Assembly (NCBI GenBank): GCA_905178155.1
Contig: CAJINV010000015.1
Location: 1,728,538-1,792,537, forward strand
DNA: 64,000 nt
Direction: 5' to 3'
Source of the DNA: Amoebophrya sp. A120
Taxonomy: Eukaryota; Protista; Dinoflagellata
The translations under genes were made by a program, and so were the position numbers. Shown one piece after another: positions 1-64,000 of the stretch. The notes beneath the pieces were generated by a model. The model saw only the letters and a program-made list of their open reading frames with translations, did not search any database and was not told where the DNA came from. The first letter of the stretch is position 1, and every line of letters begins with the position of its first letter.

Positions 1-159
1 CTGTCATGCTCAGTTGTAGCACGACAATGAATTCTTCACCCCTAGCAGGACAGTAGTCGGCCTCCATTGCGTCCTCTGCAATACAGTGCTTTTTGTCGTC
101 GCACTTCATGCATCACAAACCAGTTCCACTTTGAGGATTTCCATTCTGAGGCTTTCATA
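1..159. mobile_element. 3' part of an introner truncated by the window start
   Basis: GTCATGC and GCATCACAA motifs, ends CATA, followed by in-frame exon. Confidence 0.55.
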
Positions 160-3100
160 GTTGCGTCCGACCGAAATTCGGTGTCGACCGGCCCGCGGTC
201 TCGAAATATCCTACGTAAAAACGTACCCACCCCATAGTCAAGATGGGGAATCGGCTAGACAAATCCACAAGCTTTGGCTGTTTCGCATGACAAATGTGGA
301 CGCGTAGTGTAGTGCTGTTTGAGCTAGTTCAGCAGCATTACAGATCTAGTCTTTCATGCTGATTAGAGGATAACAAATTTCCGAACACCATTAGAAAATG
401 CTTCTCATGGGGCTCCGCATGAGAAACATTTTAAGCATGCAGATTTGCATGACAACTATGGTGTGAGGACGTTTTTACACAGGATACGAAAAATCTCCTC
501 CTTATCCCAGGACGTGGTAAAGTCGCACGACTCGCAGCTGCACCAGACGGGTTCAGCGGCTGTGGACAGTAGACACCGGAACAGTACAAGAACCATGATC
601 AAGCGGGGAAACAAGAATAAACAAGTCGGTAGTGGTCCAGGTCCATCATACACCTCGACTCCCGAACAAGAGCAATTTTCACCTGCTGGCGGAGGTACTG
701 ATGAGCAACTGGAGATGTTGAACAGCGACGATGAAGACGAAGTAGACACTCCCTCCGGAACGACAAGTACTAAGAATCGCAGTTATATCTTCAAGAATCC
801 TCTGTACCACCGAGAAAGGCTGGGCACGATCGATTCGCAGCTAGGGTTGCCCGGATACTTCCCCCCCACCGCTGGTCGCGAGACAGCTACCTCCAGTACT
901 ATGGGCGACGAACAAGAAGATGTTGAAGATTCTTTTTCTGAAGAGCAAAGAAACCACTTCTATGATTTGGAAATTTTGAATAACCGGGCGAATGAACACC
1001 TACACGATGGCGAGGCCGACACCTATGGGAGTGACAGGACCGAAATCGACAAAATCGAAAAGTTTCATTTTGTAATGCATAAAATGTAGGGCACGCATGC
1101 CCTGTGTTGGGGACGACCACGCAAATGAGACCGAGCGCAACAAGCCTGTTTAGGTGAAGTAGACGATGCGCTGCCAGAGTAGCATGACAGGAGCAGTCTG
1201 CTTTGCCCAAACAGCATGACAGATCGGATTTTGGTGCTCTCGAAATTTGTCTTGCGCCGCGTGGAGACTGAGGCTCGAACTGGTATCAATTTTATGCATC
1301 ACAAATTATTTTGATTTTGTTGATTTGTTTGGTCCTGACAGTTCCATAACACTGATCCTTTGATTCCGCGACGGAATTCCTCGAGTGTGATGCGGAGCAG
1401 CAAGATATCAGAAAACCAAAGGAACTACAGCACTAGATCTTCAAATAAACGTGATAAAGGCGTCGATGCTGCTGGTAGTGCTGTCCTCGAGGGTCCTACA
1501 AAGAACAAAGAGGACCCCATGATATGCATCAACATGATCGACGAGCAAGATGAACAGAAAATTATCGCGGAAAATATCAAATGCAAAAATGTCTGGGTCT
1601 GGAAGCATGGAACTTGTAATGCTATTCCTACACTCCTGTAAAATCTGTATTGCATGACTAACAAAAACGCCCTCTTTGGTCATACAAAAGCGCAGTTTCT
1701 CATGCGGACTCAGTATGAGAGAGCGTTCTGGAATAAACTTGCCATGCTTGGTTGCATTGGCAAATATTTTACTCATCCACAGTTCTGCATCACAAGTTTC
1801 CAGACCCAGACTTTTTTGCATTTGATAGAAAAGCTGCACGAGCAAGACGAGGCAGCCGCGGACGATGTTTTTATCCTGTGCAAAAGTATCGTACTCGTAT
1901 TGCAGTCATGCATTACAAATCTTTGTTTTATGGTAAATCCGCATTACAAATTTTATCTCTCATGCTGAGGAAATTTGTAATGCATTTATACGAGTGCGAT
2001 ACTTTTGCAGTTCATAGTTTTGAAAAAAAGACGATTGGAATTGCAAAAGCAGAAGGAGCAGGCCGAGGGAGAACTCCCCATGTTGACCAAGCTAGATTGC
2101 CTCTTTGTCCTCGCGATAACGGCCACCGTGATCTTCTTGAACTTGATGTACGGAGTGATTTTGGGGGTGATTGTGTGCAATTGCGAGAGGAAACTTCTGA
2201 AACGGGAGCCATGGGAAGACAGCGAGTACTTTGAATATGTATCAAAACGAAAAATCCCCCCTCGTCCCCATACTGAAAAGGTAAAGGTATATTTTTGAAA
2301 ATTTGTGATGCTGATTTGTGGCCACAAATCGTGCCTGTCTTGCAAGAAGGCAACTCCGCAGGCTCCGCCGCATTGCGCAGGCGGTTTGTCATGCTGTTGG
2401 CCCTACAGTGCTGACGTTTTTCATGCTAAATGCCTAGGCCAAAACGTCTCTACTCGCGCTGAGTATGGGCCTGCAGTGCTTTCCAGCAAGACAGCTCGGA
2501 TTTGTGTACTCAGATCCAGCATCGGAGTTTTCGTTTTGATATGGGGCAGGGGGATTCTTCCTCTCAATAATATGACGACCATGACGAGGAGGACGAAGAC
2601 AGTCCCGATGCGGAGATCCAGATGGAAACTGCTACCCGCGTGCTTCGCAATCCCGCCTTTCCCTACCCCCAGAGGGTGGCGTATGGGAGGATTCTCAAAC
2701 GTTTTTCTTTTTACATTTTCAACTATTAGATGAATTTCAATTTTTGTCATGCAATATTAATATAGGCCGCCAGGTACTACTAGAGGTAGACGGAGATGAC
2801 GACCGCGCTCCGTAGTTGCGTGGGAAACAAAAAAATATCTAGGGGCTATAAATTAAACAAGATCTTTCTAAACCTAAAGCTAAAGCTGTGCCAAATTTGT
2901 GATGCGAGAGTTGCAAGAACAAGCTTGCCGATCATTTCACTGCTGCTGCTCTTGCGTCACAAATTTATCACGTAAAAGCTGAGAACGTTAACGTTTGAGA
3001 ACGTCATATGGGGTCGACGGAAGAGCTGTTAAGTGTGATCATGGAGAATACCATATCGAAAGAAAAAATCCCCCATCCCCATATCAAAGTGGCAATGTGT

Positions 3101-6004
3101 GCTGTGGGATTTGTCGTGTACACAAATCAGCTTTGTCTTGCAGTATAGGAGTGCAGGCAGATAAAAAGCCTGGAGGGGGCTGGCTGGGGGAGGTGGGCGC
3201 TCAGCATGGCAGACGTCTACCCTGTTGGTGCAGCAGCATGACAAATCGCCTGCGGAAACAAAGCGGCGAGAGCTCTGGCTTTGTTCTCTTGCAAGACAGA
3301 CCCGATATCTGTGGCCACAAATCAGCATCGCAAAATTTCAAAAGGATGCTTGTTCCGTTCGATATGGGGAGGGCGGATTTTTCCTTTTGATAAACCAAGC
3401 AGACTCACCCGTATGGTTGCGTTTTGGCGGCTGTGGAGAGAGACAACTATGAATTGCAAAAGTATCGTACTCGTATAAATGCATTGCGAATTTTCATCTC
3501 AGCATGAGAAATAAATATATTTGTGATCGTGCGGATTTACCTCGAGAAAAAGACTTCTATATATGCATGATTGCAATACGAGTGCGATGGATACTTTTGC
3601 AGTTCATACAGACCAGGTGCTCTCTTTCCAGGGATCCTGGAAGAAACTGTATGGCTTCACGGTGCAGGAGGATCCCTATCCTGTGTAAAAACGTCCCCAC
3701 CTCCCCATAGCCAAGATGGGAAATCTGCTACACAAATCAACCAGTAGTTTTGGGTGCTGCGCATGACAAATTGATTCGGCGCCGTAGCGTGATCCTGGTT
3801 AGTTGGTTCAGCAGCATCAGAGAGCTAGCGTGTCTTGCTGCTTCGCGCATTGCGTTTCCGAGTTGTTCCGAAAAACGACGACAAAATGTGTTTTTGATAA
3901 TTCTCAGGTTTCCGCATCAAAAGCAAAAGCATTGCAAGCATGCAGATCTGCATGTGAAGACAGCTTTATTTCGGCACTTCTCCACCCCCTGGTGACCTAC
4001 CTCCCCTGCCGCGTGACAGCCTCCATCTGTGGGCGGTTGCACAGCGGAAGGCAAACAAGTGCAAGGACCCGCAAGTCAGGGGCAAGTCAGGGGTGTCTGT
4101 TTAGCATGACAATTCTGGTGGGCTGGGGCCGTTTCTACTTTGGATCACCTGACGGGCCAATCAATCAAGGACGTGTGCTATTGTGGCGTGCAACAAGAAG
4201 CAAACGGCCCGCGTTGGGACAACGGCCTGAGTGAGCTGCTGGGAAATCCGGCAGGCGATGACTGGGACGGCGTCCCCGTCTTCATCCGGAAGACCGGGGA
4301 GACCATCTATGTCCGCCGGGCTCTTTATGCAAGCGTCAGGTTTGAAATCGACAAGGTGGAAATGATTTGTCATGCATAAAATGCAAGGCATGAAGTGCCT
4401 GTCTTGCCGGGTTGGCAAGCGAGGTCGACTGTCAGTCTGTTTAGGGTTTGAACTAGAGCTGGTAATAAAGTAGCATGACAAAAGAAGTCGTCTGTGCCCA
4501 AAGCCAAACAGCATGACAAATTGGATTGTTCCGGTGCTCGGAAAATTTGCCATGCGCCGCTTGGAAATTGGGCTTCCAACTGGTATCGATTTTATGAAGT
4601 TATTTTTTCAACTTTGACGATTCCAATCCTGACGCTTCCATACTCTTTCCTGCGTTGTTGGCGAGCAGGGTTTGCCGGGAGAATTATGCAAGAAAAAAAG
4701 AAGTGTATAAACATTGGAAAGCCGTATTATGCATAAGCACGTTGTAGCAGCCAGTAGCAGCTACACAATTTTCACCTGTCATGCTAGCCACTTATGGAGT
4801 TCTATTTCATAAAAGTGTTTATTTTCACTGAATTATATGCTAGCTGCGCATGACAGGCTTTGGCTTTGTTTCTTTGTCGTGCACCAGAGCAGGTCCTTTC
4901 TCATGCAGTCAGTCGAAGACACCTACACTAAAAACACAATTTTTCTCTTGGAAGATAACGACCGGTCAACATTAAAAAACAGTGGCACCTACAAGCGCTC
5001 GGCGATGCTGGGTCAACCCTGCTGCTTCGGAATCAGCGCGTGTTGCCTCGGCGGCACCGGAATTTTGCGGAGGGTGCGCAATTGGCGATTACAATTTCGG
5101 TCCTGACCGCACGAGACCCTTTCGGCAAGCAGCCGCTGACATTCTTGCTCGAGCCGCACCCTTGGACGATCGCGATTACCATATTGCAAGAAAAAAGTGT
5201 TACAGTTACACACATAGTCTATGCAGGCCAAGCGAGACAGACAAGCTCTGTCATGCCGGATATGCATAGGAGCCTCATTTCGTAGGCTTTTTCCCGTAGG
5301 ATTTCTGCATCTACAAGTTTTCTCTCTCATGCAGGGACATTTGTGTTGCTGAATTGCCTACAAATCTGTAACTGTAACACTTTTTTTTTGGGATATACCA
5401 GTCCACCAAACTACTACGACGAGGAGGCACTGTATCCCGAATCCCTTGTCTGCAATGCCGATTGGCATGATGCGGTTATGTTAGATACGCTCGACCATAT
5501 GCAGTGCAAAAGTATCGCACTCGTGCTGTAAATGCATTCTTGACAAATGTTCATGTTTTCCTCAGCATTACAAATCAAATCAAATTTGTTGTAATGCTGA
5601 TTTACCTTATTAAGAAAAAGACTGCATAAGTGGTGCAATTAAATTACTACGAGTACGATACTTTTGCAGTGCATAGACCAACTCGACGAACAAGACTATC
5701 CTGAGTAAAAACGTCCCCACCCCAGAGTCAAGATGGGGATTTTGCAACACAAACCTAGGAGTTTTGGGAGTCACGCATGACAAGTTGCAGTCCGTAAGGT
5801 AGTGCAAGTTAGCAAGGAAAGCCGCATCACAAATCGATCTGCTTATCCTGTTTACAGCATTACAAGTTCCCAAACACGCATGAAAATGCCTGTCATGGGG
5901 TTGTGCATCACAAATGTTGCTGTCATGGCAAATCTGCATGACAACTCTGGGGTGGGGACGTTTTTACAAATGATAGAGACTGGCGAAAAATTATGGGCAG
6001 ATGA
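160..6004 (+). CDS. 5'-truncated multi-exon hypothetical membrane protein interrupted by 14 complete introners
   Basis: Removing each TAT..ATA element + 5 nt gives one continuous frame (VASDRNSVSTGPRSRKISS...DCLFVLAITATVIFLNLMYGVILGVIV...QDWRKIMGR*), TGA at 6002-6004. The hydrophobic hairpin loosely resembles the last TM segments of SulP/SLC26 transporters (weak). Confidence 0.7.
207..486. mobile_element. Introner family A (TIR TATCCTGNGTAAAAACGTMCCCAC)
   Basis: DR cgaaa/cgaaa. Confidence 0.9.
1024..1348. mobile_element. Introner family B (TATGG..GTCAGGATCGAAATCGACAAA)
   Basis: DR acacc/acact. Confidence 0.85.
1575..1827. mobile_element. Introner family C (TATCAAATGCAAAAATGTCTGGGTCTGGAA)
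   Basis: DR gaaaa/gaaaa. Confidence 0.92.
1872..2016. mobile_element. Introner family D (TAT....TGCAAAAGTATCGTACTCGTA)
   Basis: DR gtttt/gtttt. Confidence 0.92.
2240..2569. mobile_element. Introner family E (TATCAAAAGGAAAAATCCCCC..CCCCATA)
   Basis: DR atatg/atatg. Confidence 0.88.
2682..3008. mobile_element. Introner family F (TATGGCGTTCTCAA..GTTACATTCTC), degenerate
   Basis: DR tggcg/tgggg. Confidence 0.8.
3054..3392. mobile_element. Introner family E
   Basis: DR tacca/aacca. Confidence 0.88.
3448..3608. mobile_element. Introner family D
   Basis: Clear TIRs; DR degenerate acaac/cagac; frame restored by element + 5. Confidence 0.82.
3677..4146. mobile_element. Introner family A with nested 149-bp insertion
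   Basis: Ends GGATC; DR degenerate atccc/acctg. Confidence 0.78.
4326..4642. mobile_element. Introner family B
   Basis: DR ctctt/ctctt. Confidence 0.9.
4685..4957. mobile_element. Introner family G-like, degenerate
   Basis: TATGCAAGAAAAAA...TTTTCTCTTGGAAGATA; DR agaat/acgac; frame restored. Confidence 0.65.
5182..5395. mobile_element. Introner family G (TAT.GCAAGAAAAAAGTGTTACAGTTACA)
   Basis: DR tacca/tacca. Confidence 0.9.
5498..5675. mobile_element. Introner family D
   Basis: DR gacca/gacca. Confidence 0.9.
5697..5975. mobile_element. Introner family A
   Basis: DR aagac/gagac. Confidence 0.9.
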
Positions 6005-6901
6005 GTACGACGAGAGCAGGGTTTAACACAATAGATACTTATCATCTGAAGGTCTTTTTGTGCTGATGTCCATTCGAAATGCAAGGGGAAATCAGTGCAG
6101 TATTGAAAAACTGCAAGAGAAGATATACTGTCAGAAAGTGCGACTGATTTTTGCGCTCCCTCTGGGAGCTCGCCGCGTAGCAAAATCGGACCGTGGAGGT
6201 CAGAGCAACCTACAGGTTGATGCTCAGCATGCTTGCACAAAGAAAATAGAAAGAGAAAGAAGTGACACGATATCAGAATGAAATCTAGTTGTGAAGCAAG
6301 CGAGGCATTATCAGACAAGAGTCCTTTTTGTCTTTTAAAATTGAAAGAATTGCTCCGACGAGAAGAAGAGAACTATGTTTTTAGCGAACTGCATTTCTTT
6401 TAACGAACTACATATACATTTCTAAGCAAGTAATTGACTTGTACGACAGAGGTTAGATCGGACTAACTTTATCGAGGCGACAACTGTAGTTACTTAATTT
6501 AGAAAGGCCACTTGTTATGCATTTGCACATAGCTGATCTCTGTTTCGTTATCTACTCATAAAAATGTACTTGTGATCCAATAAACCATGCACTTGATGAA
6601 GATGCACAAGCAGGACAACCATTGGGTCCGTATTTCTTGTGCCCCGCGGACCTGTCGTGGTCAGTCTCAGTATATTCTCATCATGATGTTCATCAGAATT
6701 CTAATTGGGTGGCTCCTGATGTCGTGAATGTGCTGAGTGAGTGGGCTCTGACATTGTTGAAGCGGAGATTACTGTCAACTTTCTTGAAGAAGTAAATAGA
6801 TATCTACTGTAGTAGTTGCACCTCCGCGTTGTAGTATTCGCTCGGGGTCTAGTATCTATCTTCGGTATCGGTAACGGTATGAAAAGTGAGTGCGCACGAA
6901 C

Positions 6902-6987
6902 AATGCGTGGTATAAAATATTCTACTGCTCGTGCGTGTATAAAATATTCTAAGCGAATGCGTGGTATAAAATATTCTACTGCTCGTC
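6902..6987. repeat. Three imperfect tandem copies of a ~27-bp unit upstream of ACOX
   Basis: GCGTG(G)TATAAAATATTCTA repeated three times. Confidence 0.8.
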
Positions 6988-7645
6988 TGTCACCAACACC
7001 AACACCTATCCAAGTCGGTTTTTTTTCAAACCTGCAAACATGCCACACCGGGGTCACCGGGAGGTCGTGACCACGACGAACAGAACTATAATCCGTCTGA
7101 CAAGCTGCGAGTCGGTGAGTTTTTTCCATGACCATGCCTCGGATTTGTGAGTGTCTGTGATGCAGAAGTCCTAGTCCTCGACCTCGACGACATTATTTTC
7201 AGCTATCTTCTTCGAACGCAGAAGTCTCAAACCGAAACCGCACACTCGAGTTTATACGGGTCAACTGTTAGAAGTATCATCAAAAATCATTACAGGGTGA
7301 GTTGTTAACGATTGGCACAAAGAAGTAAGTACTTTCTACCCACCCTTTTCCACCAAGTGAAACAGCTCTATCTGTAACTACATCCCACCTACCACGAGTG
7401 CTCAAACTACACGACCCAAATAGTTGTTGTAGAGAGGTGAAGTAAAGTCTTGTTCTTACAGGCTACAGTAGAAGTTTCTATTGCAGCAAGAATTTCATTT
7501 CAAATTTTTCCACACATACGTAGGAGGAGGAGCCAAAGGCTATAGCAATAAAACTGTAAGAAAGAGAGCAAAGTTTACAGTTGTTATTCAAGTGTTTTTT
7601 TCACAGATTCTTGCTTATTGGAGGACACCCCAAGAAACCGGCAAG

Positions 7646-10600
7646 ATGACGACCATCCAAGAGAAGTATGAGCGGCCTTTGATGTCGTGCATGACGCAGA
7701 CTCTGCCGGAGCTGAAGGAGGCTGAAAAGACGTGCAAGGTGCCGAAGACCGATGTGGCAAACATTAAGGCCCTGATTGAGCACGACAACCACCACAACAG
7801 GCGCAAGATTGAGAGCCTGATCGGAAGAGGTAGACTATGATTCTAATTGAGCAAAACCAAAAGCAAAAGCATCGCAGTACTCGTAGTATGAATTGCATTA
7901 CAAATAATTGGCTCAGCAGATGAAATTTGTAATGCGGAGTTACTTACCGTAAGATTAAGAGCGAGATTTCGATTTGTGATGCCTAACACGCTTCTACCTA
8001 AAAATCATAAAAACAGAAACCTGCTTCCGTCCGTACTTCAACACCACGCTCGACGAGCAGCGCGAGCATGCGCTCCGCCGTTTGCAGGCCTTCTGTAAGG
8101 ACAACATTATCAAATGCAAATATGTCTGGGTCTGGAAGATTGCAACTTGTGATGCTGTCTCTGCATGCTAAAAAAAATCTGTATTGCATGACCAGCAAGA
8201 GGGGTCCTGTCCAGTTTGTGCTACATGGAGAGGGTATTTCTAATGCGGGATAGGCATCAGAAAGCCCGCTAAAAATATGTGCTGCCAGGTTATGCATTAC
8301 AGACGTGGAGGTCATATTACGTCATGTAAAATCTGCATGACAAGTCTGGCACTCTTCCAGACCCAGACATTTTTGCACTTGATAAACATCATCCGAGTAC
8401 AGGACTTTGAGGAAAACCCCATGAACATCTTCATGGCCCACGAGACCTTTGCGCAGGTCGACGGTTCTTTTGCGACGAAGATGACGGTGCAGTTCAACCT
8501 GTGGGGCGGCACCGTGTACCGGTTAGGATCGGAAGAGCAGCGGCAGATGTTCGCCAACAAAACCAACAGCTCGGAAGTGGTTGGCTGCTTCGGACTGTCT
8601 GAACTCGGCTACGGAAACAACGCAGTGGAGATGGAAACCATATGCATTGCAAAAGTATAAATCGTACTAATACAGCAAATTGCATGACAAATTTTCCCTG
8701 CATGAAAAATGGAGTTCTTTGTCATGCTGCTTTATCACCTAAGAATAGAAAGGACAAGGAAATTTGTCATGCCTATCCGGGGGCGCAACGCCAACGAGTT
8801 GTATACGAGTGCGATATAATTACTTTTGCACTCGATAGACCACCGCGACCTACGATCACTCGGACGACACGTTCGTGATTCATTCGCCCTCGGTTCTCTC
8901 GCAGAAGTACTGGATCACCAACGGCGCCTGCCACGCCCACTACTGCGTCGTCTTTGCGCAGTTGATCATTGACGGCAAGCGCCAGGGCGTGCACGGATTC
9001 ATCACGCAGATCCGGGATTTGCAGACGCTGAAGCCTATGCCAGGTTGCAGGGTGGAGGATATGGGCCAGAAGGTCGGGCTGAACGGAATCGACAACGCCA
9101 AAATTTTGTATAGAGTTTTACATTTACTACTTTGGAGTTTGAAAGAGGCTGTTTCTGAGGAAGATCATGTTGCTTCTTTTCGTTTTCCTTTGTCATGCAC
9201 AAACGCGCATCACGACCGGGTTCTGTAATGTTAAAAATGCACGAAAACCCCTTTAGAGTATTGAACAACCCATCTTCACAGGTTCGAGAACGTGAAGGTC
9301 CCCCGCACGCACATGCTTTCCTCCTACGCCTGCGTCGAAAAGGGCGGGGAATACAAGTGGAAGATCGGCAAGCTGCCCGGTCTCCGCGATCGGTTTCTCC
9401 GGTTGGCGGACCAACTGCTGTCCGGCCGCTTGTGCATCTCGTCCATGATGCTGGGTGCGACGAAGGTGGTGTTAACCATTTCCAACCGCTACATGCTGAC
9501 CCGACACGGCGTCGGCCCGAGCGGAAAGTCCGATACCCCGATTTTGGACTATCAGCTGTGCCAGCACGAGGTGTTCCCATTAGTCGCGCGGATGTACGTA
9601 TCCCAAGAAGAGAAAACTGTGTCACTGTAAACTTGATGCACGACGAGAGATGGAGATCGCAAGACAGAAGTTATGTTTCTCATGCTACACACCCCGCAAG
9701 ACCACAGTGCATTTGTAGGCGTCTTTTATTGCCTTAGGAAGCACGCATGGAAAATCCAAATTTTCCTTGTCATGTAGAACGAACTTGTGATGCAAAACTT
9801 GCAAAATCCTTTACAGTGAAGCACTTTTTTCGTACGATAGTACGCGACCCAATTTTACCACAACTACGTGAAGCGGCGATACGCGGAGAGGACAAAGTTG
9901 GGCATGAACCCGAACACAGACCCAGCGGAGCTATCCAAGGTCCACATGGAGCTGGTAATCCTCTGCTCGTCGGTCATATGCAATACAAATTTCCTGTACA
10001 TGCACAAGATGCATTACAAATGTCACGAACTTGGAGCATGCCACTTGTCATGCTGAATGGAATTGAAAGAAAGTTTTGTCATGCAGAAACCGCATTTGTA
10101 CATGTACAGGAAATTTACTGTGGATAGGTCAAGCCCATCGCGGCGTGGTTGTGCGATAAGTCCGTAATCACCTGTATCCTGGGTAAAAACGTACCCACAC
10201 CAGAGTTGTAATGCAGATTTGCAAAGACAGGAAGACTTGTAATGCGCATCACCATGAGAGCCATTTCCAATCGTGTTTTGGAATTTGTGATGCTGTAAAC
10301 AGGATTAGAAGGTCGATTTGTGATGCGGCTTTGCTTGCTAACTTGCACTACCTTACGGACTGAAACTTGTCATGCGTGACTCCTAAAACTCCTAGGCTTG
10401 TGTTGCAAAGTCCCCATCTTGACTCTGGTGTGGGGACGTTTTTAATCAGGATCACCTGCCGCGAGCGGGTCGGCGGTGTGGGCTTCTTGGACGCGAACGG
10501 ATTTGGCGGCATGTTCGCGCACGCTGGTAATCTATTGAGTGCTTCACGACCATCTTCTACACGATTATAATTCAGTGATCTTGACGCAGCTGGTGATTTT

Positions 10601-13009
10601 GTTCCCATCGTTTATTTTGTGATACAGCATGCTTACACATGATAGTGATAGTGATACACATTAAGATCATCAATGCCCATGATCGCTACACCCTGAACAA
10701 CTAAACCGGAATAAAATGAATAAAAGGTATCACGGCCGAGGGTGATGCGCGCGTCCTGTGCGCGAAGGTAACCAAAGAATTAATGGAGATTCTGCAGAAG
10801 GGCACCTACACTAATTCCCTGAAGCCCATCGTTTCTACCGCGGAATACAACGTCCCCTGGAAGAACGCCGTGCAGATCGTGGCGGGCGAAGATGAAACCA
10901 AGATTGTGGCCTTCTGCCAGGAATTGGAAAAGCTGTTCGCGAAGAGGGTCCAGAACGCGTATCACACAGAAACAAGCAGGCAGGTCATATTTATTTGTAA
11001 TGCAAAAATAAATACCCAGAAAAATCTCTCATGGGCGGCCCCATAGCATGCTGTTTTTTAGGATACGCAATACAGATTTTTTGTGTATTTATTTTTGCAT
11101 CACAAATGTGGCCTGCCGGCTTTTTTCTGTGTGATAACGTGGCTGATATGTTCAAGAACAAGTTGACCGAATTCATGATGAAGGGAGACAAGGCGTTCAG
11201 GTATAGGTTGGTAATGCAACTGGAGTGAAGATTTTTCATAATTTAAATTTTTCCGACAATTACGATACGCCCTGTGGTCTTTGTTTGTCATGCGTGACTT
11301 GTCAAACAAAATCGAAAATCCCAAAAACAGGTACAAGATCTACGACGCGAATCTGAAGGAATTTTCCGATGAGATCCAATATGAACTGCAAAAGTATCGT
11401 ACTAGTACAAATCGCAATACAAGTTGGCTCAGCATTACAAATTGAATTTGTAATGCGGATTTACCTAACCAACTAGATTTGTAATGCATAACTGCGATTA
11501 CTACGAGTGCGATACTTTTGCACAGGATATCCAACTCGTCGCCGCAACTTATGGCCAGTGGGAGTCGCTCCGCGCGTTCAACAAGGTGATCTGCTCCGCG
11601 GGCACAGATCCCGATCTTTTGCACAACACGCAGACGTATCAAATGCAAAAATGTCTGGGTCTGGAAGACTGCGAGACTTGTCATGCTTGTCTGGGATGAC
11701 CAAAAAGTCTGTGATGCGTGTCCAAGAAGAGACCCTTTTGCCTGTCATGCAAAAACGCAGGCTGTCATGCGAAAAACACAACACAAAGAAGCGCAGATAT
11801 TTCTTATGCTTGGCTGTGCATTACAGAGCATTCCCTAACCCTATTCGCAACGCAGCATCACAAGTTTCCAGACCCAGACGCTTTTGCATTTGATAAGACG
11901 CAGGTAGCCACCCTCTCCCCCACCGCGGTGAACATGTTGGGCCGGTTGGCGATCCTGTACGCGATATCCTGAGTAAAAATGTACCTACACCAGAGTAGTT
12001 GTAATGCAGATTTGCAAAGACAGGAAGACTTGTAATGCGCATCCCCATGAGAGCCATTTCCAATCGTGTTTTGGAATTTGTGATGCTGTGAACAGGATGA
12101 GCAGATGAATCTGTGATGCGGCTGCACTTGCTAACCTGCACTGCAATGCATAGCGCAACTTGTCACGCGTGACTCACAAAACTCCTAGGTTTGTGTTGCA
12201 AAATCCCCATCCTGACTCTGGTGTGGGTACGTTTTTCCTCAGGATACGCGACGGACATCTTGATGGAGGATTCCATGTATGCGGTCGAGTTGAAGATTCT
12301 GAACCCGGAGACCGTATCAAGAAGAAAAATCCCCCCTTACCATATCAAAACGAAAATCTGTGATGCAGATTTGTGGTCACAAATCAGCTTTGTCATGCTA
12401 GAAGGGAAAAGATGGATGCGGACTGTAGTGCTGCGTGGCGCTGGAAAGCCTTGCATCTTCAGCATGACAGGACGCAGCTGGAAGTGGGAAACAGCATGAC
12501 AAATTGCCTGTGCCAAACGAGGCCACGACTGCGGCTCTTAGCCTTCTAGAATTACAAGTCGACGACTTCTTGTGTAAGTACTCAAATATTACAGCATCAC
12601 AAATTTCGTTGTCGATATGGGGAGCGAGGGGGATTTTTCCTTTTGATAGACCGAGCTCCCGTTTCTCCGCCCCCTGAAGGCGCAGCTGTGCAAGTGCCTG
12701 CGACCCGAAATCGTCTCGGTCATCAACTTATGAACTGCAAAAGTGACGTACTAGTATGAATCGCATGACAAATTTCCTTAGCATGAGAACTGAAATTTGC
12801 AATGCGGGTTTAACGTGAAAAAAAAATTTGCAATGCATGAATGCGATTACTAAGTACGAGTGCGATACTTTTGCAATGCATACAACGGGTTTGGAATCCA
12901 CGACGACGTCATTTGGCGCCCCATCGGCAAGGACTGGAAGACGTTTAACAAGGGGGATAACTTCGGCGAAGTGGTGGATACGGGACGGTATTTGACAAAC
13001 CAGTCGTAA
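7646..13009 (+). CDS. ACOX: Acyl-CoA oxidase (peroxisomal beta-oxidation type), ~705 aa; 11 introners and 4 GT-AG introns (7830-8016, 9108-9281, 10527-10726, 11201-11330)
   Basis: Reconstructed motifs GCFGLSELGYGNN, ETTATYD..FVIHSP..KYWI, KVGLNGIDN..FENVKVPR, CRERVGGVGF, TAEGD; spliced CDS 2118 nt, divisible by 3. Confidence 0.93.
8108..8384. mobile_element. Introner family C
   Basis: DR aacat/aacat. Confidence 0.93.
8641..8837. mobile_element. Introner with D-type TIR
   Basis: DR aacca/gacca; restores ETTATYD. Confidence 0.9.
9599..9839. mobile_element. Introner family G
   Basis: DR gtacg/gtacg. Confidence 0.85.
9977..10126. mobile_element. Introner family H (TAT..A.TA.AAATTTCCTGTACATG)
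   Basis: DR ggtca/ggtca. Confidence 0.9.
10175..10453. mobile_element. Introner family A, opposite orientation to 5697-5975
   Basis: Ends ATC; DR acctg/acctg; restores TCRERVGG. Confidence 0.92.
10960..11136. mobile_element. Introner family I (TATCACACAGAAA..AGC.GGCAGG; long TIR)
   Basis: DR acgcg/acgtg. Confidence 0.9.
11380..11529. mobile_element. Introner family D, reverse orientation
   Basis: DR tccaa/tccaa. Confidence 0.92.
11637..11895. mobile_element. Introner family C
   Basis: DR agacg/agacg. Confidence 0.92.
11965..12246. mobile_element. Introner family A
   Basis: DR cgcga/cgcga. Confidence 0.92.
12315..12648. mobile_element. Introner family E
   Basis: DR gaccg/gaccg. Confidence 0.9.
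12729..12882. mobile_element. Introner family D
   Basis: DR caact/caacg. Confidence 0.9.
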
Positions 13010-24669: not shown

Positions 24670-26118
24670 TGCAGATCAATGTCTTGGGGTCTGGGAACTA
24701 CTAGCAGATATCATATTTGCCATGCTGGTGTGTGATGAAGATCAAATTTACAATTGGTGTACTGTACTACTTGATGTTCTGACTGACAAGATGGACTTCC
24801 CCATAAATTTGCCGTAATTTTCACATGACTACAGACCCTGCAATATCACAAGAGCAGACTGCTGTGTGATGGAGTGTGTCTGTGTGCATCCTTGATTTGC
24901 CACGAAGCTGCAGGACTGAAAAGCTACCCAGATTGTCCTTGACATATTTCAACTGCATACCACGACGTTCAAACTGTTGCTGGTGATGCTGTTCCCCCTG
25001 TGCGACCACGTGGACAAGACGGTGCCGCAATAACTGAAGGCATGTCACGAGTAACACTCTCCGAGAAGACCGTAGTAGCGGTGATTTACGCCACAGAGGC
25101 AGAGATGCGTCACATCGTAGATCTCATGAACAACGCTAATGCACGGCACGACCCGGAAGTCGAAGTAGCAAGAGCACTGCTACGCTTTGATGATGTCGAT
25201 GTGGTAGAGCCTCTTCCTTGATTGATGACGAAGACCCCGACGCAGGTGAAGGAAGAAGTTGATTGAATTTACGTGTTTCGTCGAGAGCAAAAAAGAAAAA
25301 ACGGGTCGAAGGGGAACGAATGAAGGGAAAGGGGAGGCCGAAAGCCGTGAGCGACGTGCCGCTCCCGTGTAGGGAAAGAAAATGTGGAAGAGCATGAATG
25401 ATCTTTAGAGACATATCAAATACTTGTGCGCCAAGTAATGTAAGTATAGTATCAGCGACATTCATCAATGTCTAAGGATCCTCAGCAAACTACAAGCAAC
25501 TAGCAGATATATCTATGCCATTGGCATTCATTCTGTTTGGGAATAATCAAGCGGCAATCCGTCTTCTGGCCGGCACGATACACACTCACATCGCATCCAC
25601 AAGTGTGCACTGCATGCTCTAATATGCTATCTTTTTCTGAGTCTTTATTTCGTGTTCTGGATCATCCATGTTCGAAGTATTCTAGCTCTATTTTTAGAGC
25701 TGCAACAGAAGAGCATGAAGGGAAAGTTTCCTTGTAAGCGAAAATCGAATTCGCATTCGGTACGAGCTTTTTTCGTGTCAGTGATAGAAGACGATGCGGC
25801 CCCACTGAATGTAAAAAGAGTCAGTAAGTTCGTCGTTGAGAGTGTGAGCAAGAAAAAAAGGAATCCCCGCCCATCGACATCAAATCGCGTAGGTTATTTT
25901 GTAAAACTTCGCAGGTTCTTGTTTTTTCCTTAGTCTTCCCCGTCCGCTCTCGAATTCATTTTGATTCTACCCCAACTTGTTGATTTGGATTTCGTTATCA
26001 CCCACAAACCAGAAATCGTCTCTTTCCTACAGAAAGTCAACTCTGTCGTGGTCGAAAAGACGGAATACTTACACCGAATCCAGATAAAGGCAGGAAAAAC
26101 ACGAAGAAGTTCAACAAG

Positions 26119-29100
26119 ATGGTCTCCCGCACGCGCCGAGCAACGGCTCGCACTGTAGCGGCTGCCGTGGCTGTCGCATCGGCATCGGTGCATGCCAGTA
26201 ACCCGATGACATTGTTGAATGCCGGGGGAAAAAACGTCGCTGTTCCCGTCTCCTTCCCAACAACAAACCTCGTCGACTCCCAGTGGAACGAGTTCAAAAA
26301 GAAATTCAACAAACACTACGAGTCACCCCAAGAGGAAGAAAAGCGGAAGCAGATCTTCGTCGAGAACTTGAAACGGTTGGAAGAGTTGAACGAAAAGGAC
26401 AACAACTGGATTCCGTTCATATCCTGCGCAAAAGTATCGTACTCGTACGTAGTAATCGCAGTCATGCATATACAAATCTCCATACCGAGGTAAAACAGCA
26501 TGACAAATTTTATTTGTCATGCTGACCTCCGAATTGGTAATGCGATATCTACTAGTACGATACTTTTGCAGTGCATAGTCCAGTCATCTCACCCCCTTCG
26601 CGGACCAAACGAAGGACGAGTTCATGAAGCGGAATTCGTTGATTCTGACCAAGGCAGAGAAGAGCAAGATGCTGAAGGGGGTGCAGGTACTTATTTACAG
26701 TGGTGATTGCTGTGTAGACAGATGACCTAGGACTAGTAACTTATCAGTCTTCACGTGCAGGATGCGATACGGATCGCTTTTTATCCACACTCTGCTCAAC
26801 GTCCTCATCTACTTTGCATAAGTAGACAAATTGATGCAGAAAATTCATACTCAAAAAAGAAAAACTACACCGTTTTTCCAGATCGCCCCCGCGCTGCCCG
26901 CTCCCTTCAAACTGTCTCTCCCGGACCACTATTCCTGGTTGTATGACAATGCACAACTCCCCCTCCCCCTCATTTGTCATGGAAAATACCAAATCCAGCC
27001 CTTTCCCTGAAGCACTGCTTGCATGACAGATTCCGCAAGCTGAAACAGCACTAGAATCGTTCGCAAATTTGTCATGCAAAAGCTGCATTTATGCCAGCAC
27101 TTGTGTTGCTGTTTATGCCCTTCAAATGAGGGGGAGGGGGAGTAGTTGTGCACTCTCATAGGTTGGACCACGGTTACACTACCCCCGTGAAGAATCAAGG
27201 TCAGTGCGGGTCCTGTTGGGCTTTCGCGACGGCGGGAAACGTGGAAGGTGCCGCTTTGGTCGAGTTGAAAGAACTGTTTTCGCTTACGGGATGGCAAAAG
27301 TATCGTATTTTACGCAGTAATTGCATGAAAAATTTACCAACATGTTGACAAATTTACAACGACGCATGAAAAATTGAATTTGTGGTGCGGGTTTGGATCA
27401 GAAAGGAATTTTGTGATGCATGACTGCGATTAGGATTACTACGAAACGCGTACCATACGATACATTTTTGCAATGCATATTGGTTTCCGAGCAGCAGCTG
27501 GTCGATTGCGACAAGTCGGACAATATCAAATGCAAATATGTCTGGGTCTGGAAGATTCTAAATTTGTGATGCTGTCTACGGAGTCTAAAAAAACTTGCAT
27601 TGCATGACCAGCAAGAGGACTCCCGCTTGTGCTTCGCGGAGAGGGCATTTCTCATGCGGTAGAGGTAGCACAGAGCCCTCTAAAATAAACCTGTAATGCT
27701 TTTGCATGCATCACAGACGTCATGGGTAACGTAGAATATGCATGACAAACCAGGCAACCTTCCAGACCCAGACACATTTGCAGTTGATAGACAACGGCTG
27801 CGACGGCGGGTTGCCGGAACTCGCGGACAAGTGGCTGATCGCCAAGGACGTGGTATGCATTGCAAGAATGTCTGCGTCTGGATTTGTGATGCGAGATCTG
27901 AAGGGCAAGAAAATCTGTAGTGCATGAATACGATAAGCGATAAGCAACTTTTTTTGTCGTAAACGATGCCAGTTTGTCATGCGCCTTTTCTTGCTGATGG
28001 ATCCTCAACAAGAGGCCCGCCTCGCATAATTTCTGATGCTGTCACGCCATACATGGAGCCACTATGTAATTCAAGTATCAGCAGTACAAATTTCCGGACC
28101 CAGACACATTTGCAATGCATATGTGGGCTTGGAATACGAGAACGAGTATCCCTACCACGGTATTGTGGAGAAGTGCCACCTATCCTGTGCAAAAGTATCG
28201 TACTCGTAGTAATTGCAGTCATGCATTGCAAATCTTTTTCTTAGGGTAAATCTGCATTGCAAATTTTATTGCTCATGCTGAGGAAATTTGTAATGCATTT
28301 ATATACGAGTGCGATGCTTTTGCGGTTCATACCACCAAAACCCCAAGAAGGAACGGATCTTCGTCAACAACTTTCTCAAAATCAGTACTAATGTCCGGTT
28401 TCTTTGTTTGTCATGCTGAGACAGGTCACGTAAGTGTGAGTATTGTAAACAACGATGTGTTCAATGCCAAGCCACTTGGGAAGATGCAGCCGAAGGAGAA
28501 GAGCAAGAGAAGTGTAGGTTGTCGTGCGTCAGCTCCTACTATTAACGATGAAAAAGAAAAAATACTTTATTTCAACCTAAGCCAAACAAACTCATCTACC
28601 TCAGGTGACGTCGAGGACGAGATCGCCGCTGCGTTGGTGAAATACGGCCCGTTGTCGATCGGAATCAATGCGAATTTGATGCAGATGTACATGTATCAAA
28701 TGCAAAAATGTCTGGGTCTGGAAGGATGCGAACTTGTGATGCATACTTGGATCATACAAAAATCTCTCCTGCCTAGACAGCAAAGGGAGCTACTTCCCCT
28801 GTCGCCGAAAGAAGGCGTTTGTCATGCGGATTAAGCATTGGGAAGCCGTCTCAAAACCTGTGATGCTAGGCCTTGCATGGCACCCCTTCTGTGTCAAGCA
28901 GACACAGCATCACAAACCTCAGCAATCTTTCAGACCCAGACATTCACACTTTTGCAATGCATAGCATGGGCGGTGTCGCCGACCCGGACCCCGAAGCCTG
29001 CGACCCGGAGCAATTGAACCACGGGGTGGTGATGGTGGCTTTCGGTCAGGAGGACGCGCACCAAATCGTGAAGCACCCCCGGGTATCAAATGTAAATCTA

Positions 29101-29865
29101 AATATGTCTGGGACTGGACGAAGAATGCAGATTTTTGTCATGCTGTTTGTGCATGATACAGAAGGTCTTGCACGGAAGTCCTAGCATCACAGGTTTCGAG
29201 AAGGTTCCGCAATGCCTAACCCGCATGAGAAATCCCCCATTTTGGTGACACGAAATGGGCATCCTTTGCTGCCTATGCATGACAGATTTGTGTGTGTTAT
29301 GAAATGCGCATCACAAGTTCGAAATCGAAACCTTCCCTGTGCTGTACCACGGTCTTGTTTCCAGACAAAACACCAGACATTTTTACGGTTGATAGCGGGA
29401 AGTCAAGAAGCTGTTGCAGTACCACCTGGCTCTGCAATCTGCCGGTGTCCTGACGCACGGAGTGACGGCGGAGTCGGTCTCGCAGATGGTGGCGAAAGAA
29501 TCCGATGGGTCGGTGAAGAAGTGGTGGAAGATCCGGAATTCTTGGGGACCGGAATGGGGCGAGGATGTATTTCTTCTCGAATTTTCATTGTTGATATGCA
29601 GTGATAGATGTGCAAAAATTATTCCCACCGTACCGAATACGACCTACTTTCTCATCCTAAATCCACATCACAGGGCCACTACCGCATCATCCGAGGAAAA
29701 GGCGCCTGCGGATTGAACACAATGGTCACTACGGCCACGGAAATCAAGAAGCATGGGAATGCGGAGAAGAACAGCATCCCCCTGTTGCCACCGAGAATCC
29801 CCGGGGTGGTGACCGTTTCGGAGGAAGATGCCGTGCTGCCCGAATCCAAGGAGTTCTACGTGTAA
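26119..29865 (+). CDS. Papain-family (C1A) cysteine protease, cathepsin F/L-like, ~448 aa; 8 introners and 3 GT-AG introns (26687-26881, 28385-28604, 29567-29673)
   Basis: I29-type prodomain ([24 protein letters not shown]; [11 protein letters not shown]), [39 protein letters not shown]; spliced CDS 1347 nt. Confidence 0.95.
26420..26577. mobile_element. Introner family D
   Basis: DR gttca/gtcca. Confidence 0.9.
26942..27160. mobile_element. Introner family J (TATGACA.TGCACAACTCCCCCTCCCCCTCATTTG)
   Basis: DR ggttg/ggttg. Confidence 0.92.
27285..27479. mobile_element. Introner family D, degenerate (starts TAC)
   Basis: DR tcgct/ttggt; restores [11 protein letters not shown]. Confidence 0.85.
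27524..27789. mobile_element. Introner family C
   Basis: DR gacaa/gacaa. Confidence 0.92.
27854..28121. mobile_element. Introner family C
   Basis: DR cgtgg/tgtgg. Confidence 0.88.
28181..28331. mobile_element. Introner family D
   Basis: DR ccacc/ccacc. Confidence 0.92.
28694..28963. mobile_element. Introner family C
   Basis: DR acatg/gcatg. Confidence 0.9.
29084..29394. mobile_element. Introner family C
   Basis: DR ccggg/gcggg. Confidence 0.85.
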
Positions 29866-29879
29866 ACAAAACGTGATGA

Positions 29880-30131
29880 TATAACCCGCTCAGGTGTTAC
29901 AATCTCAAACGTTACAATAGAATATGGAAATCTGTGATGCAAGAGTGCATGATCTAGCCAACTCTCATGGGATTGCGCATGACAAGTTCCGGAGCCCCAA
30001 ACCCCACAACAATCCGGCGAAATTTGTATTGCAGAAAGTGGAACACTCTGCGAGGTTGTCATGCTCAACTTGCAAGACAAATCTCAGACTCTATTGTAAC
30101 GTTTGAGATTGTAACATCTGAGCGGGTTATA
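29880..30131. mobile_element. Introner family K (TATAACCCGCTCAG.TGTTACAATCTCAAACGTTACAATAGA) in the 3' UTR
   Basis: ~42-bp near-perfect TIR; DR gatga/gatga. Confidence 0.92.
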
Positions 30132-30257
30132 GATGAAGATGATGATTTTTTACGGAGTGGAAGGTTTTATAGATTTCTATCGAAGAGCAAGAGGGGGCCT
30201 ACGAAGTTTTTCAAATGCACTTGCGGATGTATTAATTTCTTCTAGAAAGAGCAGGAA

Positions 30258-31155
30258 CCTCCTGTGAAGGCCGTCGCCTGAGGAGATCTCCCGGTCGTAA
30301 CGTGGGGAGAAGCAGGCCGCATGCTTATCAGGGCAAGCGGTTAGTGGATCTGGTTGAAAGAGTGGCCCCAGTGAATGAGGGCCGCCGCCTCTCATGATGT
30401 CACCTAGTAGACCATATATAAGCGCTGGCCTTGTTGTTCTACGGAGAGCTAGCAGCAAGCAACTCCGTGGCCCATGCGCTTGCGTTGCTGCGCAGGTTCG
30501 CAACAAAAAGGCACGCCGCCGCTGTGCTGTTCGTTGCCTGCCACTCGGGTGCCGCGGCTGCGCCTCGCGCGTCCGCAGGACGCGACCGGGCAGCAAGCCG
30601 AGTGGCACCGCCGACGAGCGCAGCTGCGCTACCGTCAGGGGAGCGCAGCCACCCAGATGGCTGGCCACCCCACCCTCCCGGATGCCGCCCCTTATCCGAG
30701 CTCGGCCAAGCCCATACCGAGAATTATAGCGCCGACCGTTGATAGTGCGCGGCCACCCGGTTGGTCGGTACTATGAAGAGCGCGCCACGACAGGCGAGCC
30801 CTGTGGCACCACTGAAACGGCCACACAGCAACACACTGGCGGCGCACAACCGCCCACGAGTTGAGCGCCCCCAGACATGCAGATGCTTGCTGTGGCTACG
30901 CAGTGCAATTCCAAATCGGACGAAAATCTACGGCAGTCGTGGGGAGGTGTTGGTGTTCGCGAGGCACTACGTCCGACGCGCCTCCGAGCCGTGAGGGCAC
31001 TCGGAAGGGTAGGAGAGAGGGACCGAGAGTGCACCTGCTCCGGGTGCGGGAGATCCTGGCGAGACAGATCCCACAATGCACTGAGGCCCATCCGTCCCCT
31101 TGTACGTGCGATGTTTGTGCACAGTGGTCGGCATCGCCTGTGGCTTCGAAAATAA
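30258..31155 (+). mobile_element. GC-rich 898-bp insertion, probable 5'-truncated degenerate non-LTR retrotransposon
   Basis: 15-bp TSD TAGAAAGAGCAGGAA (30243-30257, 31156-31170); A-rich 3' end; absent from two paralogous copies of the site; RNase H-like and Cys-rich peptide remnants. Confidence 0.7.
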
Positions 31156-31271
31156 TAGAAAGAGCAGGAAGGGCTAGGGCAAGAAGTGCGTCATGTGAAG
31201 AAAAAAAGAACCCTTGTAAAATGCCACCAGAGTCCAAGGAATTCTACGTGTAAACAAAAGAACGTGACGAT

Positions 31272-31555
31272 TATCCTGAGTAAAAACGTACCCACACCAG
31301 AGTCAGGATGGGGAATCTGCTAGACAAATCAGCCAGCTTTGGTTGTTTGGCATGACAAGTTTGCCCGCGTAGTGTAGTGCTGTTGGAGCTAGTTTAGCAG
31401 CATTACAGATCTAGCCTCTCGCGCTGATTGGAGCATGACAAATTTCAAAACCGCATTAGAAAATGCTTCTCATGGGGCTCCGCATGAGAAACATTTTAAG
31501 CATGCAGAGTTGCATGACAACTATGGCGTGGGTACTTACGTTTTTACTCAGGATA
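31272..31555. mobile_element. Introner family A (very similar to 207-486), non-coding position
   Basis: DR acgat/acgat. Confidence 0.92.
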
Positions 31556-33993
31556 ACGATGATGATGATGATTTTTTACGGAGTGGAAGGTTTTTAGATT
31601 TCATCAATCGAAAAGGTCTACTACGAAGTTTTTCAAATGCACTTGCGGATGTATTTCTTCTAGAAAGAGGAGGAAGAGCAAAAGGGGCGTCATGTGAAGA
31701 AAAAAAGAACCGTTGTAAAATGTATGACCGGGCAGCAATGGTCTTGCGAGCTTGTGAGTCAAGGCCAAGGATGGTCGGTCTGTATTTTATGCATCGAGTG
31801 CAAGCTCTTCCTCAACGGTAACCAGAACCGAAGTCAGATCAGTGCAGCGGTGACGCAGGTTTTGCGTCATTTTTCTGTTGCTGAAGATTCTTCGAGTTCT
31901 CAGGGAGTCGCGCCCCTGCCGATGGTAGCCTATTTGATTCTGCATCTGTTTACCAGGGAGGCTCGTGTTGTGTTAACCTGGGGATGCGGGGGATTGATGC
32001 TATTTTGCCCTACGTGGCTTTGATTTCCCAGGGGTCAGGAGACGTGATGTCGTTCTGGCTGGGTACGTGGTTTTATTCAGACATCTGGAGAAGTAGAAAC
32101 GATCTCTACTTCGTACGGATGCGTATTCGATCTATTTGATTGGGTGATCCAATCATAGTGATTCGGGTGTTCCGATCACTGACTCTGGCTGTTTTGCTTC
32201 TTGCACTTGTTCGGCTCTGTGGCACTGGCGGTAACCAATCCGTTAAACCTAAGAGAGGACCGGCGTGGGACGCAAAGCACTGGGGGCGTTTGGTGGATGT
32301 TAAATTTTGATGGTTCTCAGTGCTAGGAGCCGAACTTGCGGCCAAGATGTCAAAACAACTGTGGTCAGTGATCGGAAATCTTCTCCTTTTATTTTCCGGC
32401 TGGGTATGCCGTTTTCAATACCATTCCTGATTTTTCCTTTCCGTGACTTTGTTTTCGCTTCAGGCCTTGAGGGTGAGAGCGCTAGGTTTCTGAGCAGACT
32501 TCGATATGTTAGGATGCCGTGCTGCCCGAATCCAAGGAATTCTACGTGTAAACAAAACGTGATGATGATCATGATGATGATTTTTTACGGGGTGGAAGGT
32601 TTTTAGATTTCAATCGAAAAGGTCTACGAAGTTTTTCAAATGCACTTGATGCGGATGTACTTCTAGGAAGAGCGGGAAGGGCAAAAGGGCCGTCATGTGA
32701 AGAAAAATATAGAACCGTTGTAAAATGCCTGCAGTACTATCATCCTGCCGTGGCCGCTCTAAGAAACTAAAGGTGAACCACAGTGCAAAGAAACTTAACG
32801 AAATTGATGCTGCATCGGTTTTTTGGTTCGATAGCCCTCTCCTTGACAAAGTTTCTCGATGTGAATCTAGTTTAGATTGTGAATCAGTTGTCTGAAGAAT
32901 GAGAAATGTGGATGGCAATTTTACCAATACAGTCGCGAACTTGATTTTTTTCTACATAGTACCAAGAGCTCAATTGGTCCTTCTGCGGACTGGCTTTTGG
33001 CTGCAGATTAATGAAGGTTAGTCTTTACAACTACCCTACAATTTATTACAAATATTTCGTTTCTCCCGAGGTAGAAGTGCCTCACCCTTCACCTGTCAAA
33101 CCATTACTTAATCTCCCTACCGGCCTTCAGAATCTAAATCTATTACCTCTCCACTAAAACCTACATCCCTAAATTTTTTTTGCGTCTCCGGTGCTCAGCT
33201 GCTCATGCGGGCGACTTTCCTCGAGTGAAGTAAAGATCTCTTTGCTTTACGGAAGCACCAGTGTCAGCAATCTAACCTTTTGAACTTTTGTGTAAAAAGT
33301 ACAGTACGATGAAAAAGTCAAATTGTTTGGCCAGTTTGTCGTCTCAAAAAGCGATTGGATATTTTCAAGAGCCCAAAAAAGAAGCTACTCCGACCGCTAC
33401 CGGCGAAGGCACGGCCTACGGAGCATCAACGTCAGGGTGACACGTCAAGCTAATTTCGAGGACCTTTTTCCCCTCTATTTCACGTACGCCTGAGTGTGAG
33501 CGAATCAGTGCTACACACCGTGAAAAAGGACAGCTGGCACCTTCGGTCTTGCCTGCGCCAGCCCAAAACTAAGAAGAGATTGTATGTGAAGCGAGGGCAA
33601 CTTCTTGAGAAAGTACGTCTAGGCCCAGGAGGTGCAGGAACAGCACGCAAACATAAGCACTTAAAAACCTCAACCTGGTCGAGTAGGAACCAACCTAATA
33701 AACCAAAGGACCAGGGCCAGCGAAAATTGGGTGCGCCTGGCGTCAAAAGAAGTTAGCCCTGAAGATGTTGTAAAGATTATTGCGACCACCATCCACGGTG
33801 CGTTGACATCGTGGTCAGAACTACAACCCTCATTATGAAACGAGCTTCCAAGAGACTTTCCACCACAGTTTCAGTTTCAACCGTTCTAGACAAAGCTACG
33901 AAAAGCCAAAAAACTACTTCTACGAGAACAGCACCAGATAGTGCTTTACTTGTTTCAAAATCTACCTCTAAGTCCAGCAAAACTTCTCCCAAG

Positions 33994-35849
33994 ATGAATT
34001 TCGGTTCAGAAAAGCCGGTTTTCATCTACTTCAAGGGCGCGGGGCGTGCCACCGCCGCCCGGGTCGCGCTCTTCAATGCGTTTGGGGAAAACGGGTGGGA
34101 GAATAAAATGCTGCCGTACCAGGAGTTCGCGGACCAGAAGGCGATCTGGCAGAAATCTTTGGACGCTCCAAACGTCATCAACGCGGACGGGAGCAAGCAG
34201 ATCAAAGACGATGAGACGGGCGACATGAAATCGGTGAAAAATGACTACGGCGGATCCTTGTTGCAAACCCCGCTGGGCTACCTCCCGCAGCTCCACTTCG
34301 GCGGGAAAATCATCACGCAGTCCGCCGCGATTGCCCGGTGGGCCGCGGGACTGGGGGAGAAGCCCCTGATGCCGAAGGATCATTTTGAACGGCTCGAGTG
34401 CGAGGAGTGCATGATGGTGTGTGAAGAGATTTTGGGGAAAGCACCGGGGGATGCAGATAACGAGGTATAGTTCTGTTTTAAGTATGTGTATGGTGATTCT
34501 GATTTCATCGGACTTCTGATCAAACACGAAATTTGTATTGCAGCACATGCGGTAGAGTTTTGCCTGTCATGCGCATTTCCGCTTTGAAATTGAAGCTGAG
34601 TGACGTAGCTGGTGAACATGCCTATCTTCTTCACAATACAAATGAACAGAAAAAGCTGAAACTGCGCGCGGAGTATGCGGAAGGGCCTATGAAGAAGGGC
34701 ATGACCTTATTAAATGTAAAAATGTCTGGGTCTGGGTCTGGAAGATTCTAAACTTGTAATGCTGTCTCTGGATTCTAAAAAAATTTGTATTGCATGACCA
34801 GCAAAAGGACTCCAGTTTCTGCTACGTGGAGAGGGCATGTCTCATGCGGTAGAGGCATCACAAAGTCCTCTAAAAATCTGTGATGCTAGTTCATGCATCA
34901 CAGACATCATGGGTCATTGAAAATATGCATGACAAAACTGGCAATCTTTCAGACCCAGACATTTTTACATTTGATAGACCTTCATCGAAGCCAAATTGGC
35001 GGCGAACCAGGGCTTTGCGGTCGGTTACCAGGTGCAAATATGTCGGGGTCGTCTGGAAAAGTGCAAGGTTTGTCATGCTCGACTAACAAGACTCTCAAGT
35101 CTGTCATGCACGCTAACCAAAAGCCCCACTTTTCTGTGATGCAGAAACGCAGTCTGTCATGCAAAATCGGCAACACCTAGAAGCTCAGAAACTTGGCATG
35201 CTGAGCAATCACTTATGGCGCTCTCATGCTACGCCACACAGCATCACAAATTTCCAGACCCAGACCACAGATTTGCAAAAATGCATATCGGAGGGAAATT
35301 TACCATCGCGGACGTGTCGATTATCACCGTGTTATCCAAGAAAAAAACGGTGCATAGTGTAACTCTGTGTTCCAGACGAGGCAAGACACGTACAACTGTC
35401 ATGCTGGACATGCATCAGAGGCTCTTTTCGGACGTGTTTTCACGTACTAGCTACGCATGACAGGTTTTCTCTCATGCAGAGCAAACTTGTGATGCTGGTC
35501 CTCCAAGAAAGTTACACTTACACAGTTTTTTTCTTGCATACGTGTCCGACATGGTCTATTCCGGCGATTTCGACGGGATTCCGCCGTCTATCCACTGCAA
35601 AAATCCAAAAATATCGTACTCGTAAATTGCAAGTCTTGCGTTACAAATCTTTTTCTTAGGGTAAATCAGCATGACAAATTTTATTTCTCATGCTGAGGAA
35701 ATTTGTAATGCATTTATACGAGTACAATACCTTATTTGCAATGCATACCGTCCTACTTGGACCAATTCGAAGAAATCAGCCGGCACCGGGCGACGTTACC
35801 GAAAAAAGTGACGGTGTTGAGCGAGTACAGGAGAATCTATCCGTTTTGA
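33994..35849 (+). CDS. GST: Glutathione S-transferase (Tyr-type, sigma-like), ~250 aa; 4 introners and 1 GT-AG intron (34465-34649)
   Basis: YFKGAGRA, TPLGYLPQL..GKIITQSAAIARW, FAVGGKFTIADV; spliced CDS 753 nt. Confidence 0.88.
34708..34976. mobile_element. Introner family C
   Basis: DR gacct/gacct. Confidence 0.92.
35026..35287. mobile_element. Introner family C, degenerate (starts TAC)
   Basis: DR tcggt/tcgga. Confidence 0.85.
35333..35540. mobile_element. Introner family G
   Basis: DR cgtgt/cgtgt. Confidence 0.9.
35589..35747. mobile_element. Introner family D
   Basis: DR ccgtc/ccgtc. Confidence 0.9.
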
Positions 35850-36655
35850 TGAGGGAGAGATTTTCAAGATACGACAATAGTTTTCCACCATATCCGGTAC
35901 TGGTCGAGGTCGTGCCGTCAATTATTAGACTCGGCACAAAATCATGCATTTTTTCTTCGATGCGCATGCGAGCCAGCACTTCCAGCACGTTTATTTTTAC
36001 TTTGTCGACACAGCTATATAGCTACGGTCGATTCAAATTGAAAGAGCATTTTTGCTTTTCCTTCGAGGTCTGCCAGTTCATGTGTTGACCCCTTCAACAA
36101 CAATCTTTCATGATTGTATCATCGGCGAGAAACAAGAGTAAGAGAAAATAAAATATTGTGAAAATAATCCGTTGGAGCTTCGACTTATTGTCGCTATGGT
36201 TCGACTTCGACGTCCATCTGGCGGTGATGTTCCGTTCGTTTGGTATGCCTAACGTTTGGTATGCCCAAGACGAAGACGAGGTGAGTGCTGTTTTTGTAAA
36301 ATGTTGCGTTGAGATAGTACTGAAAGAGCGCTGCATCTTCATATACGACCGCGAGGAGCCAATTACCCGTTCATGACCACCAGCTTTTCTTGTTCTGCCA
36401 AAAAAGAATCCAAAAGTAGCGAAATTTATTGCCAAGCCCAAGCCTAATAAATCGCAAAGAGATTCTCCTTGTGCGCACACGGTAACTTTTACTTTTGTCT
36501 TTGTGAAGATGTCGACCACGTGGAGAATAAAAATTTTGTAGATGACGATAATAATTTTCGAGAGGAGTTGCTTGCTTATTCAAAAGTGAGGTGCGTTGTG
36601 GTATGTGGTCCCCGATACTAAGTATACAACTTTGACAGAGCAAGAATTGTACACC

Positions 36656-37417
36656 ATGCCGGAAACTCTTGTACCGAAGCAGCCCGCTCTTGCCTCGCAT
36701 GGTGTTACGGCGGTAGGAGTGGTCCGAGGACAACATCAAGCGGATCATGATGTTTCGTCATCTTCTACTACTGCAAAGGCCAAATCCGCTACCACTTCAT
36801 CAAAACAAGACCCTCACCTCTTCCCCACCGTGGACGAGTTGCAGGAGCTGACCCCGCGATCCAAAGTGAAAGCCCTGATCACCGACATCCGGGGGAAAGC
36901 GAACAGCATTAAGAAGGCGTTGGACCGGGCCAAACACGCCGCGAAAAACGTGGAGGCGGCGGAGGCGCTGGCGAGAAGACGAGGAGAGGAATTCTCTCGC
37001 GAGGGGGACGAGCAGAACCACCCAGGGGCAAGAGCCCGAGAAGCCACGTCCTCGCGCGGAGGTGTCAAAAGCCAACTTGGCGATTATGTCTCTGACTCGT
37101 CGTCGTCAACAGCCACAGCCGCGTCAGCGAGAACAAAGGAAACAGGACTAGCGCCGCGCCCTTCTGTGTCAGACAAAAACAACAAGGACCCCACGACCGC
37201 CTTCCTGGACTTTGAGAACGATCCGAGTTTCAAAAAGGAGCTGTTGCAGCAGTTTCTACAAAAGCTCTCAGCTTCGTGGCTGCGGGAGCTGCGGCCGGTA
37301 TTTTTGAAGTTGGAAGATCTGGAGAAGAAACTGTCCAGGTGCGAAGATTTGTTTTTCCGCGCCAAACACGCGATATTGGAAAAGGAACTGAGGAAACTGC
37401 TGGTGGTGCACAAGTGA
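36656..37417 (+). CDS. Hypothetical protein, ~253 aa, with helical/coiled-coil segments
   Basis: ORF with coding-like GC and codon usage; first in-frame ATG at 36656; no recognisable domain. Confidence 0.55.
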   Translation: MPETLVPKQPALASHGVTAVGVVRGQHQADHDVSSSSTTAKAKSATTSSKQDPHLFPTVDELQELTPRSKVKALITDIRGKANSIKKALDRAKHAAKNVEAAEALARRRGEEFSREGDEQNHPGARAREATSSRGGVKSQLGDYVSDSSSSTATAASARTKETGLAPRPSVSDKNNKDPTTAFLDFENDPSFKKELLQQFLQKLSASWLRELRPVFLKLEDLEKKLSRCEDLFFRAKHAILEKELRKLLVVHK

Positions 37418-38428
37418 CGACGGCGGTGACGAGGGATACTCAAAACTTCCACAAAGGTATTGGATTTTTTTCGGCGAGACAGCCAATGTGAAAGAATGTG
37501 AAGAATTTCGAAAGAATGTAGTACAAAATCAAAAGGAAAAGCAACTCTATAAGTGGTTCAGTATTATTACCACGAGCATCAATCGGTAAAAACGCAAAGA
37601 GGAACACGGAAATAAAGGGTAAGAGGCGAAGGAGATTAGGCATTCAAGAACCGGGAGCGCGCGTTGCATTGAGGAGCTGCAGCCAGCCTTCTCATTTCAG
37701 CAGAACAAGTAGCACATACTTACATTAGAATCGAGATCATGATGAAGTGAGAAAATGAAAATGTCGATCAGGACGAGTTCAGCATCTGCATCACGAAAAA
37801 TCAAGATCAACTAAATACAGCATGCAAAGGGAAGCCAGACCATTTCTAAAAAAATGTGTAGTGAAGAAAACAATTGGATTGCAATTTCGGTCGTTCCTCG
37901 GTTGAAGATGTCAATGAAAAAGTCACTCTTGCTGGTGCGAAATCGAAAAATTCCACGTGTGACAAAGATAAGATCGTGATCCCGCCGCTTCAACAGATGA
38001 TTTTGAAATTGATTCGCTATCATGCGATTGACGCATTGGAAGGAAACCAAAAACATCATCATGTATGAGTATCATCTGCAGGATTCCACCACCTCCTCTA
38101 CCCCATCTTAGAAAACCTCCACTACACCGCTAGCTCTCTCCTATTTTTTCGTTCAAGTTCTTGCTACTGCATACATCCTACACAATTATTTGCCAACGAG
38201 TTCAGACAAATTAACACACAAATAAATTGAAAACTGCCGAGAATCGTAATTGAAACTTTTTTATTGCACCTTTTTCATACTTGAGCAATTTGAATTTCCG
38301 TTTTGCATCTTCCTCAAGCTGAACTTTTCGCAACTGTTGATTATTTCTGCTGTGCTACAACAGTAACAGACACTTTCTGTTTCTGCACATCTTTCACAAA
38401 TAAACCATAAAAATCGAAAACCATTGCC

Positions 38429-41400
38429 ATGGCACCTCCGAAGTCGCGTTTTTCCTTCGTATGTGCCCTTGTTTTCGGCACAACCGAGTTCCTTGCAAAA
38501 CTCCAAGCCACTGCTCCCCGACGTCCCTACTCCACGCCGGCTTTCTCCCGACACAACAATCGAAGCAAAGCGGAAAAGGAGGCTTTCCCCGATAGCGTTT
38601 CGTTTTTCTACAAGGCGAACGGTGGTGCTGTTGGTGACACTTCTTTGTTTTCCGGCGCAGGAGCAGCTCCAGGACATCAACTTAATGAGGTCGTGAAGGA
38701 CAAACTCGATGAGGATCACTCACCTCTACTTCCATTAAGAATCGTCCCCTCCACCCTCCCAGTGACGAAAGTTTTGGAGATTCTGAACGCCGATTTCGCT
38801 TTCAAAAAGAACCAAGAGGTGAAAGAGTTCCGCTTCGTCTGGTTCCCGTATGATCTACTCGCTTTGACCGATAAGCGGTTTCAGAAGTTTGCGAGCAACT
38901 ACGAATTGGCGACGTTCTCCGTGCCGGAGGATTTGGAATTCACTTCTGGTGCTGGTGACAGAAACACAAACAGCATTTCCACCACCACCACAATCGCTTC
39001 CGTCGCGGCAAGCCTTCACAAGCAATTCCTGCGGAAAAAACCAGAACACGAGCAGCTATTCGACGCGAAGCCGCCGTTATCCTGTGCAAAAGTATCGTAC
39101 TCGTATTGCAGTCATGCATTACAAATTTTTTTCTCAAGGTAAATTCCCATTACAAATTTCATTTCTCATGCTGAGGAAATTTGTAATGCATTTATACGAG
39201 TACGATACTTTTGCAGTTCATAGCCGTCTTTGCGTCAGGTTTTTGCGCGGGTGGAAGTGGTGTTTCAGCCGGTCGTGCCGATTGTGCTGACGGTGGAAAA
39301 TGCAGGAGTTGCGGGGAACAGGACGATGAAATCGTCGAGAAATAGCTCGTGCAACACAAGAACCTTTAAAGTCAATCCCTGGGTGAAAACCCGTGACGTG
39401 CTGGACGAACTCGATAATTTCAGCCGGCTCGGGAACCGGGGACTTGGGTTCGGGTCGGTTCTGGAACCCATAGAAGTTGTTCCACTGCATAATTTATCGA
39501 AGACTGCTGGAGCCGACTCTACTTCTTGCGCCAGTGCTGAACAGGAAGAGAAGCAGCTGCAGGGTCATGATCAGGAGAACGCTTACTATGTGAGCAAATT
39601 TTCCTTCCAATACCGAGAGCCGGAGTTCGGATCGACGCAGTTTGCCACTTGGGACCGGGAAAGAGATCTGATCCAACACTACAGCGAAACGTATGATATG
39701 CAGGGACTATCGCTGTTCTTGTGGAATCAGATCGACAAGGAAATCGAGATGAAGCCGGGAATGAAAAAGGTCAGGGAAAATATGGTGGTCACAATGGTCG
39801 CCGAGACGAGAAAGCCAGCAGGGGTGTCTCTCCTGCCAACGGTAGATGCACCGTGTAGTTCCACTGCGACAGATCCTGCGGTCGTTCCCGTTCCCGTAAT
39901 AATATCTTCTTCCCGCAGAGGCCGGTCCGTGCCAGCTGGACATCAGGGGAACAATAAAGCGACAGTGGGAAAACAAGATACGGTGGTGAGCGATCCGACG
40001 TTCTTGCCTAAAATCCCTCTTCAAGATTCTGGTGACCACCACCCCCGTCAGAAAGAAACTTTGTCAGTCGCCGAAGCCGTGGAGCTGTTTTCGAGTTACA
40101 CCATGCCCGCGATTGCCGGGTCCCACCGGGGACAGGGTGCGGTTCACGGTGACGTCGCTGTGCCGGAGATCACAGTCGGCGGGCCGCGGCCGCCATTGCC
40201 CGCGTTTGGCGTCGTGGCTGGAGCGGAGTTGTGCGGAAACTCCTCGGCGTCTTCCGCGGCCTGCTCTAGTGAGGGCGGTGCATCGAACTACGCGGATTCC
40301 AATGCATCGAATGTAACCGCGTTCAGCTTCAAAGGACGTAAAGACGTGCAGCCGAGTGGTCGTGCCGGATCAGCCGAAGGTACCAAACAAATAACGAAAC
40401 GCACAACGCTTCGCGACCGAACCCACCTTCCGAATCTTACCATTTCCACCAGCAAAGCTGTAGTTGCACCAGGACCAGCAGGAGGTAGAAGTTCTAAGGA
40501 TGAGAAAACGTCTGAGCATGTTGATCTCGAGCCCCCTGCAACTCCCCGGTCGTCCACCAGCACCGAATCTTCTCGGAGTTACTGGGAAAAATCTAGCCCG
40601 AAACAGAGCTGGCTGGACAAAGCGAAGCAGGCGAGACTTGCGGAAGAGGGCAAGTGTGACGATTTGGACAATTTGCATGAGATGCAAAAGTGCTTTGAAG
40701 ATCAGAAGCGCAAGAACTACGCTCAGGCGGCGGTGGCACTAAGGGAAGAAGTTGCGAAAGGATTCTCGCCTTCTGTTGCTGGTGCGCCGGCGGACATAGA
40801 AGTTCTTCCCGCTTTTCCTGTTGATGATGTTCCAGCTTTTCCAGTCTTGGGTGATATGAGCAGTGGTACGCCGGCACCAGGACCTGGTGTAACCGTCCAA
40901 GCTGCAACAGCAGCAGCTAGCAGTCAAGATGATCAGTCACATCAGCCCGACCAACAAGAAGATGCTTCGTCCTCCGACAGCAGCACTCCCCCCGGGCGCA
41001 TGACGCTCTCTGAAATGAGCCGAGTTCTGGGAATCCGTAGAGCTGCAGGTCCTGTTTCTGCAACTACTGAGCGAAATGTTTCTTCGTCCGACAGCAGTTT
41101 CACTCCGCCAGCCCGCATGACGTTGCGGGACGCGAGCCGGATAATTTTGGGAGAAAACCAAAACTCCCTTGCGGCGAAGGCGACGCCACGCGCTGCGATT
41201 GTCGGACGGGAGATCTATTCTACTGCCGCAAGAGGAGTTTCATCTTCGGACATCTCTTCTTCAAATGGCGCCGCACTTGCGAAAAAATCCGTCTCCGACC
41301 TTGCCCGCGAACTGCACCGCGCGCAGCGCACGGAGAGACCGCTGAACTTCGAGTCTTTTGTGAAGGGCCAGCGAAATTTATCCAACGACAGCTCGCGGAC

Positions 41401-42430
41401 GAGAAGCGCTTCAGCTTCTGGAGCCGCGTCAAAAGATCGCGTAGTTGCAGCCGGCTCTCGGTCGTCCGCTGCGGGCAGACGCTTCGGCTGGCCTTCGACT
41501 CTTCCCTCCTCGAGGAGTAGCAGCAGCAGCACGAACTGCATGAGCAGACGCGGGAGCGTGCAAAGACGAGGAACTGATGGTTCCCAGCAGGTGGTCCAAC
41601 AAGTCGCGGCTGGTGCACAGCCTGCTTGTAGAAGTTCTGTTGCCGCGCCATCGGCTCCTGTTGTAGCTGCACCTGCGCAAGCACCTGTCGTGACCGCAAC
41701 TTCTGCTGTTGACCGTCGTGTTTCTTCGCCGTCCTCCAGCTCCTCGTCCGGAGATTCCTTCCTGCCAGTCAGAAGAATTCAAAGACCTGCCAGCCCCCTG
41801 CGGCTCGCAGCCGCGGTTGGGATTGTGCCTGCGCAAGTAGGAGCTAAGGATGTTGATTCTACATCTGCGAAAGAAAAAATCTTATCCCCTAACTCGAGGA
41901 AACTGGCGTATTTTCAGAAAATCGTCGATGACGCTGTAGACGCCAGGGATTTATCGTCCTCCAGCGACGAAATTTCAGCGAGAAGACGGGCCGCGCGGCG
42001 ACGGGGACCGGAGGCCACCAGCCGCTCCTTGCCCCATGCTGGGGCAACATCAAACACTTCTGGGGGAACCGCGTCGCGCCGAAAGCGCACCCCGCTGCAG
42101 TATTCACCGCCGAGTCCGCCGCGGGACGTTTCTGGTGGTTGCAACAGTCGGCGAAACAGAAGTCGGGCGCCGGCCGCAGCCCGTGCCGGTGGGAGAGAAC
42201 ACGCGAAAAATTATACAGGTTCTTGCTTTTTCCCCACGGCTGGTGCACATGGAACTGTGGAAATGGAAGGAAAGTTCAAAGGTACGTTCACGGGCCGATT
42301 GCGCTTTGATGCAGCTTCGACGAGCGGAGCACAGGAAGATGGAGTTTCGTGCAGCGAGGAGTCAGAAGGCTCTTGGTTGTCGGTCAGCGCTCGTCCTGGG
42401 GCTTCGTCTGGGGCGTCGAGCTCTTCTTAA
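38429..42430 (+). CDS. ~1283-aa Ser-rich low-complexity putatively secreted protein with one introner (39078-39222); paralog of 44264..51703
   Basis: Element + 5 nt removal joins ORFs 38429 and 39230 (KPPSLRQVFARVEVVFQ). Shares EFRFxWxPxD, ELFSxYxxPxIAGSHRGxGxVxGD..PExTVGGPRP and a C-terminal FKG..G..F block with the paralog. Confidence 0.82.
39078..39222. mobile_element. Introner family D
   Basis: DR gccgt/gccgt; empty site in the paralog at ~45025. Confidence 0.93.
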
Positions 42431-44263
42431 GGAAAATAAAGAGAGGTCGTGTGCAAGAAAGCGAAGTGTGATCATCATGAGTAGTGCATTGTTATGCTTT
42501 GGTTTTGATGCATTTTCTTTTTCATGCAACTTAGCATGGTATAGGTATGATAGCAGAGTAAGTAGAAGTTGCATTAGCATTTATAGGATTTTGATGACTG
42601 TGACTGTCAAGCTCAAGCCATTCGACTTTTGGTCTAGTAAAAAATCTGAATTAGAACAAACTGAATCTTGCATGTAGTAGCAGTAGACAACGATGGTGGA
42701 CTTCCTAAATTAATGACATTGCTAGGACTCGTCTCTAACCCTCATGTCGACATCTATGGAACATTTTTCTTTGTTCCAAGCTAATTAAGACGAACACAGA
42801 CCTGTATAGAACCGAATTAAAACGTAATGTACACAATAACCGCAAAATCGATTTCATTTTCATCTATCTACCATAAAAACTCAACAAACTGTTAGGCAGA
42901 TGGAAAAGCGTCGCTGCCCAACTCCTCTACTGGTGATCCTCTCAACATTGACAGACGATTGGCAGCACGCTTTGCAAGTCTTCTCCATTTTTTTTTCGCG
43001 GCAGGCAGCGCAATACAGTGCAATAAGTAGAATGAGCCCCTATACTTACATGCATAGCGATAGCCACGTAGCTGTGCTGCGAAACCTTGACAAATGACTT
43101 TATTTGATGCTTTATTTCTTTCTAGACAGGAACAGGTTGAAGGCTTCCGTTCAAGCGGAATTACAGCAAAACTGAGTAGAAACTCATGAGGAGAATCTAC
43201 GACGGTCGTGACGTTGACCATTTGAGTTTCCCTCGATTTGGTGGCACTCATGCGACGTGTGTGTTTCTTATCCTTTGCACCCTCCGGCGATCCTACCACA
43301 TACTCATAGAAAATCAAACTGACAAGCACGAAAAATGAAATCGATCTGAAATGGAGAAGAAGCAGGACATCAAAGAAGAGCAAATGTCGATCAAAGTTAG
43401 GTCTTTGAAATGAAATTCGAAACATTTCTGCAAATCGATTTCTCTTGTCGACTTTCCAACATGGCATTTACGAGAACAAAAAATTTATCCAAATTGAAAT
43501 TGGAAGATCAAAGCTCATGCCAACCTCTCGATGCACCAAAATATTATAAATCTTCTTCTTCACACGCACACCGTCACCGCTAGCAATATCAATAAATCAA
43601 AGACAGAAACAGGAAAACGAAAAAACAAGTCTCGTAGTAGAGTAGAAAACGCCGCATCCAACAAGCAAGAAGAAGAAAGAGGGGTTCTTGGTAAACCAAC
43701 GCTTTCAAGGTTCGAAAACAAGATCAATTTCCGAAAAGTCAGAAAACTTCTGCAACCATTACCATTCCATTACCGTCTGCATTCTAAGTAAACATATTGC
43801 ATCAACCTCTGCATCCTAGTAGTCGTGACGATAATTCGCTCAGTTTTTCATTTGCACAAGCAATTTACTGTTACTGCATACACCTAAAATTTAAATTTCA
43901 TAGCAAAACAAATAGAAATACGCTGCAACGTTGCATCTGCAAACCGATTCTAACTTGCACATTCTCGGCGTGTTGTATTATTTTCTAGCGAAATTGATAC
44001 GCATCAAGCGCATTTTTCTTAAATAGGAGATTTGAAAACAGCGTGAAGGCAAACTGGAATCGTGGTGGAGCACGAGTAGAAACCTGCACCTGCAATATCT
44101 CGTCGCACCTGCAACGACTTCCCCTGCCATCTTCTAGCTGTACTGCGTACTACTAGACACCAGCAAAGGTTGTAGTTCACCTCCTGCTCCCTGTACTACT
44201 CACTGTCTACTTGTTCAGTGCATCAATATTAATAATCGACTGTGCCCCAAGACGACCGCAAAA

Positions 44264-47200
44264 ATGGCTCTGTTCCACGGTAACACTTATTTCCGCTGCA
44301 CCACGGCCGTCGTCGTCTTATCCTCGTTCTTTACCACCGGCGCGCCAGCGTCGCAGCATAGTTCTACTTCAGGAGTGCACGAGCCGGAACAAGCGGAACT
44401 ACTACAACCTCCATACGAGGAGAGTCAAACGACCTCTCGTTTTGACACAACGAACGCGCCGCATTTGATCAACTTTTTCTACCGGAAAGATCTCTACACA
44501 ACCCCCGAAGATAAAAAAATCGGCCGAGAGCTCGTTGCGGCGGCGAAGGCTTTTCCGAGCAGCTCGGCTTCCACTGAGAACCTAAAACGGTACAACGCGC
44601 CGGAGGAGTTTGACATCCGCTCTTCGGCTGAAGATGTGGTTGATGTGTCTGGAAGTAGTCGTCGTGAAAAAAGGACGCAGGAACAAGATGCCCCTCTGAC
44701 CCCCCTGTGGGCGGTGAAGGAAGATTTCTCTTTGCAGTCCTTGGTGAAAATCCTGAACGAAAAGGTTTTCCCGAGTACCCACCGTCGTGGAAGAAACAAT
44801 TTGGAAGCGATCGAGTTCCGCTTTTCCTGGTATCCGAGGGACGATTTCGCCGAGGTTGCGTGCTTACCGCCGGAAACAGGCCCGGTTTGCGCGGAGTCGA
44901 GTTACGTGATTGTGGAGAAGATTTCGCTTCTGGAGGCGACAGTACACAGTACGACGTCTGCTCCAACTGCGGGAACGTTGGCCAAGCGTTTGCACGCGGA
45001 GTTCGTCAGTTTGGGAAAAAATGGACCGTCGCTGAAGCAAGTCGCATCGAAAATTGAGGTGGTGTTTCAGGCGATTGACATATCAATCGGAGCTGCTGGT
45101 GGAACCGTTGTTGTGGGGACGCAGACAAGTGCTGGCGCTGTTGTGCCACCTGGTGCCGCTGAGGGTGCAGCTGACCAGTCTGTATCTTCCTCTTTCCGCC
45201 CGCCCGTGGTTCCTTCCCGGCCCCGCCGCCATAGCAGCCCGGCGACCCGTGGACAAGTTCTTGCGCAGCAGCAGGAACCTGTGCCTGTAGTTGGGGAGGA
45301 GCTGAGTGAAAAGGACCCTCTCTCTAATGTTATCCGTCGCTCCACCTCCTCCTCCCTGCGCAGCAACAGTCGCGGAACGCCGCGGTCGCCCGCGATGCCT
45401 TCGATTTCCGAAGAGGATAGAGCCGCGGCAGTGGCGGGAACAAGAAACCAACGTTCTCAAAATCCTACTTCTTCGCGTGGTGACCACAGCCGGGACCAGT
45501 CCTCCGACCGGGATAGGAGTAGGAGCAGTTCCGTCTCTGTTTCCGAGGGGATTGAGCTCTTCTCGCAGTACAAAGTTCCCTCCATCGCCGGGTCGCATCG
45601 GGGCAAGGGAAGCGTTTACGGCGACGAGGTCGTGCCGGAGGTGACGGTCGGGGGGCCGAGGCCGAGAATGTGGAACAAGTATCCGTCGAAAGAAAGTGAA
45701 ACAGCGGAACAGAGTCAGGGTGGTGCACGTACTACGTCGAGCATCGCTAGTTCTTCTGGTGCAAGAACTTCCGCTGTTCCTGCGGGAGGAGCTGCGACCA
45801 ACCCTGTTCGTCCACAACAGTTGCAACAGGGCCAGGTCGCGGAACAGCAACCGACTCTATTACCTTCCGATGTAACATCCATCGCTGAAGCTTCCGGAGC
45901 AGCTGCGACGGGGGGACAAGCTCAAGCTGCTTTAGCTGCAAGTACAGCTGTTGAGCAACCAACCGCGCCGGGCGAAGGTGCACCAGGTGCAGCCTTGCTT
46001 CCAGGTCCACCGCGCCAAAGACGGTGGAGTAGACGGCTTGGCAAGAGCGTTGCTGGGTCTGAAGGGTCCGAAGCCGGGTCGTCCGCTTCTTCGTCGACTT
46101 CCAGGCATGATAAAGAGCGCAGCAAAGACGAGCTTGTAGTTCCCATCGCAAAAAAGCGCGCTGCTGATTTGGTGGATCATCATGCCGCTTCGGCGGGCAG
46201 CGACAGTTCTGCGCCGGCAGTAGCCTCAGCACGTGGAGGCTCAAGCTCAACAGCCGTTCTTCCTGCGCTGTCTGTCGCAAGAACTTCTACCGGGGATGTG
46301 GTACTTGGCCAGCAGGAGCAAGGTGCTATCAATGTAAATGTGAACGAAGTAGAGGGCGCGACTGTGAACCACGGCAGCCCCGCTTCCAGTTCGTCGGCAA
46401 AGTTCACTGCGGCGCAACAGGAAGAGGCGGCGCCGTCCTCGGACGGGGAACACAGTTCGGGCGCTACAGTTCCTGCTTCGCTGTCCGTGGATCAGGACCA
46501 GGACCGAGAACAGGCATCCTCTACTGACCAGGATCGAACCGCCGGCCCTGAAAGGCTCTATAATCTGCCAGGGGGGACGCGAACCCCAGCTACCGCGTCG
46601 AGAAACACGGAAGCCTTTATCCTCTCCCCAGCTGGAGGTGCTCGCGCGACACCAGGAGCCTTAGGCTTAGATGCAACGGCCCTCGCTGACACAGCCAACG
46701 CAGAGACTTTTATGCTTTCGACCCCTGCGGGAGGTGGAGGTCCGCCGGGTCGTGCCCGCGCCGCTGGGATTTTGGGCGTAGACGCGACGGCCCCAGCTGA
46801 TATGACGAATGCCGAGTTGTTTCGATTGTCAACACCTGCTGGAGCTAGTACTGCTGGAACTTTGGGTATGGATGCGCTAGCCCCGGCTGACACTATGAAT
46901 ACGCAGATGTTTATGCTTTCGCCTACTTCTGGAGGAGGAGGAGGCACAGCGGCGGAGGAGCACCAGCCGGACAATAATCGACAGCTGCCTTTCCAAACTC
47001 AGAGGTTTAACAGCCGCGACGTGCACGGTGGACTGGAAGCGCCCGCCAACGTCACGGCTGATGTGGGCCTTTTCACTTTATCCGAGGGTGAAACAGGAAC
47101 CGGGAGTGGCACAGACGGGAATTCTTATGCAGCAGGAGTGCGGCCAAAAGCAAAAGCTGCTGCTGGACGTGGCGTAGCCCCCGCTGCCGCAGCTCCTGCT

Positions 47201-50200
47201 GTTCAGGCCTCCCTTTCCGATTGGTGGAACGAAAGACGGCCGGGTACTAGCGCGCATGTGCCAGCAACTGATGTGGCTGCACAGCCCCCAGTTTCTCTTT
47301 CTTCCGAGGGAGAGAATTTTAATTCTGGCCGAGGACACGACGGGATCGATGCCGCTGCGCCAGCTACAGGGACCGACTCGGACTCGACCGAGCTACGCAG
47401 CGATAGAAGCAATGGAACAAACTTGTTCATGATCCGGGGCGGGCCAAGGGTCGGTGCGAGTGCGACGAGCGGAGCACCATTGGGAGGAAGTAAACCAGTT
47501 GTACAGGTGCGCAGAACTGCTGCCGATCGCAGTGCATCCTCGAGCAGAAAAAGCACTAGCAGGAGGTCTGCATCCAGTTCCGCAACTTCGCAGACACAAG
47601 GAAGCAGTACTAGACGGCTTTCCAAGACACGGACTCGATCGAAATCGACTAGACGGGAAAGGACTGCTTCTGGCGAAACTGGAGCAGCTGCTGCTTCAGC
47701 AGGACGAGCTTCTCATGCGGATACCGCTATTACACCTCCATTGGCTAGGACGGGCACTGAGAGTGCCCCCAATCTCACTGGCAACGGCCACGAGTCACGT
47801 CAAACCAACCCGCAGCGGGGGCCGCATCACGTCGACGATTCTGACCTGGTGAACTTGCAAGAGATCCGTTCGAACCTACTTGACATCCGAGGAAAGCTGA
47901 TCGCGGGTTTGCCGGGAGCGAATGGGACTGGCCGCGGCCCGGCACCGAGTCCGAACACTGAAGGTGGTGGGTCGTCGTCATTTTCGAGTGGATCGAATTC
48001 TGCTGGCCCGACTTCGAGTCCTGCTGTAGTGGAGGGAGAAGAGGGACGAGGGGTTGCGCAGCAGGTAGAGGCTTCCCGCATCATGTCAGCAGGACCTCCT
48101 ACCGGAAGAACCACGACTCCAGAGCCAGCTGAGGTTTTCGAGATCGTTGGCGACGATTCGCCTGTAGGAGCAGGAAAAGCGAAGCAGTCAGCAGCGCCGT
48201 CTGCTGTCGATGCCGGGAGTCAAACTACACAATCATTGGTCATGTTCGAGCGTGTTGACGATTATTCCCTGAAAATTACCCATCCCCATCCAATTTGTCA
48301 TGCAAAACATACATAAAATCATGTGTTTGCCATGCAAAAAGTGGATGGGGATGGGTAATTTTCAGGGAATAACGATGCAGCTCCGGTTGATATGAAAGAC
48401 AAAGATGTTGTTCCAGCAGCGCCGGAAGAAGTTAGTGTTGCAGCACCAGCTGCGCCAGCTGCTCCTGCTGTAGAACAGCCGTTCAACCCTCCCGCGAGAA
48501 GAGCGCTACCCGCGGTTCCGACTAAGATCAGCGAAGCTGCGTCGGCAGCATGTTCTGCTAGTTCTCCTGCTTTCTTGCAGTCAGACACGACCGGCTCTAG
48601 TGTTGCGCGGCCACAGGAGCAGGAGCAGGATTCTTTGGTGTGCGGTACGGATACAACAAGGTCAAGGAGAGATACAACTCGCCATCGTCGCCTGACCTTG
48701 ACCCGCGAACCCCATCACGGAGATATCTGGGATCAGCACCGCGCGCAGTTACGCCGCGGTGAGCGTGATGTAGTAGCTCCTGCGCAACAAGGAAGAAGTC
48801 GCGCTGGTGCGGCTCAAGATGAACAACAAGCACCATCGAGCACAGTTGTGCAGCATCAGCCTCCGAGCAAAGCGATCGGAAGGAGCTCTTCTACCGCTGC
48901 GATTGAAACAAGAAGTAGAAATACCGCTCGTAGTACTGCAGTCACTACAGTCCCCCGCAGACTGCCCTCCCCTCCTGCGACGTGGCCGCCGCCGCGAGAG
49001 GGAGTTGACGCGCCGAATCCTTCCTCTGGAATTGGAAGTCAGAGGAGCGACAGCCCGCCAGCTCGGCTTGCTAGTACCAGAGACGGTGAAGACTTGGTAC
49101 AACGCATGACAGATTTCAAGCGAAAAACAGTGGAAAGAGCGAGAGCGGCTTCCTCCGGTGCCATCGAAGCGGGACGTCGAGGAGGGAAAACAAGTCGGCG
49201 TGGGGAAGCAGCGTTTGTCCTTCACCCCCCCGCGCCGACACGCCTGCCCGCGGCCCCGGTGTCCACTGGTACTGCGGATCGCTTGAGAGGTCGAGGTAGC
49301 AATGGGCCACGGCAAGAAGTTACTGAAATGTTTCCGTCCTCCAGGCCAGCTCCTTCTACAACAACTGGAGCTAGCGCAAGAGGACGCTCCAGCACGGGGC
49401 GGGACCAACATGCGACAAGAGGAGCTACTTCTTCTGCAGCAGATCGACAGACTCAACAGCAAACAGGGCCTCCTCGGGGCCAGCTCCAGCACCAGAGGGA
49501 CTACAAAACTGAACCTCGTGCAGTCAAAGATCCATCCTCCGACTCTGACGAAGATCTTCACGATGTTGGCCTTCGCAGTGTCATTCCGCCGCGGCAGCAG
49601 CGGTTGAGCGACATTTTCCACCTCCGCGAAGCACGCAGGCGCGGGGAAGAACACAAGAGCAAGTTCGGTGCCGGTGCTGCTGGTGGGGCGAGCTCGTCCT
49701 CGGGACCACTTGCGGGAGGTCGTACAACTGTTCCTGCTCCAGCCCGCCGTGCGTCCAGTGCCGCGGCGGTGATGCACGACGCCAGACCAGCAGACGCTTC
49801 GTCTGTCTCGACCGTTCAGGCGGACCACGAGCATCAAGCACCTGCTAAAACAAATCCCTACCAGACTCTAGTCGACCGCGTTGAAGAGGAGGACACGGTT
49901 CTGCAAGGCGATCTTTCCTCCCTCTCCCCGCCGAAGCCGCCCAGAAGGAGCCTGATGGAACGGGCGCTGTCCCAGCCGGGAGTGAAAATTCAGCACCCGC
50001 CGGAGCACAAATCGTTGGTGGACCGGTACCTAGCGATGGGACCAACTCCGATCTCGCACCCGCCGGGAAGTTCAACGTTGGAACAGGCGATGAAGCCGAG
50101 AAAAAGTTTGGTCGAGCGGTATCTGGAACAGCCGGCAGAACCGATGCAGCACGCACGACCGGAGAGAGGGAGTTTTGCTGCTGGCGGAGGTGGAGGACGA

Positions 50201-51703
50201 GGACCATTTTCGTCGGGAGTGGGAGCAGCGGGTGCGGGTCCTAGTAGCAGCGGAACACCAGCACCAGCAGAGGGTTCAGCTACAGGTACTACAGATGGTG
50301 CAAGTAGCTCCACACCTGGGGCAGCAACTCTTTCTGATCCTGCCAAAGCAGCTACGAAGCCTCGTCGCTCCAGCTCGTCGAAAAGCAAAACCAGGATCAT
50401 TTTGGTGGCTGAGCCGCAAGTAGCACAGGGATATACCCATCCGCAGTCCGACGCGGAGCAGACTCAAGGAGCTGCTAGTGGTAGTGCTGGCCCCGCATCA
50501 CAAACTTCTCAGCAGCAGCCGGATTTCAACGATCCAGAGTGGAATCCGTGGTGGGATGACGCACTGGAGATGATCGACCAAAACAGCAGACGCAAGCGCT
50601 TCTACCGCTGCACCAGCGCACCGGATCTGAAGAAGCCGGAGGTGAGGTCCGCTTCCGCCGGAGCGGGGGCAGCCGCGGGGGCTGGAACGGCTGCAACTAC
50701 ACCAATTAATACGGTTCGTGGTGCTGGTAGTTCCTCAGCTTTAGGAACAACTACTTCTTCTACGCCTGGAGCTGCGTCCTCCGGTAGTCGTGCCGGCAAT
50801 AAACATCCCCGCGATGTGAGCAGGCCCCGGGTGCTGTTCCAAACGCCAATTTCCACTACTGGTGGCGCATCCTCGTCGTCTTCAAGTGGTGCGGCGGGCA
50901 CGACAACGCCTCCAAATTCATTTACTGGTGCGAGTAGAAGATCTGGACGAGGAGAAGATCATAGAGCTGGAGATGACATCTTCAGCACGCCATTGCCTGG
51001 TATTGGTATTGGAAGCGGCCGCGCTCCTTCTGCCGCGACGCCATCCACGGCAACGCCGGGTGGAACAACAGCAGCTGGTGGTAGCAGTTCCAAAAGGCAG
51101 GCTGCACCGACGAGAGATGCCATCAAAGCGTCATTATTCCACGGTGCCCCAGCTGCAAATCAACCACAACCTCCCTCCTCCAGCCGGAGAAGCTGTAGTA
51201 CGCCGGGGATGACCACGACCAGTTCCGGATCTGCGTTGCGCGACTGGGAAAGGCATTGTCAGAAACAAGGTGGCGCAGGAGCTTCAAGCGCAACTGGGCT
51301 TCGGCGACAGAAGAGCAGTGCTAGTCTGCATGACAGGTCTGCTTCGTTGAAGCAGACACAAGGCCCAAACACGCCCTTCGTTACGCACATGACTTTTAAG
51401 GGGGAAATTCATGGGAAAATGAAATTCAACGCCATTATGCAGCAACCAAACCCGGAGATGGATGGGCCAGCGGAGGTTGGGCAATCTTCAGGCTCGGCGG
51501 CTTCTGGTGCAGCGCCTGCTGCGGCTTCCGGTCCTGCTGGTGCAAAGTCTCAGCAGTCTTCTGACGACTCTGGCTCCTCATCTGACACTGTGGAGGACGA
51601 AGCTGCCAGAGCGGCGCGGATCCGAAGGGAATTGCTGGCCCAGGGATATACGGAGCAGAGATTGGATGGCATGTTGATTGCAGAGTGCGAATGGACGGAT
51701 TGA
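44264..51703 (+). CDS. ~2441-aa Ser/Ala/Gly-rich putatively secreted protein with one introner (48263-48371)
   Basis: Element + 5 nt removal fuses ORFs 44264..48316 and 48392..51703 in frame (VDDAAPVDMKD); N-terminal hydrophobic signal-like segment. Confidence 0.82.
48263..48371. mobile_element. Introner family L, 109 bp with perfect 30-bp TIR (TATTCCCTGAAAATTACCCATCCCCATCCA)
   Basis: DR acgat/acgat. Confidence 0.95.
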
Positions 51704-53301
51704 TACCGCGAAAGACTTGCAGACTGAGAATGAATGGACGGATTCAACAGATCGTGAAGGAACAGGAAGTACTTACATTTCTTGCAGCAGCAGCCTTGTT
51801 ACTCTTTAGAAATTCATATTTGTTGTCGACTAGGTAAGTAAGATCACCACAAGAAAAGAGCACACAACAACGATAACGAACTTGAAATTTTGGAATTGAT
51901 ATTCAGATGGCGCACAATTAAGTACGAAATTGTGTCGATAAAAAGTTTTGATGTAGTCTACTTCAGCATAAATCACATGATAGTTGTCTTGCACGAATCC
52001 ATCCTAACACAGCCCGAGGCTGCTTGAGTAAATTAATTACAAACTTCCAGCTGAAGATCGAGCGCTTCATCATGGGAATGACTACCTCGTTCTCAAAGCC
52101 TCGTGTTTTTTTCAGCTTGGACAACCGCGATTCTTTTTTGCTTGTATTTCTACGGGGGCCTCATCCCGGTAGGCGAGCAAGACGGAAGGCGGTTGAATTA
52201 AAGACTTTTATACTTCAGACTTCCTAAATTCGCATTGCAACTACACCTTTTGCTGCATCTAATAGGACTCGTCTTGCACACTAATTAGATTTTTCTCATC
52301 ACGACCCGACTGAAAATTTCTATTTGCGGTCGCTTACATATAATCGGCATTTTTTTGGTCTTTCCGAAAACCGATTACGCCATCTTCGCAGCTAGACATG
52401 TAGTAGAAGACGTACTTCTCACTAGAACATTTACTCATGAATCATACTTTCGTGGCGGTTTAACCGCTATCGCTTTAAGAAGAGTTTTACTTTTATCGTC
52501 ACAGTTTTTTCCATCTTCCAGCTGATGTTGAGCATGAGCACACCAGTCACATAGCAAGTCAAAATAGCTGAAACAAGTCCAAGTAAGTAAGTAGTCCATA
52601 GTACGCTCAAAGTAGTTTTAGTTTTTCTACTTTGCAAGAGAAATGCTTTCGCTTTCCACCTATGAAGCATCACTGCGAGGACCCACTGTTGCGGTTCTTT
52701 CTTTCTGCAGAAATGCAGAAGGTTTCGTGCAAAAACAAAATAAACACCGAGCATCGTGTTCTACCACCATCTCCTGTGTAGGAGAAGATCAGATAAAACC
52801 ATGTCATCGTGCAAAGGAGAGTGAACAATTACTTGGCGTCTACTGCAACATCAGTCCAGCTTCGGTTTTCGTTCTTTTCCATGCAAAAGATTACGTCCAT
52901 ATTGGTCTACTTGGTCTTGTACATTACGTCCAAAAACAAGAAGACCGCCACATCTACTTGTCGTGCAAGAACTGTTAATCGAGCGTGCCCTGCTGCAAAT
53001 CGTTTTTTCTTCGTCCAATGTCTCCGTTCTCTTCAATCACTCAGTAGCAGTACTTGTTCAAAGTGAAAATGATTTATTCCAGACTCAAATCTAAATCTTC
53101 CCCGCAGAGACTCAAGCCAGAATTGCAACCCATACTCATCGCAAGAACGCATCATAAATACATTTTGCTCATTGTTGTGTCTGTTGTTCGAACATCTACA
53201 TCGTTGTAAAAACATTTTTGTGGCGCTAGAAGGCGGACAGCTAGTACACAGTTTTGGATTTTAATCAAAACCAATCAAGCAACCCCCACCAAACCGAAAC
53301 C

Positions 53302-56300
53302 ATGCCTCCGAAGAAGCAGCAAACTCCGGCGTCGAACAAGCGCGGCTCCGCCGCCGCAAGTTCATCGTCCACCGCGATCAACCAGCCCCCGACGAAGAAG
53401 CAGAAGCAACAGGAGGTGAATTACCGCATCGAGAAGATCGAGCGGGTATCAAATGTAAAAATGTCTGGGTCTGGAAGATTCTGACACTTGTCATGCACGT
53501 TCTGCATGAGCCATGATGTCTGTGATGCATACCCTAGCAATGCAGATTTTTTGAGGGCTTCTTGATGCGTATTCCGCATGACAAATGCCTTCTCAGCGTA
53601 GCAAAAATTGTATTTCCTTTGGTACTCATGCAATACAGATTTTTTTGGAAACCAAATGCAGCATCACAAGTTGCATTCTTCCAGACCCAGACATTTTTAC
53701 ATTTGATAGCGGGTGCTGCAGAAATCCGAGGACGAGTTGATCAAAACGATGCTGCAGGAATGCTGCTATGGATGTGTCAGAGTTGAAATCGAGAAAGTTG
53801 AAATAATTTGTCATGCATAAAATGGATGCCAGTTGGAACCTAGTTTCCAAGTGGCGCATGACAAATTTCGGTGGTCCCTAAATCCAGTTTGTCATGCTGT
53901 TTAGGCAAAGAAGAGCGATTTTCTCATGCTACTTTAGCAGCTCGAGCTGTAACCCCAACCAGGCTGACAATCGGCCTCATTTGCCTGCTCTGCAACACAC
54001 GTACCTCGGGCCATGCATTTTATGCATTACAAAGTATTTCAACTTTGACGATTTCAAACCTGACGCTTCCATAGCTGCAAGGACGCGTTTATCGGTGCGA
54101 ATCAGGACATGGAGCAAATGCTGCAGCACGTGGCTGCGGGGGGAACTGCAAGTGGTGGGAGCAGCAGTTCATCCTCCTCCAGTGCGGCTCCAGGTTCATC
54201 TCTGAACCTCCGGTCTTCCTCCATTGCTTCCCAAAAATACGGCTCGCACGGCAGGAATTTCGAGTACGAAACGCTGCAACTGATCTACAATGCGATCAAC
54301 GATTTGAAGACGAAGGCAACGATTCGGAAGGAAGACGCGGAGTCGCTCCGGTCCACTCAGAATTTGGAGAAGGACGACGTGAAACACAAACTCGAGCTCC
54401 TCGTATGGAATGCAAATATGTCTGGGTCTGGAAGAATGCACATTTGTCATGCTTGTCTGGCATGAATCTTGAATCTGTGATGCATGAGCAGGAAAAGGGC
54501 CTATTGCCTGTCACGCAAAAACGCAGTTTGTCATGCGGCAAACGCAACACTAAGCAGCGCAGACCTTTCTCATGCAAAGCTATGCATTCCAGAGCATAAT
54601 TCACTATTCCCAACCAAGCATTACAAGTTTTCAGACCCCAACATATTTGCAGTTCATACCTGGCGGTGCAGTCCAACTTGAAAAAGGAAGACTTGAAGGC
54701 CGCCCTGAAATACGAGGCGGAGAACAAGTATGGATGTGTCAGGATCGAAATCGACAAAATCGAAAAATTTGTGATGCGTAAAATGTAGAGCACTGAAGGC
54801 CTGTATTGGGGAGCAGGCATATGAGACCGATTGTAAGCCTGTTTAGGGGTATGCAATGCGCTGGCAGAGTAGCATGACAGGAGCAGTCTTCTTGCCCAAA
54901 CAGCATGACAGACTGGATTTTGGTGCTCCCGAAATTTGTCATGCGCCACTTGAAAGCTGAGGCTCCAACTGACATCGATTCTGTGCATCACAAATTTTTC
55001 GATTTTGTCAATTTCGATTCTGGCACTCCCATAACAAGGAAAAGAGGAAAAAAATGACGAACGAAGCGAAGAAAGCGGAGAAGCAGGTGGGGGTCGAAAC
55101 CGGGAAATTGCAGGAACTGAAGGATTATGCGGTGCAAAAGTATCGTATTCGTATATATGCAAGTCTTGCATTACAAATCTTTCTTTTAAGGTAAATCAGC
55201 GTTACAAATTTCATTTCTCATGCTGAGAAAATTTGTAATGCATTTATACGAATACGATACTTTTGCAGTTCATAAGGATGAAATCGAAAATTGCAGGAAG
55301 GAGTATTTGGAATTCCGCAGCATGATGACGGTCGGACCGCTATCCTGAGTAAAAACGTACCCACACCAGAGTTGTAATGCAGATTTGCAAAGACAGGAAG
55401 ACTTGTAATGCGCATCCCCATGAGAGCCATTTCCTGTCGTGTTTTGAAATTTGTGATGCTGTGAACAGGATGAGCAAATGAATCTGTGACGCGGCTGCAC
55501 TGGCTAACCTGCACTACACTGCAGAGTGCAACTTGTCATGCGTGACTCACAAAACCCCTAGGTTTGTGTTGCAAAATCCCCATCCTAGTAACTCTGGCGT
55601 GGGTACGTTTTTACTCAGGATAACCGCAGAACGCTCCGAATCCCATTCCGGCAGCAGCTTCTTCTTCTTCTTCTTCGAAAAAGGCAGGAAACAAGAAGGA
55701 GGAAGAATCAAACCCTGCGCGGAAGATGGTCCACGCCTTCTTAAAGAAGCTGAAACTCGAAGACTCGCTCATGTCCGCCGCGCCGAAGGCTCTGGAAAAG
55801 AAACCGCACGACCGGTCGAAGTTCGAATCTGCGGCGATTGAGGCGGTCAAAGTGGAATACGAGACGCAATTCCTGCCGAAAATGCAGCAAGAAAGGGATT
55901 CTCAAAACGAGAAACTCCACGGCAGCCGAGCCGCCAGCGATGACTTGCAGAGTCAGGTATGGATTTTTGATGAAATTTGAATTTGTTCTATTTCGGTTTA
56001 TAATTGTTTGAATTCGTAGTTTAGATTTCGAAGCGAATTTTCTTTTCGTTGTCCTGGTCATGCAGAAACGCATGAGAAACTAGAGCTCTCATGTAGAAGA
56101 ATCGCATGAGAAATAGCTGCCGAACATAACAAATCAGCTCTCCTCACTCAATATGATCACCGAAACTGCGATCGAGCGGGTCCAGCAGTTGACTAAAGAA
56201 GCGGACGACATGGACGATATCGCGACGGATCTGGAGCAACGAGCCAAGGATTTGAAGAAATCCTTTTCGGACTCGGAGAAAAATTTGAACTCTGCGTTGT

Positions 56301-56359
56301 TGGACGTGCAGGAAGCGGAGGAAGCGCTGACGTTTTTGCGCGAGGTGATGAACTTGTGA
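53302..56359 (+). CDS. Hypothetical coiled-coil protein, ~428 aa, basic N-terminus; 6 introners and 1 GT-AG intron (55957-56137)
   Basis: Continuous frame after removal (spliced CDS 1287 nt); E/K-rich helical sequence. Confidence 0.8.
53447..53708. mobile_element. Introner family C
   Basis: DR gcggg/gcggg. Confidence 0.92.
53767..54073. mobile_element. Introner family B
   Basis: DR gctgc/gctgc. Confidence 0.92.
54404..54658. mobile_element. Introner family C
   Basis: DR cctcg/cctgg. Confidence 0.88.
54729..55033. mobile_element. Introner family B
   Basis: DR acaag/acaag. Confidence 0.92.
55126..55274. mobile_element. Introner family D
   Basis: DR aggat/aggat. Confidence 0.92.
55341..55622. 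mobile_element. Introner family A
   Basis: DR accgc/accgc. Confidence 0.92.
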
Positions 56360-57652
56360 CGAACGAGGGATTTGCCTTTGTTTTTCGGATGTGGCCATTG
56401 CATGACAGGTAGTTTTGCCCTCTTGCATGTTCTGTTTTGATTCTCTCGAGAAGAAGTGTGATTTTCATTTTTCAGGGACAAGAAGTATGAATATTTTCAG
56501 CTTCTTGATGCGCTTTCGCTTGCCTGACAGGTATTTTTGTACAATAGCCGTCAAGTTGCAGTAGTTCTTTCTCAACCGACGTTTTTCTTTTTCCAATTGT
56601 AGTTATTCACTTTAACTTTTTCAGACTACCCACCAGAGAAAAAATTTTCCAGCACGCCTCAACCTTACAGTACACTAGAAGCCTAACCACCTCGCTATCA
56701 CTTGATCATCTTTTGCCAGTAGCCCTGGTCGTGCAACTTTATCGCCTTTCGTGTTTTATTTCACTCAGTATTATCGGGATCCCGTGGCCGTGCCCGTCAA
56801 CATCAACACTTCGTAGAGCGAAGTGATCTGTTAAGCTACCCATCCAGTTGAAAGTGAGTTAGAAAATCCATACTGCAGGTAAGGTTTTTAACTAGGTATA
56901 CCAGCCGAAATATATATGCACCTCTCTGCCCCGACAACAAGTTGGTAAATTCTCATAACTCGAAAAACATCGAAAACGCAAGCCAGCGTGATTCGCCGGC
57001 TAGAGCCAGCCTAGACGGCCTATTGCACCATTGTTCTTCGAAGTCCTCGCAGAAGAAAGTGTCTGGTGTGTTTCATGATTCAGATCAGCCCGATCCGTTG
57101 TTTATGCCATCATGCCGTTTTCTCCGATACGGTAACAAGCATCTTCACAGTCTCACTACAAAGTTTCGGCTCGCCGAGCAGGTCATGATGATTTCGATTC
57201 GGTTTCTGAACAAGTAGATCTTCGGTCCTTGTTTTTTCGAAGAGGAATCATGAGGTCGAGCAGGAGATTTATTACAATTGTGCTTGCGCGAACAAGGTGG
57301 GGGCGAGAGAATCAGGAGTTTTTTCCTTTTTTGAACATGTTGATGGGGATGACCCCCGAGAGGGTAGGGTGGTACTTAGTTATAGTTTGGTACTACTCGC
57401 AATTTTTACACGGACATGATGGTTTTCATCATGATCGATCTAGCGCATCATCATCACAACTTCGCAGTACACTTTTGCCCTGAAGACCTTGCAGAAGCAG
57501 AAAGGCATTGCTGTACGTAAAGCACAAGCGCCGGGTCTTCATCACATCACACTCTAAAAAGCCTAAGCTTCCAACTGCTAGCTAAAAGGAGGACGAAGAG
57601 TGTGGATCAAGCAAAGTATAGAATTCTCGCAACGTCAAAAAGAAACCAAAAC

Positions 57653-64000
<6,348 letters not shown>

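Follow-up and report, generated by a model that had tools for sequence, protein, structure and literature searches.

Introner elements of Amoebophrya sp. A120 are very probably cut from the pre-mRNA in one fixed register inside their flanking repeats

The window analyzed here, 64,000 nt of nuclear DNA from Amoebophrya sp. A120, harbors over 50 short inverted-repeat elements of the TAT...ATA type, bordered by 5-nt direct repeats (DRs). The 54 catalogued elements are 109-569 nt long, possess terminal inverted repeats (TIRs) and are spread throughout the window. Perfect 5/5 DRs were found in 35 of them (chance is 1/1024 per site) and mismatched DRs in 19. The mismatched sites had been counted before, and their number was then given as 22, hence a few degenerate elements may be missing from our catalogue. 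When each element is deleted together with 5 nt, long reading frames reappear on the + strand and run across 1-6 elements per gene. Compared with shuffled sequence, the predicted hairpins have a much higher stability (z-scores of -10.2 and -9.7), and families 1, 2, 3 and 4 are present in both orientations within + strand genes.

These elements are the published introner elements (IEs) of this organism, and their repeat start, TAT followed by 7 nt and AAA, agrees with the published description. IEs have been reported from Amoebophrya sp. A120 and A25 as a subset of non-canonical introns with inverted repeats starting with TAT, DRs of 3-5 nt that overlap the exon/intron borders, predicted hairpins and no GT-AG (Farhat et al. 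2021, BMC Biol 19:1, PMC7789003). Their removal was validated by RNA-seq, while the border inside the DR was left as 'unknown' (PMC7789003). The informative sites and the spliced controls are listed below, where crossover or register means the number of DR positions that come from the upstream copy. Transcript contigs from the samples X1 and X2 were placed on positions 53700-59699, and the DNA run X5 served for comparison.

54403..54662, + strand: introner intron, family 2; element 54404-54658; DR CCTCG/CCTGG, mRNA CCTCG; crossover at least 4; joint 54402>54663 skips 260 (both=1) in X1 and X2, absent from X5
58499..58739, + strand: introner intron, family 6 orientation +; element 58500-58735; DR GGGAG/GGGAA, mRNA GGGAA; crossover at most 4; joint 58494>58736 skips 241 (both=4); P0387 reads LAGKSS
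57837..58120, + strand: introner intron, family 3; element 57838-58116, reverse complement of 55341 by alignment; DR GGCGG/GGTGG; crossover at least 3; joint 57835>58120 skips 284 (both=3), zero letters between
58993..59227, + strand: introner intron; element 58994-59223; DR TGCTT/GATTT, 2/5 identity; crossover at least 3; joint 58991>59227 skips 235 (both=3); P0387 reads DGLTCAFNKYHMG
59299..59553, + strand: introner intron, degenerate TAC...ATA ends; element 59300-59549; DR ATCAG/AGCAG; crossover at least 2; joint 59296>59552 skips 255 (both=3); P0387 reads RKDQDEF
61736..62007, + strand: introner intron, family 6 orientation +; element 61737-62003; DR AACAA/AACGA; crossover at least 4; deposited A120 thiolase P0387 reads AAVEQQRS, compatible with registers 4-5 only
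27284..27483, + strand: introner intron, family 1 orientation -, TAC...ATA ends; element 27285-27479; DR TCGCT/TTGGT; crossover at least 4; deposited A120 papain P0267 reads ELFSLSEQ, registers 4-5 only; A25 orthologue P0274 reads YSLSEQ
12728..12886, + strand: introner intron, family 1 orientation -, acyl-CoA oxidase gene; element 12729-12882; DR CAACT/CAACG; crossover at most 4; registers 0-4 give N-G-F, register 5 gives N-W-F, orthologues have G or S
10959..11140, + strand: introner intron, acyl-CoA oxidase gene; element 10960-11136; DR ACGCG/ACGTG; crossover at least 4 (weak); registers 4-5 give QNAADMF, registers 0-3 QNVADMF; the A25 orthologue, the sole informative one, reads KLACDMF
26419..26581, + strand: introner intron, family 1 orientation +; element 26420-26577; DR GTTCA/GTCCA; crossover at least 3; P0267 reads NNWIPFSHL
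28693..28967, + strand: introner intron, family 2; element 28694-28963; DR ACATG/GCATG; crossover at least 1; P0267 and A25 P0274 read MQMYMGG
53766..54077, + strand: perfect-DR introner (GCTGC), family 4 orientation -; joint 53761>54074 skips 312
55340..55626, + strand: perfect-DR introner (ACCGC), family 3, opposite orientation to 57838; joint 55335>55623 skips 287; spliced
54728..55037, + strand: perfect-DR introner (ACAAG), family 4 orientation +; joint 54722>55033 skips 310; spliced
55125..55278, + strand: perfect-DR introner (AGGAT), family 1 orientation +; joint 55119>55274 skips 154; spliced
58777..58952, + strand: perfect-DR introner (TGAAG); joint 58768>58945 skips 176; spliced
55953..56133, + strand: ordinary GT-AG intron, spliced-mRNA control in the same transcript; joint 55952>56134

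Exactly the element plus 5 nt is skipped at 10 elements in the contigs of X1 and X2, among them five with mismatched DRs that bound the crossover to position 4 or higher at one site, 4 or lower at another, 3 or higher at two and 2 or higher at one. In record 2 of X1, the pieces at 54402 and 55623 are separated by 209 letters, which equals the genomic span minus four skips, and no extra letters are inserted. The contigs are spliced mRNA, because they lack the GT-AG intron 55953-56133, end in intergenic DNA, carry in one case a spliced-leader tail, TTTGGCTCA, joined at the AG acceptor 57466-57467, and show joints that are missing from X5. Our data show that the elements are removed from the pre-mRNA and not from the DNA. 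Nevertheless, the samples X1 and X2 are labelled merely 'RNA?', a guess, and RNA editing occurs in dinoflagellates, hence one could invoke strain polymorphism, editing of the DRs in the RNA or excision from the DNA of some nuclei instead of an RNA cut position. This explanation is very improbable, since the search of run X5, from the same organism, revealed neither DR base differences nor joined forms, the changed base is at each site the base of the other DR copy, and the same contigs are free of the GT-AG intron and include the spliced-leader tail. Moreover, possible editing was estimated to affect only 2-4% of the intron boundaries (Farhat et al., PMC7789003).

Regarding the exact cut, the intron very likely has the form N-TAT...ATA-NNNN, with cleavage 1 nt before and 4 nt after the element, as proposed in the original prediction. 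Register 4, in which the upstream copy supplies DR positions 1-4 and the downstream copy position 5 only, is the sole single register compatible with all 11 informative sites; five of these are based on spliced mRNA contigs, four on the deposited proteins P0267 and P0387, and two on orthologue conservation. Direct cDNA excludes registers 0-3 and register 5 each. The lower bound of 4 is given by direct cDNA at 54404 only and by deposited gene models or an orthologue at three other sites, while the upper bound is set by two sites only, 58500 (cDNA) and 12729 (orthologues). Formerly, this upper bound had been said to rest mostly on one site; it is now also given by 58500, where the expected GGG AAG (58495) was read directly in the transcript contigs and in deposited P0387. 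All tested sites lie within one 64-kb window of a genome with about 30,000 elements.

Both bounds apply inside family 1 orientation - (27285 and 12729) and inside family 6 orientation + (61737 and 58500). Collectively, our data show the same register with perfect or degenerate DRs, any terminal dinucleotides, several unrelated families and either orientation. The introns start with G, T or A followed by T and end with any 4 nt, and the site 58994 loses element plus 5 despite a DR identity of only 2/5, which bears out the anticipated indifference to terminal dinucleotides and DR identity. The family 3 copies 55341 and 57838-58116 are mutual reverse complements of approximately 90% identity in the alignment, and both are spliced.

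The deposited proteins of A120 add several sites to this picture. Papain P0267 contains the exact peptides for registers 4-5 at 27285, 3-5 at 26420 and 1-5 at 28694. The DR copies quoted earlier (12724 caact / 12883 caacg, 26415 gttca/gtcca, 27280 tcgct/ttggt and 28689 acatg/gcatg) were found as given, and P0267 agrees with the expectation that upstream positions 1-4 are needed for papain S-L-S-E-Q at 27280-27484, upstream position 3 for Phe at 26415 and upstream position 1 for Y-M-G-G at 28689. Thiolase P0387 has exact peptides for registers 4-5 at 61737, 0-4 at 58500, 3-5 at 58994 and 2-5 at 59300, and is concordant with three contig sites. A deposited CDS is the genome cut at the annotators' exon borders, therefore a mismatch-tolerant aligner could misplace a border in these models. 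At 12729, four orthologues have G (P0151 of A25, P0003, P0152 and P0153), P0004 has S and none has W, which supports the predicted AAC GGG at 12725. The A25 orthologue has A at the 10960 position.

It could be argued that there is no fixed register at all, that the cut inside the DR varies by site or by molecule, and that the agreement of 11 sites results from chance, selection or annotation habit. Splice sites have indeed been drawn as variable relative to the hairpin (Farhat et al., PMC7789003), which could stem either from ambiguous alignments or from genuine differences among other families. Most informative sites give one-sided bounds only, and minor isoforms might be hidden in the contigs, because rare variants are dropped in Logan contigs and no mapping was obtained for the raw-read RNA run X9, so that minority registers could escape. 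However, uniform independent registers from 0 to 5 would satisfy all 11 constraints with a probability of about 6e-4 (own calculation from the allowed sets), and the cDNA exclusions as well as the two-sided bounds in families 1 and 6 likewise speak against variation, which we therefore regard as unlikely. Whereas the border was described as unknown and variable relative to the hairpin for these same objects in the same genome, it is now resolved in this window to one register (4 + 1). No published statement of a fixed register was found; the elements themselves were already known.

Another question is from where the cuts are measured. The flanks can lengthen the helix by at least 2 bp at 53767, as seen in its predicted fold, and by 1 bp at 54404 and 55126, but exactly element plus 5 is removed in all three cases. 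Since extra flank base pairs leave the excised length unchanged, the cuts are referenced to the UAU/AUA closing pairs at the element terminus and not to the point where pairing physically stops. Hence, the idea of a ruler starting at the stem base is only partly supported, as a fixed offset from the element terminus. Distance measuring and recognition of the terminal sequence are indistinguishable by sequence alone.

Taken together, the introners of A120 are short non-autonomous transposon copies with TIRs and TAT...ATA ends, whose insertion into genes produced a target-site duplication (TSD) of 5 bp. The excised segment starts with the final base of the upstream duplicate, continues through the complete element and ends after base 4 of the downstream duplicate. 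Relative to the hairpin, 1 nt of intron precedes the first paired U, and 4 nt follow the last paired A up to the 3' cut. The signal would be the symmetric terminal hairpin closed by UAU/AUA and read in RNA polarity, rather than any strand-specific splice site (5' or 3') or branch site.

The responsible machinery could be a modified spliceosome lacking U1 or a separate endonuclease plus ligase. A modified U1-less spliceosome, which would accept any base at +1 and profit from the hairpin bringing the 3' end near, is a tentative but quite possible solution; its second step would attack the bond 4 nt past the stem, which is compatible with a fixed register. The positions +2 and +3 (U, A) of the N-U-A-U start match the GUA start of ordinary A120 introns, which begin with GTATGG, GTACTT and GTACTA in the same genes, where introner introns (4 + 1) begin with N-TAT. 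Nearly all spliceosomal proteins, U2, U4 and U6, plus U5 in A120, have been reported, but no U1 (Farhat et al. 2021, PMC7789003). On the other hand, the introner 3' ends show neither AG nor any conserved base, and a G bias at +1 is missing, with G at DR position 5 in approximately 17 of the 54 elements by hand count. Furthermore, copies of opposite orientation are both spliced, therefore a branch site or pyrimidine tract would be needed on both strands, while an enriched CATGACAA-type motif, repeated in the family 3 copies, is confined to one strand.

A spliceosome-independent route, in which a hairpin-recognizing endonuclease would make staggered cuts at -1/+4 from the UAU/AUA closing pairs, after which the exons would be joined by an RNA ligase, seems somewhat unlikely. 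It may be likened to tRNA or HAC1-type splicing and to the suspected route of euglenid nonconventional introns. Symmetric removal, indifference to orientation and flanking sequence, and the fixed staggered geometry are in line with such a route, however, no candidate enzyme was identified in this analysis, and a bulge-helix-bulge cannot be built from the flanks, since the end of the 5' exon has the same sequence as the 3' end of the intron instead of being complementary to it. Additional support comes from the euglenid nonconventional introns (Milanowski et al.; Guminska et al.; review PMC11282704), which share with the A120 introners non-canonical borders, TSD-like junction repeats, TIR-like ends that pair and thereby draw the intron ends together, and a stem at fixed asymmetric distance from the splice sites with a longer 3' than 5' tail. 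The stem is located at +4..+6 / -8..-6 in Euglena (tails of 3 nt and 5 nt) and at +2..+4 / -7..-5 in A120 (1 nt and 4 nt); the lineages and element sequences are unrelated, and excision products known from Euglena are circles, not lariats (PMC11282704).

The introners of Micromonas, Aureococcus, Polarella and other organisms (Huff et al. 2016; Roy et al. 2023; Gozashti et al. 2022, 2025) resemble those of A120 as TIR/TSD DNA-transposon copies, whose insertion gives rise to an intron and whose removal together with one TSD copy restores the frame, but they have canonical splicing motifs according to the discussion by Farhat et al. (PMC7789003). Unlike them, the A120 elements lack conserved splice dinucleotides, and they are spliced whichever way round they are inserted. 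In the work of Huff and colleagues, the canonical sites reportedly come partly from the element and partly from the TSD, which would make such elements orientation-dependent.

Bulge-helix-bulge (tRNA-type) introns may serve as an analogy for the way of working only, with structure-defined staggered cuts, no consensus borders and a ligase that rejoins the exons. In A120, the final four bases of the exon are repeated directly, instead of as complements, in the final four of the intron, and the offsets relative to the inner stem (-1 / +4) differ from the bulge-helix-bulge geometry. Finally, the internal eliminated sequences (IESs) of ciliates such as Paramecium are transposon-derived and bounded by a duplicated target site, and their precise removal leaves one copy and restores the coding sequence, as is the case for the A120 elements. 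However, IESs are cut from the DNA by a domesticated transposase, whereas the A120 copies stay in the DNA, as seen in run X5, and are removed from the RNA.

The inverted-repeat elements of the window (G000:C15:1728538-1792537, nuclear DNA of Amoebophrya sp. A120, assembly of 115.5 Mb) belong to the introner elements described by Farhat et al. 2021 (PMC7789003): they are TAT-type inverted repeats with short direct repeats (DRs) at their boundaries, they are removed without GT-AG ends, and the source is strain A120. In that study, the A120 repeats consist of TAT, seven variable bases and an A run, with DRs of 3-5 nt. The repeats of strain A25 begin with TTA. Our inverted-repeat scan without a TAT/ATA requirement was too noisy and was replaced by a TAT/ATA-anchored scan, from which the element catalogue was built. 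It contains 54 elements of 109-569 nt with a 5-nt DR on either side, the two DR copies being identical at 5/5 positions in 35 elements and mismatched in the other 19. At both ends TAT is followed by approximately 7 variable nt and frequently by an A run (e.g. TATCAAATGCAAAAAT, TATCCTGAGTAAAAAC, TATGCATTGCAAAAGT); families 4, 6 and 7 retain the TAT and lack the A run. The families comprise 13, 10, 8, 4, 3, 3 and 2 copies, in addition to singletons. All element-bearing genes lie on the + strand, and long open frames are restored through one to six elements per gene when the element plus 5 nt is deleted. Predicted folds of two of the introns, each including 10-11 nt of exon at either end, reached -122 kcal/mol (z = -10.2) and -139.5 kcal/mol (z = -9.7) and were thereby far more stable than shuffled sequences. 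A degenerate right end (GGATC) was noted for the element 3677-4146, the DR of which (ATCCC at 3672, ATCCC/ACCTG with the copy at 4147; region 3672-4151) is mismatched at positions 2, 4 and 5; at site 1024 the DR mismatch affects position 5 and is synonymous.

According to Farhat et al. 2021 (PMC7789003), the position of the intron border "remains unknown", and the splice sites were drawn as variable relative to the hairpin. A definition of the border is also missing from the supplement of that paper, and none was found in the later literature that we searched. The original prediction for the window had been an intron of the form N-TAT...ATA-NNNN, with cut sites placed, as with a ruler, by their distance from the base of the terminal inverted-repeat stem. 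The border is described here as register n, i.e., the spliced mRNA keeps DR positions 1 to n from the upstream copy and the remaining positions from the downstream copy. The sequences quoted in support of the prediction were correct when checked against the window.

The stretch 53700-59699 was picked for the transcript analysis, because the mismatched DRs there span all five positions. The probable RNA contig sets X1 and X2, the raw-read RNA run X9 and the probable DNA run X5 were mapped to it. X1 and X2 hold mRNA, since the ordinary GT-AG intron 55953-56133 is absent from their contigs, the contigs terminate within intergenic DNA, and the X1 thiolase contig, which starts at 57466, carries in front of this point TTTGGCTCA, the 3' end of the spliced leader of dinoflagellates. 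Hence, the AG at 57466-57467 (region 57457-57470) is a trans-splice acceptor. In the two transcripts, exactly the element plus 5 nt is lost at 10/10 elements, a count made on contigs, which conceal minor isoforms. The skipped introns lack GT-AG and show ends such as GT..TG and GT..GA. Nothing was inserted at the joints, because the 209 letters in X1 record 2 between the pieces ending at 54402 and starting at 55623 correspond to the genomic span minus four skips. Excision at the DNA level was rejected as an explanation, because the DNA run X5 covers the exon-element borders and contains none of the joints; it also showed no base differences at the DRs. With 95% identity as the mapping criterion, only one read of run X9, which carries the same species label, was placed on 53700-59699; the raw RNA-seq runs X9-X11 (2026, same species label), of which X9 was the one mapped, probably come from another Amoebophrya strain.

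Informative joints in the mRNA contigs (+ strand), with the letters common to both sides of the joint and the allowed crossover
Joint 54402>54663, 1 common letter, DR CCTCG / CCTGG, crossover after position 4 or 5
Joint 58494>58736, 4 common letters, DR GGGAG / GGGAA, crossover after position 0-4
Joint 57835>58120, 3 common letters, DR GGCGG / GGTGG, crossover 3 or later
Joint 58991>59227, 3 common letters, DR TGCTT / GATTT, crossover 3 or later
Joint 59296>59552, 3 common letters, DR ATCAG / AGCAG, crossover 2 or later

At 58495 the mRNA reads GGG AAG, just as had been predicted, and the joint 58991>59227 bears out the earlier claim that even the poorly matching DR at 58994 keeps to the element plus 5 nt.

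For the protein evidence, the junction peptide expected under each of the six registers was derived at every site from the window sequence and looked up in deposited proteins. Two genes of the window yield the papain-like protein P0267 (448 aa) and the thiolase P0387 (469 aa), both deposited as "unnamed protein product [Amoebophrya sp. A120]", which identifies the source strain. Junction peptides built in this way occur exactly in these two proteins, although such deposited gene models may in principle carry an aligner's choice of border. The protein searches used exons alone or template-aligned exons as queries, i.e., no joined spliced model was used.

Junction peptides in deposited proteins (+ strand genes) and the registers they allow
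Site 27285, DR TCGCT / TTGGT, ELFSLSEQ in P0267 and YSLSEQ in the A25 papain orthologue P0274, registers 4-5
Site 26420, DR GTTCA / GTCCA, IPFSHL in P0267, registers 3-5
Site 28694, DR ACATG / GCATG, MQMYMGG in P0267, registers 1-5
Site 61737, DR AACAA / AACGA, AAVEQQRS in P0387, registers 4-5
Site 58500, DR GGGAG / GGGAA, LAGKSS in P0387, the same as in the cDNA, registers 0-4

Two further sites lie in the acyl-CoA oxidase gene. At site 12729, the peptide is N-G-F under registers 0-4 and N-W-F under register 5; the residue is G in the A25 orthologue P0151 as well as in P0003, P0152 and P0153, and S in P0004. At site 10960, the residue is A under registers 4-5, matching the A25 orthologue, and V under registers 0-3, which hints weakly at the higher registers. 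When protein representatives were searched with the exons, the acyl-CoA oxidase of the window itself was not recovered and orthologues at 75-89% identity were found instead, and the follow-up search with P0003 found the A25 protein and no full-length A120 acyl-CoA oxidase. Therefore, the constraint at site 12729 is drawn from orthologues. The deposited A120 gene model of this enzyme is probably fragmented or missing. In addition to other introns, the gene (7980-13006) carries at least 10 introners, and the A25 orthologue P0151 has 704 aa.

Over all 11 sites, the allowed registers intersect at register 4 only, with the upper bound coming from two sites, direct cDNA for one of the lower bounds of 4, and all sites lying within one window. 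A lower and an upper bound of 4 occur together within family 1 in - orientation (27285 and 12729) and again within family 6 in + orientation (61737 and 58500). By our own calculation, the chance of meeting all 11 constraints under independent uniform registers is approximately 6e-4. Collectively, the contigs, deposited proteins and orthologues support a fixed 4 + 1 register in this window, as had been proposed. The elements themselves have been published, whereas a fixed register that is independent of orientation and family and anchored on the element termini is new, as far as could be seen from the searchable literature.

The register is indifferent to several features of the elements. DR identity is immaterial, as seen at 58994 with its 2/5 match, and so are the terminal dinucleotides, because any base may precede the T at the intron start and the last four intron bases are arbitrary bases of the target site. 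An intact TAT is not required either, since 27285 and 59300 begin with TAC. Copies of families 1-4 are found in either orientation in the + strand genes; for example, 55341-55622 aligns over its full length with approximately 90% identity to the reverse complement of 57838-58116, and both copies are spliced. Regarding the flanks, the predicted fold at 53767 shows the stem lengthened by at least 2 bp (target-site bases 53762-53766 / 54074-54078), and at 54404 and 55126 the flanks could lengthen it by 1 bp (bases 54403/54659 and 55125/55275), with unchanged excised length in all three cases. Hence, the anchor is the element terminus with its closing UAU/AUA pairs. This refines the predicted ruler, the fixed offsets of which are supported, but are not set by where the helix physically ends. 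The insertions show no depletion of flank pairs (0.30 at the first offset compared to approximately 0.375 expected). Chance flank pairs explain why the outermost pair of the minimum free energy fold, taken as stem base, gave scattered values unusable as a ruler read-out. In the window, removal occurs at the RNA level with constant length and in a single register, independently of orientation and flanking sequence.

Inside the elements, the only strongly enriched motif is GCATGACA / TGTCATGC with its variants (GCATCACA, GCATTACA), the two forms being present in 38 and 32 copies in 13.3 kb of elements versus 4 and 10 in the 50.7 kb outside. Usually it forms an inverted pair approximately 40 nt from each end (e.g. 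in 53447-53708 and 55341-55622), and family 3 carries 3-5 tandem copies on one strand only. This placement argues against GCATGACA / TGTCATGC as a sense-strand branch site, and the enriched motif CATGACAA was rejected in that role, because it is found on one strand only in family 3 yet both orientations are spliced. The motif has little resemblance to a splicing signal confined to one strand; it may be a transposase-binding subterminal repeat.

U2-type spliceosomal introns begin with GT (or GC) and end with AG. In contrast, the introns of the window start with N-T and end in four arbitrary bases. Such spliceosomal introns also have strand-specific internal signals (branch site, pyrimidine tract); in the window, copies in opposite orientation are both spliced, and the sole enriched motif is one-stranded in family 3. 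Bulge-helix-bulge introns have two 3-nt bulges with a 4-bp exon-intron helix between them. This class is excluded, because the last four exon bases at the 5' cut are repeated directly by the last four intron bases at the 3' cut, so that the two stretches cannot, as a rule, pair; flank pairing frequencies were at or below chance. The signal would be the terminal hairpin, which is symmetric and would be read in RNA polarity, the cuts falling 1 nt to its 5' side and 4 nt to its 3' side. The nonconventional introns of euglenids (PMC11282704) are similar in having an intron-end stem at fixed short distances from both splice sites and TSD-like junction repeats. However, the stem lies at +2 / -5 here versus +4..+6 / -8..-6 in Euglena, corresponding to tails of 1 + 4 nt versus 3 + 5 nt, and the sequences differ, too. 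The euglenid introns leave as full-length RNA circles once the conventional introns have been removed.

By analogy to these introns, for which a separate endonuclease-ligase pathway is suspected and in which the stem likewise sits at fixed, asymmetric distances, such a pathway may act on the introners. The machinery may also be a U1-less spliceosome, given that Farhat et al. (PMC7789003) found no U1 and that the bases at intron positions +2/+3 (U, A) are those of the GUA start of ordinary introns in this DNA. More tentatively, as a rather unlikely reading, tens of thousands of transposon-derived introns in protein-coding mRNAs of Amoebophrya could be removed by a structure-anchored, orientation-blind mechanism that ignores the sequence of splice sites and uses fixed offsets of -1 / +4 from the UAU/AUA-closed hairpin, be it a spliceosome-independent endonuclease-ligase or a radically re-tooled U1-less spliceosome, in convergence with the euglenid introns.

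In Amoebophrya A120 and A25, GT-AG ends are absent from more than 60% of the introns with RNA-seq support, and the recognition of these introns has been a question since 2021. One register that is fixed, asymmetric and shared by unrelated families, both orientations and degenerate DRs supplants the picture of variable splice sites near a hairpin. It constrains the machinery, which must use RNA polarity to read a symmetric hairpin and cut 1 and 4 nt outside, and the tail lengths make the comparison with Euglena quantitative. Furthermore, the 4 + 1 rule predicts the exact mRNA at each of approximately 30,000 elements, which will improve annotation.

Ordinary GT-AG introns starting with GTA share genes with the introners (26687-26881, 28385-28604 and 55953-56133), of which 28385-28604 appears non-canonical until an ambiguous "gt" is shifted. 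Finally, the thiolase transcript leaves the genomic sequence at 59585 (GT) and resumes at approximately 61690, passing over about 2.1 kb (59586-61691) with repeated introner-end and exon-like segments.
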